Sequence record: MW314854.1
Length of the DNA stretch: 54,877 nucleotides
Direction: 5' to 3' (one strand)
Source of the DNA: Mycobacterium phage phiGD24-3
Shown here: positions 1 through 54,877 of the stretch, piece after piece
How the letters are laid out: every line of letters starts with the position of its first letter
Position numbering within the stretch: the stretch's first letter is position 1
The notes under the pieces: generated by a model
Databases searched by the model: none
Told to the model about the DNA's origin: nothing
The model's input: the letters and a program-made list of their open reading frames with translations, nothing else
Made by a program: the position numbers and the translations under genes

Positions 1-340
1 TCCGGAGGAGCCATCGTGTACGGGTTTAGAAGTCGAACACCCATTCGGGTGGTATGTAAACCCCCAGGTCGATCATAAAACGGTAGTGAAATAGGTAACA
101 ATTCAGTAACGGAGGCCCATTTACGGCACAGGGTGCGGGTATTTAACCTATGAGAGGGTAAGAGAAGAAAATCTTCTCTTTATATAGGACGAGGCGAAGC
201 CGAGTCCCCGGCTTCTTCTCGTCGGTTCGGCCTTCGGCCTCACGGTATACCAACGTAATGTAGTTACCTAACGTAACGGAATTACGGTTGGTGGGCCGTG
301 ACCGGCCCCTAAAGGCCGGGTCGCGGACCCGGAGTCCGAA

Positions 341-470
341 GGACGCATGAGATGCGTCCGAGGTCGGTCTCCGGAGCCCTTTCGGGGGCTCCGTCGACAC
401 CGGTCCTCACTCCGTTCGTCGTTCGTTCGGTACTTCGTACCTCACTCACTCCTCACTACGTTCGGAGGGC
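341..470. repeat. cos-proximal structured region: two perfect 8-bp-stem hairpins (341-359, 372-393) followed by short direct repeats (CGTTCG x3, CCTCACT x3)
   Basis: GGACGCAT-gag-ATGCGTCC and CGGAGCCC-tttcgg-GGGCTCCG read directly; repeats at 395-470. Confidence 0.6.
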
Positions 471-472
471 GG

Positions 473-604
473 ATGCTCAAGATCAACTACCACAAGACCA
501 CTCACGGGAACTTCCGTAAGGCGATCGACTACGCAGACGATCGTGGTAGGCAAAATGAGCGGCTGCATGCGCTCAGGATCTTCGGCATCCTCATCCTCTG
601 GTGA
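473..604 (+). CDS. hypothetical small basic protein (43 aa)
   Basis: ATG after GGAGGG; TGA overlaps the GTG of the next gene (GTGA). Confidence 0.3.
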   Translation: MLKINYHKTTHGNFRKAIDYADDRGRQNERLHALRIFGILILW

Positions 605-900
605 GTGGTTCGTGGTCTGGTTCGTATCGGAACCTTCGGCTGCCACCCAACTGGGGTGAGATCAGACGTCGAATCCTCGACAGAGACAACCACCTCTGCC
701 AGATCGAGTCCTTCGGCTGCTTAAGGGCAGCCTCGGACGTCGACCACATCGTTCGTGGTGACGATCACTCGGACGAGAACCTTAGGGCTGCATGCAGTAA
801 GTGCCACGCCCGCAAGTCGAGCGCGGAAGGTAACGACCGCCAACGACAACTCAGAGCCCTACGCAAGCGTCCCCCCGAACGTCACCCAGGGCAGCGATAA
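601..900 (+). CDS. HNH endonuclease
   Basis: Cys pairs and 'DHIV...H...N' HNH-like motifs; lies next to the terminase genes. Confidence 0.7.
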   Translation: MSGSWSGSYRNLRLPPNWGEIRRRILDRDNHLCQIESFGCLRAASDVDHIVRGDDHSDENLRAACSKCHARKSSAEGNDRQRQLRALRKRPPERHPGQR

Positions 901-939
901 ACGACGGCCAGGAGCCGTCTGACGGCCCAGGAGGCTACC

Positions 940-1419
940 TTGGCAGGATCACGCGGTCCTATACCCAAACGGGACGACGAGAGGGTCCGTAGAAACAAAC
1001 CGGACGTGCCGACCGAGAAGGTTTCGGCTATCGGAGTCGTACCCGTACCAGACCTTTCGATAGGTATCGAAGACCCAGACCCCTTCGTAGTCGCCTTCTA
1101 TGAGTCGATTCGACAGTCGGCTCAGTCGCGATTCTACGAACCCTCCGACTGGTTCACCGTGATCCTCATGCTTCGTGCGTTGAACGAGGAACTGAACGCG
1201 GTCTATGTCAAGGGTGATATGGCCGGTGAGAAGCGGCCTATCGGTGTGATGAAGCTACAAGTTCTGAACCAGATGATGTCCAGCCTCCTGATCACCGAAG
1301 GAGACCGCCGCCGCGTTCGGATGGAGATCGAACGAAACGCTGGCCCTACCGCTGAAGGCGGGAAGGTTCTGACGATGGCCGACCACTTCAAACAAGCGCT
1401 CGGCGCAACGAACACCTGA
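940..1419 (+). CDS. putative terminase small subunit (P27-like)
   Basis: TTG start after CCAGGAGG; N-terminal 'GSRGPIPKRDDER' resembles the P27-family motif; sits between HNH and virion genes. Confidence 0.45.
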   Translation: MAGSRGPIPKRDDERVRRNKPDVPTEKVSAIGVVPVPDLSIGIEDPDPFVVAFYESIRQSAQSRFYEPSDWFTVILMLRALNEELNAVYVKGDMAGEKRPIGVMKLQVLNQMMSSLLITEGDRRRVRMEIERNAGPTAEGGKVLTMADHFKQALGATNT

Positions 1420-1507
1420 TCCACCGGGGGAGCGTCAGTCTCGGCCTCCTCTCGCCGCGAGCCCCGCTACCGGCTCCGCTCCCCCGGAACAACTTTCAAG
1501 GAGATCC

Positions 1508-2478
1508 ATGTCCGATATCGGGCTACGGCCAGAAGGCAGCACGCTAGTCCTTTGGAAGGGCAGGGATTTCGCCTGGAATTTCGAGCTGGTGGACGAGAAC
1601 AAGCAACCGGTCGACTATCCAGCCGGTCAAATGTACTTCGAACTCCAGACCGGAGGCGAGCACAACGCCCTCCAGAAGGTCACCGTAACCGGGGCCAACG
1701 GCGGTACGTACAAGCTCGGTTTCGGCGGTCAGTGGACCGCCCCTATCGACTACAACGACGTCGTAGAGAACCCCCAGAACCTCTCTGGCGACATCACCGA
1801 CGCGCTGGAGGCCCTACCTACCCTCGGGGCTGGAAACGTCTTTGTACAGCCTTCCAGCCTGTATCCCACGTGGGAACTAGATCTCAACGTCAACGCCGGT
1901 CACGTGCTGACCGAGCAGTTGGTGAACACCGTAAACGCCACACTCAACGGGTTTTTCGGCACCTTCGAGGATCTGTTGGGCGTCGATATCGACTTCACGA
2001 TCCACGACAACCTGAACTTGGTTCTGAAGATCACCTCTACCAAGTCGTTTGACGAGGTCGGGTTGATCACGTTCGCCGTCGACGTGACATCCACGATGAT
2101 CGTCAACCTTTTCAACTCGGTGTCTTCCCTCATCGGCGTGTTCGACATCGCGCATCTGGACTTCTACTGGACCCACACGTACCAGGTGATGTTCATCGGT
2201 GCCCTCGGAAACGACGTGCAACCCGCTCTGGCGGTTGATGACTCGGGTCTGACAGGCGTGAACGGCTACGAGAGCGTCAAGGTCGACATCGTCAAGCCCG
2301 GAAAGCACCCGTTAACGATCTGGAATTTCGAGCTTGAAGGCTCGATGGCCCACATCAAGGTCGAATCGGAAGAGACCGACAAGATCGCGGACCGTTGCTT
2401 GTGGCAGCTGGTCTTTCTGCCTGACGGCGAGCCCGCTGGCGGCGAAGGTATAGACGCCGGAAGGGTTTCACGAGTCGG

Positions 2479-2482
<4 letters not shown>
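1508..2482 (+). CDS. virion structural protein carrying the shared ~50-aa 'G-x-[YW]-K-L...ALEALP..G.GNV' module
   Basis: RBS AAGGAG; module also present in capsid, major tail and a minor tail protein. Confidence 0.7.
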
Positions 2483-4475
<1,993 letters not shown>

Positions 4476-4489
4476 ACAAAGGATTATAG

Positions 4490-5047
4490 ATGGGCGTTAT
4501 CGGCGAACCACACAATTACCGGGAACGCCTACTCTCTATCCCCGGAGCACCGGGCATCACCGGACCTGCCGGACCAGTGGGACCACTTGGCCCCAAAGGA
4601 GATACCGGACCGGCTGGACCCACGGGGCCAACTGGCCCGGCTGGACCCAAGGGTGACGGACTCACACTAGACGGCACCGCAGACGATTTCGAATCACTTC
4701 CTACTGCCAGCTCCCACACGAACGAGATGTGGGGCGTCACCGACACCGGGCAGTTCTACGTGTCCAACGGGACCACTTGGTTTGAGGTTGAAGTCAAAGG
4801 ACCCCAAGGCGATGTCGGACCCGCTGGACCCAAGGGGGACAAGGGAGATACCGGGCTCACGGGACCTGCGGGACCAACAGGACCCGCTGGAGCGAGTGCC
4901 TGGGGGGACATTACAGGCAAGCCTGCCGTCGTCGTAGGGGCTAACAACAGCGGCGCGGTATCACTCACGCTGTGGGCTGGTACCGAGGCCGAGTACGCAG
5001 CCATCGAAACGAAAGACCCTCTGACGGTTTACGTAAGGACACCGTAG
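4490..5047 (+). CDS. minor tail protein, collagen-like
   Basis: RBS AAAGGA; GXY repeats. Confidence 0.8.
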
Positions 5048-7323
5048 TGGTGGGTATCTCTGTCGGAGCATCGGATATTTCCAAGCTCGCCGCCGGGGAG
5101 ACGGAAGCCACCAAGGTAAGCCTCGGCCCTATAGACGTATGGACCGCGTTCACCCCCGTCATCGAAAACAACGTCGCCAGAACCAACTACCCGGTCCCCT
5201 ACGGGGCTACCGGCGCGTGGGTAACGCTCCAAGCCGCTGGCGGTGCGGGTGGTGAAGGCGCTACGGGTCTTTGGACCGCCAACTCAGGAGGCGGTGGTGG
5301 AGGCCGCATAGAGCGGACCTGGGTCCCTGTCTCCGAGATGGGCGCGACCTACAGCGTCGTCCAAGGTAAAGGCGGCAAGGGAGACGGAGGCGACTCCGTA
5401 TTCTCCAGCGGCGGAGTGAATCTGACCGCCAAAGGCGGTAAGAAAGGCTCCTCGGGAGCGACCACAGTCGGTTCCAGCCCGTTCACGATACCCGGCGGAG
5501 CAGGCGGCACGTACTCAGTTACCGGTATGTCCGGGGTGCGCGTGTACCCCGGCTCCCCTGGTGGCGATGCGACTAACACAGTAACTAATCCCGGTGCCAC
5601 CAACGCCAATAACGCAGGCGCGGGCGGCGGCGCGGGAGGTCCTTACAGTTCGGACACCGGACAAACCCCCGGCGGAGCAGGCGGAAGTTCAACCACCGTC
5701 ACGGGTGGTGCGGGCGGTACAGATTCGGTAAAGCCTGGCGTCAAACCCGACAACGCCACAATCCCCAACGGCGGTGCTGGTGGTGGCGGCGGCGCAGGCG
5801 CTTGGTTCGCGGCTGGTGGAACCGGCGGCGATGGAGGCCGCTTTGGTGGCGGTGGCGGTGGAGCAGGGTGTGGCAACACAGTCGCCACAGCGGGTAAAGG
5901 TGGTGACGGATTCACTCGCATCGAGTGGACCGCCGAAAGCATCGAGTATCGACGGGTATTCGTCGCGGTAACCGAGGTCAACCAGACTTCCATCAAGGTT
6001 CAGGTCAACGGGCTTCCGCCCGACGCCGGAACTGTTACCGGATACAACTTCTACAAAAACGGCGTCAAGGTCACGCCGTCACCCCAGTCCCCCCCCGAGT
6101 ACACATTCGGCGGGCTGGACCCGAACTCGACGTACACACTCACCGCTACAGCGGTTTCTAGCGGCTCAGAATCATCTCCGTATGACCCAGCTGTCGTAAG
6201 AACACTCGCTGACGGCGCGTTGTCGTTGGAGGATCGTACAGCGATCGACAACATCGTGGCGCAGTGCATGGCTGAAGACGGCCAGCCCGGCGTGATGATC
6301 TCGATTACCGGACCCAAAGGCAGCTACACCAAAGCGTACGGGGTGTCCCCGGCGTCACCGGGCATCACTTCGTATCCGTTGTCGCTCAACCACCACTTCC
6401 GTATCGGCAGCTTGACCAAATCGTTTACCGGAACAGCGATCCTGATGCAGGTAGACAAAGGCATCTTGTCTCTGGACGACACTCTGGAGAAGTGGATACC
6501 GGGCCTGCCTGACGGCAAGAACATCAAGATCCGCCACCTACTCGGTATGCGCGACGGGTTGTTCGAGTTCCAGGCCGGAAACATCGGGTTGTTCCCGTAT
6601 GGCGTGTTCATGCTGTTGTTCCCGACCTTCCCGGTCACGGTGGACACTCAGATGAACATCATCAAAGGCCACGCGGTTACTTGGCCCGCTGGAACGAACT
6701 TCGCGTACCACAACTCGGGAATGATCGTGTTAGGTCAGATCCTCGAAGCCGCCACCGGTCGACGGTGTAGAGACATCTTCAAGGAAGACATCTGGATTCC
6801 GTTAGGGCTGACCGAGACGTCTTGGCCAGATAGCCCGAACATGCCGGAACCCTACAGTCGTGGACTTGGTCCGGGCATCTTCGGTTTACAAGACTGGACG
6901 GTAGTCAACCCCGAGTATGTCGGGTCCGCAGGCGCTTTGGTGTCGACCATCGACAACATACAGCGCTGGGGTCAGGCGATGCGCGACGGATGGGGTATAA
7001 GCCCCGAGATGCACGCGTTCCGCGAGAACATCGCCGTGTACTCGTCGGACGTATGGCCGTACGAAGGTCCGTCTTACTACGGTTACGGCCCTGCGTATTT
7101 CAACATCGCAAACTGGTTCGGTCACGCCGGATCTGTGTCGGGATACAACTGCACGTGCTACTACGAGCCGGTATCCGGCGCGGTGTTCGCAGGTATGGAG
7201 AACGTCCAATCAAACGGCGTGGCAATCGAATCGAAGATCCAGATCCGCATCTGTGAGTACCTATACCCAGGTACCACGACCGTGGAGCAACCCTTCGATC
7301 CGGCTCTGAGACACCACGAATAA
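5047..7323 (+). CDS. minor tail protein with Gly-rich region, FN3-like domain and C-terminal serine beta-lactamase/DD-peptidase-like (S12) domain
   Basis: GTG overlapping the upstream TAG; SLTK (SxxK), YHN and HAG motifs in the C-terminal 350 aa. Confidence 0.8.
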   Translation: MVGISVGASDISKLAAGETEATKVSLGPIDVWTAFTPVIENNVARTNYPVPYGATGAWVTLQAAGGAGGEGATGLWTANSGGGGGGRIERTWVPVSEMGATYSVVQGKGGKGDGGDSVFSSGGVNLTAKGGKKGSSGATTVGSSPFTIPGGAGGTYSVTGMSGVRVYPGSPGGDATNTVTNPGATNANNAGAGGGAGGPYSSDTGQTPGGAGGSSTTVTGGAGGTDSVKPGVKPDNATIPNGGAGGGGGAGAWFAAGGTGGDGGRFGGGGGGAGCGNTVATAGKGGDGFTRIEWTAESIEYRRVFVAVTEVNQTSIKVQVNGLPPDAGTVTGYNFYKNGVKVTPSPQSPPEYTFGGLDPNSTYTLTATAVSSGSESSPYDPAVVRTLADGALSLEDRTAIDNIVAQCMAEDGQPGVMISITGPKGSYTKAYGVSPASPGITSYPLSLNHHFRIGSLTKSFTGTAILMQVDKGILSLDDTLEKWIPGLPDGKNIKIRHLLGMRDGLFEFQAGNIGLFPYGVFMLLFPTFPVTVDTQMNIIKGHAVTWPAGTNFAYHNSGMIVLGQILEAATGRRCRDIFKEDIWIPLGLTETSWPDSPNMPEPYSRGLGPGIFGLQDWTVVNPEYVGSAGALVSTIDNIQRWGQAMRDGWGISPEMHAFRENIAVYSSDVWPYEGPSYYGYGPAYFNIANWFGHAGSVSGYNCTCYYEPVSGAVFAGMENVQSNGVAIESKIQIRICEYLYPGTTTVEQPFDPALRHHE

Positions 7324-7400
7324 CTGAATACACCAGAAGTCCCCGCGAACCGCCTCTCTGGCCTCGGAGCCATGACGCGGGCGGGGTTCTCTGGAGAGCT

Positions 7401-7425
7401 GGAAGGTATGCCCCCGGCTGGGGCA
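7401..7425 (+). repeat. duplicated 5' fragment (acceptor + D-arm) of the tRNA-Ser-like gene, fused upstream of tRNA 1
   Basis: GGAAGGTATGCCCCCGGCTGGGGCA is near-identical to 7655-7679. Confidence 0.6.
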
Positions 7426-7427
7426 CT

Positions 7428-7499
7428 TGGGACCTAGCTTAGTTGGTAGAGCGCCCGCCTGAAAAGCGGGAGGCCCTGGTTCGAGTCCAGGGGTCGCAG
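7428..7499 (+). tRNA. tRNA-like, anticodon GAA (Phe); G3·G70 mismatch in acceptor stem
   Basis: manual cloverleaf: D-arm GCTT/GAGC, anticodon loop CTGAAAA, T-arm CCTGG-TTCGAGT-CCAGG. Confidence 0.5.
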
Positions 7500-7654
7500 C
7501 AGGAGATGCAACCCTTACCGGGGAATGCTGCATCATCGCGTGGGTGCCGGTAACACCGCGACGCGACGGAATGCTGGACCTGCATACCCGGCCTCACAGG
7601 TGACGGGGTGTAGCTATCCATCGCCTCTCGGTTGGGTCCGTTAAGCCCGCCTCT

Positions 7655-7739
7655 GGAAGGTATGCCCTCGGCTGGGGCAACCGGTCTTGAAAACCGGCAC
7701 ACAGTAACCATTCTGGGGGTTCGACACCTCTACCTTCCG
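7655..7739 (+). tRNA. class II tRNA-like, anticodon UGA (Ser) with 17-nt variable arm; A at position 8
   Basis: acceptor GGAAGGT/ACCTTCC perfect; anticodon stem CCGGT/ACCGG, loop CTTGAAA; T-loop TTCGACA. Confidence 0.45.
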
Positions 7740-7888
7740 CTCGTGGGATCTCCAGTCACCCTGACATTGAGATCATCTGTCCCAGCACCAAACGACTGAC
7801 GAAGCCCTGTGATGGGTAGAAACACCCTCCAGGTGTCTCGTGGAGTCCGCACCGCTGGGGAATAACTGCGGACCTAGGGGTGACAACT

Positions 7889-7961
7889 GTCGACGTAGCT
7901 CAATTGGTAGAGCAGCGGTCTCCAAAACCGCAAGATGCAGGTTCGAGTCCTGTCGGGTCAG
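7889..7961 (+). tRNA. tRNA-Trp(CCA)-like with non-pairing acceptor stem (possible pseudo-tRNA)
   Basis: D-, anticodon- (loop CTCCAAA) and T-arms perfect, but 5' GTCGACG does not pair with 3' CGGGTCA. Confidence 0.4.
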
Positions 7962-8058
7962 CATGGATCAAGCAGGTTCTATGTCTGTGGCCGTCCCGAT
8001 GGTCTGTGGCCCTCGGGGACGCAGGGGTCCAAACCCTCGTCACTTGCTTGATCACCAA

Positions 8059-8134
8059 TGGAACATAGCTCAGCTGGTAGAGCACCCGTCTGAAAAGCGG
8101 GAAGTCCCTGGTTCGACCCCAGGTGTTCCAGCCA
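8059..8134 (+). tRNA. tRNA, anticodon GAA (Phe), encoded CCA
   Basis: perfect cloverleaf: TGGAACA/TGTTCCA acceptor, loop CTGAAAA, T-arm CCTGG-TTCGACC-CCAGG, GCCA 3' end. Confidence 0.8.
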
Positions 8135-8285
8135 TGCGGGCGGTCCCCTATCAGAGGGGAGCCCCCGCGCCAACCCCAAGGGAACGTGTCGACCCGCCAG
8201 CCGACGGCTCGCCAGTCGAGCGGGTGTGGGTGGACTTTGCGACAGCGCGCCCACACCCCCTTCGGGGATACCACGAGAGGAAAAC

Positions 8286-8540
8286 ATGAATTACCTTATG
8301 TCGCTGTTCGTTACAGCTCTGTTCGACTACATAAAGAAGCACCCCGAATTAGTAGAAGACTTCGCCAAGAAGGTCTCCGGGTATGTCATCGCGGAGATTC
8401 CTTCGGCGGTAGACGCGTTCACGGACTGGGTGCCGGGACAGCTGGACGACAAGATCTTCGACACCCTGGCAGCACGATTCGCCAAAGCCCTTCAGAAGGC
8501 CCTCCCCGGATTCGACCTGATTTTCAAGTTCCTGAAGTAG
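8286..8540 (+). CDS. hypothetical protein (84 aa) upstream of lysin A
   Basis: ATG after GAGAGGA; not obviously a holin (no clear transmembrane pair). Confidence 0.55.
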   Translation: MNYLMSLFVTALFDYIKKHPELVEDFAKKVSGYVIAEIPSAVDAFTDWVPGQLDDKIFDTLAARFAKALQKALPGFDLIFKFLK

Positions 8541-8547
8541 GAGTCAC

Positions 8548-9993
8548 ATGGCACGCCGCACGGTCTACGGGTACGACTACAGCTCCAACGGCTGGCCGAT
8601 GGTCGACCAAGGTTCGTGTGAATGGGTCAACATCCCCGGTACAAGCTGCACCCTGCAAATCCAGAGTGGGCAACCGCTGGCGATACTTCGAGCGTTCGCA
8701 GCGGACTTGAACGCCTACGTCGAACCCATGCGAGACGCCGACTCGGCTTCTTGGACCGCTGCGAACTCCGTCGGCACGTCCAACCACCTAAGTGGTACCG
8801 CATTCGACTACAACTGGAACTCACACCCCTTCCAGGTCCCGAACGCGGGCTGGAATTCCGCCCAACTGGCGACCATCCGGGAGATCCAGGACTTCTACGA
8901 AGGCACCGTCTTCTTTGGCAATGACTGGTCAAACCCCAAAGACGCGATGCACTTCCAGCTAGCGAGCCTAGCCAACGGTGGGAACATCAACACCTACCAG
9001 AACCCACACACCGCAGACTTCATCGCCAGAAAGATACGGGCAGATGGCTTTTCTACTTTCCGGCGTGGATCTCAGAGTCCTACTTCGACTGCTGTCAACG
9101 TCCTTGCAGCGGCCACTGGTCTCAGCGTTGGTAGAGCTACTGAAATTCTCGGCCCGGTTCGTGAAGGGTTGCAAGCGGCTTCTTGCACGAACGTAAACCG
9201 TATCGCGATGTGGCTGGCGCAGATCGGCCACGAATCGGACGGCTTCAACGCCACCGAGGAGTACAAGAAGGACGGTCGCTACGCCCCGTACATCGGCAGG
9301 ACGTGGATTCAGATCACCTGGGACTACAACTACCGAGCCTTCTCAGAGTGGTGCTTCGACCGTGGCCTAGTCCCGTCCAGGGACTACTTCGTCGTGAACT
9401 ATCGCGAGCTAGCCGACCTGAAATGGGCCGGTATCGGCGCGTCCTGGTACTGGACCGAGCAGCGCCCCATGAACGACCTGGTCGACGCTGGCAACAACGC
9501 CGTTTGGAAGACCGACCTGGGAACCTTCCGGGGCTTCGAGGCCGTCACCGCCGCTATCAACGGCGGTACCAACGGTCTCACCGACCGCCGCGACCGGTAC
9601 AACCGCGCCCTTCTGCAAGGCGACGCGCTTCTACAACTACTTTCCGCCGAAGAGGACGACATGTTCACCGAAGAAGACCGGAACCTGCTTCGTCAGGTCG
9701 CAGAGATCAGACGTAAGTCGTTGAGCCCGCTCCGGTGGCCGTACGAGAAGGAAGTAAACACCTGCGCCGGGTTCGCCTGGACCGCAGACGGAAACGTGCA
9801 CGTGATGCTCGTGGAGAAGCTAGCCGTCGACTACGGCGATCCGCAGGCGGTCGCCCTCTTGCTGGCGGTGTCTGAAACGGACGAGCCCGGACGCGAGGCC
9901 GATTCCAAGCTGGCCAAGGCGATTCTTGACAAGGTAGACGAAGACGCATTCGCAGCCGCCACCAAGTGGCTGGACGAGCACAATGCCAATTAG
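8548..9993 (+). CDS. lysA: lysin A (M15-type peptidase + GH19-like + cell-wall-binding domains)
   Basis: 'SNHLSGTAFDYNW...DAMHFQ' peptidase motif; central lysozyme-like region; RBS AGGAG. Confidence 0.9.
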   Translation: MARRTVYGYDYSSNGWPMVDQGSCEWVNIPGTSCTLQIQSGQPLAILRAFAADLNAYVEPMRDADSASWTAANSVGTSNHLSGTAFDYNWNSHPFQVPNAGWNSAQLATIREIQDFYEGTVFFGNDWSNPKDAMHFQLASLANGGNINTYQNPHTADFIARKIRADGFSTFRRGSQSPTSTAVNVLAAATGLSVGRATEILGPVREGLQAASCTNVNRIAMWLAQIGHESDGFNATEEYKKDGRYAPYIGRTWIQITWDYNYRAFSEWCFDRGLVPSRDYFVVNYRELADLKWAGIGASWYWTEQRPMNDLVDAGNNAVWKTDLGTFRGFEAVTAAINGGTNGLTDRRDRYNRALLQGDALLQLLSAEEDDMFTEEDRNLLRQVAEIRRKSLSPLRWPYEKEVNTCAGFAWTADGNVHVMLVEKLAVDYGDPQAVALLLAVSETDEPGREADSKLAKAILDKVDEDAFAAATKWLDEHNAN

Positions 9994-10945
9994 CCTCGGG
10001 GACCGTAACGAAACGGTCCGTGAGTGGCGACGGGTAATGGTCAAGCGGTTCGCGGGGTACGCCCGTACGTGTGGCGAACTGCCCCAAGATACCGACGAAT
10101 ACGGCCCCAGAGCCCGTGCATGGCAGTGGGAATATGAACGCCGCACCGGGCAGCCTATCGACGGAATCGTGTCCGACGATGACCTTAGAGCCCTCGGAAT
10201 CGAGGTCGTAGAACTACCGTGGCTTTTCACAGTTCACGGAACGGGTCAGCCGGACCCGATGGGACCTGGCATACCGGCAGATGTAGCGCGCCAGGTTCTA
10301 GACCTATACCGGTGGCAGCCGATCGGAAACTACTCCGCGTCGGCGTTCCCGATGTGGCCTTCCATCATGCAGGCGTACAACGAGCTGGTATTCCAAATCA
10401 ACTCCAAGACCGGTGACTTCGTCTTGGTTGGGTACTCCCAAGGAGCCGCAGCAGTAGCCCTAGTACTCAAGCACGAGATCATGGACCCCAAGGGTTCTCT
10501 GCACCATCGCCTGAACGACCTCCAAAAGGTCGTCTTCTTCGGTAATCCGATGCGCCAGAAGGGTATCGCGCACTTCGATGAGTGGCTCTACGAGATCGCC
10601 CCACCGGAGTCGCACGGCATCGTGGCGTGGGACCTGTTGGAGGGTCTGGAAGACGCACCGTTCGAGGTTCGGGACTACGCACACCGTAAAGACATGTACG
10701 CGTGCAACTTCGACAACGACAAAGACGAGTACAAGCGTGCTATCTGCAAGATCGTCTTCAAGGCGACGGACTGGTTTGACGGCCCGGATTCGATTGTGCA
10801 TCAACTCATCGAGCTTGGCACACGTCCGTTACAAGAGGGGCTGGCTATGGCGCAAGCCATGATCGACGCCCTGACGTTCTTCTCGAACCTGAACCCGCAC
10901 AACTACAACTGGGAACCCGCCGTGAGGTTCTTGAGAGACATCTAA
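9983..10945 (+). CDS. lysB: lysin B (mycolylarabinogalactan esterase)
   Basis: GYSQG serine-esterase motif; overlaps the lysA stop. Confidence 0.9.
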   Translation: MPISLGDRNETVREWRRVMVKRFAGYARTCGELPQDTDEYGPRARAWQWEYERRTGQPIDGIVSDDDLRALGIEVVELPWLFTVHGTGQPDPMGPGIPADVARQVLDLYRWQPIGNYSASAFPMWPSIMQAYNELVFQINSKTGDFVLVGYSQGAAAVALVLKHEIMDPKGSLHHRLNDLQKVVFFGNPMRQKGIAHFDEWLYEIAPPESHGIVAWDLLEGLEDAPFEVRDYAHRKDMYACNFDNDKDEYKRAICKIVFKATDWFDGPDSIVHQLIELGTRPLQEGLAMAQAMIDALTFFSNLNPHNYNWEPAVRFLRDI

Positions 10946-10959
10946 AGGAGGGGTGAGGG

Positions 10960-11460
10960 GTGGAACGTACGTGCAAACAATGCTCCGTCCCTCTCCCACC
11001 CAGTAAACGGTCTAACGCTATCTACTGCGACCGCAAATGCAAATCCGCCTCATCCGAGAAGAGAAGGCCGCAAAGGGACCATGCCGCCAGGTACCTAAAG
11101 GAGCGGGAACGAAGACTCGCGTACGCCCTTGAGCCTCATCGCATGAGAGCCGCCGCACACAAACGCAGATCAAGGGTTAGAGGTGCCGAACACTTCGCCT
11201 TCACGAAACGTGATTGGGAACGGCTAGTGGCTAGGTATCGCAACTGCTGCGCCTACTGCGGCCAGCGGAAGCCACCCACCACAGAGCACGTAGTGCCTCT
11301 CTCAAGGGGAGGAAGGCACTCCGCCGGAAACATTGTCCCGGCTTGTTTTTCGTGCAACTCCTCGAAAAGAGACCGCTTCATCACGGAGTGGAAACTAAGC
11401 ATCCCCTCGCCGCACCACAGGAGGGACAGATGCGCTACCCAGGAGGCAACGGCGAGTTAG
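10960..11460 (+). CDS. HNH endonuclease
   Basis: 'HVVPLSRGG...NIVPAC..CNSSK' HNH motif; overlaps the terminase start. Confidence 0.8.
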   Translation: MERTCKQCSVPLPPSKRSNAIYCDRKCKSASSEKRRPQRDHAARYLKERERRLAYALEPHRMRAAAHKRRSRVRGAEHFAFTKRDWERLVARYRNCCAYCGQRKPPTTEHVVPLSRGGRHSAGNIVPACFSCNSSKRDRFITEWKLSIPSPHHRRDRCATQEATAS

Positions 11461-13127
11461 CCCCTCAGCCGCCGCACATAAGCGGCCCGGTGTGGGCCAA
11501 GAACATTGACGGATCGTGGCACCTTCCCGAGAAGACACTCGGGTGGGAAGTTCTTAACTGGTGGTCTGAGTACGTAAATTCCCCAGGTGCCAACGGTGGA
11601 CCGTTTATACCGACTCTGGAACAAGCCCGATTTGCGTTGTGGTGGTACGCCGTTGATGAGAATGGCAAGTATTCATTCCGTGAAGGCGTATTCCGACGTC
11701 TGAAAGGTCACGGGAAGGACCCGTTCTGTGCAGCACTGGCTCTCGTAGAGCTGTGCGGACCGGTCGCGTTCTCCCACTTTGATGATGACGGCAACCCCGT
11801 TGGTAAGCAACGGCACGCCGCGTGGATCACGGTAGCGGCTGTCTCGCAGGACCAGACGAAGAACACCTTCCGACTGTTTCCGGTGATGGCGACCAAACGC
11901 TTGAGGACTGAACACCGCCTCGAAATCAATCGTTTCATCATCCACGCCGACAACGGCGGATGCATCGAAGCGGCCACGTCCTCCCCCGCCTCCATCGAAG
12001 GCAACCGGCCCACACTGGTTATCGAGAACGAAACCCAGTGGTGGGGTACGGGACCGGCTGGTGAGGTCAACGAGGGCCACGTGATGCACGGTGCCGTTAT
12101 CGGAAACTTGACCAAGATTCCTTCGGCCCGCCGACTCGCTATCTGCAACGCGCACATACCCGGAAATGACACGGTAGCCGAGCAAGACTACGACGCTTGG
12201 CAGGACATCCTTGGCGGTAAAGCTGTCGTTACCAACATGCTCTACGACGCCGTGGAAGCACCCTCAGACACACCCGTTTCAGAGATCCCTCCCCAATCGC
12301 AGGACCCAGAAGGATTCGCTGCTGGGGTTGAGAAGTTACGCCAGGGCGTCGAGATCGCTCGCGGTGACTCGTACTGGCTACCGGTCGATGAAATCGTGTT
12401 GTCGATTCTGGATACTAAGAATCCAATAACCGAGTCTCGTCGCAAGTTCCTGAACCAAGTCAACGCGTCCGAAGACTCTTGGATCGCTCCGACTCAATGG
12501 GACCGTATAGCCCTGTACGACAAGTCGTTCGCGCTACAAAAAGGCGAACGGATCACCCTCGGGTTCGACGGATCAAAGTCGAACGACTGGACAGCACTGG
12601 TTGCTTGCCGCGTTCACGATGGGATGTTGTTCCTAATCCAGTCGTGGAACCCCGAGCAGTACCCGAACAACGAAGTACCACGGGACCACGTAGATGCCAC
12701 GGTCCGATCTTGTTTCCAGGCGTACGACGTAGTCGCATTCCGCGCCGACGTCAAGGAGTTTGAGTCGTATGTAGATCAGTGGGGCAACGATTTTAAGGAT
12801 CGGCTCAGCGTAAACGCTTCGCCTAACAACCCGGTCGCCTTCGACATGCGCGGGAACCAGAAGAAGTTTGCGTTCGACTGCGAACGCTTCCTGGACGCCG
12901 TTCTTGAGCGGGAACTTAACCACGATGGTAACCCGATCCTACGGGCACACGTGTTGAACGCCAAGCGCTTTCCCACAACTTACGACGCCATCGCCATACG
13001 CAAAGCCACGAAGGCCAGCAAGAAGAAGATTGACGCCGCTGTCTGCGCAGTCCTCGCTTTTGGCGCACGACAGGAGTTCTTGATGAGCAACCACAACGTA
13101 GGACAGGGAGGGGTGGTGTTCGCGTGA
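11430..13127 (+). CDS. terminase large subunit
   Basis: ATG after GGAGGGA; ATPase and nuclease architecture; position before the portal. Confidence 0.9.
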   Translation: MRYPGGNGELAPQPPHISGPVWAKNIDGSWHLPEKTLGWEVLNWWSEYVNSPGANGGPFIPTLEQARFALWWYAVDENGKYSFREGVFRRLKGHGKDPFCAALALVELCGPVAFSHFDDDGNPVGKQRHAAWITVAAVSQDQTKNTFRLFPVMATKRLRTEHRLEINRFIIHADNGGCIEAATSSPASIEGNRPTLVIENETQWWGTGPAGEVNEGHVMHGAVIGNLTKIPSARRLAICNAHIPGNDTVAEQDYDAWQDILGGKAVVTNMLYDAVEAPSDTPVSEIPPQSQDPEGFAAGVEKLRQGVEIARGDSYWLPVDEIVLSILDTKNPITESRRKFLNQVNASEDSWIAPTQWDRIALYDKSFALQKGERITLGFDGSKSNDWTALVACRVHDGMLFLIQSWNPEQYPNNEVPRDHVDATVRSCFQAYDVVAFRADVKEFESYVDQWGNDFKDRLSVNASPNNPVAFDMRGNQKKFAFDCERFLDAVLERELNHDGNPILRAHVLNAKRFPTTYDAIAIRKATKASKKKIDAAVCAVLAFGARQEFLMSNHNVGQGGVVFA

Positions 13128-14563
13128 CAGCATACGAAGATCACGTAAACCACCTCCAGAACGTCCTATCCGGTCAGATGGGCGAGCTGCAACAGTCGGA
13201 GTCGTACCTGGACTCCAGCTACCGGCTTGAGACCATCGGCCTCGGAGTACCCCCGGAGATGCGAAAGCTCCGGGTGAACGTCGGATGGCCCGCTCTGTAC
13301 CTACGCGCTATCGAAGAACGCTTAGACGTAGAGGGCTTCCGAGTCAACGGACAATCCGAAGGCGTAGAGGAACTTTGGCAGTGGTGGCAAGACAACGACC
13401 TGGACGAAGAGTCAGGTCTAGGCCATATGGACGCTATGACGTTCCGACGTTCGTACATCACCGTAGCGGCCCCCGGACCCAACGACGACGCGGACTACCC
13501 GCTTATCCGGTTGGAGTCTCCGCTGTCGATGTACGCGGAGCTGGACCCACGCACCCACAACGTGACGCGGGCCTGCCGGTTTTACCACCTGGACTCCACC
13601 GACCCCAACGCGTTGATCGAAGGTAGGGCAGTCGCGGACGCGGCCACGTTGCTACTCCCCGACCGCACCATCTACCTACGACGAGACCAGGGTCCCGCTT
13701 CCAAGTGGATTCAGGACGGCCCTCCGGTGGTTCACAACCTCGGTGTTGTTCCGGTGGTCCCGTTGGTCAACCGCGCGAAACTATCCGACCGTCAAGGGCA
13801 GTCTGAGATCTCACCCGAGATTCGGTCGCTAACGGACGCCGCTGCCCGTACGTTGATGAACCTACAAGCGGCTTCCGAATTGATCGCCGTACCGCTACGA
13901 GGGTTCTTCGGCGTTGACCGAGGTCAGTTGACCAACGCCGACGGTAACGTGGCCTCCACCGCCGAGTTGTACTACGGGCGTTTTCTGGCGCTCTCGAATC
14001 CGCAAGGCAAGTCCTTCGAGTTCAAGGCAGCAGACCTACGCAACTTCGCCGAGGAGCTGAACGAACTCGCTAAGCAGTTCGCCGCGTACACCGGCCTCCC
14101 CCCGCAATACCTTTCGTTCTCGTCAGACAACCCCGCCTCGGCGGAAGCCATACAGGCTTCCGAGTCGCGGTTGGTCAAGACGTGTGAGCGCAAGGCTCGG
14201 ATGTTCGGCGGCTCGTGGGAGCGCGCGATGAGACTGGCCACCAAGGTCATGGGTAAAGAAGTCCCCGAGGAATACCACCGGCTTGAAACCGTGTGGCGCG
14301 ACCCGTCAACACCGACGATCTCGGCTAAGGCCGACGCAGCTACCAAGCTGTACGCCAACGGACAAGGCCCGGTTCCGAAGGAAATGATCCGAATTGACCT
14401 GGGGTACACCTCGGAGCAGCGAGCGCAAATGAAGGAATGGGACGCCGAGGATCGTCAGTCGATCCTCACCGACCTCTACGCGCAGACGAAGGCCGTTGCT
14501 GATGCGACACCTAAACCGGACCCTGCGACCAAGAAGCCCGCTAGCACCGGTAGTACGAAGTGA
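13124..14563 (+). CDS. portal protein
   Basis: GTGA coupling to terminase; size and position. Confidence 0.85.
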   Translation: MTAYEDHVNHLQNVLSGQMGELQQSESYLDSSYRLETIGLGVPPEMRKLRVNVGWPALYLRAIEERLDVEGFRVNGQSEGVEELWQWWQDNDLDEESGLGHMDAMTFRRSYITVAAPGPNDDADYPLIRLESPLSMYAELDPRTHNVTRACRFYHLDSTDPNALIEGRAVADAATLLLPDRTIYLRRDQGPASKWIQDGPPVVHNLGVVPVVPLVNRAKLSDRQGQSEISPEIRSLTDAAARTLMNLQAASELIAVPLRGFFGVDRGQLTNADGNVASTAELYYGRFLALSNPQGKSFEFKAADLRNFAEELNELAKQFAAYTGLPPQYLSFSSDNPASAEAIQASESRLVKTCERKARMFGGSWERAMRLATKVMGKEVPEEYHRLETVWRDPSTPTISAKADAATKLYANGQGPVPKEMIRIDLGYTSEQRAQMKEWDAEDRQSILTDLYAQTKAVADATPKPDPATKKPASTGSTK

Positions 14564-15471
14564 CACCGGAGGAGTACGCAGCCGCACAGCTCGCCATCTC
14601 CGCAGCTGTCGTTAGGTACGTAGAGTCATTCGCCCAATTCATCGTGGCGGTCGGACAATCGCTGTCCCTTGCCAACTGGGGGAAGTCCCTAGAACTGCTG
14701 TTCCCTGCGGTGCAACAAGGCCGTTGGGATTCAGCGGTTCTCGGTCGTAAGTTCTACGACGACCAGCGGGCCAGACATTTCCCCGATCTGCCAAGGCATG
14801 ACCGGTTCATCGAGAACTACGAGTTCAGCGACTTTGTGTTCGACATGGAACCGGTTCGCCGGGATCTGATGGAGATGAGGTCTAGCCGAGACGCGGTAGA
14901 GCACATCGCGCTCCGCGCGGTGCGGTCTGTAGAGAACGGTGCTAGACGGCAGATTATCCAAGCCGTCGAATCGGACACCGATCTGGCTGACGAACTCTCT
15001 GAAGAGGATCTTCGCAAGAAGTCTCGTCGTGTTCAGGGGTGGGCACGGGTAGCCACAGGTAGGGAAACCTGCGCGTGGTGCCTGATGCTCATCTCCCGTG
15101 GTCCGGTCTACATGGACGCTGTCACAGCGGGTCTTGACCTGGACCACCTCTCTGCTGTCGAGATGCACCTGAACGGTGAGGACATCTCCGACTACATGGA
15201 GCAATGGCATACCGGTTGTGACTGCAAGGTCGTTCCGGTGTTTAAAAACGAAGACTGGGCAGGTAAGGCCGCGTATCTCAAAGCCGAAAAGCTTTGGATC
15301 GAAGCGACCAACGAAGCCAAGAAACTTCGTGAAGAAGAACCCGATCGTGTTTACACGGCAGGGAAGAACAAGGGTAAGCCGATCACGTTGAACGACGACG
15401 TGATAAACGCCCTGCGCCGCAAGTTGTCTCGCGGCGAAATCAAACCCGAAGATTTCGCGTTCGTCGCGTAG
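14560..15471 (+). CDS. putative capsid maturation protease / MuF-like head morphogenesis protein
   Basis: synteny (portal-X-scaffold-capsid); GTGA coupling. Confidence 0.55.
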   Translation: MTPEEYAAAQLAISAAVVRYVESFAQFIVAVGQSLSLANWGKSLELLFPAVQQGRWDSAVLGRKFYDDQRARHFPDLPRHDRFIENYEFSDFVFDMEPVRRDLMEMRSSRDAVEHIALRAVRSVENGARRQIIQAVESDTDLADELSEEDLRKKSRRVQGWARVATGRETCAWCLMLISRGPVYMDAVTAGLDLDHLSAVEMHLNGEDISDYMEQWHTGCDCKVVPVFKNEDWAGKAAYLKAEKLWIEATNEAKKLREEEPDRVYTAGKNKGKPITLNDDVINALRRKLSRGEIKPEDFAFVA

Positions 15472-15494
15472 CTCTTCGTCGGCCCGTCACATCC

Positions 15495-15520
15495 AAGCGC
15501 CCCAGGTGGGCGCTTTTTTC
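15495..15520 (+). terminator. intrinsic terminator (AAGCGCCC-cagg-tGGGCGCTT + TTTTTC)
   Basis: 8-bp GC stem followed by T-tract, read directly. Confidence 0.6.
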
Positions 15521-15540
15521 ATGCCCAGGAGGCACTTTTC

Positions 15541-16050
15541 ATGTCAGAAACCGTCACCGAAAGCCCGGAAGCCACTGCACCCGAGGCACCGAAGCCGACA
15601 CCGCCCGCCGCGAAGGCGTCCAAAGAAGACGACCTTCCCGACTGGGCACGTCAGCAGATCTCATCTGCGAACCAGGAGGCGGCTAATTACCGCGTCCAAC
15701 TCCGAGAGGCCAACAACGCATTGCAGTCAGCACAGGAGAAAGTTGCTTCCTTGACTGCGGAAAAGACCCAGGCGGTCAACGCAAGTGCCTCGATTCAGAC
15801 CGACTTCGACAAGTTGGTCACGGCTATCAAGGCCGAAGTCCCCAACGACAAAGTCTTCGCTTTCGCCAAGACGCTCCAGGGGACCACGGAGGACGAACTG
15901 GCAGCCCATGCGGCGGAACTGAAGTCGATCTTCGGTAGCGCTCTGGGATCTTCGCCCGCCTACGACCCGTCACAGGGCCGTGGTGCGGCTACGAGCGCAA
16001 GTCCCGCCGACGCTTTCGCCGCACTTCTCAAATCGAAACTTACTAGATAA
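15541..16050 (+). CDS. scaffolding protein
   Basis: RBS CCAGGAGG; Ala/Glu-rich coiled-coil composition; directly precedes the capsid gene. Confidence 0.7.
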   Translation: MSETVTESPEATAPEAPKPTPPAAKASKEDDLPDWARQQISSANQEAANYRVQLREANNALQSAQEKVASLTAEKTQAVNASASIQTDFDKLVTAIKAEVPNDKVFAFAKTLQGTTEDELAAHAAELKSIFGSALGSSPAYDPSQGRGAATSASPADAFAALLKSKLTR

Positions 16051-16063
16051 GGAACGTTGAAAC

Positions 16064-17308
16064 ATGGCTCAACTGAATGAGCTTGCCCCCAACACAACCG
16101 ACAACCACCAGGGCCGGTTGGCTTACACGCCGTCCGAACTTCTACCCCCGACAGTAGTCGGTCCGATCTTTGATCAGGCACAGGAGCACTCGCTTGTTCT
16201 GCGCCTCGGAGAGCAGATCCCGGTGAGCTACGGAGAGACCGTAATCCCCACCACAACTAAGCGTCCCGCTGTCGGTCAGGTCGGTACCGGTACTTCCAAC
16301 GCACAGCGAGAAGGTGGTACGAAGCCGATCTCGGGTACCGCGTGGGACACGCGAGCCTTCAGCCCGATCAAGCTGGCCACCATCGTTACCGTCGCGGAAG
16401 AGTTCGCACAGAAGAACCCCGCCGGTCTCTACACGCAGCTTCAGGGCGACTTGGCGTTCGCGATCGGTCGTGGTGTTGACCTTGCGGTACTACACGGTAA
16501 GGACGCTCTCCGAGGTACTGCCCTTCAGGGCATCGACACCGACAACGTCATCGCCAACACTTCGCACTACAAGAACCTGACTGCGGGCAACATCATCGAT
16601 GGCCTACTTGACGGCTACGACCTGGTCAATGCCAACTCGAAGTTCAACTTCGATGGGTGGGCTGTAGACCCCCGTTTTCGGTCCACCGTAGCCCGCGCCT
16701 CGATTCACCGGGACGCTAACGGCAACGTCGACAACACCAGGGTCAATCTAGCGGCGGGTGTTACCGATATTCTCGGTCTCCCCGCCCACTTTGGCCGTGG
16801 CGTCGGTGGTGACCTGGACGCTTGCACCGACTCGGGTATCCGGGTTATCGGTGGCGACTTCTCCCAGCTTCGTTGGGGATTCGCCGATCAGATCCGGGTC
16901 AAGATCAGCGACACCGCTTCGCTCACCGATGGCACCAACACCGTTTCGATGTGGCAGACCAACCAGGTCGCAATCCTGGTGGAGTGCACCTTCGGCTGGG
17001 TCCTGGGCGACAAGGAAGGGTTCGTGAAGTTCTCCAACCGGGGCACCACGACCTACACGGTCGCTCTGGGCGGCGCTACTGCGGGTAACTTCAAGCTGTC
17101 TCTGAACGGTATGCCTTCCGCCGACATCGCCTACAACGCAGCGGCTTCCGCTGTGAAGTCCGCGATCGTGGCGATTGACGACGGCGTAGCCGCCGCCGAT
17201 GTGACTGTGACCGGTTCTGCTGGAACCTACACCGTCACCGTTCCAGGTCTGCTGGAGATCGACGGCACCGGCCTGACCGGTGGCTCACCCAGCGTCACTG
17301 TCGTCTGA
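16064..17308 (+). CDS. major capsid protein (with C-terminal shared module)
   Basis: size and position; C-terminal 60 aa similar to the module in major tail and other structural proteins. Confidence 0.85.
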   Translation: MAQLNELAPNTTDNHQGRLAYTPSELLPPTVVGPIFDQAQEHSLVLRLGEQIPVSYGETVIPTTTKRPAVGQVGTGTSNAQREGGTKPISGTAWDTRAFSPIKLATIVTVAEEFAQKNPAGLYTQLQGDLAFAIGRGVDLAVLHGKDALRGTALQGIDTDNVIANTSHYKNLTAGNIIDGLLDGYDLVNANSKFNFDGWAVDPRFRSTVARASIHRDANGNVDNTRVNLAAGVTDILGLPAHFGRGVGGDLDACTDSGIRVIGGDFSQLRWGFADQIRVKISDTASLTDGTNTVSMWQTNQVAILVECTFGWVLGDKEGFVKFSNRGTTTYTVALGGATAGNFKLSLNGMPSADIAYNAAASAVKSAIVAIDDGVAAADVTVTGSAGTYTVTVPGLLEIDGTGLTGGSPSVTVV

Positions 17309-17322
17309 CATCTGAACTGAAC

Positions 17323-17366
17323 GGAGGGGGCTTCTTTGGAGGCCCCCTCCCTTCCCTTGGAAGGGG
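17323..17366 (+). terminator. tandem GC hairpins after the capsid gene (GGAGGGGGC...GCCCCCTCC; CCTTCC-ctt-GGAAGG)
   Basis: perfect 9-bp and 6-bp stems; no U-tract. Confidence 0.5.
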
Positions 17367-17371
17367 TACTT

Positions 17372-17776
17372 ATGGCTTACGCAATCCCTTCTGACGTGTC
17401 AGGACGGCTTGGACGAGAGCTGAGCGCGGATGAGGCGACGATGGTCGCCGCACGACTCGCAGACGCAGAGCTGATCATCCGGTCCCGAATACCGGACCTG
17501 GACGACCAGATAACCGACGACAAGATCGACGTCGAGATTGTCAAGATGATCGAGGCCAACGCAGTAGTACGGCTGGTACGAAACCCTAACGCGTACACCG
17601 GGGAAACGGACGGGAACTACTCGTACCAGATCAACTGGAAGACCGCTACGGGGGAGCTGGAAATACTCGACAACGAGTGGGCTCTACTAGGAATCTCGCA
17701 AGCGATGTTCGTCATCGCCCCGTTGATCCCGGATATCGCGTATACCTGCGAACCCGAGTTCTGGTTCCCACTATGA
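17372..17776 (+). CDS. head-to-tail connector protein
   Basis: RBS GGAAGGGG; position. Confidence 0.65.
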   Translation: MAYAIPSDVSGRLGRELSADEATMVAARLADAELIIRSRIPDLDDQITDDKIDVEIVKMIEANAVVRLVRNPNAYTGETDGNYSYQINWKTATGELEILDNEWALLGISQAMFVIAPLIPDIAYTCEPEFWFPL

Positions 17777-18135
17777 GTCAGCTCGACGTAATGAACTCGG
17801 ACGTCGTTGTCTACCCCCAGGTTACGGAATCTAACCGTCATGGGAACACAACTACTAAGGCTTCCGATATAGGGGTACCGACACCGGCACGCATCCAGGT
17901 TGCGTCGTCTTCAGGTACGTCGGCTCGACGTGCTGAGCAGGACAACGAGGGATTCGAGTCGGAGGTCTTCTACCGAATCCGTTTTCCGCGTTCGTTCGAC
18001 GCGGATCACGGGATCTTAGGCATGCAATCCCAGATCGAATGGGAAGGCAAGCGCTACGGGATCTTCGGGATACCGCAGCGGTACATGGGATCTCCACGAA
18101 CCGCTCACGTCGAGTACTTGATGCAGAGGTCTTGA
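17773..18135 (+). CDS. head-to-tail adaptor/stopper
   Basis: ATGA coupling; position. Confidence 0.6.
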   Translation: MSQLDVMNSDVVVYPQVTESNRHGNTTTKASDIGVPTPARIQVASSSGTSARRAEQDNEGFESEVFYRIRFPRSFDADHGILGMQSQIEWEGKRYGIFGIPQRYMGSPRTAHVEYLMQRS

Positions 18136-18485
18136 TGTCCGTCAAACTCATCGGTGAAAAGGCTATGAACCACGTGGTGTCCCACCTCGAAGGTGTACAC
18201 CACGCAGTCGGGGACGCAGCTCGCCGGGTGGAAGTCCAAGCCGAACGACGGCTTGCGATGCACCACGACACCGGAGCCGCGCACATAACTCGTACCGAGG
18301 GCGACGTTGACTGGTTCGTGAACCTGGTTGACGAAGCCGCTCTGTCTATCGAGTTCGGCCACTGGGTAGAGGGCAAGTACAAGGATGAAGACCACCCCCA
18401 GTACGTCCCCGGTCTTTACATCCTCTCTACCGCATCCGGTTTGGATGCTGCGCCTAGATCAGGTCCACGACGGAAGGGGAAGTAG
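18135..18485 (+). CDS. head-tail joining protein
   Basis: TGATG coupling; position. Confidence 0.6.
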   Translation: MSVKLIGEKAMNHVVSHLEGVHHAVGDAARRVEVQAERRLAMHHDTGAAHITRTEGDVDWFVNLVDEAALSIEFGHWVEGKYKDEDHPQYVPGLYILSTASGLDAAPRSGPRRKGK

Positions 18486-18887
18486 TTGCCCCAGTCGATT
18501 ACCGACACCGTAGTTGAGATCCTTCAGACGAAGTTTCCAGACGCTCTTGTCGATACGTGGGTTCAGAACGTCGACTATCGGCGGTTCCCGTTCTTCAACG
18601 TACGCCGCATAGGCGGACCGAGACACCCACGTAGGCCAAGACAACTGTCGTTCCCTGTCATTGAACTAACCCTCATCGGGAACGAAAACCTAGACAGCAC
18701 CTACGACCTCTACGACGACGCGGTACTAGCACTGTACGACGCGGTCAAAAGGCAGACCCAAACAGCCCATGGGTACCTGCATTCGATGGAGGAAACCATG
18801 GGGGCGACCGAGTTCGACTCCCCATACACCGACACATGGCGTGTCCAAGGGCTAATCAAATTCGGCCTACGGCCACTTAGAAATTGA
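18486..18887 (+). CDS. tail terminator-like protein
   Basis: TTG start; position before the major tail gene. Confidence 0.55.
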   Translation: MPQSITDTVVEILQTKFPDALVDTWVQNVDYRRFPFFNVRRIGGPRHPRRPRQLSFPVIELTLIGNENLDSTYDLYDDAVLALYDAVKRQTQTAHGYLHSMEETMGATEFDSPYTDTWRVQGLIKFGLRPLRN

Positions 18888-18894
18888 GGAAACA

Positions 18895-19737
18895 ATGGCT
18901 CTTGATGATGACGCCGTTATCACAGCTGCCGTAGGCTACGTCTACACCGCTACCGCTGGTACAGCAGCACCCAGCCCCGCCGAGATCGACGCGTTCGACC
19001 CTGTGACCTTCGGGGCGCAGACCCAGAAGGTCGTGGCTTCGGCTGCGACCACCCTTACGGTCGGTGGTCAGAACACCCCGTCGCTACCCACTACCGCCAC
19101 GGCAGCAGCCGTACAGACTGCCCTAGAGGGCTTATCAACAGTGGGTGCGGGCAACGTGCTGGTGGTTGGATCTACCGACCCTACAGACACTATCGCGGAC
19201 GGATTGAACGTCTCGTGGGTCGGTGAGAAGCTGGGTGAAACCATCGCCCTGACTGGATCAACCGCCACTATCACCCCAGTTACAGCCGCTAACGGCTGGT
19301 CTATGACCGGCCACACCTCTCGGGATGATCTCCCGGAGTTCGGCAAGGACGGTGGCGACACCGAGGTCAAGGGCACCTGGCAGAACAAGGCGCTCCGCGA
19401 AACGCTCTCGGGCGACCCCCGAGTCGACTTCGTTACGGTGAAGCTCGAACAGTTCGACAAGAGGAACCTGGAACTGTTCTACGGTCCCGACGCAGCCAGC
19501 ACCGCAGGTGTATTCGGTGTGGACGGATCGTTCACACCCGTTGAGAAGGCCGTCTTGATGGTCATCGTTGATGGTACGGCCTCGATCGGATTCCACGCCC
19601 CTAAGGCGTCGATCCGTGGCGACGACTCAATCGACATGAGCGTAGACGGATTCACCGGATTCCCAGTGCGATTCACGTTCCTGAAGATGGGCGCTCGCCG
19701 CCTCTTCGATTGGATCTCTGGGGTTTTCCTAGATTAA
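18895..19737 (+). CDS. major tail subunit (contains shared module)
   Basis: RBS GAGGAAAC; position; module 'AAVQTALEGLSTVGAGNVLVV'. Confidence 0.85.
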   Translation: MALDDDAVITAAVGYVYTATAGTAAPSPAEIDAFDPVTFGAQTQKVVASAATTLTVGGQNTPSLPTTATAAAVQTALEGLSTVGAGNVLVVGSTDPTDTIADGLNVSWVGEKLGETIALTGSTATITPVTAANGWSMTGHTSRDDLPEFGKDGGDTEVKGTWQNKALRETLSGDPRVDFVTVKLEQFDKRNLELFYGPDAASTAGVFGVDGSFTPVEKAVLMVIVDGTASIGFHAPKASIRGDDSIDMSVDGFTGFPVRFTFLKMGARRLFDWISGVFLD

Positions 19738-19740
19738 GGA

Positions 19741-19754
19741 CTTGACATACGGCC
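19741..19754 (+). promoter_or_regulatory. stoperator-type repressor site (CTTGACATACGGCC), the only left-arm copy
   Basis: exact reverse complement of the right-arm GGCCGTATGTCAAG. Confidence 0.7.
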
Positions 19755-19772
19755 ATTGTATGTCGTCTGACC

Positions 19773-19814
19773 GGGGAGGGGTACACCTTGGCGGGCCTGC
19801 CCCTCCCCTCTTTT
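19773..19814 (+). terminator. intrinsic terminator after the major tail gene (GGGGAGGGG...CCCCTCCCC + TCTTTT)
   Basis: 9-bp stem plus T-tract. Confidence 0.6.
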
Positions 19815-19846
19815 ACTGGCCCGCCTAAATACTTGAAAGGCCCGCT

Positions 19847-20221
19847 ATGTCAAACGTATTCACCCTCGACGCTATGCGCGAGGAACTAGACCGCAAGTAT
19901 GCCCCAGTGCTTATCGAGATCGGAAGCGAGCATGTGGAGCTGCGCAATCTGCTCCGACTGAAATCGGAGCAGCGCAAGCAAGTTGCCGACAAGCTCGAAA
20001 AACTCAAGACCCTCGACGTCGCTGGCAAGGACGGGGACGAAATGTCTCTAGCCGAGTTGGATCATTTCACGAACCTTGCGGAAGAGATCTTGTACCAGGT
20101 CGCAGACAAACCGGACAAGCTCATAAGCGCCCTAGATGGTGACATGTCTCTGATCATGCAGGTTTTTGATGCGTGGATGGGCGACACCCAAGCGGGGGAA
20201 GCCTCCAGCTCGGAGAGCTAA
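19847..20221 (+). CDS. tail assembly chaperone (G-like)
   Basis: RBS GAAAGG; position before the tape measure gene. Confidence 0.8.
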   Translation: MSNVFTLDAMREELDRKYAPVLIEIGSEHVELRNLLRLKSEQRKQVADKLEKLKTLDVAGKDGDEMSLAELDHFTNLAEEILYQVADKPDKLISALDGDMSLIMQVFDAWMGDTQAGEASSSES

Positions 20222-20703
20222 TCGACAAGCACGGACAGTACCTTGCAGCCGACTTGATGGAGACGTACACCGTAGACATCCGCGACGTTCTGGACGCGGA
20301 TTCCGGTGTAACGCCTCGTTGGCTATTGGTTCTTATAGGTGGACTCGGCTCCAAATCCCGTTATGCCGCTGAGCTGAACGGCGGTCAGCAGTTCCGAGGG
20401 TGGGACCTAGACCGATGTGTGTCCGTGTACTCGCTAGAAACTCTCCGGGCTATTCAGTGGCTCTACACGGCTGCCCACGTAGAGCGAAAGCCACAGTTCC
20501 CCAAGCCCTTCCCAATTCCCAGGGACAGGCGGCCCAAAGAAAAAACCCCCGACAAGCCAGGTTCTTTCGCGTTCATCGCTAAGTCCCGCCTTGCATCGGT
20601 GAAGAAGAGGAAGGCCGAACAATGGCAGGAGCCGGTGGCCGTGAAGTCGGTCGAATCTCCATCCGGGTCGTCCCCGACACAGACGGGTTCCGCCGAGATC
20701 TAA
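20173..20703 (+). CDS. tail assembly chaperone -1 frameshift extension (GT-like)
   Basis: -1 frame ORF overlapping the end of 19847-20221; candidate slip sites GGTTTTT (20161-20167) or GGGGGAA (20194-20200). Confidence 0.65.
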   Translation: MDGRHPSGGSLQLGELIDKHGQYLAADLMETYTVDIRDVLDADSGVTPRWLLVLIGGLGSKSRYAAELNGGQQFRGWDLDRCVSVYSLETLRAIQWLYTAAHVERKPQFPKPFPIPRDRRPKEKTPDKPGSFAFIAKSRLASVKKRKAEQWQEPVAVKSVESPSGSSPTQTGSAEI

Positions 20704-22697
20704 AGCGACAACTTGAAGCAATTACCAAAGGCGTAGAGGCCAAGATCAACGTCAACCCGGACGTGAGCGGTTTCCGGCAAAAGGTAAGTGCCGCCACCAA
20801 GGCCCTAGACAACGCCAAGGTCAAGGTCGATGTCGACAAGAACAGCGAGATCCTGCGTAAGAACGGTTTTCACACAGCCGACGAAACGATCAAGCTCAAG
20901 TTAGACCCGAAGTTCGACTACATGCTTCGGCAACGTCTGCAAAAGATGGGCGCTGTCAAAGTACCGGTAGAACCGGATGTCAAGACGTTCCGTATGCGGT
21001 TCGCAACGATGATGTCCAAACTGAAGAACCGGCTGTCCAATATCGAGCCCCCTTCGTTCGGATTCGGCATCAACGCAACAGGTTACGCGTTGATAGCTTC
21101 GGCCATTTCGCTCTTATCACCGGTAATCGTAGGTCTTCTAGGTGCCCTAACCACAGGTCTGCTGGCGCTCCCCGGACTCATTACGGCTGTGGTAGCGCCA
21201 ATAGGGGCGTTGGTTCTCGGTCTAGATGGACTGAAGAAAGCAGCTGGGGTACTGGAGAAGCCGTTCAAGGAACTTCGGGACACGATGTCCGAGAAGGTCG
21301 AAGAACAGTTTACGCCTGTCTTCGAGAAGCTGAAAGACATATTCCCGACGCTGAAGGCGGCATTGCCCAGCGTCACACAGGGTTTGGCTGATATGGCTAA
21401 GTCGTTCGCGGACGTGCTGACCAATCCCGCCAACCTTGCCAAACTCGATCAGACGATTCGCAACATCGCTAGTGGCCTGACGGCAGCGGCACCCGGTATA
21501 CGGGACTTCACCCAAGGGTTCCTTGATCTGATCAACGGGTTCTCTAACAAGCTCCCCGATATCGGTAGATGGTTCTCGGATACAGGTGCCTCGTTCAGCA
21601 AGTGGGTCAAGGACTTCACGACGGCGGGGCCAGACGGGGTATCCAAGTTCGATGTCGCTTTGAAGGGCCTCGGGGACACCCTGAAAATACTAGGTAGCGG
21701 ACTAGTCAACATCGCTGGCCGCGTACTGGACTTCTTCTCCGACCCCAAGAAGGTCGAAGGGTTCAAGAAGGAACTACAGGCCATCGTGACTCTGCTGGAG
21801 AAGCTAGTCGGCCTGTTGGTCATCGCCGCCAATGCGGTATCCGATTTCATCAATAGGTGGGATCGACTAACTAGCACAAGTCCTTCCACGATGCTGTCCG
21901 GCATATTCACCGGACTACAGCAGAGCATCGGAAGTCTCACCGCTTCAATCCTCACCGAGCTATCGAAGGTTCCTACCCAGATGGCGTCTCTGTGGGGTCA
22001 GATACCCGGTATCGCCCAAGCTGCCTGGAACGGCGTAATTCAAACGGTCAGCGGTGTTTTAGCTGGCGTACTAAACGTCGTTATAAACGGTGGGTTCCAG
22101 ATCATCGGTGAGGTCACTACATGGCCTGGGCGAATCACCGCCGCCCTGGCCGGTCTGTTCCAAGCAGGATTCCAGGCGGGAGCCCAACTGGTTCAGGGGT
22201 TCATAAACGGCATTGGATCTCTGATCGGTTCGGCTATCGCCAAAGCCCAGGAACTCGCTAGCTCAGTCAAGAACGCTGTCACTGGTTTTCTCGGAATTCA
22301 TTCCCCTTCAAGGGTAATGCACGAAGTAGGCCAGTTCACCGGTCAGGGTTTCGCTGATGGTCTGGAGTCACAGAAGGAAAAGATCACCAACGTCGCTGCG
22401 GACATCGCCAAAAGCGTCAAGGACCAGTTCGGTGTTGACCTTCCAGCGTTGGGCCAAAAGGGACTTGATACCGCGTTCGGCTTCGGAGAAGCCAACTTCA
22501 GTCAGCTGAAGGACGACCTAGGTATCGGCGGCGGTGCTATAACCGCTGCTCTCGATCAGGGTCTTCAGATCGGAAAACAGATGTTGGGCAACGGTCTAAC
22601 GCAGATCTTCAACACGTCCAACGTGGACGACACGATCGCCGTCAAGAACAACCAGTTGAACAAGCAGGCACTAGGTGTCGTCGGCAAGAGCGGATAG
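20622..22697 (+). CDS. tape measure protein
   Basis: RBS GAAGAGGAAGG; long helical, Ala/Gly/Leu-rich protein with hydrophobic central segment. Confidence 0.85.
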   Translation: MAGAGGREVGRISIRVVPDTDGFRRDLKRQLEAITKGVEAKINVNPDVSGFRQKVSAATKALDNAKVKVDVDKNSEILRKNGFHTADETIKLKLDPKFDYMLRQRLQKMGAVKVPVEPDVKTFRMRFATMMSKLKNRLSNIEPPSFGFGINATGYALIASAISLLSPVIVGLLGALTTGLLALPGLITAVVAPIGALVLGLDGLKKAAGVLEKPFKELRDTMSEKVEEQFTPVFEKLKDIFPTLKAALPSVTQGLADMAKSFADVLTNPANLAKLDQTIRNIASGLTAAAPGIRDFTQGFLDLINGFSNKLPDIGRWFSDTGASFSKWVKDFTTAGPDGVSKFDVALKGLGDTLKILGSGLVNIAGRVLDFFSDPKKVEGFKKELQAIVTLLEKLVGLLVIAANAVSDFINRWDRLTSTSPSTMLSGIFTGLQQSIGSLTASILTELSKVPTQMASLWGQIPGIAQAAWNGVIQTVSGVLAGVLNVVINGGFQIIGEVTTWPGRITAALAGLFQAGFQAGAQLVQGFINGIGSLIGSAIAKAQELASSVKNAVTGFLGIHSPSRVMHEVGQFTGQGFADGLESQKEKITNVAADIAKSVKDQFGVDLPALGQKGLDTAFGFGEANFSQLKDDLGIGGGAITAALDQGLQIGKQMLGNGLTQIFNTSNVDDTIAVKNNQLNKQALGVVGKSG

Positions 22698-22707
22698 GTG
22701 GTGAACA

Positions 22708-24069
22708 TTGATCGCTGAAACCGTCGTAGAGATCGAAGGTTGCAACGGCCAATGGGCCACCATCGCCGGTCCCCAAGAGGGTGATCGGGGTATGCACCTA
22801 GCCACCGATATTCAAGGGTTCTTTGACCCGCCCGTGAAGGTTGTATACGAGGAGCCGGGGAACTACCCCGGCGCTCGTTACCTGAACCACCGAATCCTAC
22901 GCCGTGACATGACGTTCGGCGTATGGATTCTGAACGACGCTGAGCACGGCGAGAACTCCTGGCAGTCGCGTGACTCCGAGTGGCGAAAAATGTGGGACTA
23001 CGACAAAGACACCTACATCCACATCACCACAGAGGATTCCGGTCGCCGGACGCTGAAATGCCGCCTGGGTGAGGCGATGGAAGTAGATCTCGTCACCGAC
23101 CCCCATGGCCGCTCGATGAACATGGTCAAAATGACCGTCATCGCTGGCGACCCGTTCTGGTACGGCGAAGACGCGACGTGGGAAGCCGAATGTCAGAAAG
23201 ACACGACGTTCAACCCGATCCTTATGGATCTGCCGTTCCCGTGGCCGCTGGCAGAACTCCCCAAAGAGACGCTGTACATCGAGATCGCCAACGGTGATAC
23301 ACAACACGGTCTAAACCCCACAGACCAAACGGTATTCCCCAAGTGGGCTGTACCCGGTTCAGAGCTTCCTCCGTCAGAGCCGTACATCCCGTTCCTTCCG
23401 TGGCTGGGTGCCCCCACGTCTCCCGCGACTATCTGGACCATCCCGGACTACTCGTTCGATGACCCGGAGTTCGCTAACCGTAGGTTGCGCCTACCGTCTC
23501 TTATCGGTGGACTGCGCACTGCATCGGTGCAAGTGGTCAACATCGTCGGCAAGCCGACGTCGGGAACGTGGAAGCTGACCTACAACGGTCAGTCCACCGT
23601 GAACCTATCTCGTACTGCTTCTGCTGCAACGGTTCAAGCAGCCCTGGAGGCCCTACCGGCTATCGGTGAAGGCAACGTGGTTGTCGACGGTGGACCGGCG
23701 TTCCTGGTGGGAACCCGGCCCTACACCGTGGCGTTCACGGGCTCACTCGCCGGTACCCCGGTCAAGTTGATGACCGGTTCGTCTTCGTTCAGCCCCACAA
23801 CGGCTTACGTACAGGTCTACGAATCTAACACCGGCTACACCGCAGGTGCTGAGGATTGCCTGATCGATACCGACCCTCGGGTCGAACAGGTCACCGCGCT
23901 CAACGGATCGCCTGTGTGGCAACGGATGAACGGTGTCCGCTTCCGCAATTCGATTCCACCGTGGACTAAGACCGCCACTTTCGAGATCACCGTGTCGGGT
24001 GCGAAGCCCGGCCAAATGGTCCAGCTTCGCGTACCCCGTCCTTGGTCTCGCCCTTGGGGATTGGAATAG
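22708..24069 (+). CDS. minor tail protein (C-terminal shared module)
   Basis: position; 'GTWKLTYNGQSTVNL...VQAALEALPAIGEGNVVV'. Confidence 0.8.
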   Translation: MIAETVVEIEGCNGQWATIAGPQEGDRGMHLATDIQGFFDPPVKVVYEEPGNYPGARYLNHRILRRDMTFGVWILNDAEHGENSWQSRDSEWRKMWDYDKDTYIHITTEDSGRRTLKCRLGEAMEVDLVTDPHGRSMNMVKMTVIAGDPFWYGEDATWEAECQKDTTFNPILMDLPFPWPLAELPKETLYIEIANGDTQHGLNPTDQTVFPKWAVPGSELPPSEPYIPFLPWLGAPTSPATIWTIPDYSFDDPEFANRRLRLPSLIGGLRTASVQVVNIVGKPTSGTWKLTYNGQSTVNLSRTASAATVQAALEALPAIGEGNVVVDGGPAFLVGTRPYTVAFTGSLAGTPVKLMTGSSSFSPTTAYVQVYESNTGYTAGAEDCLIDTDPRVEQVTALNGSPVWQRMNGVRFRNSIPPWTKTATFEITVSGAKPGQMVQLRVPRPWSRPWGLE

Positions 24070-24072
24070 TAG

Positions 24073-25818
24073 ATGTCGATCCGATCCAAAGAGGATGCTC
24101 AATTCCTGTGGGACCGGGTCATGGAGTCCCGCCGCTGGCGCGAGAAGCAACGTCTAAAGCCCGTCCTCACCCGTCTCTACGACGGTGACTTTGACCTCCG
24201 GGGTGTAGTCGCCGGGGAGCGTAAGGGCGAGTTCGAGTTTATCGACAACGACACCGGCACAGCGTCTTTGCAGCTGTCCCTAGACCACTATCTAGCCAAA
24301 TGGGTAATGGACTTCCGGGGCCGAGCCAAGCGCAACGTCCACGTGACCTTCGACAAGCAAGGTGCCCGGTGGTCGGGCCGGATGGAGTCCTACCGCGTTG
24401 TCCGTGAAGAGTCCGGTGACTGCTACCTAGAGATCACGTTCCTTCACGACATCGAAGAACTCAAGCACATGTACTGCTGGGCTAACCCGTTCCTGCGGCC
24501 TGAGTTCCAGTTCCCGAAGATGTGGGTGATCTTCGGACCCGCGAAGTGGTGCTTGCTAGTCACGTTGTTCGTCAACCTATTCCGGTTGGAGACGTCGTGG
24601 CTCACGCTGCCTGACAATCCGCTAGATCCTACAGAGTGGATGGGTCTGTCGTTCCTACCGTCGAACTGGCGGAACATCTGTTCCCCGTTGGACCTTCTGG
24701 ACGATAACTCCAACCTGGCAATCGTCTTCTCCCGGTTCAAGTCGATGTTCGACGTCGCCAAACGGGTGATGGAAGACGCTCAGCTGTCGTGGGTACCTCG
24801 TCGGTACCTGAAGGGTGAAGACCCACATCCGTTCGCGCACAAGTACGGTGGGATTCTCAACGAGACAACCTTCCCGCTACGTAACGGCTGTCTGGTCTGG
24901 GACATCGAAGACAAGTCCGGGTGGGGTACCGAGACCGCTTTCGGCGGTTCGATACTCGTCGGTCTGGTCCGTGCGATCGTCAACATCGCATCGGATGGCA
25001 CAACCGAAGGTGTTGAGGTCTACCACGGTGACCCGACCTACCCCGGCGAGTACTACGTTCCGTGGTTCCTCGGGACCAACCCGAAGGCACCCCACGTCGT
25101 CTACCAAGAGGGTCCGCTAACCGGTATCAAGTCCTCGGAGTTCAAGTACTACGAGGCTACCGACACGTCGTTCCTAACCGGTGGGCAGTCAATGCCTGGC
25201 GTAAATGAAGAGATCTCAGCGGTTATTCAGATGGGTGGAGACCTACTGGCAGCGCATATTTCGGCTGCCATCGAAGTTCAGCTTCCGCCTATTGGTGGTG
25301 CGATCGACGCTATCGCTAACCCGATTTACTCGGACACGATCCTCGCGTTCATGGAGATCCCGACCCTACGGGCTATGGAACTCTCGCTACCTCTTCCGGG
25401 GTTGGAGAACGCCATCACCGGGCTTGGAGATTTCCACTACTACGAGGGCTGGGCAGACGGCGCGGACAAAGCGTTCACGCTCTCCGCGATTATGGCGATA
25501 CGGGCGAAGATCTGGGCGACCAGGGCTCACACGTCGCACACGCTTAAGATCTCGGACGCAGCCCCGTACTACATCGGGGCACCCGGCTACGGTCACTTCT
25601 GGCTCGGAGACCGTATCGGTACAACGGTTCTCGGTTTCCCTGACCCGTACACGATATTTGTCGAACGTGTATCCAAGATCAGCTACTCATGGGGTGCAGA
25701 CGGCCCTAAGGGTTGGGAGATCGAAGTCGGATACCGCGAACCACAAGATCCGATGCTCAAGGCGTTCGAGATGATCCGCGACATTAACTCGTCGCTGGGT
25801 GACCTAGGCGTTCTGTAA
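24073..25818 (+). CDS. minor tail protein
   Basis: size and position. Confidence 0.8.
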   Translation: MSIRSKEDAQFLWDRVMESRRWREKQRLKPVLTRLYDGDFDLRGVVAGERKGEFEFIDNDTGTASLQLSLDHYLAKWVMDFRGRAKRNVHVTFDKQGARWSGRMESYRVVREESGDCYLEITFLHDIEELKHMYCWANPFLRPEFQFPKMWVIFGPAKWCLLVTLFVNLFRLETSWLTLPDNPLDPTEWMGLSFLPSNWRNICSPLDLLDDNSNLAIVFSRFKSMFDVAKRVMEDAQLSWVPRRYLKGEDPHPFAHKYGGILNETTFPLRNGCLVWDIEDKSGWGTETAFGGSILVGLVRAIVNIASDGTTEGVEVYHGDPTYPGEYYVPWFLGTNPKAPHVVYQEGPLTGIKSSEFKYYEATDTSFLTGGQSMPGVNEEISAVIQMGGDLLAAHISAAIEVQLPPIGGAIDAIANPIYSDTILAFMEIPTLRAMELSLPLPGLENAITGLGDFHYYEGWADGADKAFTLSAIMAIRAKIWATRAHTSHTLKISDAAPYYIGAPGYGHFWLGDRIGTTVLGFPDPYTIFVERVSKISYSWGADGPKGWEIEVGYREPQDPMLKAFEMIRDINSSLGDLGVL

Positions 25819-25831
25819 CTACAACGGCTGA

Positions 25832-25853
25832 ACCGTACCGAAACCGGTACGGT
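25832..25853 (+). terminator. perfect 9-bp hairpin (ACCGTACCG-aaac-CGGTACGGT), candidate terminator/attenuator
   Basis: read directly; no U-tract. Confidence 0.4.
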
Positions 25854-25873
25854 CTGGCCACGAAAGGCCCGCC

Positions 25874-26353
25874 ATGACCTTCAAACCCGGCATTCCCTCA
25901 CAGCAAGAAGCCGATCCGCACAACCCAGAAGAGCACGTTGTCTGGGCTCTGCGGAATATGCCCACGTTCGCCGGTATCGGTGCGGTAACGCACCCCGGCT
26001 TTCTACGGCAGTGGTCTAAGCATCTGTGGGAGTGCGGGTTTAGGCATCGGGACTACTTGGAAGGGCTGGCTGACGAGAACGGCAACATCCACGTCAGCCA
26101 GCTCCCCAAGCAGACGATAGAACTCCAAGGCGCGTTCCGTGGCCCTAGCCACATCTACAACAACGCGGCCCGGTGGGTGCCGGTTGGTACGGCTACCCCA
26201 CCACCTGTCGTCCTCCCCGACACACGCGAAATGACCATCCAAGAGAGCGACGTCATGCTGCGCCAGTTCGAGAGAGACGGACGCCTTCCGGGGCCTCTGC
26301 CCCGCAGAGATGTTGCACAAGAACTTAATCGAGAGGAGCCGGACAATGGCTGA
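25874..26353 (+). CDS. minor tail / hypothetical protein
   Basis: RBS CGAAAGG. Confidence 0.65.
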
Positions 26354-26600
26354 GAACGACCCTATGGACACGGGCGGTCTGGTCGTAGATGACGACGACA
26401 CGTTCGAGGAGATCGTCAAGAAGGCAACCGAACCCGTCGTGGTCCGTGCCGGTCTGTTCGCTGTAGCCAACCTGATCGCGGTCATCGTCGGTAAACAGGT
26501 TCTAGACCAGGCCGCGATCGAAGCCATCATGGCCGTGTACGGCGTGGTCGGCCCGATCATCCTCGGACTGTGGATTCGTAGACACGTCACACCGAAGTGA
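26346..26600 (+). CDS. membrane protein with two predicted TM helices (holin-like)
   Basis: hydrophobic stretches '[15 protein letters not shown]' and '[18 protein letters not shown]', basic C-terminus. Confidence 0.6.
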
Positions 26601-26920
26601 ACATCACTCCGTTCAACCCGGACGATTGGATGGACGTCGTTGCCCTGTTTGGCCTTAGCTTCTCTGGACTACTGGCGACGGTATTGCCGGTGTGGCTGAA
26701 CCTGCGCAAGCAGAACCGAGACCTCAAGACCATCAAACACGAAGTCAAGAACGACCACGGCACCAACCTCCGAGCGGACATAGACCGCCTCACAAAGGCT
26801 GTAGAGACCGGGTTCTCGAACGTGGAGCGAGATATCTCCGCTCTCCGTAAGGACGTTCAGCAAGAACGAGAAGACCGGATCGAAGGTGACCGCCTTCGAC
26901 TGATTAGGGGGCACCGATGA
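26597..26920 (+). CDS. membrane protein, single N-terminal TM + charged coiled-coil
   Basis: GTGA coupling; 'VVALFGLSFSGLLATVLPVWL'. Confidence 0.6.
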   Translation: MNITPFNPDDWMDVVALFGLSFSGLLATVLPVWLNLRKQNRDLKTIKHEVKNDHGTNLRADIDRLTKAVETGFSNVERDISALRKDVQQEREDRIEGDRLRLIRGHR

Positions 26921-28407
26921 CAACCCCGCATCAGCCCGCCCCCGATGGAGCATACGTAGTCGGCGGTAACAACGCCAACGGCGAGGGGTTCAACTTCGGT
27001 CAGGACATGACCGAGACGATAGCCAAATCGCTATACATGCCGGTGGTTTCGTTCATCGACCAGCTGGGAGCCCTCGCAGCCAACCTGCTCAGGATGCCCC
27101 TGGACGTGCTCAAGCAGTTCATGCCCGCCATCCCCGGCGCGACCGCTGCGATGTTCAAAGACGTTCCCACAGCGGTACAAACAATCATCAACTGGTTTAC
27201 CGGTCTCGGAAAACTGTTGCTGGTCGGAGACTTCCTCGGGTTCCTTCGTCAGGTAACCGGTGGAGTATCAGATGATTTCGGTGAACTCGTTCAAGAGTTC
27301 ATCAACATGCTTAACCCGTTGAACTCTATCCCGTACATCCTGTCGGTTCTGAATCAGATCCTCGACATCATCAGCGGAGCGTTCACCGCCCCTATCAACG
27401 GTGCGCTAGCGATGTTGCAAGACTGGTTCAACGCGCTTACCGGTAAGACACAAGCACTTACGGTGGACGGAGAACTAGACGGCGGCAACATCGTCGGAAC
27501 TATCGCTTCGTCTGTCGTTGAGGGTTTGGACGACCTCGGAGACACAGTAGTCGGTATCGGCAACGATCTCGTCGCCACCGGACAGGCGATCGTCAACGGT
27601 TGGTTCGGTGGGTCGTCCGCTACGGGCACGCCTGCCGAAGTTCAAACGACGATCGAAACGATCAAGCAAGCTGTAATCAACGGCTACACCGTGGACACGA
27701 TCACGTCTTCGCAGTCGTACGCCAAACCCTCCACCACCATAAGCGAACTCGTTGTTATCGGAATCGGTGCAGGCGACAACGGGGCCGGTGGCTCCAGCGG
27801 CACCACCACTACCGGTGGAAATGGTGGCGCAGGTGGTGTGAACGGCGGATACCTAGCGCTCAAGCTAGATCCAGATTCGATTACCTGGCCGGTTGACGTA
27901 ACGATCGGGACTAACGCACAACACACCTCGTTCGGTTCGTATTTAAGTACGACGCGGGGCGCGGGTGGTATCCAAGGGGAATTCGGGTATCAACAAACGT
28001 CTTCCACCCCCGGCAGCGGGGGTGACGGAGGTAAGGGCGGGTTCAAGGCTGGCACATCAGCCAGCTATGGAACATACGGTGCAACAGGGTCTTCGTCTGC
28101 TGCCGCCATGGGCGGGGTGGGCGGATCTCCCAGCGCACTACCGGCTGGCACGGGTACGGCTGGAGGCGCGGTCTCAGCTGGTGCTGAGATCAAATGCGGC
28201 GGCGGCGGTGCCGGGGGCGGCGGGGGCGGTAATCCCACGGGCACCTTGGCCCAAGCTGTCGGCGGTAACGGTGCCAACGGTGGATACCCTGGAGGTGGCG
28301 GCGGTGGAGGTGGTGGCGGGGCTGGTTTCAGCACCGGTAGCCACGGCGGTGGCGGATGGGGCGGTAACGGTGCTACAGGCGTCCTGTGGGTGTTCTGGAA
28401 GGCGTGA
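26917..28407 (+). CDS. minor tail protein, glycine-rich
   Basis: ATGA coupling; long poly-Gly C-terminal region. Confidence 0.8.
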   Translation: MTTPHQPAPDGAYVVGGNNANGEGFNFGQDMTETIAKSLYMPVVSFIDQLGALAANLLRMPLDVLKQFMPAIPGATAAMFKDVPTAVQTIINWFTGLGKLLLVGDFLGFLRQVTGGVSDDFGELVQEFINMLNPLNSIPYILSVLNQILDIISGAFTAPINGALAMLQDWFNALTGKTQALTVDGELDGGNIVGTIASSVVEGLDDLGDTVVGIGNDLVATGQAIVNGWFGGSSATGTPAEVQTTIETIKQAVINGYTVDTITSSQSYAKPSTTISELVVIGIGAGDNGAGGSSGTTTTGGNGGAGGVNGGYLALKLDPDSITWPVDVTIGTNAQHTSFGSYLSTTRGAGGIQGEFGYQQTSSTPGSGGDGGKGGFKAGTSASYGTYGATGSSSAAAMGGVGGSPSALPAGTGTAGGAVSAGAEIKCGGGGAGGGGGGNPTGTLAQAVGGNGANGGYPGGGGGGGGGGAGFSTGSHGGGGWGGNGATGVLWVFWKA

Positions 28408-28409
28408 GT

Positions 28410-28721
28410 ATGCATACAGCTGAGCTGATCTCAGAGTTCTTACCGCACTTCTGTCCTAAGACTAACCACTACCGATGCACCGATGGTGAAACCACGTGGT
28501 ACCTCCTGATCACCGTGGCGTCCGCTGAATCACTCGGGAACCTACTCGGTATCCCGGTGAACATGCTTCACCTCCCGAAGACGGTCGACGTCTTCTTGGC
28601 CGACGAGAACGCGGTAGTGCTCGACGCCGACTTCGACCCGGCCAACGGTCTAACGCCGTTGTGTCGCATCGAAGATTGCACATCACACGAACAAGCACTA
28701 TCCCTGATGGGATACCAGTAG
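28410..28721 (+). CDS. hypothetical protein
   Basis: last rightward ORF before the convergent terminator. Confidence 0.55.
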   Translation: MHTAELISEFLPHFCPKTNHYRCTDGETTWYLLITVASAESLGNLLGIPVNMLHLPKTVDVFLADENAVVLDADFDPANGLTPLCRIEDCTSHEQALSLMGYQ

Positions 28722-28727
28722 TACACG

Positions 28728-28806
28728 AAAAGCCCCCTACCTGGTCGTACAACCAAAACCCGGATTACACCGAGTTGGTTGTATTGCCTGGATAGGGGGC
28801 TTTTTT
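28728..28806. terminator. bidirectional terminator: AAAA-GCCCCCTA...(inner 9-bp hairpin)...TAGGGGGC-TTTTTT
   Basis: flanked by A- and T-tracts; separates convergent operons. Confidence 0.7.
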
Positions 28807-28810
28807 GCGT

Positions 28811-29170
28811 TTAGAGGACTAGACAGGTTGGGTCGTTGGCGTCGCCTACGGTGTGTTTCTCGGCCTTCACCTCACCGTCTACGGTGATTCGGCACCACGC
28901 CTGGGTATCCCGGCCCTCTCCTGAATTGGCCCAGGTGTACAACGGCTTGGGGCTCTGCGGCACGTTGTCGCCCCGCAGTTCCACTCGGGTCTGACCTGGT
29001 TGGTATCGAATACCGTTTTGGTAGTTGTCGTCGTACGAGGCGAACGAATAGTCACCCCCGACCTCGAACACAACTACCCCCCGCTTCACCGGGGCTTCTG
29101 TAGGCGTCTCGTGGTTGGTACTACATGCCGTCAGCGCTAGCAGCAACACTGGCACTAGCTTCCTCATCAT
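28811..29170 (-). CDS. lipoprotein (signal peptide + lipobox LTAC), translationally coupled to integrase
   Basis: RBS AAGGAGA; 'MMRKLVPVLLLALTAC'; ATGA overlap with the int stop. Confidence 0.7.
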   Translation of the reverse strand: MMRKLVPVLLLALTACSTNHETPTEAPVKRGVVVFEVGGDYSFASYDDNYQNGIRYQPGQTRVELRGDNVPQSPKPLYTWANSGEGRDTQAWCRITVDGEVKAEKHTVGDANDPTCLVL

Positions 29171-30585
29171 TCTCCTTTCAAAGCCATACGTTCCAGTATG
29201 TCGTCGGGTATATGCAGGTGTAGTTTCTGCCCACCTGTCATTGTGGCGGCTAGTGTGATACCTGATTTCAACAGGAGTTCTCGTCGGAATTGCGGGTCGT
29301 CGTCCGACTCCCACATCTCCCGGTATGTCCGGGGCAATTCCCGGTATTCCCACCGGGACTCAGACGTCGGAAGCTTTTCCAGTGAGGCTATACGAGAATC
29401 CAGGGCTGCCAATTGGGCTGTGAGCGACGAACGCATAGTGGCTGATGTCATTGTGCCCAAGAGGGCTGTTAGTTCTTCTGTGGCCCGTATAGCCTCGTCT
29501 AATTCGATTTGGTGGTTTTCAGCCGGTACGAAGTACCTTTCCAGGACGTTTTTGTCCCCCACCTCACGCATAAGGTTTTCTTCCAGGTACTCATCCAACA
29601 TATCGGCCTTGATTCCGGGGGTTCGGTGGTTCCGGCAGTAGTAGCTTCTGTATAGCCCCTTACCGTAATTGCGGGTGTAGCTCCGGTAGTACAAAGGCTT
29701 ATCACATATGTAACACACAACCACCCCGAGAAGTGGCGATGTGTTTTTTACTCGATTCGATGTCTCGGGTAGTTTCCACTGGGTTAGCACGGCTTGCAGC
29801 CGATCCCACTCAGAAGGAGTAAGCAAGGCTTCGCAGTTGGATATAGGTACACCCGACGAATCGCGTACGGTCTTGCCGCGATCGGTGGAGTGGCCTTTAA
29901 GGTACTTATGCTGAAGAATCCGCCACAACGTCTGCGATGTCCACTTCTTCCCACCAGGACTGGGAACCCCTTGGTCGTTCAGACGTTCAGCAACGGTGTG
30001 TACGGCAGTACCGTCTAACACCTCGTCTATCGCACGGCGAAGTATTGGTGCGGTTTCGGTATTCAGAGACAACACCCACCCGCCCTCCGGTAACTTCTCT
30101 GGGATGAGCCAGTATGGCACCGGTCCCCCGGTCCATCGACCGGATTCCAGTAGTTTCTTACGGGACGCCTTGGTCCGTTCTCGGATGGCTTCTAACTCGC
30201 CTTCCGCGACCCCGGCGATGACGTTGGCCACCAACCGGCCAACCCAAGTTGATAGGTCGATGTTGTCGGACACGCACACGAGTGTCTTCTCGTGCTCCAG
30301 CATCCACCCGAACACTTTGTTCAGTGGTATCGCCCGTCGACCTATTCGGTCTAGCTTCCAGGCGACCAGGATGTCCCAGTCCCCCCGTTTGTCTTCCTGG
30401 AACCACGGCCCTAACTGGGGTGCCTCGAAGGGGTCGATAGATCCCGACACGTCTACGTCTTCAGCCCACCCCACGATGGTGTGGTCGTTCATCTCGGACC
30501 ACTTCTCGATCAGTTCTCGTTGGCGGTCGACGGACGTGGATTCCTCGGTCAACCTGGACAAACGCACCCGTCCTAGTACTCGCAT
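29167..30585 (-). CDS. int: large serine recombinase / integrase (Bxb1-like)
   Basis: N-terminal 'MRVLGRVRLSRLTEESTS' resolvase catalytic domain with S at the conserved position; zinc-ribbon and coiled-coil C-terminal region. Confidence 0.9.
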   Translation of the reverse strand: MRVLGRVRLSRLTEESTSVDRQRELIEKWSEMNDHTIVGWAEDVDVSGSIDPFEAPQLGPWFQEDKRGDWDILVAWKLDRIGRRAIPLNKVFGWMLEHEKTLVCVSDNIDLSTWVGRLVANVIAGVAEGELEAIRERTKASRKKLLESGRWTGGPVPYWLIPEKLPEGGWVLSLNTETAPILRRAIDEVLDGTAVHTVAERLNDQGVPSPGGKKWTSQTLWRILQHKYLKGHSTDRGKTVRDSSGVPISNCEALLTPSEWDRLQAVLTQWKLPETSNRVKNTSPLLGVVVCYICDKPLYYRSYTRNYGKGLYRSYYCRNHRTPGIKADMLDEYLEENLMREVGDKNVLERYFVPAENHQIELDEAIRATEELTALLGTMTSATMRSSLTAQLAALDSRIASLEKLPTSESRWEYRELPRTYREMWESDDDPQFRRELLLKSGITLAATMTGGQKLHLHIPDDILERMALKGE

Positions 30586-30597
30586 AGGGCGAGTCTA
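30586..30597 (-). promoter_or_regulatory. candidate int promoter -10 (TAGACT), 7 nt before ATG (leaderless)
   Basis: TANNNT hexamer; A of ATG at the expected +1; -35 weak. Confidence 0.35.
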
Positions 30598-30606
30598 CAA
30601 TGCTTC

Positions 30607-30644
30607 CCACATGAGAAGTCGTATAGTAACTATTCTAGATGTGG
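30607..30644. other. candidate attP core: 38-bp imperfect palindrome CCACATgAGAAg...tATTCTaGATGTGG
   Basis: immediately upstream of the serine integrase gene, as in Bxb1-type phages. Confidence 0.35.
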
Positions 30645-30654
30645 TTTAGGTACG

Positions 30655-30696
30655 AAAAAAGCCCCCAGGCCAGCCGGTTAGGGCCAGCCCAGGGGC
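30655..30696 (-). terminator. intrinsic terminator for leftward transcription (15-bp GC stem with G·U pairs + TTTTTT on minus strand)
   Basis: read directly. Confidence 0.65.
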
Positions 30697-30702
30697 CTAG
30701 TT

Positions 30703-30933
30703 TCACAGGTACCCGCCTCCGTAACTACCAGGTAGGAAGTAGCGCATGGTGTCCTCGTACACCGGTTCGGGTGATATGTGCTCCGGTCGAAGGGCGATCA
30801 CCGAGAACCCGTGGTTGGTGAAGTCCTGGAGGATAGACTCCATGTCCTCCAACTCCCGAATCACGATCGGCTGTACAGAATCCGGTAGGCCGAGAAAAGG
30901 TTTCTGCAGGAAGTTAAGCAATCGTCGGACCAC
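30703..30933 (-). CDS. hypothetical protein
   Basis: ORF. Confidence 0.5.
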   Translation of the reverse strand: MVRRLLNFLQKPFLGLPDSVQPIVIRELEDMESILQDFTNHGFSVIALRPEHISPEPVYEDTMRYFLPGSYGGGYL

Positions 30934-31096
30934 TATAAATACCTCCTTCGGGAACGGTTACAAATCCGCTCTGTAACCCCTCGTTGATCATCGCGACACA
31001 TGCTTTGAGAGTGGTTCGATCGTTCATATCCCGCAGCTCGTTGGCTATAGTTTTCAATGTGTCGGCGATCTCGCGGAACTGGGATTCAGTCAGCAT
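30914..31096 (-). CDS. hypothetical protein
   Basis: ORF. Confidence 0.45.
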   Translation of the reverse strand: MLTESQFREIADTLKTIANELRDMNDRTTLKACVAMINEGLQSGFVTVPEGGIYSGPTIA

Positions 31097-31334
31097 CCGA
31101 CAGCTCCTTTCTGATTTGTAGATAGATAAGAACGGGCCAACTCAGAATCAATGCAACCAACAACGTGGGGAGCCCAAAGACGAATAGAAACATCGCCAGG
31201 GTCTCGCTCCGCTCGGTAATCGGCCCGAAACGCCGGTCGGCTATTTCGTCCCACATTCGGTTGAATAGATACAGCGCGAACACCACGGACACGATGGTGT
31301 AGAAGATGATTCCGGTAGACAGTAGGAACGTCAT
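31086..31334 (-). CDS. membrane protein (2-3 TM)
   Basis: hydrophobic composition. Confidence 0.55.
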   Translation of the reverse strand: MTFLLSTGIIFYTIVSVVFALYLFNRMWDEIADRRFGPITERSETLAMFLFVFGLPTLLVALILSWPVLIYLQIRKELSDAD

Positions 31335-31744
31335 TTCGACGCCTTCGAGAGGTCGTATTCCAACTCGTTGATCCGACCGTTTAGTTCGTCAATCTTCTCT
31401 TCCAACCCCGCGATACGGAACTCTTGTTCGTCCCGCTGTTCGTCCAACCGATCGGCCTCGTCCAGCGCCTCGTGGGTACGACGAACCAGATCCGGCAGAG
31501 CGCCATGGATCGCGGTGATGAAGTTGGCGTCTACCTCATTCAGAAGATTCCCCAACAACTCTTGGTTCTGTTCTTCGTTCAGAGACCAGAGGTCCCAACC
31601 CTCCCCCGGCTCGCGGTACTCACCGCCGACCCCGTCATCCAGCCAGTCGTCGGGTTGTTCTTTTGGCATCCAGTAGGTTTTCTCTGCCCCGGTGGTTTTG
31701 GCCCACAGCTGATACAGCTCGTCTAGAAACTCGCGGATGTCCAT
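31331..31744 (-). CDS. hypothetical acidic protein
   Basis: ORF. Confidence 0.55.
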   Translation of the reverse strand: MDIREFLDELYQLWAKTTGAEKTYWMPKEQPDDWLDDGVGGEYREPGEGWDLWSLNEEQNQELLGNLLNEVDANFITAIHGALPDLVRRTHEALDEADRLDEQRDEQEFRIAGLEEKIDELNGRINELEYDLSKASK

Positions 31745-31897
31745 TCAGTCGCCCGTCAGAGCGTGGTCAAGATCATCAAACAAGTCTTGGGCTGTATCCG
31801 GTCGCACCAAGATCCGAAAGTGCCCCGAGCCGTTGGGATGCGGTAGCTCTTGCCCCTCGATGTCTAAAACGAACCCTTGATTTACTGCTGCGGTCAT
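31745..31897 (-). CDS. hypothetical small protein (50 aa)
   Basis: RBS GGAGGA directly downstream of a stoperator. Confidence 0.45.
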   Translation of the reverse strand: MTAAVNQGFVLDIEGQELPHPNGSGHFRILVRPDTAQDLFDDLDHALTGD

Positions 31898-31907
31898 GTT
31901 TCCTCCT

Positions 31908-31921
31908 GGTCGTATGTCAAG
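31908..31921 (-). promoter_or_regulatory. stoperator site GGTCGTATGTCAAG
   Basis: exact 14-mer. Confidence 0.75.
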
Positions 31922-31930
31922 TTAGAAACG

Positions 31931-32233
31931 TCACTGTGACGCTGGCTCATGCGGAATTACCTGCGCGGTAAACGACACAACGTAAAATTCCGACTCTGTT
32001 TCGGGAAGACCATGCACGGCCCGTACACTCTCATCGCCCCTGGTGTACTCAACGCGGTAAGTCATACCTGAAACCATCGTGCCCAGTTTCGAGAACGCGT
32101 CCGACGCGTTCCTCTCCAAAACCGGATACAAGTCGTCCCACGGTACGTCTTGATAGTACTGCTCTGACACCGTAAAGAAGGTGCAAACTTCCCTCGTGTT
32201 GGGTGTTTCGTTCATTTGTAAACTCCTACTCAT
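31931..32233 (-). CDS. hypothetical protein
   Basis: ORF. Confidence 0.55.
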   Translation of the reverse strand: MSRSLQMNETPNTREVCTFFTVSEQYYQDVPWDDLYPVLERNASDAFSKLGTMVSGMTYRVEYTRGDESVRAVHGLPETESEFYVVSFTAQVIPHEPASQ

Positions 32234-34010
32234 GTGAAGCCTCCATCCAGTTGGCCCCAGCCGGTCCGGCAGACACCGGGAACTCGACTCGCTGGCCTCC
32301 TACGGAGGGTTGAAACTTGGTTTCCATTAGGCGTACCAAGTAATCCCGGCACGCTTCCCAGTTCTCACGCGGAACCGAGAACAACACCGCGTCGTGGATC
32401 TGCGCCTTCACGCGGCGCAGGACGTGCGGCGGCATACGCAACAGCGCATCGCACACGATCTCCCGAGTACCGTTCTGGCCCTTCAGGGCCGGGGCCTGCG
32501 TGAAGATCCGGTCTTTCTCAACCCAGAGCTTCCGGCCCCACTCGTTCATCACGTACCCGCGTGTGGCTTCGTCACGGACCCGGTTCTGCCAGTCGACCAA
32601 CGCAACGAACGTAGAATCCATTCCGTCGCAGAACTTCTTGGCCGTCGTGAACGGCAATCCGGTCACCCGAACCAGACCGCCAGGACGACCACCGTAAGAC
32701 CAACCGTGCCCCAACGGCTTCGCCATCTGCCGGTACTTCTTCGGATCGGACTCCACTACTTCACGGCCCCACGCGGCTATCGCGTTGATCATGTGGCCGT
32801 CCGCTCCCGGCTCGAACCGCTCCGCGTACTTACGGTCCCCCGAGTAGGCAGCGACAATACGAGCGTCGGCGTTCGAGTAATCCAGCTCCAACAACACCTC
32901 GTCGTCGGAGTCCGGTACGAAGTACGACTTCTCCACCGCACCTTCACCTCTGGATGTCCAGACCGTCAACCCCGGTTCGGTGGTACTCCACCGACCCGAC
33001 CGTTGGAGCATCGTTATATCCGGGTGTACGAACCCGTCCGGGTGTGTCGAGTCCAACGCCAGTTGAGCCAACGAACGCTGGCCCTTCAGTTCAGCCAGCG
33101 CTTTTCCGAGATCTTCCGCAGACGTGCCTTTGGTCAGCTCAGTAAGAACCTCGCCACCCAACGACAGGTTTCCGGTAGACGTCTTCGTCCAGTCCTTCCG
33201 GGACTTCGGGGTGATCCCGTGATCGGCCAACGCCGCCATGATGGCTTCTTTACCGGCTGTCGTAGCCCACGGGCTCTTACCCTCGGTCGGCAGACCGTAC
33301 TTGGTCTGGAGTTCGGACAAGATCGCCTCACGGCGGACCCGGAGTTCTTCTACGCGGGCTTTGGCTGCCTCTACGTCAACCCGTAAACCGTTGGAGGATA
33401 TGACGGCAGCTCTTGCCGCTATCTCCTGTTCACGCAGCGCGTAGTCGTCCAGCTTGCCCTTCTTCAGAAGCTCTTGGGCCACCACTCGGGACGCTACAAC
33501 GTCACCGATCAGGTACTCCCGATACCGCTCGTCGTCCACCGGGATAGAACCGAACCCGCCGAACTCTTTGGCTAGCGCCTTCAGGTCGTGGGTCTTCCCC
33601 GGTACCCCGAGCTGGTGTGCCTGTTCGTCCAGGCTGAACCACCGCTTCATCTTGTCCGGGGAATTGGCAAGAGCGTTCTTGCCGTGGCGGTTGACGAACA
33701 TGTACGGGGCCGGATTGACCAACGCCGCGTGGGTCCAGGTGTCGTATACCCGTCGCTGTTGGGCTAGTTCTAGCGGTATGTCGGACTTGATACCGAACAC
33801 CGCTCGCAGGTCGAAGGCGTGGATGTTGTGTCCGATTATCCACCGGGCCTTGAGGATCTGGTGTTTGATCTCGTCCAGGTCGGTGGTCAGAACCACCTCG
33901 CCGTCACCCCACGCGTACCCGATCAGCCGTACGAACTCTTCCGGCTCCATCGAGTACATCAGCTCTGCCGAGTGCGTCTCGATGTCGAAAATCAATGTGC
34001 CCTCGGCCAT
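32226..34010 (-). CDS. DNA polymerase I (3'-5' exo + polymerase domains)
   Basis: N-terminal DEDD exonuclease motifs; family A polymerase motifs. Confidence 0.9.
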   Translation of the reverse strand: MAEGTLIFDIETHSAELMYSMEPEEFVRLIGYAWGDGEVVLTTDLDEIKHQILKARWIIGHNIHAFDLRAVFGIKSDIPLELAQQRRVYDTWTHAALVNPAPYMFVNRHGKNALANSPDKMKRWFSLDEQAHQLGVPGKTHDLKALAKEFGGFGSIPVDDERYREYLIGDVVASRVVAQELLKKGKLDDYALREQEIAARAAVISSNGLRVDVEAAKARVEELRVRREAILSELQTKYGLPTEGKSPWATTAGKEAIMAALADHGITPKSRKDWTKTSTGNLSLGGEVLTELTKGTSAEDLGKALAELKGQRSLAQLALDSTHPDGFVHPDITMLQRSGRWSTTEPGLTVWTSRGEGAVEKSYFVPDSDDEVLLELDYSNADARIVAAYSGDRKYAERFEPGADGHMINAIAAWGREVVESDPKKYRQMAKPLGHGWSYGGRPGGLVRVTGLPFTTAKKFCDGMDSTFVALVDWQNRVRDEATRGYVMNEWGRKLWVEKDRIFTQAPALKGQNGTREIVCDALLRMPPHVLRRVKAQIHDAVLFSVPRENWEACRDYLVRLMETKFQPSVGGQRVEFPVSAGPAGANWMEASHE

Positions 34011-34142
34011 TTCGCTCCTACTGGCGTGACTGGTACCCCATGATCATGTGGTAGATAACGCGCGTTGCGATGTGAGACTTTTCCTTGGAAAGACCTGAGC
34101 CATACAAGTAGGTCTGGAGAATGTGTTCCAGCGTTTCGTCCA

Positions 34143-34355
34143 CTAGTCGTCCAACCCCGAATACTGTTCGACCATGCGAACAGCGGTGTTTTCGAGGGTC
34201 TGGACGAACATCTGGATCTCGTCCGTATACGCACCCATCTGCGCGTAGGCGTGCTGCGTAGCCTTCAGGGCTGCCAACACCACAATCGGAGACAGACTGT
34301 GTGCCAGTATGTCTTTGTAAATCTCTTTCTCGATGTTCATCAAATGCCTTTCCAA
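34143..34355 (-). CDS. hypothetical protein
   Basis: ORF. Confidence 0.5.
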   Translation of the reverse strand: MERHLMNIEKEIYKDILAHSLSPIVVLAALKATQHAYAQMGAYTDEIQMFVQTLENTAVRMVEQYSGLDD

Positions 34356-34609
34356 TAAACGTGTTTGACGATCCGAGAGACCGTGGAATGGTTTACGTCG
34401 AAGATGACCGCCAATTCAGTCACCTTGTAGCCCTTGCGGTACATGTCCCGGATCTGCGAGACCTCGGACTTGGTCAGCTTCTTAGAGTTCGACGGTTGTT
34501 GTCGGATCTGAGATTTCAGCCGTTTGTTGACTTCGGTCAACCGTTCGACCTCGTCGTGTAGGGCGTCGTAGTCGTCTTGAGTCATGTAGATGTACTCGGT
34601 CGTAGTCAT
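34340..34609 (-). CDS. helix-turn-helix DNA-binding protein
   Basis: 'YKVTELAVIFDVNHSTVSRIV' HTH. Confidence 0.6.
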   Translation of the reverse strand: MTTTEYIYMTQDDYDALHDEVERLTEVNKRLKSQIRQQPSNSKKLTKSEVSQIRDMYRKGYKVTELAVIFDVNHSTVSRIVKHVYWKGI

Positions 34610-34833
34610 CGAACGGCCTTCCCCGTGTAGTACTCGACCAACTCCCACCGAAACGACGTGAAACTACCTGTGTCGCCGGTTAGTACCAGTTCGTCGCCGT
34701 CAAACGTCACTCGGCTCTTTGGCACCCGGATCGGTTCGTCTTCGCTGATTAGGTGGACCTCGAAGTCGAACACCTCCGGGGGAGGCGGGGGATCAAACCC
34801 CGCCCCCTCCATCAGTTCCTCGAATGCCGCCAC
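34606..34833 (-). CDS. hypothetical protein
   Basis: ATGA coupling. Confidence 0.5.
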   Translation of the reverse strand: MAAFEELMEGAGFDPPPPPEVFDFEVHLISEDEPIRVPKSRVTFDGDELVLTGDTGSFTSFRWELVEYYTGKAVR

Positions 34834-34836
34834 GGG

Positions 34837-35328
34837 CTATCGAATCCACTCCGCGTCGCACTGGTCCGGAGTTCCCTTGGGAGAAGGACACATAAACGCC
34901 TTCCAGGTCCGACCGTTCTTCGATCCGGTGCGGTACACCATCTCGCCGTGCTTGCACTGGCGGGAGTCACCATCCGGTGCCGACTGTGCCGCTGCCGGTG
35001 CGTTGGACCGAGCCTGTGCGGGTGCAGCCGGTGCCGAGGGGGTAGAACCACCACGGAAGTACGCCGCCGCCTTCTTCGACAGATCCAACAGTTCCTTGAA
35101 CTCCGGGTCTTTCAGAATCGCCTTAGCGTCTTCAACCGAGTTGGCATGGACTACCGTCCACGACGAGTCAAACCCCGCCCCCTCCTTGTAGGTAAGAACG
35201 ATCTTGCCCTCACCGTCCCCTACGGCGGCGGTCTTAACCACGGCGGGGGGTCGCCCTGCGTCGGAGGACACGGGGTTATCGGCTACAGCGGTCTTCGGTG
35301 CGAACGGGTCGTCATCAATATCAGTCAT
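34837..35328 (-). CDS. hypothetical protein with C-terminal Cys cluster
   Basis: RBS GAAAGG. Confidence 0.55.
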   Translation of the reverse strand: MTDIDDDPFAPKTAVADNPVSSDAGRPPAVVKTAAVGDGEGKIVLTYKEGAGFDSSWTVVHANSVEDAKAILKDPEFKELLDLSKKAAAYFRGGSTPSAPAAPAQARSNAPAAAQSAPDGDSRQCKHGEMVYRTGSKNGRTWKAFMCPSPKGTPDQCDAEWIR

Positions 35329-35545
35329 GTTTGCCTTTCGACTTCTTGAACAAAACACCGATCAGGTGATACGGATCGGTTTGAGAAGGCAGCCAATTCA
35401 GTAGGTGGGCTGCCGTTACTAGGACGAGCACGTAGATAGGTACCGGGTTCTTCTCCAGTCCCCTATCGACCGCCTCGGATAGGAGTTCGCCGTCCCGACA
35501 CGAGAGTTCGTGGTAGACAACGGCTGCGGCTATCGCCGCCCACAT
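35321..35545 (-). CDS. small membrane protein (start uncertain)
   Basis: hydrophobic ORF; overlaps the RNR 3' end if the longer start is used. Confidence 0.35.
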   Translation of the reverse strand: MWAAIAAAVVYHELSCRDGELLSEAVDRGLEKNPVPIYVLVLVTAAHLLNWLPSQTDPYHLIGVLFKKSKGKHD

Positions 35546-35564
35546 CTGGGCGCCGGTAAACGAC

Positions 35565-37616
35565 CTAGCGCACGGGACAGCTCCCGTTGCTGCACTCCTC
35601 GTCAACGCCGTCAGCGACGGCCTTAACCACTGACGACTCATATTCCTCCTTCGAGATTCTTTGGTAGGGCGCCTGCGGCAGTGAGGATTCCGGGAAACAC
35701 GTAGACCCCTTGATCAACCCTGCGAACTTCACCAACTGATCCGACACGTCTTTCGCCGTGTACTTGTCTGGGTTGAAGTTGGCGGTGAACGACACCGCGT
35801 TATCCGACCAACACGTCTGGTACATCGCCTGGAACGCCAACAACTCGTTGAGCGACAACTCATCCACCGACTGGACCAATTCTTCGGCCTGTTCCGGCCC
35901 GTAGATCGCCTCTACGTCGGCTACCAGAGAGTCCTTGGTAGGAATGGTTACCACCAACGTGTCCGGGGCGTACAGGTCCTTTTCGACGTGGTACCCCTGC
36001 TCTCGCAGTTCGTCCACCTGTTGCATGTCGTCGCCTCGGGTGTTGAACCGGATGCGCCGGTTGAAGTAGCGGGAGAAGATCGGGTGGATACCTTCTGATA
36101 CTCCGGGCATCTTGGCGATGGTCCCCGTGGGAGCCACCGTCCGTTTCTTAACCGGCACCGGGATACGGAGCTGGTGACAGAACCTCACGGCCTCGTCGTC
36201 CACGTCACCGGCCCACGAACGCAGCTTCGCCTTGAACTCCGGGTCACCCGGTGCGTCCGAGTACTTCCGACCGGTCATCGCCAGATACGAGGCCACCCCT
36301 AGGTGGCCGACACCGATTCGGCGGTTGCGGTCCAACACTTCTCGGGACTTCTCGTCACCTACGGCGGCAAACGTCGCCCGGATCAGGAACCGCGTCATCA
36401 GCTGGTGGGCTTTGTAGACCTCGTAGAGGGACTCCTGACCGTATTCGTCCACGAACGCGGCTAGGTTGACGTGTCCGAGATTGCACGGTTCCCAGGCTTC
36501 TAACGCTATCTCTGCGCAGGGATTGCACGCGATTACACCGTTCGGCTCTCCTCGGTTGTTGGCACTTGCATCCCACATACCTGGTTCGCCGTTGTGTACG
36601 GCACCCACAGACATCAAGTTCATCACCTTGTGAGCGACGATGCTCCGTGAGTCGTACGGGTCCATCGGGTGGTTGTTGTGTAACCAGAACTCTTCATCCA
36701 CCTCCACACTTATGTTGGTCGTCCAGTGTTTCCCCGATTCAGACTTGCAGTAGATGAAGTCGGTAATCTGCTCATCAGCCCAATGCATCATCGCCATGCG
36801 GGCCGACCGGCGAACACCACCCGCCACAACACACTTGGCGATCTCGTGGTCCATCTCCATCGCCGACATACCGTCCAGCCGGTGACCGTGTTTGTCACTG
36901 AGGATCTTCGACACTTCGATCAGCATGTGGGCCAACGGGAGCGGACCCGATGCACGACCACCGAACGTCTTCAGACGAGCGCCCGCATGCCGTATCCGCG
37001 ACACGTCGTAAACCCGGTTGAAGTGGACGGTGTCCTCCCGGTAGTGAGTGTCGATCAGGTCGACCAGCGCAGCCGCCCAACCCTCTCGGGAGTCCTCGAT
37101 AGGGTAGGCACCCTCCCACTCGTAGTCGTACAGCGTAGACAACACGCCTTCAGCCTTGAGCGTTTCGTAATCGGGATGCTCTGGGTCGCAGACGATTTCA
37201 ACCTGTAGGAAGTGTTGGATCAACGGGAAGTGCTGTAGGAACCTGTTGGAGTAGTTAGCCCCTACACCCCCGCCTTCCATCAGGCGCATGAACGTGAACT
37301 CGAAGTGATCCGAAGGTTTTTCGGTCCAACCCGATACCCAGCAGTTGAACAAGTGTTGTGCGTTCTTCACGCCCGACGCCCACAGATGACGACCAGCCGG
37401 GAGGATCTTGAAGTCCGTCATCAGACGGATTAGGTCTTCGCGTTCGTTCTCCAGCTCGTACCGCTTATCGACCAGTGCCAGATTCCCGTCGACTACTCGT
37501 TCCACTGTTTCCGGCCACTGCTCCTTTTCACCGTTGGGTTTTGTGCGGCTGTACGTTCTGCCGTAGACAATCTCTCCGGTTGGACCCCAATTCACCGCAG
37601 TCGTGGGTGTTGCCAC
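35565..37616 (-). CDS. ribonucleotide reductase (class II-like)
   Basis: 'CNPCAEIAL' active-site region; size. Confidence 0.85.
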
Positions 37617-38104
37617 AGATCCATCAACCCTTTCTTCCTTGCCCGCCTAAGGGCAAGGGATATCTCGTTCTTCATCTCGATAGGCATATCCAGCAGCAAC
37701 ATGTTGCAAGTTCCACAACTTGGGACGACGTTGTCCTGCGTGTGGGCGAGCGCGTTGTCTATTCGGTCTAACCCACCCGATTCGGACTTCCCGCAATGGC
37801 TACAAGGACGCTTCATAATCTCCTTGGCCGTAGGCCAAGAAACAGGGGTGCCAGGTCGGCCGCGTGCCAGGTCTTTACCCAGGTAATGTCGGTAGCGTTC
37901 GTACGTTCGGTTAGATTCCCGGTACTTAGCGACCGCTGATCGGGTCTGCCCCCTATGGCGTGCGCGACATCTCCATCGTCCTCCGTCCCGCTGGCGGTTG
38001 TCCTTGTGCCATAACCAATGTTCCGTAGTGGGTTCTACATTCCCGCAGTACGTGCACATACTAGGCTTGGGTACCGGGTCATCCGCATAACTCACTTTGC
38101 CCAT
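37592..38104 (-). CDS. HNH endonuclease
   Basis: 'GGLDRIDN...CGTCN' plus N-terminal CxxC. Confidence 0.65.
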
Positions 38105-38224
38105 TCGCCGCCGCAAAACATCTCGCGGTCCTGTTGACTCCAGTTCTCTATCCGCATCCGCTTCTCGTGCGGGAAGAGTTCGGGAAACACTTCCGCCCTG
38201 TACATCTCGGAATGTGGCATCCCG

Positions 38225-39025
38225 TTAAACTGGCCGTCGAATAAGTTCATCACCGTAGAACTCCCTTCTATATGTAGTTATCGCCGTTACCTCCCCGGTT
38301 CGGTCCACTACCGGGATGATGTTGTCCCCGTGATCGATCAACGCCATCGCCACGTCACCGGTTGGGTCTCCGTGCTGCCCCTTGCGCTTTCGCTGTTCGG
38401 GGAACATCACGTCTTTGCTTCCGATGCCTTTGACGTCGTCCGCGATATACATCGCGTTGACCTCTTCGGTCAGAGACTTGACAGCGCGAATGAGCACGTA
38501 TTTTGCAGGGGAGTCCCTAGTGGGTACGACACCGTCGTCGTACCGAACTCGGATGGCCTCCGCGTGATCAGGCCACTTACGGCCCACGGACTCTATGGCT
38601 ATCGGCAACGCACCCATCAGATACTTGTTCGTGGACTCACCCCGAAGCGCTTCCCGTACTGAGTCAGACGAGTACAACGACTTGTCCTCGAACAGGTTTA
38701 ACTCGTAACGTTCCTCTGACAGCAGCTGTTCGGCAGCTTTGTTGGCCAGGTTCCGCACAAGCGGCGTTTGATCGTCTTCGATCAGTTGCGCGAACTGTGT
38801 TTGAACACTGGGGCGTTCGAGATACCAGACCCACATAGACTGAGCTAGATCGTCTAGATACTGGCTCTCATCCCAACCCCACTCCAACAACGCCTTCGCG
38901 GCGGCTCGTCGGAAGATCCCGTCTATTACTGTGTCAAGCTCAGCCAAAAGTCCGCCACAATCTCGTAGAACGTCAGATCGATTTGTGCCGATCCATCGGT
39001 ACGGGCTAGGTCCGCTTTCAACCAT
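38225..39025 (-). CDS. hypothetical protein (266 aa)
   Basis: ORF downstream of a stoperator. Confidence 0.6.
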   Translation of the reverse strand: MVESGPSPYRWIGTNRSDVLRDCGGLLAELDTVIDGIFRRAAAKALLEWGWDESQYLDDLAQSMWVWYLERPSVQTQFAQLIEDDQTPLVRNLANKAAEQLLSEERYELNLFEDKSLYSSDSVREALRGESTNKYLMGALPIAIESVGRKWPDHAEAIRVRYDDGVVPTRDSPAKYVLIRAVKSLTEEVNAMYIADDVKGIGSKDVMFPEQRKRKGQHGDPTGDVAMALIDHGDNIIPVVDRTGEVTAITTYRREFYGDELIRRPV

Positions 39026-39116
39026 GGACGGGTAGGGTGCAGAAGGTATTCATCTGTAGCCCTTTGGCTTCCAACCTTCAGGCGCACCCAACCATCTCCG
39101 ACCAACCGATCCGTCG

Positions 39117-39130
39117 GGTCGTATGTCAAG
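39117..39130 (-). promoter_or_regulatory. stoperator site GGTCGTATGTCAAG
   Basis: exact 14-mer. Confidence 0.75.
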
Positions 39131-39184
39131 TACGGCTCCTGTCAAAGACAGGGGCCTCCAGCTCATGAACTCCGTTCATAGCGC

Positions 39185-39952
39185 CTAGACCTCCCAAACT
39201 TCCCCGTCGACCGAGAATCGACCCTTCTTGATCTCTACGATTTCCGGTTTCACGTGCTGGCCGTCGACCGTCAGAAGTCCGAAACCCTGCTGCCAATTAG
39301 CAGTGCCGGATTTCAGGTAGTGGGCCAACGTCATATCCATCAGGTTCCCGACTTCCATACCTGTCAGCTGGGACGTCACCTTGCCGCCGTAACCTCGTGT
39401 CTCGGAGATGATTCCGAGTCGGTGGGTATGACCCATCACTACCGACTTGTTGAACTTCCGGGCCGCACCCATAGCGGTGTTACCGGCGATACGGTTCAGC
39501 GAGATACCGCCCAAGTGACCATGGGTAGAGACCCAACCCGGAGCGATGTCGTAGAACGTCGGCAACAACGTGATGTCGAATTGCTCGAAGTCACAAAGCA
39601 CTTCGATGTTGAACGCGTTGGTTCCCGCCAGCGCCGGGGAGTACTTCTCTAGATACGCGCGAGGACGCAGGTCGTGGTTGCCTTCGTGCATCCCGATAGG
39701 TCCGTCGTATCCGTCCCGCAGGACGGCCAACACCTTCTCCTGGAATCCTTTGACGTCGTTGTAGATTGAGCCCTCGAACTCCGATCGGGTGTCCTTGGAC
39801 CACCGTGCCGGTTGCGGGAAATCCAGACAATCACCGATCAACACAACCTCATCGGGGGCCGTATCATGGATGTACTGGATGACCGCTTTGACGGCCTTGC
39901 GGTCGTGATACGGCCATTGGATGTCCGAAATTATTGCCACACGTCTTGTCAT
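39185..39952 (-). CDS. metallophosphoesterase
   Basis: 'GDCLD...GNHD' calcineurin-like motifs. Confidence 0.8.
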   Translation of the reverse strand: MTRRVAIISDIQWPYHDRKAVKAVIQYIHDTAPDEVVLIGDCLDFPQPARWSKDTRSEFEGSIYNDVKGFQEKVLAVLRDGYDGPIGMHEGNHDLRPRAYLEKYSPALAGTNAFNIEVLCDFEQFDITLLPTFYDIAPGWVSTHGHLGGISLNRIAGNTAMGAARKFNKSVVMGHTHRLGIISETRGYGGKVTSQLTGMEVGNLMDMTLAHYLKSGTANWQQGFGLLTVDGQHVKPEIVEIKKGRFSVDGEVWEV

Positions 39953-40452
39953 GCGACATCCTTCCGCTGTTTGCTAGAGATTAGGTTGTGTACGTACGAT
40001 TGAGTTGTTCTGAATACACGTGCTATCTCGCGTTGTGTAAATCCCATCTCGTACAGGCGCTTGATCTCAACTACATCGTCAGCGGATAGCCTGACCCCTA
40101 ACCCCTTGTTGGTCATATGATCTCGCATATTGTCAGCGTGGGTGCCCCACTCTAGGTTGCTGACGTGATTGTGTTTCGGATTGTCGTCTTTGTGGAGAAC
40201 GATCGCGCCTTCAAACTGTGATTCCGCTAGGAAGGCTTCTGCGACAAGTTGATGTACACCCCTAAACTTTCTCCTAGGCCCATTTGAGAGAACTAGTCGC
40301 AAGTAACCGTCTGAGTCTTCTACTAGCTTTCTCGGACGGGGCTCGACGTAAAGGTTGCCCCGACCTGGTTTCCGGTAACTACGAACGTTGCCGTAGTTGG
40401 ACACTTCATACCCGTCCCAACCGATCACCGGTCGCCACTCCTCGTCAGCCAT
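39949..40452 (-). CDS. HNH endonuclease with NUMOD4-like N-terminus
   Basis: 'WRPVIGWDGYEVSNYGNVRS' and 'HKDDNPKHNHVSNLEW'. Confidence 0.75.
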   Translation of the reverse strand: MADEEWRPVIGWDGYEVSNYGNVRSYRKPGRGNLYVEPRPRKLVEDSDGYLRLVLSNGPRRKFRGVHQLVAEAFLAESQFEGAIVLHKDDNPKHNHVSNLEWGTHADNMRDHMTNKGLGVRLSADDVVEIKRLYEMGFTQREIARVFRTTQSYVHNLISSKQRKDVA

Positions 40453-40873
40453 CGAGCACCTCCGTGAACGGTCCGTGGTAATCGAACGCGTTGCGGTCGT
40501 CCGCTGTCCACGGTCCCGATCCGTCCCGCCCCCTAACAGACACATCGTCCGGGACGTCAGTAAGCGACAGCCACACTCGCGGTTCGGCTTTGGCAGTGTC
40601 GACCAGCTTCTCCGTCAGACCGGCGTACCCGGAGATGTCGACGTGATCGTCACGGTGATATTCGCCACGATCAACCGCCGCCTTGGACCGCGAAATCTTA
40701 AGTAGGACCATCATGTTGGCTACGTCAACCGGTGTTAACGCCTCGGTGAACGGGTACAGGTACGATGTCCAGAACTCCGCGATACGCTCAAACATAACCT
40801 TTGGGTCACCGTACTGCTCGGCCCTGTCCCCGTTGATGATCCGTTCTGCTTCTTGCAAAATGCTCTCTGTCAC
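40445..40873 (-). CDS. hypothetical protein
   Basis: GTG after an AGGAGGG RBS that overlaps a stoperator. Confidence 0.55.
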   Translation of the reverse strand: MTESILQEAERIINGDRAEQYGDPKVMFERIAEFWTSYLYPFTEALTPVDVANMMVLLKISRSKAAVDRGEYHRDDHVDISGYAGLTEKLVDTAKAEPRVWLSLTDVPDDVSVRGRDGSGPWTADDRNAFDYHGPFTEVLDG

Positions 40874-41160
40874 CGACCCTCCTGGTCGTATGTCAAGGGC
40901 GGTACGCCCGAAGGTGCGGATTGCTCGTAAGCCCGCACTACTTGTTTGATCACGTCTGGTTTGAACCCGACAATGGGTTGATGGGTCCACGACAACACCA
41001 ACGGGACCTGTTTGACGCCATGTTCTTTCAGAACATCCATCGCCCAGTCATTATCCGTTGTCGATATGTCGTAGTACTCGTACACCGCACCTTCGCGGTC
41101 CAACAGCTTCTTAACCTGTTCGCAGCCAGGGCAACCCGGCTTCCCGAATACTTGAATCAC
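40870..41160 (-). CDS. NrdH-like glutaredoxin
   Basis: CPGC active site. Confidence 0.75.
   Translation of the reverse strand: MIQVFGKPGCPGCEQVKKLLDREGAVYEYYDISTTDNDWAMDVLKEHGVKQVPLVLSWTHQPIVGFKPDVIKQVVRAYEQSAPSGVPPLTYDQEGR
40884..40897 (-). promoter_or_regulatory. stoperator site GGTCGTATGTCAAG
   Basis: exact 14-mer. Confidence 0.75.
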
Positions 41161-41489
41161 ACTGCCACCGACTGTCCATCGGGTAGGTAGGGGTTATCAG
41201 GCCACGAGATCCTCTCTAACGTGCCCCAGCCATCCGCGCCGTCGTTGTCGAACCGCTGGAACACGCCTCCGTAGCTGGCGACTAGGAACCTTCGAAGGCC
41301 AAATACCCAGTCCTGCATAGCTCCATCTCGATATGTATTCTCCCGGCGCTTCGGGGGTAACGGTGCCACTTCCTCACTACCTGCAAATGGGTTGTCCACG
41401 CGTCGGCGTACAGATCCAGGCTTGGGCAGAACTACGAACGCCCGGTCGGTCACAACCCGTCCTTGCTGTACTTTTCTGCGAAGTCCCAC
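41157..41489 (-). CDS. hypothetical protein
   Basis: ORF. Confidence 0.45.
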   Translation of the reverse strand: MGLRRKVQQGRVVTDRAFVVLPKPGSVRRRVDNPFAGSEEVAPLPPKRRENTYRDGAMQDWVFGLRRFLVASYGGVFQRFDNDGADGWGTLERISWPDNPYLPDGQSVAV

Positions 41490-41713
41490 GAGTCCATGGT
41501 CTCCAAGACCTGCCGGGTACGTGGGTCGATCACCACAACCATCCCCTGCCCCACCCGGAAGCCGGCAGCCGCCAGGATGTCGGCCTGATGAGGTCTAACA
41601 GTAATCGTCATCTCTGGCCCCCCAAGGGCATCGTAGATATCCTCTACCGACTGTGAATCGTTGTAGGTGATGGCCACAACAGCATCTGTACGTCGGGGGT
41701 AGTAAACACTCAT
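41450..41713 (-). CDS. hypothetical protein
   Basis: ORF. Confidence 0.45.
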   Translation of the reverse strand: MSVYYPRRTDAVVAITYNDSQSVEDIYDALGGPEMTITVRPHQADILAAAGFRVGQGMVVVIDPRTRQVLETMDSWDFAEKYSKDGL

Positions 41714-42345
41714 TTCAACCTGTCTTTCAATGCTTCTCGTCCTTCTCTGAGAACGAAGTCGTTAACGTCCGAGCCTTTTGGCATCGGAACAATCCGTGCG
41801 TTCGGTAGATCCGACGCAACGGTGTTGGCGAACTGCATACCGGCGTCATCCCCGTCCGCGAGGATGTACACCGTCTGATACCCGAGGAACGGTTCTCGGA
41901 AATACCGTTGCCACGAAGTGGCACCCGGAACCCCAACCGCTCGGGTACCGCACGACTCGGCGGCGATAGCGTCTAGCTCGCCTTCGGTAATCGCCACCTT
42001 CTCCGCGCCCTTCCACAACGACAACGTGTTGTACAACCGTGGCCGATCCCCCGCGACCGTCATGTACTTACCGTGACCGTGATGTTCGTGTTCTTCGATA
42101 CACCGGAACCGGATAGACGCTACGCCCCACCCGAACTCGTACGATTTACGCAGATACGGAAGGGCCAACATCCCCCGGTACATTTCATGTCCCGCCAAAG
42201 GGTCGTCTACGTACCCGAGTCGGAAGTATGCTTTGTCTTCCGGTTCGTCCACTATCGCCGGTACTGTTAGACCCCGACTCGCCAAATACTCTTCGGCTGG
42301 ACTGCCCTTGAACGACCGGTGGTACTTCTCCGTCGCCTCCCTCAA
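41710..42345 (-). CDS. DNA primase, TOPRIM domain part
   Basis: 'ITEGELDAI' (EGxxD) and 'ILADGDDAG' (DxD). Confidence 0.75.
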   Translation of the reverse strand: MREATEKYHRSFKGSPAEEYLASRGLTVPAIVDEPEDKAYFRLGYVDDPLAGHEMYRGMLALPYLRKSYEFGWGVASIRFRCIEEHEHHGHGKYMTVAGDRPRLYNTLSLWKGAEKVAITEGELDAIAAESCGTRAVGVPGATSWQRYFREPFLGYQTVYILADGDDAGMQFANTVASDLPNARIVPMPKGSDVNDFVLREGREALKDRLK

Positions 42346-42694
42346 GAATTTCTTGGATTCGGCGCTTTGCCTCTGAATAGTTCACCCCCTCACGGGCTTT
42401 CACAATGGCTATCGCATCGCCCTTGGTCCCGCACGCCAGGCAAGAAAACGCGTCGTACCCGTAGTGGACCGCACCCGAAGGGGTTTCGTCCCCGTGGAAC
42501 GGGCACAGACAACGACGCCAACCGGGTCCGGGGTTAGGCGGTGACCAATCCGGGTAGTAGTACAAGATGACTGCGGTTATGGCCAACGATCTAGGACCCT
42601 TCGACCGGGTGGATTTAACAAGTAGTCCTTTATCCGCTCTGCTGTCTGCACGTCGTCGCGGATGTGCCCAAGAAGTTTGTTGCACGTCGAACAC
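42185..42694 (-). CDS. DNA primase, CHC2 zinc-finger part (start uncertain)
   Basis: 'CPFHGDETPS...CLACGTKGD'. Confidence 0.65.
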   Translation of the reverse strand: MFDVQQTSWAHPRRRADSRADKGLLVKSTRSKGPRSLAITAVILYYYPDWSPPNPGPGWRRCLCPFHGDETPSGAVHYGYDAFSCLACGTKGDAIAIVKAREGVNYSEAKRRIQEILEGGDGEVPPVVQGQSSRRVFGESGSNSTGDSGRTGRQSILPTRVRRRPFGGT

Positions 42695-43020
42695 AACAGC
42701 GATCTAACGCATTTCCCGCAGCTGACCGGGCCGTTGCAACACGAGTGATCGTGGTCTACGGACAACCTGCGCGAGGCCCCGGTGGCTCTCTGGCAGATAG
42801 CACACTTGCGACCTTGGGCCTCGTACACCGCCCAATATTGCTCCGGTGACAGTGAATACGTCTTCATCAACCGGGATTCCCAAGCGGTAGAACGGGTCTT
42901 GGCCCGCCTAGCCCGGTGGTGCGAAGCACAACGCGGCCCCGGATTGGGTGCCGGTCGTTTGGTCGTGATGCCTTCGGCCCGACAGTCGACGCAGACGCGG
43001 GGTTTAGCCATCGCACTCAC
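42577..43020 (-). CDS. endonuclease VII (Holliday-junction resolvase)
   Basis: 'CAICQR...VDHDHSCC...C.KCVRSLLCSTCN' motif. Confidence 0.8.
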   Translation of the reverse strand: MSAMAKPRVCVDCRAEGITTKRPAPNPGPRCASHHRARRAKTRSTAWESRLMKTYSLSPEQYWAVYEAQGRKCAICQRATGASRRLSVDHDHSCCNGPVSCGKCVRSLLCSTCNKLLGHIRDDVQTAERIKDYLLNPPGRRVLDRWP

Positions 43021-43228
43021 ACAACAGATTCCACACTTTGTCAGGGCTTCCCAGTTCTTTGTCAGGGCTTCCCAGTTCTTTGTCAGGGCTTCCCAGTTCT
43101 AGGATGACCCGACACCCTTTGTTACGGCAGTGCATTTCTGGTCTGTGCCCGCACCGTTCACATTTCGTGCACGTACAACCCTTAGCGGCGCATCCGTGGG
43201 GTTTGGACGGTCGGTCAGTCAATAGCAC
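43004..43228 (-). CDS. small Cys-rich protein with three tandem ELGSPDK repeats
   Basis: ORF spans the 3x21-bp repeat. Confidence 0.35.
   Translation of the reverse strand: MLLTDRPSKPHGCAAKGCTCTKCERCGHRPEMHCRNKGCRVILELGSPDKELGSPDKELGSPDKVWNLLCECDG
43036..43098. repeat. three perfect tandem copies of 21-bp CTTTGTCAGGGCTTCCCAGTT
   Basis: read directly. Confidence 0.95.
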
Positions 43229-43293
43229 CCACCCCGCAGATCACCAGCACCGCTAGCAGGTACCCACCGGCAACCGTTGCGGCTAAACCGATG

Positions 43294-44427
43294 TCAGCCC
43301 ACATCTGGGAATACCTCGGTATAGGGGCCACCACTCCGAAGCAGCCTCGGGACGACCAGCTTTAAGTCCCTGCCTCGCGTGCCGTTATCGGTACGCCACT
43401 CGCCGTTGAACCAGAATCGCCAACCATTCTGGCCCCTCCATACCGTGCCGTCTCGGGCCTCTTCACAATTCAGGCTCGGAAGTACACGGGGTGTGCGAGA
43501 GGGCTTGTCGCCTCGGTGCCTCTGTATCGGGTCGATGAGATCCAGCCGGTCTGCCGGTTCCTGTTGTGGCTCCAGGTAGTCGTCCCTACGGGATACCCGT
43601 CCAGCGGCAATATCGTCCAGACCGCGCGCCAGAGACTCGCCCGGTTCCTGTTGTGTCCGCCGAACGAACTCCATCGGGTCCGTCTCAAGAAGCTCCACGT
43701 CGTCAGGGCGTAGAGCGTCCTCAACGGTGCCACGTACGACCTTGGGCTTAGCCCTGTCGGGTACCTGTGCGGAACGCTTCTCGGCCTTGTCGAACTCTTG
43801 GCGTAGCCAGCCCCTCGTTTCGCAGGGCGGCCCCTCTTCCGGTTCCTGTTGTGCTGTTGGGTCTGGCGTGAACGTAGGCAGTGTCCCGTCTAGGTTCACC
43901 GTGCCGTGCGGGTCGGCGTCGAACACAGACGGCTCCCGCATCAGCCGCTCAAGTCGCGGCTTATCACCTTCGTGGTATTCGTCCGGATACTCGTCCGGGT
44001 CGTCCGCTTGGCAGTGCTCCGCTAGATCCTGGTGGAAGTACTCTCGTAATTCCTCACGGGACGGTTCCCTCGGGTCGTAGGTCTCACCCCCATCGGTGGT
44101 GGGGCCAGAGCCCACGGCTTCGCCGGGGGTGAAGATGACAGGCCAAGAGTCGGCGTCACGCCCCTCTGGGACCCCCTGACCCGCCGCAAGAAGCTGACGG
44201 TACAGCCACACCCCCGGCTGCGCCGGTTCGACAAACGCGATCCACGCCCCGTCTGGTCGTCGTGCGATGGTGCCAACAGGTGGCCCCTCGGGGATGCTGT
44301 TAGCAGCAGCCAGAAAGGCGTCCAACCAACCCTCATAATCCGGTTTGTACGGGTCGTAGTGCGGGTACGGGCGGGACAGAAACCCGATAATCGCTTTCCG
44401 CTGCGCTTCAGTCGGTTCCAGCTTCAT
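43294..44427 (-). CDS. hypothetical acidic Pro/Glu-rich protein
   Basis: RBS AAGGAG. Confidence 0.6.
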   Translation of the reverse strand: MKLEPTEAQRKAIIGFLSRPYPHYDPYKPDYEGWLDAFLAAANSIPEGPPVGTIARRPDGAWIAFVEPAQPGVWLYRQLLAAGQGVPEGRDADSWPVIFTPGEAVGSGPTTDGGETYDPREPSREELREYFHQDLAEHCQADDPDEYPDEYHEGDKPRLERLMREPSVFDADPHGTVNLDGTLPTFTPDPTAQQEPEEGPPCETRGWLRQEFDKAEKRSAQVPDRAKPKVVRGTVEDALRPDDVELLETDPMEFVRRTQQEPGESLARGLDDIAAGRVSRRDDYLEPQQEPADRLDLIDPIQRHRGDKPSRTPRVLPSLNCEEARDGTVWRGQNGWRFWFNGEWRTDNGTRGRDLKLVVPRLLRSGGPYTEVFPDVG

Positions 44428-44653
44428 AACCCATCTCCTTAGCCAACTCGTCATACGAATCCGCAGCCGCGAGTAGCCACGCTGCGAGTTCACGAGCGCC
44501 CTCGCTGTCGCCTTGATACATCTCCCCGAAAACACCGTCATCTATGAATGGGCGGTGTTGGGACTTCGGTAGCAGTTTTCGGCTCATGTATTGGTATTTG
44601 GCGACATATACCCGGAAGGGTCCGTGGTCTTCCGGCCACCTATCCGTGCTCAT
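44408..44653 (-). CDS. hypothetical protein
   Basis: ORF. Confidence 0.5.
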   Translation of the reverse strand: MSTDRWPEDHGPFRVYVAKYQYMSRKLLPKSQHRPFIDDGVFGEMYQGDSEGARELAAWLLAAADSYDELAKEMGYEAGTD

Positions 44654-44735
44654 CTAGAACATCCTTTCCGCCCACCAACGGGACAGCGCACGAACACCCC
44701 TGCGGGCGATACGGTCCACTTCCACCGCCTCGGCA

Positions 44736-44749
44736 GGCCGTATGTCAAG
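44736..44749 (-). promoter_or_regulatory. stoperator site GGCCGTATGTCAAG
   Basis: exact 14-mer. Confidence 0.75.
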
Positions 44750-44888
44750 TGTCAGATCAGCAAAACGGACGCCAAACACATCGATAGACAGGTTCATGAC
44801 GGATACCACCCGTAAACCCCTCCGAAAGCACCCATGACCACACCGATGTGGTACACGACTTCGGAGTACACAATGAACGGAAGGAGTC

Positions 44889-45134
44889 TCATACGCCTAC
44901 CCGCTCGATAAACCGGTCCACATTCAGCTGAGACACGTTGCCCGCCAACGGGTTCTTGTACGCCCAACCGGTCATCTTGGTCTCGATGATCAACGGACGC
45001 TTCGGGTCCGGGCTTGCCGGGTCGACCCTCTTGTGGGTCCACGTCGTAGGCACCCGGTCGATAAGACCGAAACCGATACGCTGCCTTACCAAGCTGGGCT
45101 TAGCGAGTGCCATCGGGGTAATGGTTGCAGTCAT
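44889..45134 (-). CDS. hypothetical protein
   Basis: RBS GAGAGGAA downstream of a stoperator. Confidence 0.55.
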   Translation of the reverse strand: MTATITPMALAKPSLVRQRIGFGLIDRVPTTWTHKRVDPASPDPKRPLIIETKMTGWAYKNPLAGNVSQLNVDRFIERVGV

Positions 45135-45157
45135 GGTTATTCCTCTCGTGATATTTG

Positions 45158-45171
45158 GGCCGTATGTCAAG
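45158..45171 (-). promoter_or_regulatory. stoperator site GGCCGTATGTCAAG
   Basis: exact 14-mer. Confidence 0.75.
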
Positions 45172-45229
45172 TACGGCACGAGCGAAAGCTCGCGCCTAGT
45201 GTCGCCAGCTCGGCTGGCTAACACCGCAC

Positions 45230-46030
45230 CTACTGAAAATCCTTGATATCCATCGTTTTACCGTCGAACTGAAGGCTGACGTACGAACGTCCGGACGGGA
45301 ACCCCCTACCGGACCGGTTCTTCACCGCCGAGACGTTCAACGTATCCGGGCCGTGGTCAGACGGAATCCGGTGCAACGTCAGAATCATCTCCGGTGTACG
45401 CGAGATCTGACCTTTGATGCCCGACAACGGTATTGGCTTGTTCCCGTCGTTGTGGTCGCCTTTCACGTGGTGCAGCCCGACGACACACGCCCCGGTGTTC
45501 CGGGCCATCGAATGCAGGTAGTCGTTCAGCGACTCCAACCCGCCGAACGGGTCCTCGTCATTACCGGCGAACCCCGATATCACGTTGGTGATGTTGTCTA
45601 CCACGATGATCTGCGGGTAGTCGTCCCACAGCTCCAACGTGGAGTTGACTACGTCTTCGATGTGTTTGAGCGTAGGACTGGGGTTGAAGTCGAACAACAC
45701 CCGAGAGTCGTCTAGCGTCTGCACCGCTCGTTCTTTGTTGTCGCGGTACATCTGCGCCGACTTCTCCATCGTCCACCCGTTCAGGATCGACATAGCGCGG
45801 GTTGCCTGGGTGAATTCGTCGGAGTCAGCCGACAGGTACAACGCCGGTACCCCGGACTTCAACACCTTCGTCAGGACGAACGCCGACTTACCGATACCCG
45901 GTGCTGCACAGACCATCACATACTGACCTTGCAGGAACCGGATACCGTGTTTCTCCAACGACGTCCACACCGTGGGTAGTGGTACACCTGAGTCGTTCTT
46001 CTGGTGCAACGCCTGTCTAAGTGTTAGCAA
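45230..46030 (-). CDS. DnaB-like helicase / RecA-fold NTPase
   Basis: Walker A 'AAPGIGKS'. Confidence 0.75.
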   Translation of the reverse strand: MLTLRQALHQKNDSGVPLPTVWTSLEKHGIRFLQGQYVMVCAAPGIGKSAFVLTKVLKSGVPALYLSADSDEFTQATRAMSILNGWTMEKSAQMYRDNKERAVQTLDDSRVLFDFNPSPTLKHIEDVVNSTLELWDDYPQIIVVDNITNVISGFAGNDEDPFGGLESLNDYLHSMARNTGACVVGLHHVKGDHNDGNKPIPLSGIKGQISRTPEMILTLHRIPSDHGPDTLNVSAVKNRSGRGFPSGRSYVSLQFDGKTMDIKDFQ

Positions 46031-46153
46031 CCGGACCCCTAATACCGCACCACGGGCACAGTGGGTGGTTTCGCTGTCGGTGCATATTGTTGTGTATTAC
46101 ACCCCAATTATCCGAGCGTCTATTGACCTCGTGCATCACTCGGTCTAGGTCGG

Positions 46154-46477
46154 TCAACCCCACTCACCTCCACATCCACCAGAAGGCGCGGGTGACAACA
46201 GAATCCCGTTCCGCGTCTTGCACGCGGTGTCGATACGGAATCTGCCGAACGACGTGTACGCCGTCTGGTGCCAAAATGTCCCGTCCGGGTACTGAACGCC
46301 GTTGCACCAACCCGTCAGGTTGGAGGACGACACACCTACACCCTCGTTGGTCCCACCACCGGGGCACCAGCCCCGGATGTAGTCAGGGTGGTACGGATCG
46401 TGATATGGGTCAGCGGCAGAAGGTACGGCGAAACCCGATGACAGCACAGCGATTACAGCCGCAAGTAGGGTCTTCAT
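46154..46477 (-). CDS. secreted Cys-rich protein (signal peptide)
   Basis: 'MKTLLAAVIAVLSSGFAVPSAA' + 6 Cys. Confidence 0.65.
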   Translation of the reverse strand: MKTLLAAVIAVLSSGFAVPSAADPYHDPYHPDYIRGWCPGGGTNEGVGVSSSNLTGWCNGVQYPDGTFWHQTAYTSFGRFRIDTACKTRNGILLSPAPSGGCGGEWG

Positions 46478-46489
46478 AATATATCCTCT

Positions 46490-46828
46490 CTAACCCCAGA
46501 AGGCGGAAACCCTTTTGTACGTAATCGACCACCGATCTGTAGGCCGATCCCCACCCTTTTTTATAAAGACGTAGCAGTCTTCACCGTCTATCGTGGGGTG
46601 GACGTCTGTAGCGATCACCCGATCTAGTAGCCGCCAGGTGTCGTCCAACCGAGTCATCAACGTCACGAATCTATTGAAGTCAGACATTTCGGCCTCCGTT
46701 GGGGGCCAGCCGTCTTCAGTCAACTCTTCATACACCCGTGTGACTTTAGCCATCTGCCACGGCTCTAACGGGTACTCTTTACCGTCCCGAGTCACTGACC
46801 GGGGACCGATCTTTATTGGGCCACCCAT
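46490..46828 (-). CDS. hypothetical protein
   Basis: ATG after AGGAGG overlapping a stoperator. Confidence 0.6.
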   Translation of the reverse strand: MGGPIKIGPRSVTRDGKEYPLEPWQMAKVTRVYEELTEDGWPPTEAEMSDFNRFVTLMTRLDDTWRLLDRVIATDVHPTIDGEDCYVFIKKGGDRPTDRWSITYKRVSAFWG

Positions 46829-46838
46829 CGAACCTCCT

Positions 46839-46852
46839 GGTCGTATGTCAAG
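46839..46852 (-). promoter_or_regulatory. stoperator site GGTCGTATGTCAAG
   Basis: exact 14-mer. Confidence 0.75.
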
Positions 46853-46854
46853 CA

Positions 46855-47634
46855 CTAAGCCTGGCTGTATTGGCATGAATACGAAACATCGCAGAACCGG
46901 CACTTCGACGGCTCCGGGTCTGGCGGGAAGTTTCCCGCGTTGATGTTGTCCTGTAGTTCTACGAACTTGTCCCGCACCGTCTCTCGGGTCCAGTCGGTGA
47001 GATCGTATGGCTTGGTGGGCTTTCCAGTCTTACCCATCCAGTAGTCCCCTGTCGGCGCATACGCGCCGTGGGTCACTTCCATCGCCACCTTGTAGGCTCC
47101 GAGTTGGAAGTCATCACCAGGCTTGTTACCCGTCTTGTTGTCCCGGACGTAGATCTCATCACCGCAGAGGTTTGACATGATCAAGTCGATGAACCCACGG
47201 ATCTCGATACCGTCTAGGTCGATGTCGAACCCGAGCTCAATACCGGGCGTGCCGTCCGGCGCGATCCACACGACCTCGTCCTGGTGCTTCCCGTACCAGT
47301 CCAACATCCGGCCACACTGCTGTAGTCCGAGGTCATATCGGCGGTTGATATCGGCTTCGCCGTTATACGGTCCCGACCAGAACCACCACTCCAAGTTCGG
47401 TGTTACGTCACAGTATGTATTGACGTGGTTGTCGTACGACTCGGTGTAGACCTGTTGCATCTCTTCCAGGGTCATCGTCCGACCGGATCGCTCCCACGCC
47501 TCCCCCGCTTCGTGTACCGCAGACCCCTGCGGTAGCCACGCTGCCGGTCGCTGCCACGCCTTCTCAACCCGAGATAGGTACCACGCCATAGGACACCGCT
47601 CGTACTGTTTGTACTGGGAGACACTGAGTTTCAC
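46855..47634 (-). CDS. Cas4-family / RecB-like exonuclease
   Basis: PD-(D/E)xK-like core and C-terminal Cys cluster 'CRFCDVSYSC'. Confidence 0.75.
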   Translation of the reverse strand: MKLSVSQYKQYERCPMAWYLSRVEKAWQRPAAWLPQGSAVHEAGEAWERSGRTMTLEEMQQVYTESYDNHVNTYCDVTPNLEWWFWSGPYNGEADINRRYDLGLQQCGRMLDWYGKHQDEVVWIAPDGTPGIELGFDIDLDGIEIRGFIDLIMSNLCGDEIYVRDNKTGNKPGDDFQLGAYKVAMEVTHGAYAPTGDYWMGKTGKPTKPYDLTDWTRETVRDKFVELQDNINAGNFPPDPEPSKCRFCDVSYSCQYSQA

Positions 47635-47897
47635 TACGGCACCGCCAGTCTGTAGATTGTGTAGATCGCATGGTTGGAGGCCATGTTCTCATCGAGTGTT
47701 ACGTAGGGACCCACCTGGATGGTATGTCGGTTCTCCGCCAAGAACTCCAACACCGGTTGGTATATCTCGCTGGTCTCCGGTAGGGCAATACTACGGTTGA
47801 CCAACAAAACACGATTGCCAGACATCATCATCGTCCTGGCCACAAGCCAAGGTACGTAAGCGATTAGGAGTGTTGTGTGCGCAGCGGCTTGTAGCAC
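47634..47897 (-). CDS. hypothetical protein
   Basis: GTG-start ORF. Confidence 0.45.
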   Translation of the reverse strand: MLQAAAHTTLLIAYVPWLVARTMMMSGNRVLLVNRSIALPETSEIYQPVLEFLAENRHTIQVGPYVTLDENMASNHAIYTIYRLAVP

Positions 47898-47912
47898 GTC
47901 GGGTCCTGCTTT

Positions 47913-48416
47913 CTAGGGTTCGCGTGGCGGAAATTTCCATATCTGTTCTCCGTATTCAGTTATGTGAGTGTGTTCGTTCACGCGAATCATCAGACCCTTA
48001 TCACGCGGCTCTCTCGGCCTGTAAGCAAACCCTCCTGGCTTGCATACCCCTGGGTCAGACGGGATTTCCGGGTCGTACTCAACAACCAGGTTCTCGTCCC
48101 TAAGTTTCTTGTAGAACGACCGTAACTTGCTGCGTCGACGTTCGGTAAAACGGTCGCTGCCTTGCATCATGTGCTCGGCGTGGTCTCGCAGCAGCGCTAG
48201 TGGCTGTGCCCGGTTGAATTTCTCCGGCACCGCGAACGGAAGAGCCTCGGCCACACGCTGCCGTATGGCGGGCGTTCCGTCGTACTTCCTCCATAGGTAC
48301 GAAACTGCCTGGCGGGTGACCCCGAACATCTCCGCAATTTGGCTGTGGTTGTACCCTTCATTTTTCAGTTGTCGAATGATCCCTATGGTCAAACCGGATG
48401 CATATGTTTCGTCCAT
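47913..48416 (-). CDS. immunity repressor (L5 gp71-like, HTH)
   Basis: HTH 'SQIAEMFGVTRQAVSYLW'; 'LRDHAEHM' and 'IRVNEHTHIT' match the recalled L5 gp71 pattern. Confidence 0.85.
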   Translation of the reverse strand: MDETYASGLTIGIIRQLKNEGYNHSQIAEMFGVTRQAVSYLWRKYDGTPAIRQRVAEALPFAVPEKFNRAQPLALLRDHAEHMMQGSDRFTERRRSKLRSFYKKLRDENLVVEYDPEIPSDPGVCKPGGFAYRPREPRDKGLMIRVNEHTHITEYGEQIWKFPPREP

Positions 48417-48479
48417 CTATTCCTCCAGCTCGGTTGACAGTCAATACAGTCAAGGCTAGCTGTCAAGTGGTTGCATAGC

Positions 48480-48508
48480 AATATAGGCCCCTTTCGTCGG
48501 GCTGTGAC
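48480..48508 (-). promoter_or_regulatory. candidate repressor promoter (-35 GTCACA, 17 bp, -10 TATATT)
   Basis: hexamers read on the minus strand ~60 nt upstream of the repressor ATG. Confidence 0.4.
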
Positions 48509-48689
48509 GTATCAGGAGTCCCCGTCCTGTGACACAGATTACAACAAGTGTTCACAAAGATTTGACGCGTATGTCACTCGTTACCAAATCGTTATCTAAC
48601 ACACCTCGGTTCACCAAAGACGCCCTTGACCAGTACGTATGTCCGGGTTCTTATAGATTCATCAACTAGATAGAGTAGTTGTGCCCTAT

Positions 48690-48890
48690 CTAGAAAGTGA
48701 GAAGTGCTGTAAGATGCCCGATTCGCTCCTGGACCTGTGTCAACAACGTTTGCAAGAAGTACCGATTGTTGACGGCGATCGGTGATTGGTCCCCGTCCAA
48801 GTCTTCCAGATCGTCGTAAATCCGCGTCTCCAATTTGATAGCTTCGGGGAGCATCAAGTCTTCGTATTCCACGGGGGTCGTAATAGACAT
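48690..48890 (-). CDS. hypothetical protein
   Basis: ORF. Confidence 0.5.
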   Translation of the reverse strand: MSITTPVEYEDLMLPEAIKLETRIYDDLEDLDGDQSPIAVNNRYFLQTLLTQVQERIGHLTALLTF

Positions 48891-48916
48891 ATCAAACCTC
48901 TTTGTTTGATTAGTGA

Positions 48917-49162
48917 CTAATGGTTGTTGCCTAAAGGCACGATGATACTGTTGTAATAATCCATCTGGGCTTCATACGCATCTTGCGCTACTGAGTACTC
49001 ACAAGCCTTAGCAAAATTCCGATGGTGGGCGTCCAGATGGTCAAACCGATCTCCTGGTCCGTCGCCCTCGTACTCATACTCGGGTTCTACGGGCGGCACA
49101 GGAGCGGGGATGAACGTCGGCAGTTGTTCGTCTCCGTCGATGTACGTACCCTCTTGCCTCAT
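48917..49162 (-). CDS. hypothetical protein
   Basis: ORF with conserved upstream ACGTGATTCGGAGG. Confidence 0.5.
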   Translation of the reverse strand: MRQEGTYIDGDEQLPTFIPAPVPPVEPEYEYEGDGPGDRFDHLDAHHRNFAKACEYSVAQDAYEAQMDYYNSIIVPLGNNH

Positions 49163-49341
49163 AACCCCTCCGAATCACGTCGGATGTACTTGCGGAACAG
49201 TCCCGATGACTCGATACATCGAGAGCCCTTGCCGTCCAAGTCCGTGTACCGATAGAAGCGGCTGCCGTCGTATCCGGCTATGACAATGGCGCGCTTACCG
49301 TCCTTGCTATCCCAGACGGTCCCAACAAGATCCTTGGTCAT
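49159..49341 (-). CDS. hypothetical protein
   Basis: ORF with conserved upstream ACGTGATTCGGAGG. Confidence 0.5.
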   Translation of the reverse strand: MTKDLVGTVWDSKDGKRAIVIAGYDGSRFYRYTDLDGKGSRCIESSGLFRKYIRRDSEGL

Positions 49342-49446
49342 TCCCCGTCCTCCGAATCACGTTTGGCCCCAGAATGCTTACACCCCGGAGGCCACTCATT
49401 GATGCCGTGGCATTTACCAACACAGACACATCGATAGACAACAACA

Positions 49447-49776
49447 TCAGTCATCTCTCCACCACTTGTTCTTTCTGTTCCAATGATGATGGTCATCGTC
49501 GTCTTCGTCCTCTTCGGTCTGAACCGGTACCGGGGCGTATGTCGTTGGGGCCGTGGGCGTCACCACCTGGTGAGGATCTGCATCGCCCTTATCGCAGTTG
49601 GGTAGCTCACCCCGAGACACGTGGTACGCGTTGTCGTTGTCTATACCGCCGTGTCTTTCAACGTGTGCGGTACCCCGGTGTTCACACGTCAGGGGTATAG
49701 CGTGCGCCACTATAGGTGAGGTGATCGGGGCCAGGGCCAAGCCCAAACCTATTGCGGTCGGACGGATTAGGTTCAT
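49447..49776 (-). CDS. secreted protein (signal peptide, acidic/His-rich C-terminus)
   Basis: 'MNLIRPTAIGLGLALAPITSPIVAHA'. Confidence 0.6.
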   Translation of the reverse strand: MNLIRPTAIGLGLALAPITSPIVAHAIPLTCEHRGTAHVERHGGIDNDNAYHVSRGELPNCDKGDADPHQVVTPTAPTTYAPVPVQTEEDEDDDDHHHWNRKNKWWRDD

Positions 49777-50258
49777 ACGTAGTATTCCGAGCTGGCGAGG
49801 CGGATTCGTTGTCTAACGTAGATCCGAGACATGTTCTCCCCTGCTCGGTTCTGCGCCGCTCGCACAGCAGCCCGGAGACCACTAGCCGCAGACTCATATC
49901 GTTGCCAACCGTAGTGTGCAAGGGTGTCGAACTTGTCGTCGCCGCCGTACGGCCCCCACTCTTGGATATCCGTTGTGGGGCAACCTTCGATGTGTATCTG
50001 GTCGCTGTTCCTGTGCTCGTAAGCGCAGAATGTCCAGTCCCCCGCCGTAACTGTCAATCCGTATTCTCGGCAGTTGTCAAAGGTACCGAACTCGATGTCC
50101 ACGATTGACGAGTCGTCTTCCAGACACTCGAACACTCGGTAGGCGATAGATACCTGTGTTGATGCTAGCGCGAACACCACAGGACTCTTGTAATAGCCCT
50201 TACCCCAGTCGGTATATTGGTCCTGTACAAGCTGTTCCACAGCCTCGTAGAACTTCAT
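49773..50258 (-). CDS. hypothetical protein
   Basis: RBS GGAGG; start chosen to avoid overlap. Confidence 0.5.
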   Translation of the reverse strand: MKFYEAVEQLVQDQYTDWGKGYYKSPVVFALASTQVSIAYRVFECLEDDSSIVDIEFGTFDNCREYGLTVTAGDWTFCAYEHRNSDQIHIEGCPTTDIQEWGPYGGDDKFDTLAHYGWQRYESAASGLRAAVRAAQNRAGENMSRIYVRQRIRLASSEYYV

Positions 50259-50325
50259 CAAGCCTCCAAATACGCTGTGATAGTGAGGATTACCGGGAAG
50301 ATCAGGCACAGGTACACGATGAACG

Positions 50326-50556
50326 TCACAGCCGTAGCTCCAAGACTGCATCCCCAACAACGCAACCGTCCTTGGTAAGACCCCAAAACTTGTAATAGCC
50401 GGGAACTTCAAAGTCAGCCGATACGATTAACTGGTTGTCCGACGCATAATTGATAACAATGCTTTCGGCTTGACCCCAATCACTCGGGTGTCTCACCGTA
50501 TGCCGGTGATTGTCATTGTCCGACACGTCACGAATCTGTAGTATTAGCTCACTCAT
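50326..50556 (-). CDS. hypothetical protein
   Basis: RBS GAAAGG. Confidence 0.5.
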   Translation of the reverse strand: MSELILQIRDVSDNDNHRHTVRHPSDWGQAESIVINYASDNQLIVSADFEVPGYYKFWGLTKDGCVVGDAVLELRL

Positions 50557-50780
50557 TCGAATATCCTTTCCAACGTCGCGTATCCTGCGAATCCCATTGT
50601 CGGACAGACGAACCACCACGTGGTTTTGTTCTCGTCGTGGTGTTTGATGTCCATCCGATACGAGTTGTCAGCCGCGTAAGCGGCTGCCATACCTACACCC
50701 TGGTCCCAGTTGGACGGGTATTCGGTGGTGTCGTGGCCGGTGATGACGTTCGATACCGTCAGCCGGTAGAACGTGGTCAC
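50553..50780 (-). CDS. hypothetical protein
   Basis: ATGA coupling. Confidence 0.5.
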   Translation of the reverse strand: MTTFYRLTVSNVITGHDTTEYPSNWDQGVGMAAAYAADNSYRMDIKHHDENKTTWWFVCPTMGFAGYATLERIFE

Positions 50781-51052
50781 AACCGAGCCTCGTAGTACAC
50801 GTCCTCAGGACGTACACCACAACGATCACACGATCCACCATTCCGTTGCCCGTATGCGTATTCGTCCTTGACAAGATCACGGTGGTGTCCACAGAAGGCC
50901 ACTACATGGTTTTCGCAGGGGTATACGAAGTGCACCCGCATAACCCACTCCGCCTCCGACGCACAAGGACCCCCTTCCTCGGCCCATTCGCAGACACGTG
51001 CGGGCATGTCCCCCACGATGCTCTCAACATCGACTACCGACATCGTTGTCAT
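50777..51052 (-). CDS. Cys/His-rich (zinc-binding?) protein
   Basis: RBS TAAGGAG. Confidence 0.55.
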   Translation of the reverse strand: MTTMSVVDVESIVGDMPARVCEWAEEGGPCASEAEWVMRVHFVYPCENHVVAFCGHHRDLVKDEYAYGQRNGGSCDRCGVRPEDVYYEARL

Positions 51053-51085
51053 GTCGCTCCTTATGTTGTTGTCATACCTTTGATT

Positions 51086-51172
51086 TGGTGCCCCCGGCGC
51101 GAATCGAACGCGCCACACACAGCGACTCCGGGAGTTCATACGCCTCCGGGGGAGCGTGTAACCGTTGGGGGC
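51086..51172 (-). ncRNA. tRNA-like element: perfect T-arm (GCGCG-TTCGATT-CGCGC), GC acceptor helix, encoded CCA; non-canonical 5' half
   Basis: minus strand reads ...GGCGCGTTCGATTCGCGCCGGGGGCACCA; 5' GCCCCCA pairs with 3' CGGGGGC. Confidence 0.4.
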
Positions 51173-51295
51173 GGTCTGGTTTCGACATGAGCGATAGCTC
51201 ATGCCTTTTATCGTGGGTGGTTAGAGTTGTGGCTCAAACCAAATCCAAAGCCAGCCGTCATCACCGTCGTCGTCCCGCTCCCTCATAGTCCTAGT

Positions 51296-51430
51296 TCACG
51301 CTCCTGTCAGCTGGTCTACGTAGCAGCCGGAAGGGCAACGCCCGCAGCACATGTTGTAAGCCCAGTCAGCATCTACGGCGCGGAGTCGGGCTTTCTGTTC
51401 TTCGGATAGGGGTTCAATGCGGTAACTCAT
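51296..51430 (-). CDS. small Cys-rich protein (44 aa)
   Basis: ATGA coupling. Confidence 0.35.
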   Translation of the reverse strand: MSYRIEPLSEEQKARLRAVDADWAYNMCCGRCPSGCYVDQLTGA

Positions 51431-51639
51431 CGCCACCACCTCGCAGGCTTCGCCCACATGATCGATAAGTACGGATGTCCCGGCTGGTTATCGTGGGGCA
51501 GTCGGATTGCGACTCCGATGACTTGTCGCGGGTACCGGTTCAGGACAACAAGCCGGGGGCGTTCGGCTGCATGGCATTTCACAGCCCGGAACTGGATTGG
51601 CCAACCAAACGGCGGCACGAATCGTCTTTGGTCGCTCAT
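51427..51639 (-). CDS. hypothetical protein
   Basis: ORF. Confidence 0.45.
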   Translation of the reverse strand: MSDQRRFVPPFGWPIQFRAVKCHAAERPRLVVLNRYPRQVIGVAIRLPHDNQPGHPYLSIMWAKPARWWR

Positions 51640-51887
51640 CTTCCACCTGCCGTGAATGCTGCTATAGCCTCCCGAACCTCAATCACGTGCACCTGACCAT
51701 CGTTTGTCCGTGGCACGATGATTTCTCCAAACCGGTGGAGTGCGTTAGCCCCTCCTTGTATCAGGCTCCTGTAGCCAGAACGTGAATAGTGCTGACCACA
51801 ATGCGAATACGTGTCGTAGACGTCCTTCACCCATAAATCGAGGTCTCTTCGGTTTTCAACCTTGGGTACGTAACGAATCACGGTCAA
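51636..51887 (-). CDS. hypothetical protein
   Basis: TTG start after AGAAAGG. Confidence 0.45.
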   Translation of the reverse strand: MTVIRYVPKVENRRDLDLWVKDVYDTYSHCGQHYSRSGYRSLIQGGANALHRFGEIIVPRTNDGQVHVIEVREAIAAFTAGGR

Positions 51888-52010
51888 ACCTTTCTCAATC
51901 CCGTGTAACCGGGTGTCTGCGTTCGTATCTCGTCAAACCTCTAGTGGCGACAGCCACGGCTACAACACCGAACACACCGGCAACCACGAGGTGTATCAAC
52001 GTGCTCATGT

Positions 52011-52250
52011 CTAATTCGTATGCCTAATACGGCCCACGACAACATCTCCCGGCTGTAACGGGCTGTACCACGGTAGTAGACCAGGCGATCCCGGAGGGGC
52101 GAAGGAATTGTCTGAGTAGACGTGGTACTTGCCCGACCGTTTTAAAACCGTGTATCCGCACCAGAACTCAGGTCTGACCACTTGTCTGTCCAACCACATC
52201 GCTTGTCCAGCGGTCTCTATTGCCTCATCCAGGGTGGTATGCATCGTCAT
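52011..52250 (-). CDS. hypothetical protein
   Basis: ORF. Confidence 0.45.
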   Translation of the reverse strand: MTMHTTLDEAIETAGQAMWLDRQVVRPEFWCGYTVLKRSGKYHVYSDNSFAPPGSPGLLPWYSPLQPGDVVVGRIRHTN

Positions 52251-52289
52251 CTCTTTCGTTTATTGGTACGTCAGGCCTGTAGACATTCG

Positions 52290-52541
52290 TCATCGCCACA
52301 TGTCCTTGACCAGTTCGTCTGTCCAAACGACAACGGTTTCGCTGCCGTCGTGGGGTTGGACAAGGCATTGGTTGTGGATGGACCGACGCATCAGCACAGT
52401 GCCGACACGACCACTACGCATGAAAACGGTGTCGTTGTTACGAATCATGTTCTGTGCCTCTATGTCCATGGTTATCGGACGACCACGGTCAGGCCGCGTA
52501 GGTTGGGCTCTGGGGCCTTCGTGGAATGCCCGCGCTTGCAC
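52290..52541 (-). CDS. hypothetical protein
   Basis: ORF. Confidence 0.45.
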   Translation of the reverse strand: MQARAFHEGPRAQPTRPDRGRPITMDIEAQNMIRNNDTVFMRSGRVGTVLMRRSIHNQCLVQPHDGSETVVVWTDELVKDMWR

Positions 52542-52589
52542 GTGTACTGGTTAAGCCAGACCAACGCCTCCGCTGCAAGACTGCCTCTT

Positions 52590-52631
52590 GCCTCGCAGGT
52601 CGAGCACCAGCTCGACGAGCGGGGCTTTTTT
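52590..52631 (+). terminator. rightward-oriented intrinsic terminator (nested hairpins GCCTCGC...GTCGAGC-acca-GCTCGAC...GCGGGGC + TTTTTT)
   Basis: read directly; orientation opposes the gene direction in this arm. Confidence 0.5.
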
Positions 52632-52952
52632 ATGCCCAGAACGAGACCGCCTACTGTTCGGCCACGTGACCGCCGCGCTGCGATACCGTCGCCGCAAATC
52701 GATCAGGGACTCGCTCGACGATTCGGAGCTGACACCGACCGTCGACCTACGGATTAAAAGTCCGTAGCTTCAGCCTGCGACGCAAAATGTCAGAGTATGC
52801 GCTGGTGAGCGGCGTAGCATACGAGCCGCGGGCATTTCACCTGAACCGGGCCCCAATATATAGGAGTCTCTCGGGGTGCCCACAGCAGAGGAATGGCGGT
52901 CATTGGCCGCTACCGGCATCGTCGAACTCTTGGAGACTGAGGGGGCGGCCAC

Positions 52953-53117
52953 TCAGCCGGGTATGGAGGCCAAGCTGGCGGACGCGTCGTGGAGGTACTC
53001 CGGGTCGTTGGCGATCTTCCCCATCGCGTACACCTCGGCCAAGTCTTCCGACCGCATGTCGTCTAGCGACCAACCCAAGTCTTTGATGGCCTGGTCGACC
53101 TCTGCCATTGCGCTCAT
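52953..53117 (-). CDS. hypothetical small protein (54 aa)
   Basis: RBS AGGAGA downstream of a stoperator. Confidence 0.5.
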   Translation of the reverse strand: MSAMAEVDQAIKDLGWSLDDMRSEDLAEVYAMGKIANDPEYLHDASASLASIPG

Positions 53118-53138
53118 ATCTTCTCCTAAGTCGGTTCG

Positions 53139-53152
53139 GGTCGTATGTCAAG
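53139..53152 (-). promoter_or_regulatory. stoperator site GGTCGTATGTCAAG
   Basis: exact 14-mer. Confidence 0.75.
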
Positions 53153-53198
53153 TACTTGGGTAAATAAAAAGGTCTATTAGTTGGTATGTAGTAGTGGA

Positions 53199-53369
53199 TT
53201 AGTAGGGTAGGTCGGTCAAATCGTCTGAGTAGTGTTCGGCATAGTTGACCTCGTGTCCGACAAGTGCGGCTGCGTGCTCGGCGGCTTCGCATTCACTGTC
53301 TGCGATGACGTAGATGTCTTCATCTCCGGTGTCTACGACATACACGGCGCTCTGCCCGCAGGTACCCAT
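53199..53369 (-). CDS. hypothetical small acidic protein
   Basis: ATGA coupling. Confidence 0.45.
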   Translation of the reverse strand: MGTCGQSAVYVVDTGDEDIYVIADSECEAAEHAAALVGHEVNYAEHYSDDLTDLPY

Positions 53370-53746
53370 CAGAACACCACGCCGCCCGTGAAAGCCTTGC
53401 AAATTCCCAGCTCGTCGTGGTCACGCAGAAGCAGCTCAAGTGTCTCTGCCATCTCCCTAGGGACATAGCGCAGCTCTGATCCGATGCGGACCTCGATCAA
53501 GTCTGCACGCCGTTCTGCCGCAAAGCGGCGCTCCTCTTCCGCTTGGTGGCAACTCACCTGAAAGTCACCCTCTACGAATTGGTGGCGTGGGATGGCTACT
53601 TGATTGCCGTACTGGTTGCTGATCGCCACGGCGTTATGACGATTGACCCGTAATACCCGGAAGGTCTCACCGCTGTGTGTATTACGCACGGTGTCACCGG
53701 CAGCGACGACTTGGTCAACGCCTTTACCCGCCCAGTAATCATTCAT
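53369..53746 (-). CDS. hypothetical protein (125 aa)
   Basis: first sizeable ORF downstream of the right-end promoters. Confidence 0.6.
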   Translation of the reverse strand: MNDYWAGKGVDQVVAAGDTVRNTHSGETFRVLRVNRHNAVAISNQYGNQVAIPRHQFVEGDFQVSCHQAEEERRFAAERRADLIEVRIGSELRYVPREMAETLELLLRDHDELGICKAFTGGVVF

Positions 53747-54174
53747 CTATCTAGTCCTTATCGGTAGTAGCTCAAATCTTCTAGTGCCACGTTTGGAGTC
53801 GAACCAAACCCCTACGGTCATATCGAGAGGGCGAACCTGCCGTGGCCGACCACCAGGCACACGCTGTATCTCAAGCGCAAGCCAAATGGCCTTAAAGTAT
53901 GTTCACGTCCGTATGTTTTCCTCGGCCCGTTTCCGTGGGTTAGACCGGTCACTGAAGGCTGACTAAACGCCACTCCCTCGCAGTCCGGTAGGTCTTGGCG
54001 ATGCCCGTCATCGCTCGCTACCGGAGATATCTTCTACGTACGCTATGTGTTATGACTTGGGGGGTATCACCAGGCTCGCTGGTTGACCATGCTCCGTGTC
54101 ACTTGTTATTCAGTTGTAGGCGCTTGAGGCATAGCCTCTGCGCTTTGCGTCGAGAACTATGTTCTCTAGCGATC

Positions 54175-54204
54175 AAACTATCAGATTGTGGGCCGTATGT
54201 CAAG
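54175..54204 (-). promoter_or_regulatory. candidate promoter: -35 TTGACA inside operator GGCCGTATGTCAAG (54191-54204), 17 bp, -10 TAGTTT
   Basis: read on the minus strand. Confidence 0.45.
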
Positions 54205-54290
54205 CCGTGTTGCTTGGCTCTATGCGCTCGCTCACCCGCTGGCGTATGGGTTTACTTGACGTTGTATGCCCGTTCTGAAGTTGTATCTGT

Positions 54291-54320
54291 ACTCTAACTC
54301 ATTGCCGGTCGTATGTCAAG
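54291..54320 (-). promoter_or_regulatory. candidate early promoter (Pleft-like): -35 TTGACA inside operator GGTCGTATGTCAAG (54307-54320), 17 bp, -10 TAGAGT
   Basis: read on the minus strand. Confidence 0.5.
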
Positions 54321-54415
54321 TCGCAATTTGAGCGGTTGTACGGCCCTGTGCGGTATCGGGGTTACCGACATACCGCCACACCGTTGACGGGCCGTCTGTG
54401 CTCGCACAGGGACAC

Positions 54416-54443
54416 AAAAAAGGCCCTCCCCGAAGGGAGGGCC
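54416..54443 (-). terminator. intrinsic terminator for leftward transcription (GGCCCTCCC-cgaa-GGGAGGGCC + TTTTTT on minus strand)
   Basis: perfect 9-bp stem + U-tract. Confidence 0.75.
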
Positions 54444-54457
54444 GTTGGCGGTGGGGG

Positions 54458-54667
54458 TTATCGGTAGTTCTCCGATGTCACGTAGTACACCGCGCCTGTG
54501 TCGGGGTCGGTCCAGTTGCACGGTTTCCCGTCCGTATTCCCGTCCTCGTATTGGCATACGGGCAATTGGTCTGCGTGTGCTGTTGCTTCTACCGCAGTGG
54601 GCAGTCCTACCCAGAACGCACCAACGGTGAGTGTAGCGAGGGCCAGTTGCTTCCATGTGTTTGACAT
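54458..54667 (-). CDS. small secreted protein (69 aa; signal peptide, 2 Cys), probably leaderless
   Basis: 'MSNTWKQLALATLTVGAFWVGLPTAVEATAHA'; ATG at the predicted +1 of the promoter at 54674-54702. Confidence 0.55.
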   Translation of the reverse strand: MSNTWKQLALATLTVGAFWVGLPTAVEATAHADQLPVCQYEDGNTDGKPCNWTDPDTGAVYYVTSENYR

Positions 54668-54673
54668 ACGACC
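54660..54673 (+). promoter_or_regulatory. inverted operator-like site tTTGACATACGACC (13/14) overlapping the start codon of the 69-aa gene
   Basis: reverse orientation relative to 54689-54702, forming a dyad. Confidence 0.6.
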
Positions 54674-54702
54674 ACTCTACTACGCACGGGCCGTATGTCA
54701 AG
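54674..54702 (-). promoter_or_regulatory. candidate promoter: -35 TTGACA inside operator GGCCGTATGTCAAG (54689-54702), 16 bp, -10 TAGAGT; +1 = A of ATG at 54667
   Basis: read on the minus strand. Confidence 0.5.
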
Positions 54703-54877
54703 TGGTGCGTGCATACGAATGTGGACACCACGCACACACGCATGCACATACATAAGCGTGGGTGGGTAGCACGGTGCACACCACCGTGCACGGGCACGGC
54801 TCGGTCGGCAGCGCAGCTGCCCCACCCGGCACCCCAGGGGGGACACCCCTCCCCCGGCCCCCAGGATCGGGCGGTAA

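What the first reader, a model, noticed from the sequence alone, without database searches (positions are those of the whole stretch)
51053..51295. Orphan tRNA-like CCA-ending element plus hairpin in a 240-bp gap of the early arm
The minus strand carries a perfect T-arm (GCGCG-TTCGATT-CGCGC) and a 6-bp GC acceptor helix (GCCCCC/GGGGGC). It ends in ACCA, 25 nt upstream of a gene start. The 5' half cannot be folded into a canonical D/anticodon arm (candidate loop CGTATGA). It could be a degenerate tRNA, a tRNA-derived regulatory RNA, or a remnant of a tRNA-targeting integration site. A 7-bp hairpin (CATGAGC-tatc-GCTCATG) lies just upstream.
Basis: seen in the sequence. Interest (0 to 1): 0.6.

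Follow-up and report, generated by a model that had tools for sequence, protein, structure and literature searches.

The report
tRNA-Arg-derived tRNA mimic in phage operon
The gap holds a real 87-base element that descends from an arginine tRNA gene and keeps only the half of a tRNA that the cell's tRNA-trimming enzymes recognise, so it most likely serves as a cutting or end-forming signal inside the phage's early messenger RNA rather than as a working tRNA.

Summary
On the minus strand, 51172..51086 carries a 6-bp acceptor helix, a 6-bp T stem with a canonical TTCGATT loop, and ACCA. A 7-bp hairpin lies 13 nt upstream. The next gene starts 33 nt downstream, not 25.

ARAGORN and Rfam call no tRNA here or in any relative. 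The window is a Cluster MabJ (Cluster-A-like) Mycobacterium abscessus prophage. About a dozen relatives carry one copy each at the same spot.

The acceptor, an AAYGGUU linker and the T arm are conserved, with compensatory changes. The middle is replaced by at least five unrelated hairpins or domains. One type keeps relics of a tRNA-Arg(CCU) D arm and anticodon arm. In three genomes an HNH endonuclease cassette sits exactly in the T loop.

It is not this phage's attP: MabJ uses a serine integrase at sites inside protein genes.

Best reading (inferred, about 0.5): a tRNA "top-half" mimic handled by RNase P and the 3' tRNA-maturation enzymes, which punctuates the early transcript.

In passing: a second mini tRNA-like module (53846..53784) is conserved in Bxb1, Peaches and Gordonia phage Remus, with an L5 counterpart found by eye and folding. 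That L5 element ends at the mapped left edge of L5's abundant Pleft non-coding RNA peak.

The parts
51086..51172 (-). TLE1, the tRNA-Arg-derived tRNA-like element (87 nt, type A). Acceptor 5' strand 51172-51167; linker AACGGTT 51166-51160; variable central hairpin 51159-51115; T stem 51114-51109 and 51101-51096; T loop TTCGATT 51108-51102; acceptor 3' strand 51095-51090; ACCA 51089-51086.
   Evidence: Sequence. Descriptor scan against simulated sequences. Folds. Pair counts. Own covariance model R1 gives 71.8 bits with a single hit in the window.
51186..51203 (-). 7-bp hairpin CATGAGC-tatc-GCTCATG, 13 nt upstream of TLE1. It is an optional module: replaced by a two-hairpin module in L003, L014 and prophiGD43A-4, and absent in L012, L013 and L004.
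51218..51240 (-). Conserved upstream block GGTTTGAGCCACAACTCTAACCA. In relatives it is part of an 11-codon remnant ORF (ATGAGCCCAACGAAAAGGTTTGAGCCACAACCCTAA). It marks the 5' mosaic boundary.
51053..51085 (-). Conserved A-rich leader after the CCA, with Shine-Dalgarno AAGGAG at 51062-51057. The same leader precedes at least three unrelated downstream genes in relatives.
50777..51052 (-). Downstream gene: 91 aa, Cys-rich, no PHROG family.
51296..51457 (-). Upstream gene: 53 aa, no PHROG family.
53784..53846 (-). TLE2, a second and different mini tRNA-like cloverleaf (63 nt) in the same early arm. It lies about 320-360 nt downstream of a TTGACATACG promoter and 38 nt upstream of a gene. It is context for TLE1, not part of it.
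52714..52771 (-). Relic of the central part of a tRNA-Lys(UUU) gene: a 7-bp anticodon stem with loop CUUUUAA, and a T arm with a 12-nt insertion. Context only.

Best explanation
TLE1 is a non-decoding tRNA mimic that evolved from a phage-borne tRNA-Arg(CCU) gene. Only the 'top half' of the tRNA has been kept: the 12-bp acceptor/T-arm stack, the T loop, a GG-containing linker that can stand in for the D loop, discriminator A and CCA. The D and anticodon half has been swapped for arbitrary hairpins.

The element has no detectable promoter of its own. It lies on the sense strand, between two genes of the leftward early operon, so it is presumably transcribed as part of the polycistronic early RNA.

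The retained half is the part of a tRNA that host tRNA-maturation enzymes recognise. RNase P would cut immediately 5' of G51172. RNase E and 3' exonucleases, with repair by the CCA-adding enzyme, would define a 3' end at A51086.

The expected result is punctuation of the early transcript. The upstream RNA gets a defined, structure-protected 3' end. The downstream cistron gets a new 5' end 33 nt before its start codon. A stable ~87-nt tRNA-like RNA may also be released.

Shown here: the structure, its tRNA-Arg ancestry, conservation of the top half with compensatory changes, single copy, fixed position, and position at a mosaic boundary. Inferred: transcription, cleavage by RNase P and the 3' enzymes, and any effect on gene expression.
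For: (1) Architecture. All eight sequence variants, folded independently, give the same acceptor helix and T arm with a 5' linker that is mostly unpaired. Variants A, C, D, F and M have a single central arm (Y shape). The long type B has a multi-branched central domain.

(2) Selection on the top half. On alignment A1, 98.3% of cells pair, against 36-51% when partners are slid by 1-3 columns. Five pairs change on both sides. The covariation score is 0.359 against 0.116 in shuffles (0 of 500 reach it). Between types A and D, all four substitutions in the 3' 33 nt fall into two interacting pairs: 53:61 G-C to A-U, and T-loop 54:58 U:A to C:G. The 54:58 pair is not symmetric about the hairpin centre, so a DNA palindrome does not explain it.

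(3) The ends are conserved while the middle is non-homologous in at least five types. This includes window versus L007, whose repressors are 99% identical.

(4) Relaxed constraint after disruption. In the three genomes with an HNH cassette in the T loop, the T-stem 5' strand carries two G-to-A changes that break pairs. In two of them the linker GG has become GA.

(5) The HNH cassette carries its own 60-nt mini version with the same plan (6-bp acceptor, AAUGGUU, hairpin, 6-bp T stem, NCCA), about 26 nt upstream of the HNH start codon. So 'tRNA mimic, short leader, gene' recurs.

(6) No reading frame is conserved through the element, and no sigma-70-like promoter is found in 50700-51700.

(7) Precedent in the same phage group. 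TLE2 (53846..53784) shows 100% pairing, with 10 of 19 pairs changed on both sides. It is found in Remus (80.9 bits), Bxb1 (66.7 bits) and Peaches (44 bits). A 94-nt tRNA-like element I identified in L5 by eye and folding (record 51,226..51,133; model R2 gives only 14 bits there) ends where the abundant, stable, processed Pleft non-coding RNA peak ends. [quoted passage not shown]

(8) Established knowledge: bacterial RNase P needs only the acceptor/T-arm module plus RCCA. It also processes tRNA-like non-tRNA substrates, including phage RNAs and operon mRNAs (reviews PMC4919922 and PMC11143913).
Against: There is no transcript or cleavage data for any MabJ phage.

The element is dispensable. It is split by an HNH cassette in prophiBWHA-1, which still excises spontaneously (attP PCR signal +++ in PMC9934374).

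Type F (prophiGD43A-4 and prophiT46-3) has lost the CCA (ACTT) and has an A.C mismatch in the T stem. Type C has A1.C72.

The family is small: about a dozen contigs from one phage cluster, with nothing in the metagenome scans. The events are therefore few and not independent.

The compensatory changes in the acceptor helix come only from the mini element M, whose homology to TLE1 is uncertain.

The fold z-score of the window copy alone is modest (-1.88).

The L5 analogy concerns a different element (TLE2 family). TLE1 scores only 14.9 bits with the TLE2 model.
Confidence: 0.5

Rival explanations
1. Neutral relic. TLE1 is a decaying tRNA-Arg pseudogene with no present function. The conserved ends reflect recent common descent, and repeated recombination has used them as short homology patches.
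For: Clear tRNA-Arg ancestry. The D and anticodon arms are lost. The element is split by HNH in three genomes. CCA is lost and a mismatch is present in type F. Another obvious tRNA relic (tRNA-Lys, 52771..52714) lies in the same arm and is present in only some relatives. The family is confined to one small cluster.
Against: Substitutions in the retained half occur in interacting pairs. The top half stays intact across at least five unrelated middles, while the flanks and middle are unalignable. Pair-breaking changes accumulate only in the copies whose T loop was destroyed. The tRNA-Lys relic shows what real decay looks like, with the acceptor gone, and TLE1 does not look like that.
Confidence: 0.25
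2. Trans-acting tRNA mimic. The released RNA works as a decoy or inhibitor for a host or prophage factor that recognises the tRNA acceptor/T-arm/CCA end (a tRNA-targeting toxin or defence nuclease, RNase P, or the CCA-adding enzyme). Alternatively it works as a C4-like antisense RNA whose variable middle sets target specificity.
For: The variable bottom half with a constant top half fits recognition through the top half only. In L5, the Pleft non-coding region that ends in a tRNA-like module is toxic to M. smegmatis when expressed, and its left part could not be deleted (PMC5712189). The P1/P7 C4 antisense RNA is an RNase P-processed phage regulator cut from a leader (cited in PMC4919922).
Against: No type-specific complementary target was found. 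The only 12-mer antisense match of the type A middle is to a left-arm GC hairpin that is identical in genomes carrying types A, B, C and E. The same TLE type precedes different genes. TLE type is not linked to repressor type. Rfam C4 and other families give no match. No aminoacylation identity set is evident: there is no G3:U70 and no anticodon.
Confidence: 0.15
3. DNA-level site. The conserved sequence is a recombination or homing target (an attB mimic for another element's integrase, the recognition site of the HNH endonuclease, or a single-strand initiation signal), not an RNA.
For: It sits exactly at a mosaic junction, with different genes on either side. An HNH cassette is inserted precisely between the two T-stem strands in three genomes. 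tRNA-Arg 3' ends are common att sites, and truncated copies were seen.
Against: The long-range acceptor complementarity is kept across spacings of 60 to 162 nt. The 54:58 T-loop co-variation is not palindromic. G.U pairs fall on the sense strand, for example in type B and in the related element TLE2. The phage's own integrase is a serine integrase acting at attB sites inside genes (PMC9934374, PMC8092301). The related HNH genes examined in other phages showed no link to tRNA-like sequence.
Confidence: 0.1

Closest known systems
tRNA-Arg(CCU/UCU) genes of Actinomycetota (the ancestor)
   Same: 5' GCCCCC(G). The 3' 24-25 nt (GCGCG)TTCGANTCGCGCCGGGGGCA(CCA) are identical. Discriminator A. Type B keeps D-arm and CCU anticodon-arm relics.
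   Different: No D arm or 7-nt anticodon loop in the window copy. 6+6 bp instead of 7+5 bp. Not recognised by ARAGORN or the Rfam tRNA model. True tRNA-Arg genes score only 20-30 bits with the TLE1 model, against 57-80 bits for family members.
RNase P / RNase Z-processed tRNA-like punctuation elements (plant mitochondrial t-elements, MALAT1 mascRNA, tRNA punctuation of mitochondrial transcripts)
   Same: An acceptor/T-arm mimic embedded in a longer transcript next to coding sequence, with the anticodon half degenerate. The proposed role is to define RNA ends (PMC4919922).
   Different: Those are eukaryotic or organellar. Processing of TLE1 is untested. TLE1 carries an encoded CCA and lies in a phage operon.
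tRNA-like domain of tmRNA
   Same: The 5' and 3' ends form an acceptor helix plus T arm. A GG-containing linker replaces the D arm. The anticodon arm is replaced by other RNA.
   Different: No G3:U70, no tag reading frame, no pseudoknots. ARAGORN finds no tmRNA. The only Rfam tmRNA match is 7.6 bits on the opposite strand.
Abundant stable Pleft non-coding RNA of Cluster A mycobacteriophages (L5, D29, StarStuff; Dedrick et al. 2017, PMC5712189)
   Same: Same phage architecture and the same early leftward transcription unit. I find that the L5 RNA peak ends at a 94-nt tRNA-like element (51,226..51,133). The window carries the homologous family as TLE2.
   Different: TLE1 is a separate element 2.6 kb further downstream. 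It is of tRNA-Arg origin, is restricted to MabJ, and is not matched by the TLE2 model (14.9 bits).
C4 antisense RNA of phages P1/P7
   Same: A small phage RNA cut by RNase P out of the leader of the operon it precedes.
   Different: No Rfam match. No complementary target was found downstream. No link to immunity type.

Membership tests
Canonical decoding tRNA (Rfam RF00005; ARAGORN) | Cloverleaf with a D arm and a 5-bp anticodon stem with a 7-nt loop (U33, anticodon) | tested here: not met
   ARAGORN finds nothing at the site in the window or in 8 relatives. Rfam tRNA gives no match at E<=10. The folds give a single central hairpin with a 9-nt loop.
Canonical decoding tRNA (Rfam RF00005; ARAGORN) | 12-bp acceptor/T-arm stack, T loop TTCRANN, discriminator plus CCA | tested here: met
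tRNA 3' fragment at a phage attachment site | Only the 3' part of the tRNA is present, and it adjoins the integrase or a prophage end | tested here: not met
   The 5' acceptor strand, and in type B the D and anticodon relics, are present. The element is internal to the early arm. MabJ uses a serine integrase at attB-7 or attB-21, inside ORFs.
tRNA 3' fragment at a phage attachment site | Sequence identity with a tRNA gene of the host | not testable with these tools
The M. abscessus tRNA-Arg was not retrieved.
tmRNA | G3:U70 alanine identity pair, tag-peptide reading frame, pseudoknots | tested here: not met
   The acceptor is GCCCCC/GGGGGC. ARAGORN finds no tmRNA. Rfam gives no significant match.
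RNase P-processed tRNA-like element (t-element / mascRNA type) | Acceptor/T-arm mimic with T loop, embedded in a longer transcript | tested here: inconclusive
   The structural part is met. Embedding is inferred from the sense-strand intergenic position and the absence of a promoter match. There are no RNA data.
RNase P-processed tRNA-like element (t-element / mascRNA type) | Cleavage by RNase P at position +1 and 3' maturation | not testable with these tools
   Needs RNA-end mapping or an in vitro assay.
Cluster A Pleft-RNA tRNA-like module (TLE2 family, own model R2) | Match to the covariance model: 6-bp acceptor, GCAGGUUCGC, a 6-bp stem with loop AYAYSAC, a 5-bp T stem, 3' AC | tested here: not met
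   TLE1 scores 14.9 bits (E = 0.08). Family members score 92.3, 80.9, 66.7 and 44.0 bits. Conversely, R1 finds nothing in L5, Bxb1, Peaches or Remus.
C4 antisense RNA (P1/P7) | Rfam model match, and loops complementary to a target in the downstream mRNA | tested here: not met
   No Rfam match. No type-specific target.

The most novel reading that the evidence does not exclude
Cluster-A-type actinophages, about 700 sequenced genomes including L5, D29, Bxb1 and the M. abscessus MabJ prophages, may routinely build tRNA-mimic modules into their early transcripts. These modules would hijack or titrate the host tRNA-maturation machinery (RNase P, 3' trimming, CCA addition). TLE1 would be a recently recruited second module, derived from a tRNA-Arg gene. 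The Pleft module (TLE2 and its L5 counterpart) would be the structural core of the abundant, stable, toxic non-coding RNA whose left portion could not be deleted from L5 and whose function has been unknown since 2017.
Probability: 0.15. Interest if true: 0.85.

Novelty: new variant of a known kind. Interest (0 to 1): 0.58.

Why it matters
tRNA-like processing signals are well known in organelles, plant viruses and mammalian long non-coding RNAs. I found no description of them as punctuation marks inside phage operons, and none for mycobacteriophages in the library searched.

If TLE1 is processed as proposed, it shows how a phage tRNA gene can be stripped down to a pure handle for host RNA-processing enzymes. 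It also explains a conserved block at a mosaic boundary in clinically relevant M. abscessus prophages.

The side finding may matter more. The abundant Pleft RNA of L5 and D29, which is toxic to the host and whose left portion could not be deleted, appears to end in a conserved tRNA-like cloverleaf. That gives a concrete, testable handle on a phage RNA of unknown function.

In practice, several annotated small genes overlap these RNA elements and deserve re-examination: prophiGD43A-4 gene 48, prophiBWHA-1 gene 54 and Bxb1 gp79.

Tried and rejected
- **Real tRNA or tmRNA.** Rejected by ARAGORN and Rfam at permissive thresholds. The only hit over the element was a chance 23.9-bit Plastid-ycf2 match on the opposite strand.
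- **Protein-coding N-terminal extension.** The ORF 50777..51202 runs through the element. Rejected because no frame is conserved across types and there are stops in types C and D.
- **The phage's own attP.** Rejected from the literature and the genome layout.
- **Group I intron carrying the HNH ORF in the T loop.** No Rfam intron match on L001. The ORF stop codon abuts the 3' T-stem strand, leaving no room for a 3' intron core.
- **HNH gene with a general link to tRNA genes.** Homologues are ordinary free-standing HNH genes in unrelated contexts. The mini-TLE plus HNH cassette occurs only in this site.
- **Antisense regulator.** The only 12-nt complement of the type A middle is a left-arm GC hairpin (1424-1488) that does not vary with TLE type.
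- **TLE type as an immunity determinant.** The window and L007 share a 99%-identical repressor but carry types A and B.
- **Repeated start-associated motif.** The leader and the upstream block are single-copy in the window.
- **Stoperator at the site.** The 13 CGTATGTCAAG sites lie elsewhere.
- **More family members.** Two metagenome scans and one genome scan with family-specific patterns found nothing. Two of the hits from the 5' 17-mer scan of viral contigs (L140, L141) were chance matches.
- **D29.** It could not be fetched under two accessions.
Full report
**1. What is in the sequence**

Read on the minus strand, window 51172..51086 is GCCCCC AACGGTT ACACGCTCCCCCGGAGGCGTATGAACTCCCGGAGTCGCTGTGTGT GGCGCG TTCGATT CGCGCC GGGGGC ACCA. 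It consists of:
- a 6-bp acceptor helix;
- a 7-nt linker containing GG;
- a 45-nt middle;
- a 6-bp T stem with a textbook T loop;
- the 3' acceptor strand, discriminator A and CCA.

The two helices add up to 12 bp, as in a tRNA (7+5).

The next gene starts at ATG 51052, 33 nt after the CCA rather than 25. Its Shine-Dalgarno AAGGAG is at 51062-51057.

The combination of T stem, TTCRANN loop, adjacent perfect acceptor helix and NCCA occurs twice in the window: once as a true tRNA and once here. It occurs in none of 200 first-order Markov simulated sequences built from the window.

ARAGORN and the Rfam tRNA model do not call the element, even at E<=10 on a 451-nt slice. The unconstrained fold is Y-shaped, with z = -1.88.

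**2. Where the window comes from**

Megablast finds only four relatives in the phage collection, all Mycobacterium abscessus prophages. These are prophiBWHA-1, prophiT49-3, prophiT46-3 and prophiGD43A-4, which belong to Cluster MabJ (PMC9934374; PMC8092301).

MabJ prophages are organised like Cluster A mycobacteriophages such as L5 and Bxb1:
- structural genes run rightward, and a long leftward early/replication arm is annotated in prophiBWHA-1;
- the window carries 13 stoperator-like CGTATGTCAAG sites;
- several TTGACATACG...TAGAGT-type promoters cluster near the right end.

MabJ uses a serine integrase at attB sites inside protein-coding genes. The element lies 3.7 kb from the right end, on the sense strand of the early arm, between two small genes of unknown function. 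It is therefore not this phage's attP.

**3. The family**

Pattern scans of IMG/VR, plus the four GenBank prophages, give about a dozen contigs. Each carries a single copy at the homologous position. The variants fall into these types:

| Type | Where | Features |
|---|---|---|
| A | window, L004, L005 | 87 nt |
| B | prophiT49-3, L007 | 145-162 nt, multi-branched middle |
| C | L003 | Different ~50-nt hairpin; A1.C72 |
| D | L012-L014 | Perfect 7-bp acceptor; T arm GGCGCA-CTCGGTT-TGCGCC |
| F | prophiGD43A-4 (prophiT46-3 by a matching blast hit; its sequence was not read) | Different hairpin; ends ACTT, no CCA; one A.C in the T stem; annotated as CDS 'gene 48' |
| E | prophiBWHA-1, L011/L139, L015 | ~620-nt HNH endonuclease cassette replaces exactly the 7 T-loop nucleotides; the HNH stop codon abuts the 3' T-stem strand |

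Sources.

The cassette in type E begins with a 60-nt mini element, M: CCCCTG AATGGTT [hairpin] GGCGCA ATCGTTC TGCGCC CAGGGG TCCA. It follows the same plan and lies about 26 nt upstream of the HNH start codon.

All eight variants fold, unconstrained, into the same acceptor helix and T arm, joined by a 5' linker that is mostly unpaired. Variants A, C, D, F and M have a single central arm. Type B has a multi-branched central domain.

None is called by ARAGORN or matches any Rfam family at E<=1. No reading frame is conserved through the element.

**4. Ancestry**

The 3' 24-25 nt are identical to the 3' ends of tRNA-Arg(CCU/UCU) genes, and of att-site fragments of such genes, in many Actinomycetota and other bacteria.

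Type B still carries AGCTC-TGG-GAGCT, a D-arm relic. It also carries CCGCA-CTCCTAACTC-TGCGG, which compares with CCGCT-CTCCTAA-AGCGG in real tRNA-Arg(CCU). The element therefore descends from a complete tRNA-Arg(CCU) gene, not from an att-type 3' fragment.

**5. Is the retained half under selection?**

On an alignment of the nine variants (A1) I scored 13 pairs: 6 acceptor, 6 T stem, and the T-loop 54:58 pair. The results:
- 98.3% of cells pair, against 36-51% when partners are slid by 1-3 columns;
- five pairs change on both sides;
- the covariation score is 0.359 against 0.116 in shuffles (0 of 500 reach it).

Between types A and D, every one of the four substitutions in the 3' 33 nt belongs to an interacting pair. 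The loop-closing pair changes from G-C to A-U. The 54:58 pair changes from U:A to C:G, and it is A:U in M. The 54:58 pair is not symmetric about the hairpin centre, so a DNA palindrome does not account for it.

In contrast, the three HNH-split copies share two pair-breaking G-to-A changes in the orphaned 5' T-stem strand. Two of them have also lost the linker GG. That is the pattern expected if constraint was relaxed once the T loop was destroyed.

Caveats:
- the sequences are few and related;
- the acceptor double changes come only from M, whose homology is uncertain;
- types C and F each carry one mismatch;
- type F lacks CCA.

**6. A mosaic boundary**

The conserved block, from the element through the leader ACCAAA..ARAGRTWTGACAAC.ACATAAGGAG, precedes at least three unrelated genes. 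In L007 a further 55-nt structured insert sits inside the leader.

Upstream, the block follows an 11-codon remnant ORF. Different hairpin modules are present or absent there. In L004 a 1.3-kb deletion ends right at the element.

The window and L007 have 99%-identical repressors but carry types A and B. The middle is therefore exchanged between close relatives, and TLE type is not an immunity determinant.

**7. A second tRNA-like module, and a link to published RNA data**

This was noticed while testing model R1.

TLE2 lies at 53846..53784 on the same strand. Its sequence is GCCACG GCAGGTTCGC C CTCTCG ATATGAC CG(T)AGGG G TTTGG TTCGACT CCAAA CGTGGC AC, a 63-nt mini cloverleaf. It lies about 320-360 nt downstream of a promoter whose -35 is at 54203. 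That stretch holds no minus-strand ORF longer than 51 codons. TLE2 lies 38 nt upstream of a gene.

TLE2 is present in all MabJ relatives that cover the region, with different flanks on both sides. It lies in unannotated sequence in three of the four GenBank records.

A weak BLAST hit led to Gordonia phage Remus. A covariance model (R2) then found TLE2 in:
- Remus, 80.9 bits;
- Bxb1, 66.7 bits, E = 3e-16, at record 47,101..47,039, inside annotated gp79;
- Peaches, 44 bits, in the ORF-free right end.

In these copies the acceptor, anticodon-like and T stems have entirely different but complementary sequences. Pairing is 100%, and 10 of 19 pairs change on both sides.

In L5 the model is weak (14 bits). 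By eye and by folding, however, there is a 94-nt five-armed tRNA-like element at record 51,226..51,133: GGGTAG ... TCGGG TTCGATT CCCGA CTACCC AC.

Dedrick et al. 2017 (PMC5712189) reported the following for L5, D29 and StarStuff:
- they make extremely abundant, stable, processed non-coding RNAs from Pleft (TSS 51,672);
- about 90% of transcripts end at 51,140-51,190;
- the left part of the region could not be deleted;
- the region is toxic to M. smegmatis.

A 2025 D29 preprint also reports a sharp peak immediately upstream of gene 89. Neither paper mentions a tRNA-like structure; the term does not occur in either text. The published RNA peak therefore appears to end at a conserved tRNA-like module.

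TLE1 is not a member of that family. It scores 14.9 bits with R2, and R1 finds nothing in L5, Bxb1, Peaches or Remus. Still, the finding shows that tRNA-like modules in Cluster-A-type early transcripts are expressed and coincide with RNA ends.

A third item is a relic of the centre of a tRNA-Lys(UUU) gene at 52771..52714. It is present only in the window, L004 and L007.

**8. Mechanism**

What TLE1 retains is the set of features that bacterial RNase P uses (acceptor/T-arm stack, T loop, RCCA), together with the features used by the 3' tRNA-maturation and CCA-repair enzymes. This is established knowledge; non-tRNA and phage substrates are reviewed in PMC4919922 and PMC11143913.

No sigma-70-like promoter is detected in 50700-51700. 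The most economical reading is therefore that the element is transcribed within the early polycistronic RNA and cut out, or cut at, by these host enzymes. Three consequences would follow:
- The upstream RNA would gain a defined end. In most variants, though not all, a hairpin lies just upstream and could protect that end after an RNase P cut.
- The downstream cistron would get a fresh 5' end 33 nt before its start codon.
- A tRNA-sized stable RNA might accumulate.

The recurrence of 'mimic, short leader, gene' in the HNH cassette fits a role tied to expression of the gene that follows.

All of this is inference; I put it at about 0.5. The main rivals are:
- a neutral tRNA relic (0.25);
- a trans-acting decoy or regulator (0.15, partly overlapping the best explanation);
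- a purely DNA-level recombination or homing site (0.10).

The element is dispensable. prophiBWHA-1, with a split copy, still excises spontaneously. Any function is therefore accessory.

**9. Comparison with known systems, and verdict**

TLE1 works most like the RNase P/Z-processed tRNA-like punctuation elements: plant mitochondrial t-elements, mascRNA, and tRNA genes embedded in operons. Structurally it resembles the tRNA-like domain of tmRNA. It fails the tests for membership in tRNA, tmRNA, C4 RNA and att-site fragments (see the membership table).

I rate it a new variant of a known kind. It is a real, tRNA-Arg-derived top-half mimic confined to MabJ prophages, and its function is untested. 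Interest is moderate for the element alone. It is raised by the side finding that Cluster A phages in general carry a conserved tRNA-like module, seen in L5 at the end of the Pleft non-coding RNA peak.

Noticed in passing
window 53784-53846 (minus); also L142 696-758 (Remus), L144 1540-1602 (Bxb1 47,039-47,101), L145 3994-4053 (Peaches), L143 3834-3927 (L5 51,133-51,226): A second, unrelated mini tRNA-like cloverleaf (TLE2) is conserved across Cluster-A-type phages of M. abscessus, M. smegmatis and Gordonia. Its acceptor, anticodon-like and T stems change in a fully compensatory way. In L5 the counterpart, found by eye and folding, ends at the mapped left edge of the abundant, stable Pleft non-coding RNA peak (PMC5712189). 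That paper does not describe it as tRNA-like.
   Followed up: partly
window 52714-52771 (minus); L004 9073-9093, L007 5886-5906: Relic of the central part of a tRNA-Lys(UUU) gene: a 7-bp anticodon stem with loop CUUUUAA, and a T arm with a 12-nt insertion. It sits in a ~480-nt ORF-poor stretch of the early arm, is not called by ARAGORN or Rfam, and is present in only some relatives.
   Followed up: partly
L001 3895-3954 (minus), L011 1082-1141, L015 11500-11559: The HNH endonuclease cassette that splits the element in three genomes starts with its own 60-nt mini tRNA-like element (6-bp acceptor, AATGGTT, hairpin, 6-bp T stem, TCCA), about 26 nt before the HNH start codon. This cassette was found nowhere else in IMG/VR.
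   Followed up: partly
L006 513-746 (prophiGD43A-4 gene 48); L016 24110-24385 (prophiBWHA-1 gene 54); L144 1530-1703 (Bxb1 gp79): Annotated small 'hypothetical protein' genes overlap the tRNA-like elements (TLE1 or TLE2). At least gene 48 is probably a mis-annotation, because no frame is conserved through TLE1.
   Followed up: partly
window 1424-1488 (plus): An 11-bp GC inverted repeat, CCGGGGGAGCG ... CGCTCCCCCGG, lies between the small-terminase-like ORF and the next gene. It is essentially invariant (stem arms identical) in six MabJ genomes. It shares a 12-mer with the type A middle of TLE1, which is probably coincidence or a recombination patch.
   Followed up: partly
window 53142-53152, 54194-54204, 54310-54320, 54692-54702 and 9 other sites: There are 13 copies of the stoperator-like CGTATGTCAAG motif. 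At least four of them overlap TTGACATACG -35 boxes of early promoters near the right end. This matches the published MabJ consensus cTTgACATACGaCC.
   Followed up: yes
window 7428-8134 (plus): The left-arm tRNA cluster looks irregular. ARAGORN and Rfam disagree: 7655-7740 is called only by ARAGORN, and 7894-7955 only by Rfam, as a 5'/3'-truncated match. The 7428-7500 'tRNA-Phe' has a G.G mismatch in its acceptor stem. Only the 8059-8134 gene encodes CCA.
   Followed up: no
L013 660-696 and homologous positions in >20 M. abscessus prophages of other clusters: The motif GTCTGGCTGGACGGTGACCGAATG (gene end overlapping the next ATG) recurs at gene junctions in many unrelated M. abscessus prophages. 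In MabJ the gene that should follow is cut down to 11 codons just before TLE1.
   Followed up: no
L007 6952-7006: In this relative a 55-nt insert with two small hairpins lies inside the conserved leader, between TLE1 and the Shine-Dalgarno sequence. The whole intergenic region behaves as a hotspot for small structured insertions.
   Followed up: no
L146 2286-2369 (L5 63-64 intergenic): [quoted passage not shown] GCCTGGGG) followed by a stoperator. It is not tRNA-like.
   Followed up: yes

What the first reader, a model, noticed from the sequence alone, without database searches (positions are those of the whole stretch)
53747..54320. Two tandem operator-embedded promoters followed by a ~450-bp ORF-poor leader containing a tRNA-like T-arm fragment
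The sites at 54307-54320 and 54191-54204 each provide a TTGACA -35 exactly 17 bp upstream of a TANNNT hexamer (TAGAGT, TAGTTT). Downstream (53747-54190) there is no convincing ORF on either strand. The stretch does contain a perfect T-arm motif (minus strand TTTGG-TTCGACT-CCAAA, plus coordinates 53792-53808) and a GGTTCGCC motif. This could be the Pleft-equivalent with a long structured 5' UTR, or a small RNA.
Basis: partly seen in the sequence, partly recalled or inferred. Interest (0 to 1): 0.55.

Follow-up and report, generated by a model that had tools for sequence, protein, structure and literature searches.

The report
Phage early promoters plus tRNA-like RNA
This is the repressor-controlled early promoter region of a Cluster A-type Mycobacterium abscessus prophage, and its roughly 500-nt non-coding leader ends in a compact, evolutionarily conserved tRNA-like RNA module that probably corresponds to the unexplained, abundant, essential early RNA of phages L5 and D29.

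Summary
Two TTGACA-17-TANNNT promoters sit inside 14-bp repressor sites. A leader with no coding signal follows, and the T-arm is at 53792-53808 (minus strand).

The window is a MabJ/Cluster A-type M. abscessus phage. It has its own L5-type repressor and 11 exact copies of the stoperator core. The locus matches the L5/D29 Pleft region, where a ~500-nt abundant, stable, toxic non-coding RNA has been shown experimentally.

The "T-arm fragment" is not a fragment. It belongs to a 61-nt cloverleaf at 53786-53846 (-). The parts are a 6-bp acceptor stem, a GC-AGGUUC-GC mini-hairpin, a 7-bp arm with a 7-nt loop, and a 5-bp T arm.

- **Membership:** a covariance model built only from six M. smegmatis phages finds it as the single strong hit in the window (37.5 bits; next best 12.5).
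- **Covariation:** 14 of 20 pairs show compensatory changes.
- **Longer version:** a ~75-108-nt version sits at the same place in L5, D29 and their relatives. It coincides with the 3' edge of the published RNA peak and with the part that could not be deleted.

I infer processing and stabilisation by tRNA-maturation enzymes; this was not shown. The locus is a known kind. The tRNA-like module seems undescribed.

The parts
54307..54320 (-). Operator/stoperator site 1, which embeds the -35 (TTGACA, 54319-54314) of promoter P1
   Evidence: An exact copy of the 11-mer core CGTATGTCAAG. The consensus scan finds TTGACA-17-TAGAGT. Conserved in all 8 MabJ sequences.
54291..54296 (-). P1 -10 hexamer TAGAGT. 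The start site is inferred at about 54284.
   Evidence: TANNNT is kept through substitutions in relatives. The start site is inferred, not mapped.
54205..54290 (-). Conserved 5' leader module between P1 and P2
   Evidence: Nearly invariant in all MabJ relatives, including those whose middle leader is unrelated. A 56-nt insertion is tolerated at one point. Function unknown.
54191..54204 (-). Operator/stoperator site 2, which embeds the -35 (TTGACA, 54203-54198) of promoter P2
   Evidence: Exact core copy. Spacer of 17 bp.
54175..54180 (-). P2 -10 hexamer TAGTTT (weaker). The start site is inferred at about 54168.
   Evidence: Identical in all relatives. Not called by the TATAAT-based scan.
53847..54174 (-). 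Variable, non-coding middle of the leader (one of two alleles)
   Evidence: Replaced by unrelated sequence of similar length in prophiT49-3 and in contigs L070-L073. No coding signal. No terminator.
53786..53846 (-). Compact tRNA-like module. The acceptor-like stem pairs 53846-53841 with 53791-53786. The mini-hairpin GC-AGGUUC-GC is 53840-53831. Arm II is 53830-53809, with the 7-nt loop AUAUGAC and one bulged U. The T arm is 53808-53792, with loop UUCGACU.
   Evidence: CM R2, built without any MabJ sequence: 37.5 bits, E about 8e-8, all 20 pairs standard, next best hit in the window 12.5 bits. CM R1, long class: top hit in the window at 18.8 bits. Covariation: 96.4% of cells paired against 68% in shuffles, and 14 of 20 pairs with double changes. 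Mosaic junctions lie exactly at both ends. The isolated module folds into this cloverleaf.
53781..53785 (-). 3' tail ACUAG (discriminator-like A, then CUA)
   Evidence: The tail is ACUA in most of the M. smegmatis phage elements examined and ACCA in three (BobSwaget, Kalpine, LittleCherry).
53744..53759 (-). Ribosome-binding site AAGGA (53759-53755) and ATG (53746-53744) of the first early ORF. The whole ORF is 53369-53746, 125 aa.
   Evidence: Annotated as gene 57 in prophiGD43A-4.

Best explanation
The region is the early lytic (Pleft-type) control region of a temperate Cluster A/MabJ mycobacteriophage.

Shown here or by homology:
- Two sigma-A-type promoters each have their -35 inside a 14-bp asymmetric binding site for the phage's L5-type repressor, so both are shut off in the lysogen.
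- They would transcribe leftward through about 420-540 nt that encode no protein.
- That leader ends 39 nt before the first early ORF in a 61-nt tRNA-like cloverleaf. The cloverleaf is conserved by structure, with compensatory changes, in many Cluster A phages.
- In L5 and D29 the homologous module lies at the 3' edge of the hyper-abundant, stable, essential early RNA.

Inferred, not shown:
- The module's acceptor stem and T arm could stack into an 11-bp helix, the feature tRNA-maturation enzymes recognise. RNase P would cut at its 5' side. Its 3' end would be trimmed, and CCA possibly added.
- Cleavage and protection at this module would then set the 3' end of the leader RNA and release or stabilise a small tRNA-like RNA.
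- This would also separate the RNA from the downstream early mRNA, and would explain why the RNA accumulates so strongly.
For: Phage identity: the nearest relatives are MabJ prophages, at 95-99% identity, described as Cluster A-like (PMC8092301; PMC9934374). The repressor gene is 47913-48416 (-), phrog_357, E = 2e-61. The stoperator core occurs 11 times exactly against about 1 expected.

Promoters. They are conserved in relatives. Peaches (A4) has the same layout: two TTGACA-17-TAG(A/C)GT sites, a ~430-nt leader, the element, then a stoperator and a gene.

Non-coding.

tRNA-like module: for the compact class; for the long class. G-U pairs on this strand would be A-C mismatches on the other strand.

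Link to the known RNA:
- The L5 element is 51,135-51,226.
- The published 3'-end zone is 51,140-51,190.
- The left edge of probe A is 51,133.
- The deletion 51,195-51,407 could not be constructed and would remove the element's 5' third. The deletion 51,407-51,619 is viable (PMC5712189).
- The D29 element is 47,977-48,084. This matches the 'sharp peak immediately upstream of gene 89' (bioRxiv 10.1101/2025.11.21.689395).

Precedent in the host genus: the tRNA-like module of M. smegmatis YrlA is cut by RNase P and receives CCA in vivo (PMC4201824).
Against: There are no transcript data for this phage, so start sites, RNA ends and abundance are all inferred.

The published L5 work interprets the 3' end as about 90% termination, and the smaller RNAs as sharing the Pleft 5' end. 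That does not obviously include a free ~100-nt 3' product.

The acceptor stem has 6 bp rather than 7. The stack is 11 bp rather than 12. The tail is ACUA rather than ACCA. There are no linker nucleotides. Recognition by RNase P, RNase Z or the CCA-adding enzyme is therefore plausible but unproven.

The module alone is not thermodynamically exceptional (z = -0.2 to -0.7).

The alignments hold 10-11 related sequences and the structure was derived from them. The CM E-values are rough.
Confidence: 0.65

Rival explanations
1. The leader is a purely cis-acting 5' UTR. In this reading the tRNA-like fold is an attenuator or a stability and translation element that tunes how much transcription or translation reaches the early genes. 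No RNA product has a job of its own.
For: In L5 about 90% of transcripts end just before gene 89, and gene 89 is poorly expressed (PMC5712189). The module always lies immediately upstream of the first early ORF, 39-130 nt away. In several phages a hairpin and a stoperator follow it.
Against: There is no intrinsic terminator in or after the window's module. The T-loop, the acceptor-like stem and the ACUA/ACCA tail are features for tRNA enzymes, not for terminators. In L5 the RNA accumulates above the capsid mRNA and is toxic when expressed from a plasmid, which suggests a product with activity. This rival is compatible with the processing model rather than exclusive of it.
Confidence: 0.2
2. 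The module is a trans-acting tRNA mimic. It would act as a decoy or inhibitor for a host tRNA-binding factor, such as a tRNA-targeting toxin or defence nuclease, RNase P, an aminoacyl-tRNA synthetase, EF-Tu or SmpB. That activity would be why the RNA is essential and toxic.
For: The structure is conserved across distant Cluster A subclusters while the sequence drifts. The loops are invariant (GCAGGUUCGC, ACAUCAC, UUCGA), which suggests contacts with a partner. The L5 RNA is toxic and that part of the locus is essential. A second tRNA-like element with an encoded ACCA end lies at 51086-51172 in the same early operon.
Against: No partner is known and nothing here tests binding. The 7-nt loop lacks U33 in most members, so decoding is unlikely. 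G3-U70 is seen in only one member, Adzzy.
Confidence: 0.12
3. The T-arm is a dead relic, either a tRNA pseudogene or an old attachment-site core, with no present function.
For: ARAGORN and Rfam call no tRNA here. Phage attP cores often carry tRNA 3' halves. The D29 attP T-arm was picked up as a control.
Against: All three variable helices show compensatory changes. The position is the same in every phage examined, and related sequence is found in 154 + 214 phage records. Mosaic junctions respect the module's ends. MabJ phages use serine integrases with 5-8-bp cores inside protein genes, not tRNA sites (PMC8092301).
Confidence: 0.02
4. An unannotated small protein gene lies in the gap. The candidates are the 100-aa plus-strand ORF 53995-54297 and the ORF through the module that prophiBWHA-1 annotates as gene 54.
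For: ORFs of 34-100 aa exist. One relative's annotation overlaps the module.
Against: There are no family hits. GC3 is 0.45-0.62, against a genome minimum of 0.60 and a mean of 0.69. The ORFs are not conserved between the two leader alleles or across the junctions. The authors of the L5 work likewise found no conserved ORF.
Confidence: 0.02

Closest known systems
Pleft non-coding RNA locus of Cluster A mycobacteriophages L5, D29 and StarStuff (Dedrick et al. 2017, PMC5712189)
   Same: A repressor-operated early promoter near the right cos end, with further stoperator/promoter-like sites in the leader. About 500 nt of non-coding sequence lie before the first leftward gene. A homologous tRNA-like module sits at the 3' end (CM hits).
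   Different: The sequence is unrelated outside the module. The window's module is the compact 61-nt form, shared with A4, Benedictvirus and some A1 phages, not the ~75-108-nt L5/D29 form. MabJ phages carry an extra small gene with its own promoter and terminator between cos and P1. Expression, stability and toxicity are untested here. In the papers I could search, the published work does not describe a tRNA-like structure.
tRNA-like module of bacterial Y RNA YrlA, especially in M. smegmatis (Chen et al. 2014, PMC4201824)
   Same: A non-coding RNA that carries an acceptor-like stem and a T arm. In the same host genus this module is cut by RNase P and receives CCA, which was proposed to protect the RNA from exonucleases.
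   Different: There is no Ro60/Rsr-binding stem and no Rfam match. The YrlA-bearing phages are the Ro60-encoding ones such as ET08, not Cluster A. The internal arms differ.
MALAT1/MEN-beta mascRNA (a tRNA-like 3' module that sets the end of a long non-coding RNA)
   Same: A tRNA-like fold at the 3' end of an abundant non-coding transcript. RNase P cleavage defines the upstream RNA's 3' end and releases a small tRNA-like RNA. This is the only Rfam family that touched the element.
   Different: It is eukaryotic. The Rfam score is 17.3 bits against a gathering score of 42.5 (E = 3.2), so this is an analogy and not membership.
tRNA-like domain of tmRNA and viral 3' tRNA-like structures (from my own knowledge)
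   Same: The topology is acceptor stem, then a short GG-containing segment in the D-loop position (GCAGGUUCGC), then one helix, then the T arm.
   Different: ARAGORN finds no tmRNA and there is no tag reading frame. The resemblance of the D-loop analogue is recalled from memory and was not tested.

Membership tests
Cluster A mycobacteriophage Pleft / early non-coding RNA locus | The genome encodes an L5-type immunity repressor and many asymmetric 13-14-bp stoperator sites oriented with transcription | tested here: met
   The repressor is 47913-48416 (-), phrog_357, E = 2e-61. There are 11 exact and 2 one-mismatch copies of the core. Ten of the eleven right-arm copies share one orientation, and one left-arm copy has the opposite orientation. 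The consensus equals the published MabJ consensus.
Cluster A mycobacteriophage Pleft / early non-coding RNA locus | A sigma-A-type promoter whose -35 overlaps an operator, near the right genome end, reading leftward | tested here: met
   P1 and P2 lie 558 and 674 bp from the right end. The same pair is seen in Peaches. Start sites are not mapped.
Cluster A mycobacteriophage Pleft / early non-coding RNA locus | About 500 bp with no conserved ORF between the promoter and the first early gene | tested here: met
Cluster A mycobacteriophage Pleft / early non-coding RNA locus | Homology of the RNA itself to the L5/D29-type locus | tested here: met
   This holds only for the 3' module. R1 gives 18.8 bits, the top hit in the window. 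R2 gives 37.5 bits. The rest of the leader has no detectable similarity.
Cluster A mycobacteriophage Pleft / early non-coding RNA locus | The RNA is very abundant, stable, processed, and toxic when expressed | not testable with these tools
   This needs RNA-seq, northern blots or expression experiments. GEO series GSE161710 (strain GD43A, which carries prophiGD43A-4) could be mapped.
Canonical tRNA gene | Detected by tRNA finders; 7-bp acceptor stem, D arm, anticodon arm with U33, variable loop, T arm | tested here: not met
   ARAGORN finds three real tRNAs elsewhere and none here. No Rfam tRNA hit at E <= 10. The acceptor has 6 bp, there are no linker nucleotides, the D position holds only a 2-3-bp mini-hairpin, and most members lack U33. 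Only the T arm is canonical.
tmRNA | A tRNA-like domain plus a tag reading frame and pseudoknots; detected by ARAGORN or Rfam | tested here: not met
   The element is 61 nt long.
YrlA / bacterial Y RNA | A Ro60-binding stem plus a tRNA-like domain; an Rfam match | tested here: not met
   No Rfam hit at E <= 10 in the window region, or at E <= 5 in L5 and MabJ loci. The ends of the element form the acceptor stem directly, with no extra Ro-binding helix. I did not check whether the window has a Ro60 gene.
mascRNA-menRNA (Rfam RF01684) | Reaches the Rfam gathering score | tested here: not met
   17.3 bits against 42.5.
Intrinsic terminator / attenuator | A GC-rich hairpin followed by a U tract between the promoter and the gene | tested here: not met
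   The only terminator-like site is at 54443-54422, upstream of P1.

The most novel reading that the evidence does not exclude
The conserved module may be a new family of phage tRNA mimics, absent from Rfam. After RNase P cleavage, and perhaps CCA addition, it would act in trans on a host tRNA-handling factor early in infection. The target could be a defence nuclease or toxin, RNase P, a synthetase, EF-Tu or SmpB. That activity would be the long-unexplained essential and toxic function of the Pleft RNA in Cluster A mycobacteriophages. The second ACCA-ended element at 51086-51172 would then point to a wider use of tRNA-like modules in these early operons.
Probability: 0.15. Interest if true: 0.85.

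Novelty: new variant of a known kind. Interest (0 to 1): 0.6.

Why it matters
Cluster A is the largest group of mycobacteriophages. It includes L5, D29 and Bxb1, and engineered relatives are used for diagnostics and therapy against M. tuberculosis and M. abscessus.

Since 2017 the most abundant early transcript of these phages has been known to be non-coding, stable, toxic and partly essential, with no structure or mechanism attached.

Placing a covarying tRNA-like module at the 3' edge of that RNA peak, overlapping the segment that could not be deleted, gives concrete experiments: RNase P cleavage, CCA addition, compensatory stem mutants, and expression of the module alone.

It also gives annotators a model for a feature that is currently left blank or mis-called as a CDS in hundreds of genomes.

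For this window specifically, it shows that the M. abscessus MabJ prophages share the feature, so it applies in a clinically relevant host.

Tried and rejected
1. Whole-leader folding gave z = -0.68 on the sense strand and -0.16 on the antisense strand, so there is no global structure signal.
2. An Rfam scan of 53000-54877 at E <= 10 gave only sub-threshold chance-level hits. An ARAGORN scan of the whole window found no tRNA or tmRNA in the region.
3. An outer pairing GUGCC/GGCAC with a GGUGGUCGGCCAC hairpin would make a 77-nt five-way fold in the window. I rejected it because the T49-3-type allele lacks those bases while keeping the 61-nt core.
4. I searched for more MabJ-type relatives in one genome per species. 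The protein-guided scan with the 125-aa neighbour found nothing. The DNA pattern GGCAGGTTCGC...TTCGA...ACTA gave 49 hits, none of them in Mycobacterium.
5. The viral contigs pattern for the L5-type T arm and acceptor returned mostly genuine tRNA-Tyr genes of uncultivated phages, not homologues.
6. YrlA was considered. The phage YrlAs belong to Ro60-encoding phages and there is no model match.
7. I tested whether the D29 candidate small RNA reported for the 63-64 intergenic region is another such element. The CM found only the Pleft-proximal element in the D29 right arm, plus the attP T arm as a control.
8. Bxb1 (A1) gave no convincing hit with either model, so the element is not shown to be universal in Cluster A.
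9. Coding potential of the leader ORFs was rejected.

Full report
**1. What the window is.**
The rightmost 1.2 kb matches only four records, at 95-99% identity. All four are M. abscessus prophages: prophiBWHA-1, prophiGD43A-4, prophiT46-3 and prophiT49-3. The literature places these in cluster MabJ, organised like Cluster A mycobacteriophages, with a repressor far from the integrase and stoperator sites of consensus cTTgACATACGaCC (PMC8092301; PMC9934374).

The window fits that description. The 11-mer CGTATGTCAAG occurs 11 times exactly, against about 1 expected. ORF 47913-48416 (-) is a full-length match to the phage repressor family phrog_357, E = 2e-61. In prophage records the window's end runs straight on into its start, so the window is a genome in virion (cos) orientation. 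The finding therefore lies at the right end, where Cluster A phages keep their early lytic promoter Pleft.

**2. Checking the observation.**
On the minus strand, P1 is TTGACA (54319-54314), 17 bp, TAGAGT (54296-54291). P2 is TTGACA (54203-54198), 17 bp, TAGTTT (54180-54175). The -35 is part of the repressor site itself, so every stoperator offers a TTGACA. What separates a promoter from a plain stoperator is the -10.

Of the 13 sites in the genome, only the three rightmost have TANNNT at 16-19 bp. Across eight MabJ sequences the P1 -10 changes (TAGAGT, TAGATT, TAGTGT, TACCTT) but remains TANNNT. P2 is invariant.

The gap has no coding signal. There are no Pfam or PHROG hits for any ORF on either strand. 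The codon-position GC pattern of this genome's genes is absent. The middle 330 nt is swapped for unrelated sequence in sister phages. The T-arm and GGTTCGCC coordinates are exact. The leader as a whole does not fold better than shuffled sequence.

**3. Anatomy from comparison within MabJ.**
I aligned the window with the four prophages and with five further M. abscessus contigs fetched through the neighbouring 69-aa protein. The alignment shows three parts.
- A conserved 5' module runs from P1 through P2.
- The middle comes in two unrelated alleles.
- A conserved 3' block starts at (G/U)CACGGCAGG and ends at GUGGCAC.

Three different sequences are joined immediately after GUGGCAC, and two different ones immediately before the block. 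Recombination therefore treats 53846-53784 as a unit.

Four positions vary inside it. Three lie in stems or at the stem edge, and all keep pairing: C-G to U-G in the acceptor stem, and U-G to U-A in arm II. The fourth is in a loop.

**4. The block is a tRNA-like cloverleaf shared with M. smegmatis phages.**
I read the L5 right end and found a 92-nt element just upstream of gene 89. It has an acceptor stem GGGUAG/CUACCC, a T arm UCGGG-UUCGAUU-CCCGA, and the tail ACUA.

All 17 other sampled Cluster A genomes carry it at the same place. An 11-sequence MAFFT alignment gives a four-way junction. In it, 98.9% of cells are paired, against 84% in shuffles and 36-51% when partners are slid. Twelve of 25 pairs show compensatory double changes.

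A covariance model of this long class (R1) recovers four phages that were not in its seed, at 27-40 bits. In the whole window, with filters off, it ranks 53782-53846 (-) first at 18.8 bits. That is above the three genuine tRNA genes.

Peaches (A4) has a 62-nt version that closely resembles the window's. The single-stranded motifs GCAGGUUCGC, the loop ACAUCAC (identical in prophiBWHA-1) and the tail ACUAG are the same. All three helices have different sequences.

With Stink, Scorpia, Jovo, LittleCherry and SkiPole, plus four MabJ variants, an unfitted MAFFT alignment supports the structure.
- 96.4% of cells are paired, against 68% in shuffles and 37-42% when partners are slid.
- 14 of 20 pairs show double changes.
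- The G-U pairs would be mismatches on the other strand.

A model built only from the six M. smegmatis phage sequences (R2) hits the window at 53781-53846 (-) with 37.5 bits, E about 8e-8. All pairs are standard and the next best hit scores 12.5 bits. It also finds the other MabJ alleles at 29-46 bits.

The E-values are rough and the sequences are related, so these are not independent events. Even so, three helices exchanged wholesale between MabJ, A4, Benedictvirus and A1 phages is strong evidence for a real RNA structure.

**5. Link to what is known experimentally.**
In L5, D29 and StarStuff, the ~500 bp between Pleft and gene 89 gives the most abundant phage transcript. It is stable, processed to species of 100-500 nt, and toxic in M. 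smegmatis and E. coli. The authors found no conserved ORF (PMC5712189).
- Their 3'-end zone (51,140-51,190) and the left end of their probe A (51,133) fall on the element I place at 51,135-51,226.
- The deletion they could not make (51,195-51,407) removes the element's acceptor 5' strand and first arm.
- The viable deletion (51,407-51,619) leaves the element intact.
- A 2025 preprint on D29 reports a sharp peak immediately upstream of gene 89 and equates it with the essential leftmost RNA peak. The D29 element is at 47,977-48,084, and gene 89 starts at 47,930.

No paper in the searchable library combines 'tRNA-like' with Pleft or with Cluster A phages. No Rfam family matches. The structural description therefore appears to be new, with the caveat that subscription-only papers were not searched.

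**6. How it most likely works.**
Shown: the phage has a repressor and operator-type sites, two promoter-like sites, a non-coding leader, and a conserved tRNA-like fold at the leader's 3' end.

Inferred from homology: early, strong, repressor-controlled transcription, and accumulation of a stable RNA.

Inferred from the fold: the acceptor stem and T arm form an 11-bp stack with a canonical T loop and an A-C-U/C-A tail. That is the kind of minihelix that RNase P, 3'-end trimming enzymes and the CCA-adding enzyme recognise. In M. smegmatis such a module in YrlA is cut by RNase P and receives CCA (PMC4201824). Processing and protection at the module would explain the apparent 90% 'termination' without a terminator, since none is found here. 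They would also explain the stability of the RNA.

Whether the module also acts in trans, for example as a decoy, is open. Its invariant loops and the toxicity make this worth testing.

**7. Rivals.**
- A purely cis-acting attenuator is compatible with much of the evidence, but it does not explain the tRNA-enzyme features or the toxicity.
- A dead tRNA or attP relic is excluded by the covariation, and by the serine-integrase biology of MabJ.
- A hidden protein gene is excluded and by non-conservation.

**8. Verdict.**
As a locus it is a new member of a known kind, the Cluster A Pleft non-coding RNA region. The added value is that the 'T-arm fragment' turns out to be a complete, covarying tRNA-like module. 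It defines the conserved core of that long-puzzling RNA, and it does not belong to the tRNA, tmRNA, YrlA or mascRNA families.

Noticed in passing
window 51086-51172 (-): A second tRNA-like element lies in an unannotated ~245-nt intergenic gap of the early operon: GCCCCC ... GGCGCG-UUCGAUU-CGCGCC GGGGGC ACCA. It has a 6-bp acceptor stem, a 6-bp T arm and an encoded ACCA end. R1 scores it 12 bits and its fold z is -2.1. prophiT49-3 keeps the same acceptor stem, T arm and ACCA but has a different, longer central arm. In prophiBWHA-1 an HNH endonuclease gene (gene 48) interrupts the element at the T arm.
   Followed up: partly
window 54458-54702 (-): A third operator-promoter (TTGACA 54701-54696, 16 bp, TAGAGT 54679-54674) sits 6 nt upstream of the ATG at 54667 of a 69-aa ORF with a hydrophobic N-terminus (phrog_12613). 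This implies a leaderless mRNA. The ATG lies inside an inverted copy of the stoperator (54660-54670, + strand). A strong intrinsic terminator at 54443-54422 insulates this gene from P1.
   Followed up: partly
L001 3804-4079 (prophiBWHA-1 gene 54); L015 623-1030 (EagleEye gene 97); also the CDSs listed under hits H55, H62 and H74: Annotated hypothetical-protein CDSs overlap the tRNA-like module. The reading frames are not conserved across the mosaic junctions, so these are probably mis-called starts or false genes.
   Followed up: partly
window 288-308 (-); the same site in L069-L073, L002 and L003: A short GC-rich hairpin GGGCCGGUC...CGGCCC followed by ACCA lies near the left genome end. It is picked up by both covariance models at about 10-11.5 bits and is conserved in all MabJ loci. 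Its significance is unknown and the score is at chance level.
   Followed up: no
L005-L020 (Cluster A loci), just 3' of the long-class element; window 53771-53777: The motif UGAGCU recurs. It appears inside the long-class element (CUGAGCUAUGG) and in the hairpin CCUGAGCUUUGAUCUCAGG that follows the element and precedes a stoperator. It also appears as UUUGAGCUAC after the window's module. In GS4E and Echild a second GGGUAGC copy lies about 50 nt upstream of the element.
   Followed up: no
window 47913-48416 (-): This is the phage's immunity repressor, 167 aa, with an N-terminal helix-turn-helix (phrog_357, E = 2e-61).
   Followed up: yes
L074 (Bxb1 right end): Neither covariance model finds a convincing tRNA-like element in the last 2.7 kb of Bxb1 (A1). 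SkiPole (also A1) has one about 2.8 kb from its right end. The element may therefore be missing, moved or too diverged in some subclusters.
   Followed up: partly

What the first reader, a model, noticed from the sequence alone, without database searches (positions are those of the whole stretch)
54416..54702. Repressor-controlled, leaderless, terminator-bounded secreted-peptide cassette at the right end
Two operator copies in inverted orientation (54660-54673 and 54689-54702) flank a promoter built as TTGACA-16 bp-TAGAGT. Its predicted +1 is the A of the ATG at 54667, giving a leaderless ORF. The 69-aa product has a clear signal peptide and a 38-aa Cys-containing mature part. A perfect rho-independent terminator (54416-54443) follows. 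A self-contained, tightly operator-clamped secreted-peptide unit is an unusual first transcription unit of the early arm.
Basis: partly seen in the sequence, partly recalled or inferred. Interest (0 to 1): 0.75.

Follow-up and report, generated by a model that had tools for sequence, protein, structure and literature searches.

The report
Repressor-clamped early promoter, leaderless exported peptide
This is the early lytic promoter at the right end of a Mycobacterium abscessus temperate phage, held shut by two copies of the phage repressor's binding site and driving a small exported protein; the control system was already published for this phage group, so the novelty lies only in the details.

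Summary
The window is a Cluster MabJ (Cluster A-like) M. abscessus phage, and its length equals that of phiGD24-3. The two "operators" are 2 of 12 copies of the published MabJ stoperator, and the promoter is the published "Pleft". New here: (i) the inverted site over +1/ATG covaries in its specificity half with the repressor class across relatives, so it is very probably a real second operator. (ii) The ATG lies 7 nt after the -10 in all 19 alleles and has no Shine-Dalgarno, so a leaderless mRNA is likely. (iii) The ORF is a real gene (pN/pS 0.15-0.3) with an AXA signal peptide and a 37-aa acidic two-Cys domain, and some alleles carry a different mature domain. (iv) The terminator is real but present in only some alleles. 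(v) None of 10 reference Cluster A-type right ends has this layout. It looks like an extra module upstream of the unit matching L5's Pleft non-coding RNA. The peptide's function is unknown. In passing I found a covariation-supported tRNA-like RNA (53846-53786), conserved in several Cluster A-type phages. In L5 its 3' end coincides with the unexplained 3' end of the abundant Pleft RNA.

The parts
54689..54702 (-). Operator 1. Reads CTTGACATACGGCC on the transcribed strand, in the same orientation as all other stoperators. Contains the -35 hexamer TTGACA (54701-54696).
   Evidence: Matches the published MabJ consensus cTTgACATACGaCC (PMC9934374).
54674..54679 (-). The -10 hexamer TAGAGT (TANNNT type), 16 nt after the -35.
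   Evidence: 10 of 12 consensus matches. The 16-nt spacing and the TANNNT form are kept in all 19 alleles, as TAGAGT, TAGGCT, TAGGGT or TAGTGT.
54660..54673 (+). Operator 2. Reads TTTGACATACGACC on the plus strand, inverted relative to transcription. It is a perfect 13-bp core and covers positions -6 to +8, including the ATG.
   Evidence: Its specificity half (GGTCGT, TGTGGT or GGTGGT) covaries with each phage's own stoperator family. It is the only site of 12 in the reverse orientation.
54667..54667 (-). Predicted transcription start, which is the A of the ATG (leaderless mRNA).
   Evidence: It lies 7 nt after the -10 in all 19 alleles. No SD-like 4-mer lies upstream, whereas 57 of 82 CDS in prophiT49-3 have one. 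Not measured experimentally.
54458..54667 (-). Gene for a 69-aa pre-protein (stop codon included).
   Evidence: Annotated as a hypothetical protein in prophiBWHA-1 gene 55 and prophiT49-3 gene 57. pN/pS is 0.15-0.31 at pS up to 0.59. Matches PHROGs 12613 and 37186.
54572..54667 (-). Signal peptide, codons 1-32 (MSNTWKQLALATLTVGAFWVGLPTAVEATAHA). n-region with K6, hydrophobic core 7-23, AXA at 30-32.
   Evidence: Hydropathy. The AXA directly before D/Q is kept through two different 2-aa deletions. SignalP was not available.
54461..54571 (-). Mature 37-aa acidic two-Cys domain (DQLPVCQYEDGNTDGKPCNWTDPDTGAVYYVTSENYR).
   Evidence: Conserved motif C..EDGNTDG.PC.WTDPDTG..YYV.S.NYR. Homologs occur in 60 phage records. 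All examined homologs carry it behind a hydrophobic N-terminus. AF2 pLDDT is 70-86 with a beta-hairpin.
54416..54443 (-). Intrinsic terminator: 9-bp stem (8 G-C pairs), UUCG loop, U6 tail, starting 14 nt after the stop codon.
   Evidence: Identical in L005 and L010. Other alleles have a different terminator or none.
54291..54320 (-). Second stoperator-plus-promoter module (P2): site 54320-54307, TTGACA 54319-54314, 17-nt spacer, TAGAGT 54296-54291, predicted start near 54284.
   Evidence: The block 54321-54175 is conserved in most relatives.
54175..54204 (-). Third stoperator with a possible promoter (P3): site 54204-54191, TTGACA 54203-54198, 17-nt spacer, TAGTTT 54180-54175.
   Evidence: The -10 is weak and was not called by the scan.
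53786..53846 (-). Conserved 61-nt tRNA-like cloverleaf RNA closing the ~500-nt non-coding stretch, 40 nt upstream of the next gene (ATG at 53746).
   Evidence: Pairing is 99.2% against 35-53% in slid controls, and 13 of 20 pairs change on both sides.
47913..48416 (-). Immunity repressor gene, the trans-acting partner of the operators.
   Evidence: 53% identical to prophiT49-3 gp41. E = 3e-34 to PDB 7R6R, the monomeric Cluster A repressor. 99.4% identical to prophiGD43A-4 gp39, and relatives occur in 1,143 phage records.

Best explanation
This is the cos-proximal early lytic promoter of a Cluster MabJ (Cluster A-like) temperate mycobacteriophage.

Lysogen state (inferred): monomers of the phage immunity repressor, encoded at 47913-48416, occupy two copies of its asymmetric 13-14-bp site. 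One copy overlaps the -35. The other is inverted and covers the region from just after the -10 to +8, including the start codon. Together they block initiation.

Infection or induction (inferred): host SigA RNA polymerase starts at the A of the ATG at 54667. The resulting leaderless mRNA is translated directly. The 69-aa product is exported by Sec and cut after Ala32. This releases, or leaves anchored, a 37-aa acidic, probably disulfide-bonded mini-domain in the cell envelope. In this genome most transcripts then stop at the strong terminator at 54443-54416. The rest of the early arm is served by a second, equally good stoperator-overlapped promoter 96 nt further on (P2), which heads a ~500-nt non-coding RNA ending in a tRNA-like structure.

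Shown: the sequence anatomy, the site family, repressor homology, operator covariation, gene conservation and purifying selection, the signal-peptide features, and the terminator fold.

Inferred: repressor occupancy, the exact start site, export and cleavage, and termination efficiency.

The peptide's role is unknown. My best guess, with low confidence, is an envelope-acting early function such as exclusion of superinfecting phage or receptor/envelope modification, possibly metal-binding through its DGNTDG and DPDTG loops.
For: - Site family: 12 copies of the core against about 1 expected by chance. Eleven are co-oriented with transcription.
- Repressor homolog.
- Published description of the stoperators and Pleft in MabJ prophages: PMC9934374.
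- Promoter called by an independent scan.
- Across 19 distinct alleles from M. abscessus and M. chelonae prophages the geometry -35, 16 nt, TANNNT, 6 nt, ATG never changes. The 6 non-coding bases before the ATG always equal that phage's own stoperator half-site: GGTCGT, TGTGGT or GGTGGT.
- Reversed sites do not block elongation in L5 (Brown et al., cited in PMC9283540). An inverted site at +1 therefore makes sense only as an initiation operator.
- No SD-like motif upstream, against 70% of other genes in this phage group.
- pN/pS of 0.15-0.31.
- AXA is preserved through indels.
- Distant homologs with unrelated N-termini are all hydrophobic at the N-terminus, with the two-Cys domain C-terminal.
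- Terminator energy of -22 kcal/mol followed by U6.
Against: - No transcript, footprint or secretion data exist for any MabJ phage in the searched literature.
- Operator 2 carries one mismatch to the 14-mer in this phage. In the other classes it has a mismatch inside the TTGACA core (TTGTCA). Binding strength is therefore unknown.
- The covariation rests on only three specificity states.
- Operator 2's first codons are also constrained as coding sequence.
- SignalP was not available. Some distant homologs lack an obvious AXA and may be membrane-anchored rather than released.
- The terminator is missing from about half of the alleles, so it is not part of a conserved design.
- Pfam and the fold search gave no functional clue.
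Confidence: 0.75

Rival explanations
1. Only the -35 site is a working operator. The inverted copy over the ATG is a by-product, either a remnant of stoperator-mediated recombination or a sequence kept only because it supplies the start codon and first codons. It does not bind repressor usefully.
For: It always has at least one mismatch, and in three of the four allele groups the mismatch lies in the TTGACA core. L5's mapped Pleft works with a single operator at -35. Recombination between stoperators is frequent (PMC5712189).
Against: The six bases upstream of the ATG are non-coding, yet they track each phage's own specificity half-site through four concerted substitutions. In the window the 13-bp core is perfect. 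PMC9934374 itself treats the reverse-oriented site as the operator.
Confidence: 0.15
2. Transcription starts a few bases away from the A of the ATG, or from an unrecognised promoter nearer cos. The mRNA then has a short leader and is translated conventionally or poorly.
For: The start site is only predicted from -10 spacing. In L5 the mapped start is also 7 nt from the proposed -10, but -10 assignments in mycobacteria are loose.
Against: No SD-like motif exists upstream. The 7-nt distance is invariant in 19 alleles although the -10 sequence itself varies. Only about 175 bp separate the promoter from the genome end, and the scan found no other promoter-like site on this strand. From my own knowledge, leaderless A/GTG starts are common in mycobacteria.
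Confidence: 0.2
3. The cassette is a lysogenic-conversion 'moron'. Under this reading it is an independent promoter-gene-terminator unit expressed from the prophage to alter the M. abscessus envelope.
For: It has its own promoter and, in this genome, its own terminator. It is an add-on absent from 10 reference Cluster A-type phages. Its cargo is swapped between relatives. The product is exported.
Against: The promoter is overlapped by two repressor sites, so it should be off in lysogens. M. abscessus lysogen RNA-seq found most prophage genes silent apart from the toxin-immunity cassettes near the attachment junctions, though MabJ was not shown specifically (PMC8092301).
Confidence: 0.07
4. The product is a phage communication pre-peptide of the arbitrium type. 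It would be secreted early, processed to a short signal and sensed by later infections.
For: It is a small signal-peptide-bearing product of the first early transcription unit of a temperate phage.
Against: The whole 37-aa domain is conserved, with two Cys and a predicted fold. The same domain is shared by phages with different repressor specificities, and by phages of other clusters and hosts. That is the opposite of a phage-specific signal. No receptor-like gene lies nearby.
Confidence: 0.04
5. [quoted passage not shown]
For: In L5, D29 and StarStuff the region downstream of Pleft is non-coding and makes an abundant stable RNA (PMC5712189).
Against: There is strong purifying selection on the reading frame. 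Protein-level homologs exist in 60 phage records and two PHROG families. Indels are in-frame and preserve AXA. The non-coding unit comparable to L5's lies further downstream.
Confidence: 0.03

Closest known systems
Pleft early lytic promoter and operator/stoperator system of mycobacteriophage L5 and other Cluster A phages (Brown et al. 1997; Dedrick et al. 2017, PMC5712189; McGinnis et al. 2022, PMC9283540)
   Same: A homologous monomeric repressor (E = 3e-34 to PDB 7R6R). An asymmetric 13-14-bp site ending in TGTCAAG, so that its complement supplies the -35 TTGACA. Many co-oriented copies, dense near the right cos end. Leftward early transcription from the right end.
   Different: L5 has one operator at -35, no inverted site at +1 and no ORF at the start site. 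Its Pleft makes a ~500-nt non-coding RNA. Here a second inverted operator covers +1, and the transcript begins with a translated ATG.
Predicted Pleft and 14 repressor sites of MabJ prophage prophiT49-3 (Amarh et al. 2023, PMC9934374, Fig 8)
   Same: The same locus, consensus and promoter. My enumeration reproduces 14 sites, with #12 the only reverse-oriented one, lying over the start of gene 57.
   Different: The paper's text does not mention two sites at the promoter, the leaderless geometry, the exported product, the cargo swapping, the terminators or the downstream RNA element. I could not see its figures.
Leaderless mRNAs of mycobacteria (transcription start at the A/G of the start codon). 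This comparison rests on my own knowledge, not on a paper read here.
   Same: A -10 of TANNNT type 7 nt upstream of an ATG, with no Shine-Dalgarno.
   Different: The start codon is embedded in a repressor binding site, so the site that represses initiation also encodes the first codons.
Phage 'morons' (autonomous promoter-gene-terminator insertions in temperate phage genomes). This comparison rests on my own knowledge.
   Same: An add-on unit with its own promoter and, in some alleles, its own terminator, lying between cos and the ancestral early unit, with variable cargo.
   Different: It is predicted to be repressed in the lysogen rather than expressed from the prophage.
For the side observation: tRNA-like RNAs processed by tRNA enzymes, namely mascRNA/MALAT1 (Rfam RF01684) and bacterial YrlA Y RNAs (PMC4201824)
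   Same: A cloverleaf-like fold with a GGUUCGAnUCC-type T-arm and an acceptor-like stem, positioned at the end of a long abundant non-coding RNA.
   Different: The Rfam match is below threshold (17 bits against a gathering score of 42.5, E = 1.3). No Ro60-binding stem was examined. The published YrlA examples are in Ro60-encoding phages, not Cluster A.

Membership tests
Cluster A-type operator/stoperator immunity system | The phage encodes a homolog of the monomeric two-domain immunity repressor (L5 gp71 / TipsytheTRex) | tested here: met
   Window 47913-48416(-) gives E = 3e-34 to PDB 7R6R over residues 9-163. tblastn finds relatives annotated as immunity repressor in 1,143 phage records.
Cluster A-type operator/stoperator immunity system | Many copies of one asymmetric 13-14-bp site across the genome, in one orientation relative to transcription | tested here: met
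   There are 12 copies of TTGACATACGRCC, and 11 are co-oriented with transcription in both arms. About 1 match is expected by chance.
Cluster A-type operator/stoperator immunity system | One site overlaps the -35 of a strong early promoter near the right cos end | tested here: met
   Site 54702-54689 contains TTGACA, about 175 bp from the right end.
Cluster A-type operator/stoperator immunity system | Repressor binds the sites and represses the promoter | not testable with these tools
   Only indirect support: the half-site covaries with repressor class.
Leaderless mRNA | The primary 5' end coincides with the first base of the start codon | not testable with these tools
   Predicted only. The A of the ATG is 7 nt after the -10 in 19 of 19 alleles.
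Leaderless mRNA | No Shine-Dalgarno sequence upstream of the start codon | tested here: met
   None of AGGA, GGAG, GAGG or AAGG occurs in -20..-4, whereas 57 of 82 annotated CDS of prophiT49-3 have one.
Sec signal peptide cleaved by signal peptidase I | A positively charged n-region, a hydrophobic core of about 15-20 residues, and small residues at -3 and -1 (AXA) | tested here: met
   K6, a core at 7-23 with mean hydropathy of 1.5-1.9, and A30-H31-A32. The AXA is kept next to D/Q through two different deletions. This was judged by inspection, with no dedicated predictor.
Sec signal peptide cleaved by signal peptidase I | Export and cleavage demonstrated | not testable with these tools
   Indirect support only. 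All homologs examined place the two-Cys domain behind a hydrophobic N-terminus.
Lipoprotein signal peptide | A lipobox [LVI][ASTVI][GAS]C at the end of the hydrophobic core | tested here: not met
   The first Cys is residue 38 in LPVC, 15 residues beyond the core, with V at -1 (read directly from the sequence).
Intrinsic (rho-independent) terminator | A G+C-rich hairpin followed directly by a U-run on the transcribed strand | tested here: met
   A 9-bp stem with 8 G-C pairs, a UUCG loop and U6, at -22 kcal/mol.
Arbitrium-type communication peptide (AimP) | An adjacent receptor gene, and a short mature peptide that varies with phage specificity | tested here: not met
   The neighbouring ORFs have no Pfam or PHROG function. 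The 37-aa domain is conserved across phages of different repressor classes, clusters and hosts.
Excalibur / DxDxDG calcium-binding domain | A match to the family profile (Pfam) | tested here: not met
   No Pfam family at E up to 1. Only a motif-level resemblance remains (DGNTDGKPC here, DDNNDGVIDEDE in the alternative cargo), recalled from memory.
Canonical tRNA (for the side element at 53846-53786) | Detected by tRNA finders or the Rfam tRNA model, with a 7-bp acceptor stem and a stable anticodon loop | tested here: not met
   ARAGORN at default settings finds none. Rfam gives no tRNA hit at E up to 10. The acceptor is 5-6 bp, and the 'anticodon' loop varies between close relatives as AUAUGAC, AUAUCAC or ACAUCAC.

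The most novel reading that the evidence does not exclude
The promoter, double operator, leaderless start and signal peptide form a conserved 'early export platform'. MabJ-lineage phages plug different small Cys-containing, Asp-rich mini-domains into it. At least two unrelated cargoes are seen, plus a longer fusion. These would be the first phage products to reach the cell envelope after derepression, and could act as extracellular or envelope-level effectors (exclusion, receptor masking or signalling). That would be a class of early secreted phage effectors not yet described for mycobacteriophages.

Separately, the tRNA-like RNA found downstream may be the missing determinant of the 3' end and stability of the abundant, toxic Pleft RNA of Cluster A phages.
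Probability: 0.12. Interest if true: 0.7.

Novelty: new variant of a known kind. Interest (0 to 1): 0.4.

Why it matters
MabJ phages are resident prophages of clinical M. abscessus strains and are relatives of phages used therapeutically. Knowing exactly how their early promoter is shut (two operators rather than one) matters for engineering lytic derivatives and for predicting immunity groups. It also matters to know what the first product made after derepression is. A compact, tightly repressible, leaderless promoter with a built-in export signal is also a ready-made genetic tool for mycobacteria. The side observation gives a concrete, testable explanation for a question left open in the L5/D29 transcriptome work, namely how the 3' end of the abundant, toxic Pleft RNA is defined.

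Tried and rejected
- Pfam on both cargo variants: no family at E up to 1.
- AlphaFold2 gave only moderate confidence, with mature-domain pLDDT of 70-86. The Foldseek search against PDB gave nothing below E = 0.88. There is therefore no structural clue to function.
- The search for related loci in genome contigs with the family alignment: 43 pattern matches, none confirmed by tblastn, probably because the query is so short. I used a DNA pattern in viral contigs and exact-protein look-ups instead.
- Rfam on the region: only sub-threshold chance-level hits.
- Lipoprotein reading: rejected, no lipobox.
- Arbitrium reading: rejected on domain conservation and the lack of a receptor gene.
- Non-coding reading of the ORF: rejected on pN/pS.
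- Bxb1's right end could not be interpreted. Its record annotates genes 84-86 on the plus strand and its sites face the other way, so it was left out of the comparison.
- BabyRay and Bxb1 gave no convincing tRNA-like hit.
- Error of mine, corrected: row 1 of alignment A2 was a mis-typed window sequence below 53800, a stretch I had not yet read. My note that the window copy had T-stem substitutions was therefore wrong. Searches show the window copy is intact. Model R1 contains that bad row. Alignment A3 and model R2 were made from real sequences only.
- The identification of the window as phiGD24-3 rests on identical length (54,877 bp) and cluster only. The record is not in the searchable collection.
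Full report
**1. The observation**

Reading both strands confirms every coordinate in the finding.
- On the transcribed (minus) strand the sequence is CTTGACATACGGCC (54702-54689), with TTGACA at 54701-54696.
- A 16-nt spacer follows, then TAGAGT (54679-54674), then GGTCGT, then the ATG at 54667.
- On the plus strand, 54660-54673 reads TTTGACATACGACC. This is a second copy of the same motif in inverted orientation, and it spans the start codon.
- The ORF at 54667-54458 encodes 69 aa.
- Fourteen bases after the stop codon lies GGCCCTCCC-UUCG-GGGAGGGCC followed by U6 (54443-54416). Its centroid energy is -22.1 kcal/mol, and 1 of 200 shuffles folds as well.
- An independent consensus scan called this promoter with 10 of 12 matches.
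- The 11-mer core with up to one mismatch occurs 13 times in the window against about 1 expected, and 0 of 100 shuffles reached 13.

**2. What the genome is**

The right end matches only Mycobacterium abscessus prophages of Cluster MabJ: prophiBWHA-1, prophiGD43A-4, prophiT46-3 and prophiT49-3, at 94-97% identity. The window has the Cluster A layout: a rightward structural arm, an integrase, and a leftward early arm with DNA polymerase and ribonucleotide reductase. Its length of 54,877 bp equals that listed for phiGD24-3, a MabJ phage released spontaneously from strain GD24 (PMC8092298). That identification is inferred from length and cluster only.

**3. The operators are the published stoperators**

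PMC9934374 reports three things for MabJ prophages:
- They use a Cluster A-type system.
- prophiT49-3 has 14 sites with consensus 5'-cTTgACATACGaCC.
- A Pleft promoter lies near cos, with 'site #12' overlapping it and all other sites in the opposite orientation to #12.

My enumeration of prophiT49-3 gives exactly 14 sites. Number 12 (24431-24444) is the only reverse-oriented one, and it lies over the ATG of gene 57. That is the counterpart of window 54660-54673.

In the window there are 12 copies of the 13-bp core. Eleven are co-oriented with transcription in both arms. The exception is the site over the ATG.

The repressor gene is at 47913-48416 (minus strand). It is 53% identical to prophiT49-3 gp41 and 99.4% identical to prophiGD43A-4 gp39. 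It matches the crystallised monomeric Cluster A repressor (PDB 7R6R) at E = 3e-34.

**4. Is the inverted site a real operator?**

I collected 25 related loci, giving 19 distinct alleles, from M. abscessus and M. chelonae prophages. The geometry is invariant: TTGACA, 16 nt, TANNNT, 6 nt, ATG.

The phages fall into three repressor-specificity classes, judged from their other stoperators: GGYCGTATGTCAAG, TGTGGTGTGTCAAG and GGTGGTATGTCAAG. In each class the six non-coding bases between the -10 and the ATG equal that class's own half-site: GGTCGT, TGTGGT and GGTGGT. This concerted change is hard to explain unless the repressor reads that sequence.

The other half of the site carries one mismatch, either TGTCAAA or TGACAAG, so affinity is unknown. 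In L5, reversing a stoperator abolishes its block on elongation (Brown et al., cited in PMC9283540). A reversed site at +1 therefore makes sense as an initiation operator. L5's mapped Pleft has only the -35 site.

**5. Leaderless start**

The A of the ATG is 7 nt from the -10 in all alleles. No SD-like 4-mer lies upstream, whereas 57 of 82 annotated genes of prophiT49-3 have one. No other in-frame start would include the hydrophobic N-terminus (read directly from the sequence). The start site is a prediction, because no transcript data for MabJ phages were found.

**6. The gene and its product**

The ORF is annotated as a hypothetical protein in the relatives. Pairwise pN/pS is 0.15-0.31 with pS up to 0.59, so it is a translated gene under purifying selection.

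Residues 1-32 look like a Sec signal peptide: K6, a hydrophobic core at 7-23, and AXA at 30-32. Two different 2-aa deletions in relatives both keep an AXA directly before the mature N-terminus.

The mature 37 aa is acidic (7 D/E against 2 K/R). It carries the motif C..EDGNTDG.PC.WTDPDTG..YYV.S.NYR, matches PHROGs 12613 and 37186 of unknown function, and has no Pfam match.

tblastn finds the domain in 60 phage records from Mycobacterium and Gordonia hosts. There it is not the first early gene. All the homologs I examined place it behind an unrelated hydrophobic N-terminus. Together with the two conserved Cys, this supports an extracytoplasmic location.

AlphaFold2 models the domain as a small beta-hairpin unit with pLDDT of 70-86, and the fold search found nothing significant. 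The function remains unknown.

**7. A platform with swappable cargo, and a non-conserved terminator**

prophiGD43A-4, prophiT46-3 and several IMG/VR prophages keep the promoter and signal peptide but carry an unrelated mature part. This part matches PHROGs 1148 and 3471 and contains DDNNDGVIDEDE and two Cys. One allele has a longer fusion. Conversely, the window's mature domain also occurs behind a different signal peptide (P0008-P0010).

Downstream of the stop codon, the alleles show one of five states:
- this terminator;
- a different terminator (CCCCCGC-TACG-GCGGGGG-UUUUCUUU) abutting the next stoperator;
- a truncated terminator;
- a second gene;
- no terminator.

So 'terminator-bounded' describes this genome and not the design.

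**8. Place in the early arm**

Ninety-six bases beyond the terminator lies a second stoperator-overlapped promoter with identical hexamers: TTGACA, 17 nt, TAGAGT (54319-54291). A third site with a weaker -10 follows at 54204-54175. No convincing ORF lies between 54415 and the next gene, whose ATG is at 53746.

None of 10 reference Cluster A-type right ends has a leaderless ORF at a stoperator promoter. Those checked were L5, Peaches, Anthony, Rosalind, Che12, Trixie, Timshel, Harlequin, BabyRay and Stephig9.

The unit from P2 (predicted start near 54284) to the end of the RNA element described below is 499 nt. In L5, the mapped Pleft start (51,672) to the corresponding element's end (51,134) is 539 nt. 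I therefore read P2 and its non-coding RNA as the positional counterpart of L5's Pleft unit. The finding's cassette is then an extra module added between it and cos in the MabJ lineage. This reading is an inference.

**9. Side observation: a tRNA-like RNA**

The most conserved block of the non-coding stretch is a 61-nt element (53846-53786). It folds into a cloverleaf-like structure with four helices: a 5-bp acceptor-like stem, a short 5' hairpin, a middle hairpin with a 7-nt loop, and a 6-bp T-arm with a UUCGAnU loop.

A covariance model finds it in:
- all MabJ-type loci;
- Gordonia phage Rosalind (E = 5e-11);
- Peaches (1e-5);
- Anthony (5e-5);
- L5 (7e-3).

It also scores the window's own tRNA-Phe weakly.

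On the 20-sequence alignment, 99.2% of cells pair against 35-53% in slid controls. Thirteen of 20 pairs change on both sides, and all four helices are affected. The caveat is that the alignment was fitted to the model.

An iterated model and direct folding place analogous elements in L5 (51,226-51,134, with a mini copy at 50,478-50,418), Trixie, Timshel, Stephig9, Che12 and Rhodococcus phage Harlequin. They always lie on the early strand and are usually followed within 20 nt by a U-run or a stoperator.

It is not a canonical tRNA. ARAGORN at default settings and Rfam do not call it, and its 'anticodon' loop varies among close relatives.

In L5, PMC5712189 reports three relevant points:
- About 90% of Pleft transcripts end at 51,140-51,190.
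- No canonical terminator is evident there.
- The left edge of the abundant RNA peak is near 51,133.

The element's 3' end is at 51,134. I found no description of this element in the searchable literature, though that library is incomplete.

The hypothesis is that tRNA-processing enzymes, or the tRNA-like 3' structure itself, define and stabilise the end of the Pleft RNA.

**10. Verdict**

The regulatory system and the promoter are already published for this phage group, and the gene is already annotated.

New here are:
- the covariation evidence for a second, inverted operator over +1;
- the leaderless geometry in which the operator supplies the start codon;
- the exported two-Cys product with swappable cargo;
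- the recognition that this is a lineage-specific add-on upstream of the L5-type unit.

That makes it a new variant of a known kind and of moderate interest. The downstream tRNA-like element is probably the more consequential lead from this region.

Noticed in passing
window 53786-53846 (minus strand); also L5 51,134-51,226 and 50,418-50,478 (L007), Rosalind L030 4220-4295, Peaches L031 687-759, Anthony L029 2328-2394, Timshel L034 2030-2105, Stephig9 L037 1727-1806, Harlequin L035 1690-1761: A conserved tRNA-like cloverleaf RNA with an acceptor-like stem and a GGUUCGAnUCC-type T-arm sits at the end of the ~500-nt non-coding stretch downstream of the early promoters. Covariation is strong: 13 of 20 pairs change on both sides, and pairing is 99% against 35-53% in slid controls. 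In L5 its 3' end (51,134) coincides with the unexplained 3' end of the abundant, toxic Pleft RNA. ARAGORN at default settings and Rfam do not call it, and I found no description in the searched literature.
   Followed up: partly
window 54291-54320 and 54175-54204 (minus strand): Two further stoperator sites each supply a TTGACA -35 with a 17-nt spacer to a TANNNT hexamer (TAGAGT and TAGTTT). The right end may therefore carry three tandem repressor-controlled early promoters. The block is conserved in most relatives, but the second module is replaced in prophiT49-3, L013 and L016.
   Followed up: partly
loci L013 and L026, compared with window 54416-54443 and with L001/L002: Some alleles break off in the middle of a terminator hairpin and continue with the same unrelated sequence (ACGCTCGTATCGGAGATACGCGCTACCAAGCG). 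This suggests that recombination junctions between early-region modules fall inside terminators as well as at stoperators.
   Followed up: no
alleles in L002, L009, L013, L017 (the gene at the position of window 54458-54667): The alternative cargo behind the same signal peptide contains DDNNDGVIDEDE, which from memory fits an EF-hand/dockerin-type DxNxDGxIDxxE loop, plus two Cys. The window's cargo has DGNTDGKPC and DPDTG. Both cargoes may be small metal-binding modules, but neither has a Pfam match.
   Followed up: partly
window 54703-54877: The ~175 bp between the promoter and the right genome end is rich in alternating GT/GC runs (GCGTGTGTGCGTGG) and in GTGCAC palindromes (GTGCACACCACCGTGCAC). 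It ends in ...CGGGCGGTAA, which resembles Cluster A cos ends. prophiT49-3 has an extra stoperator-like site in this stretch (24696-24709) that the window lacks.
   Followed up: no
window 7428-7500, 7655-7740, 8059-8134: Three tRNA genes lie in the left arm: two tRNA-Phe(gaa) and one tRNA-Ser(tga). prophiT49-3 instead carries tRNA-Trp and tRNA-Leu at the corresponding place.
   Followed up: no
L029 (Mycobacterium phage Anthony) 2207-2362, record 50706-50861: Annotated gene 91 (51 aa) overlaps the tRNA-like element hit (record 50827-50893). It may be a mis-called ORF over a structured RNA.
   Followed up: no
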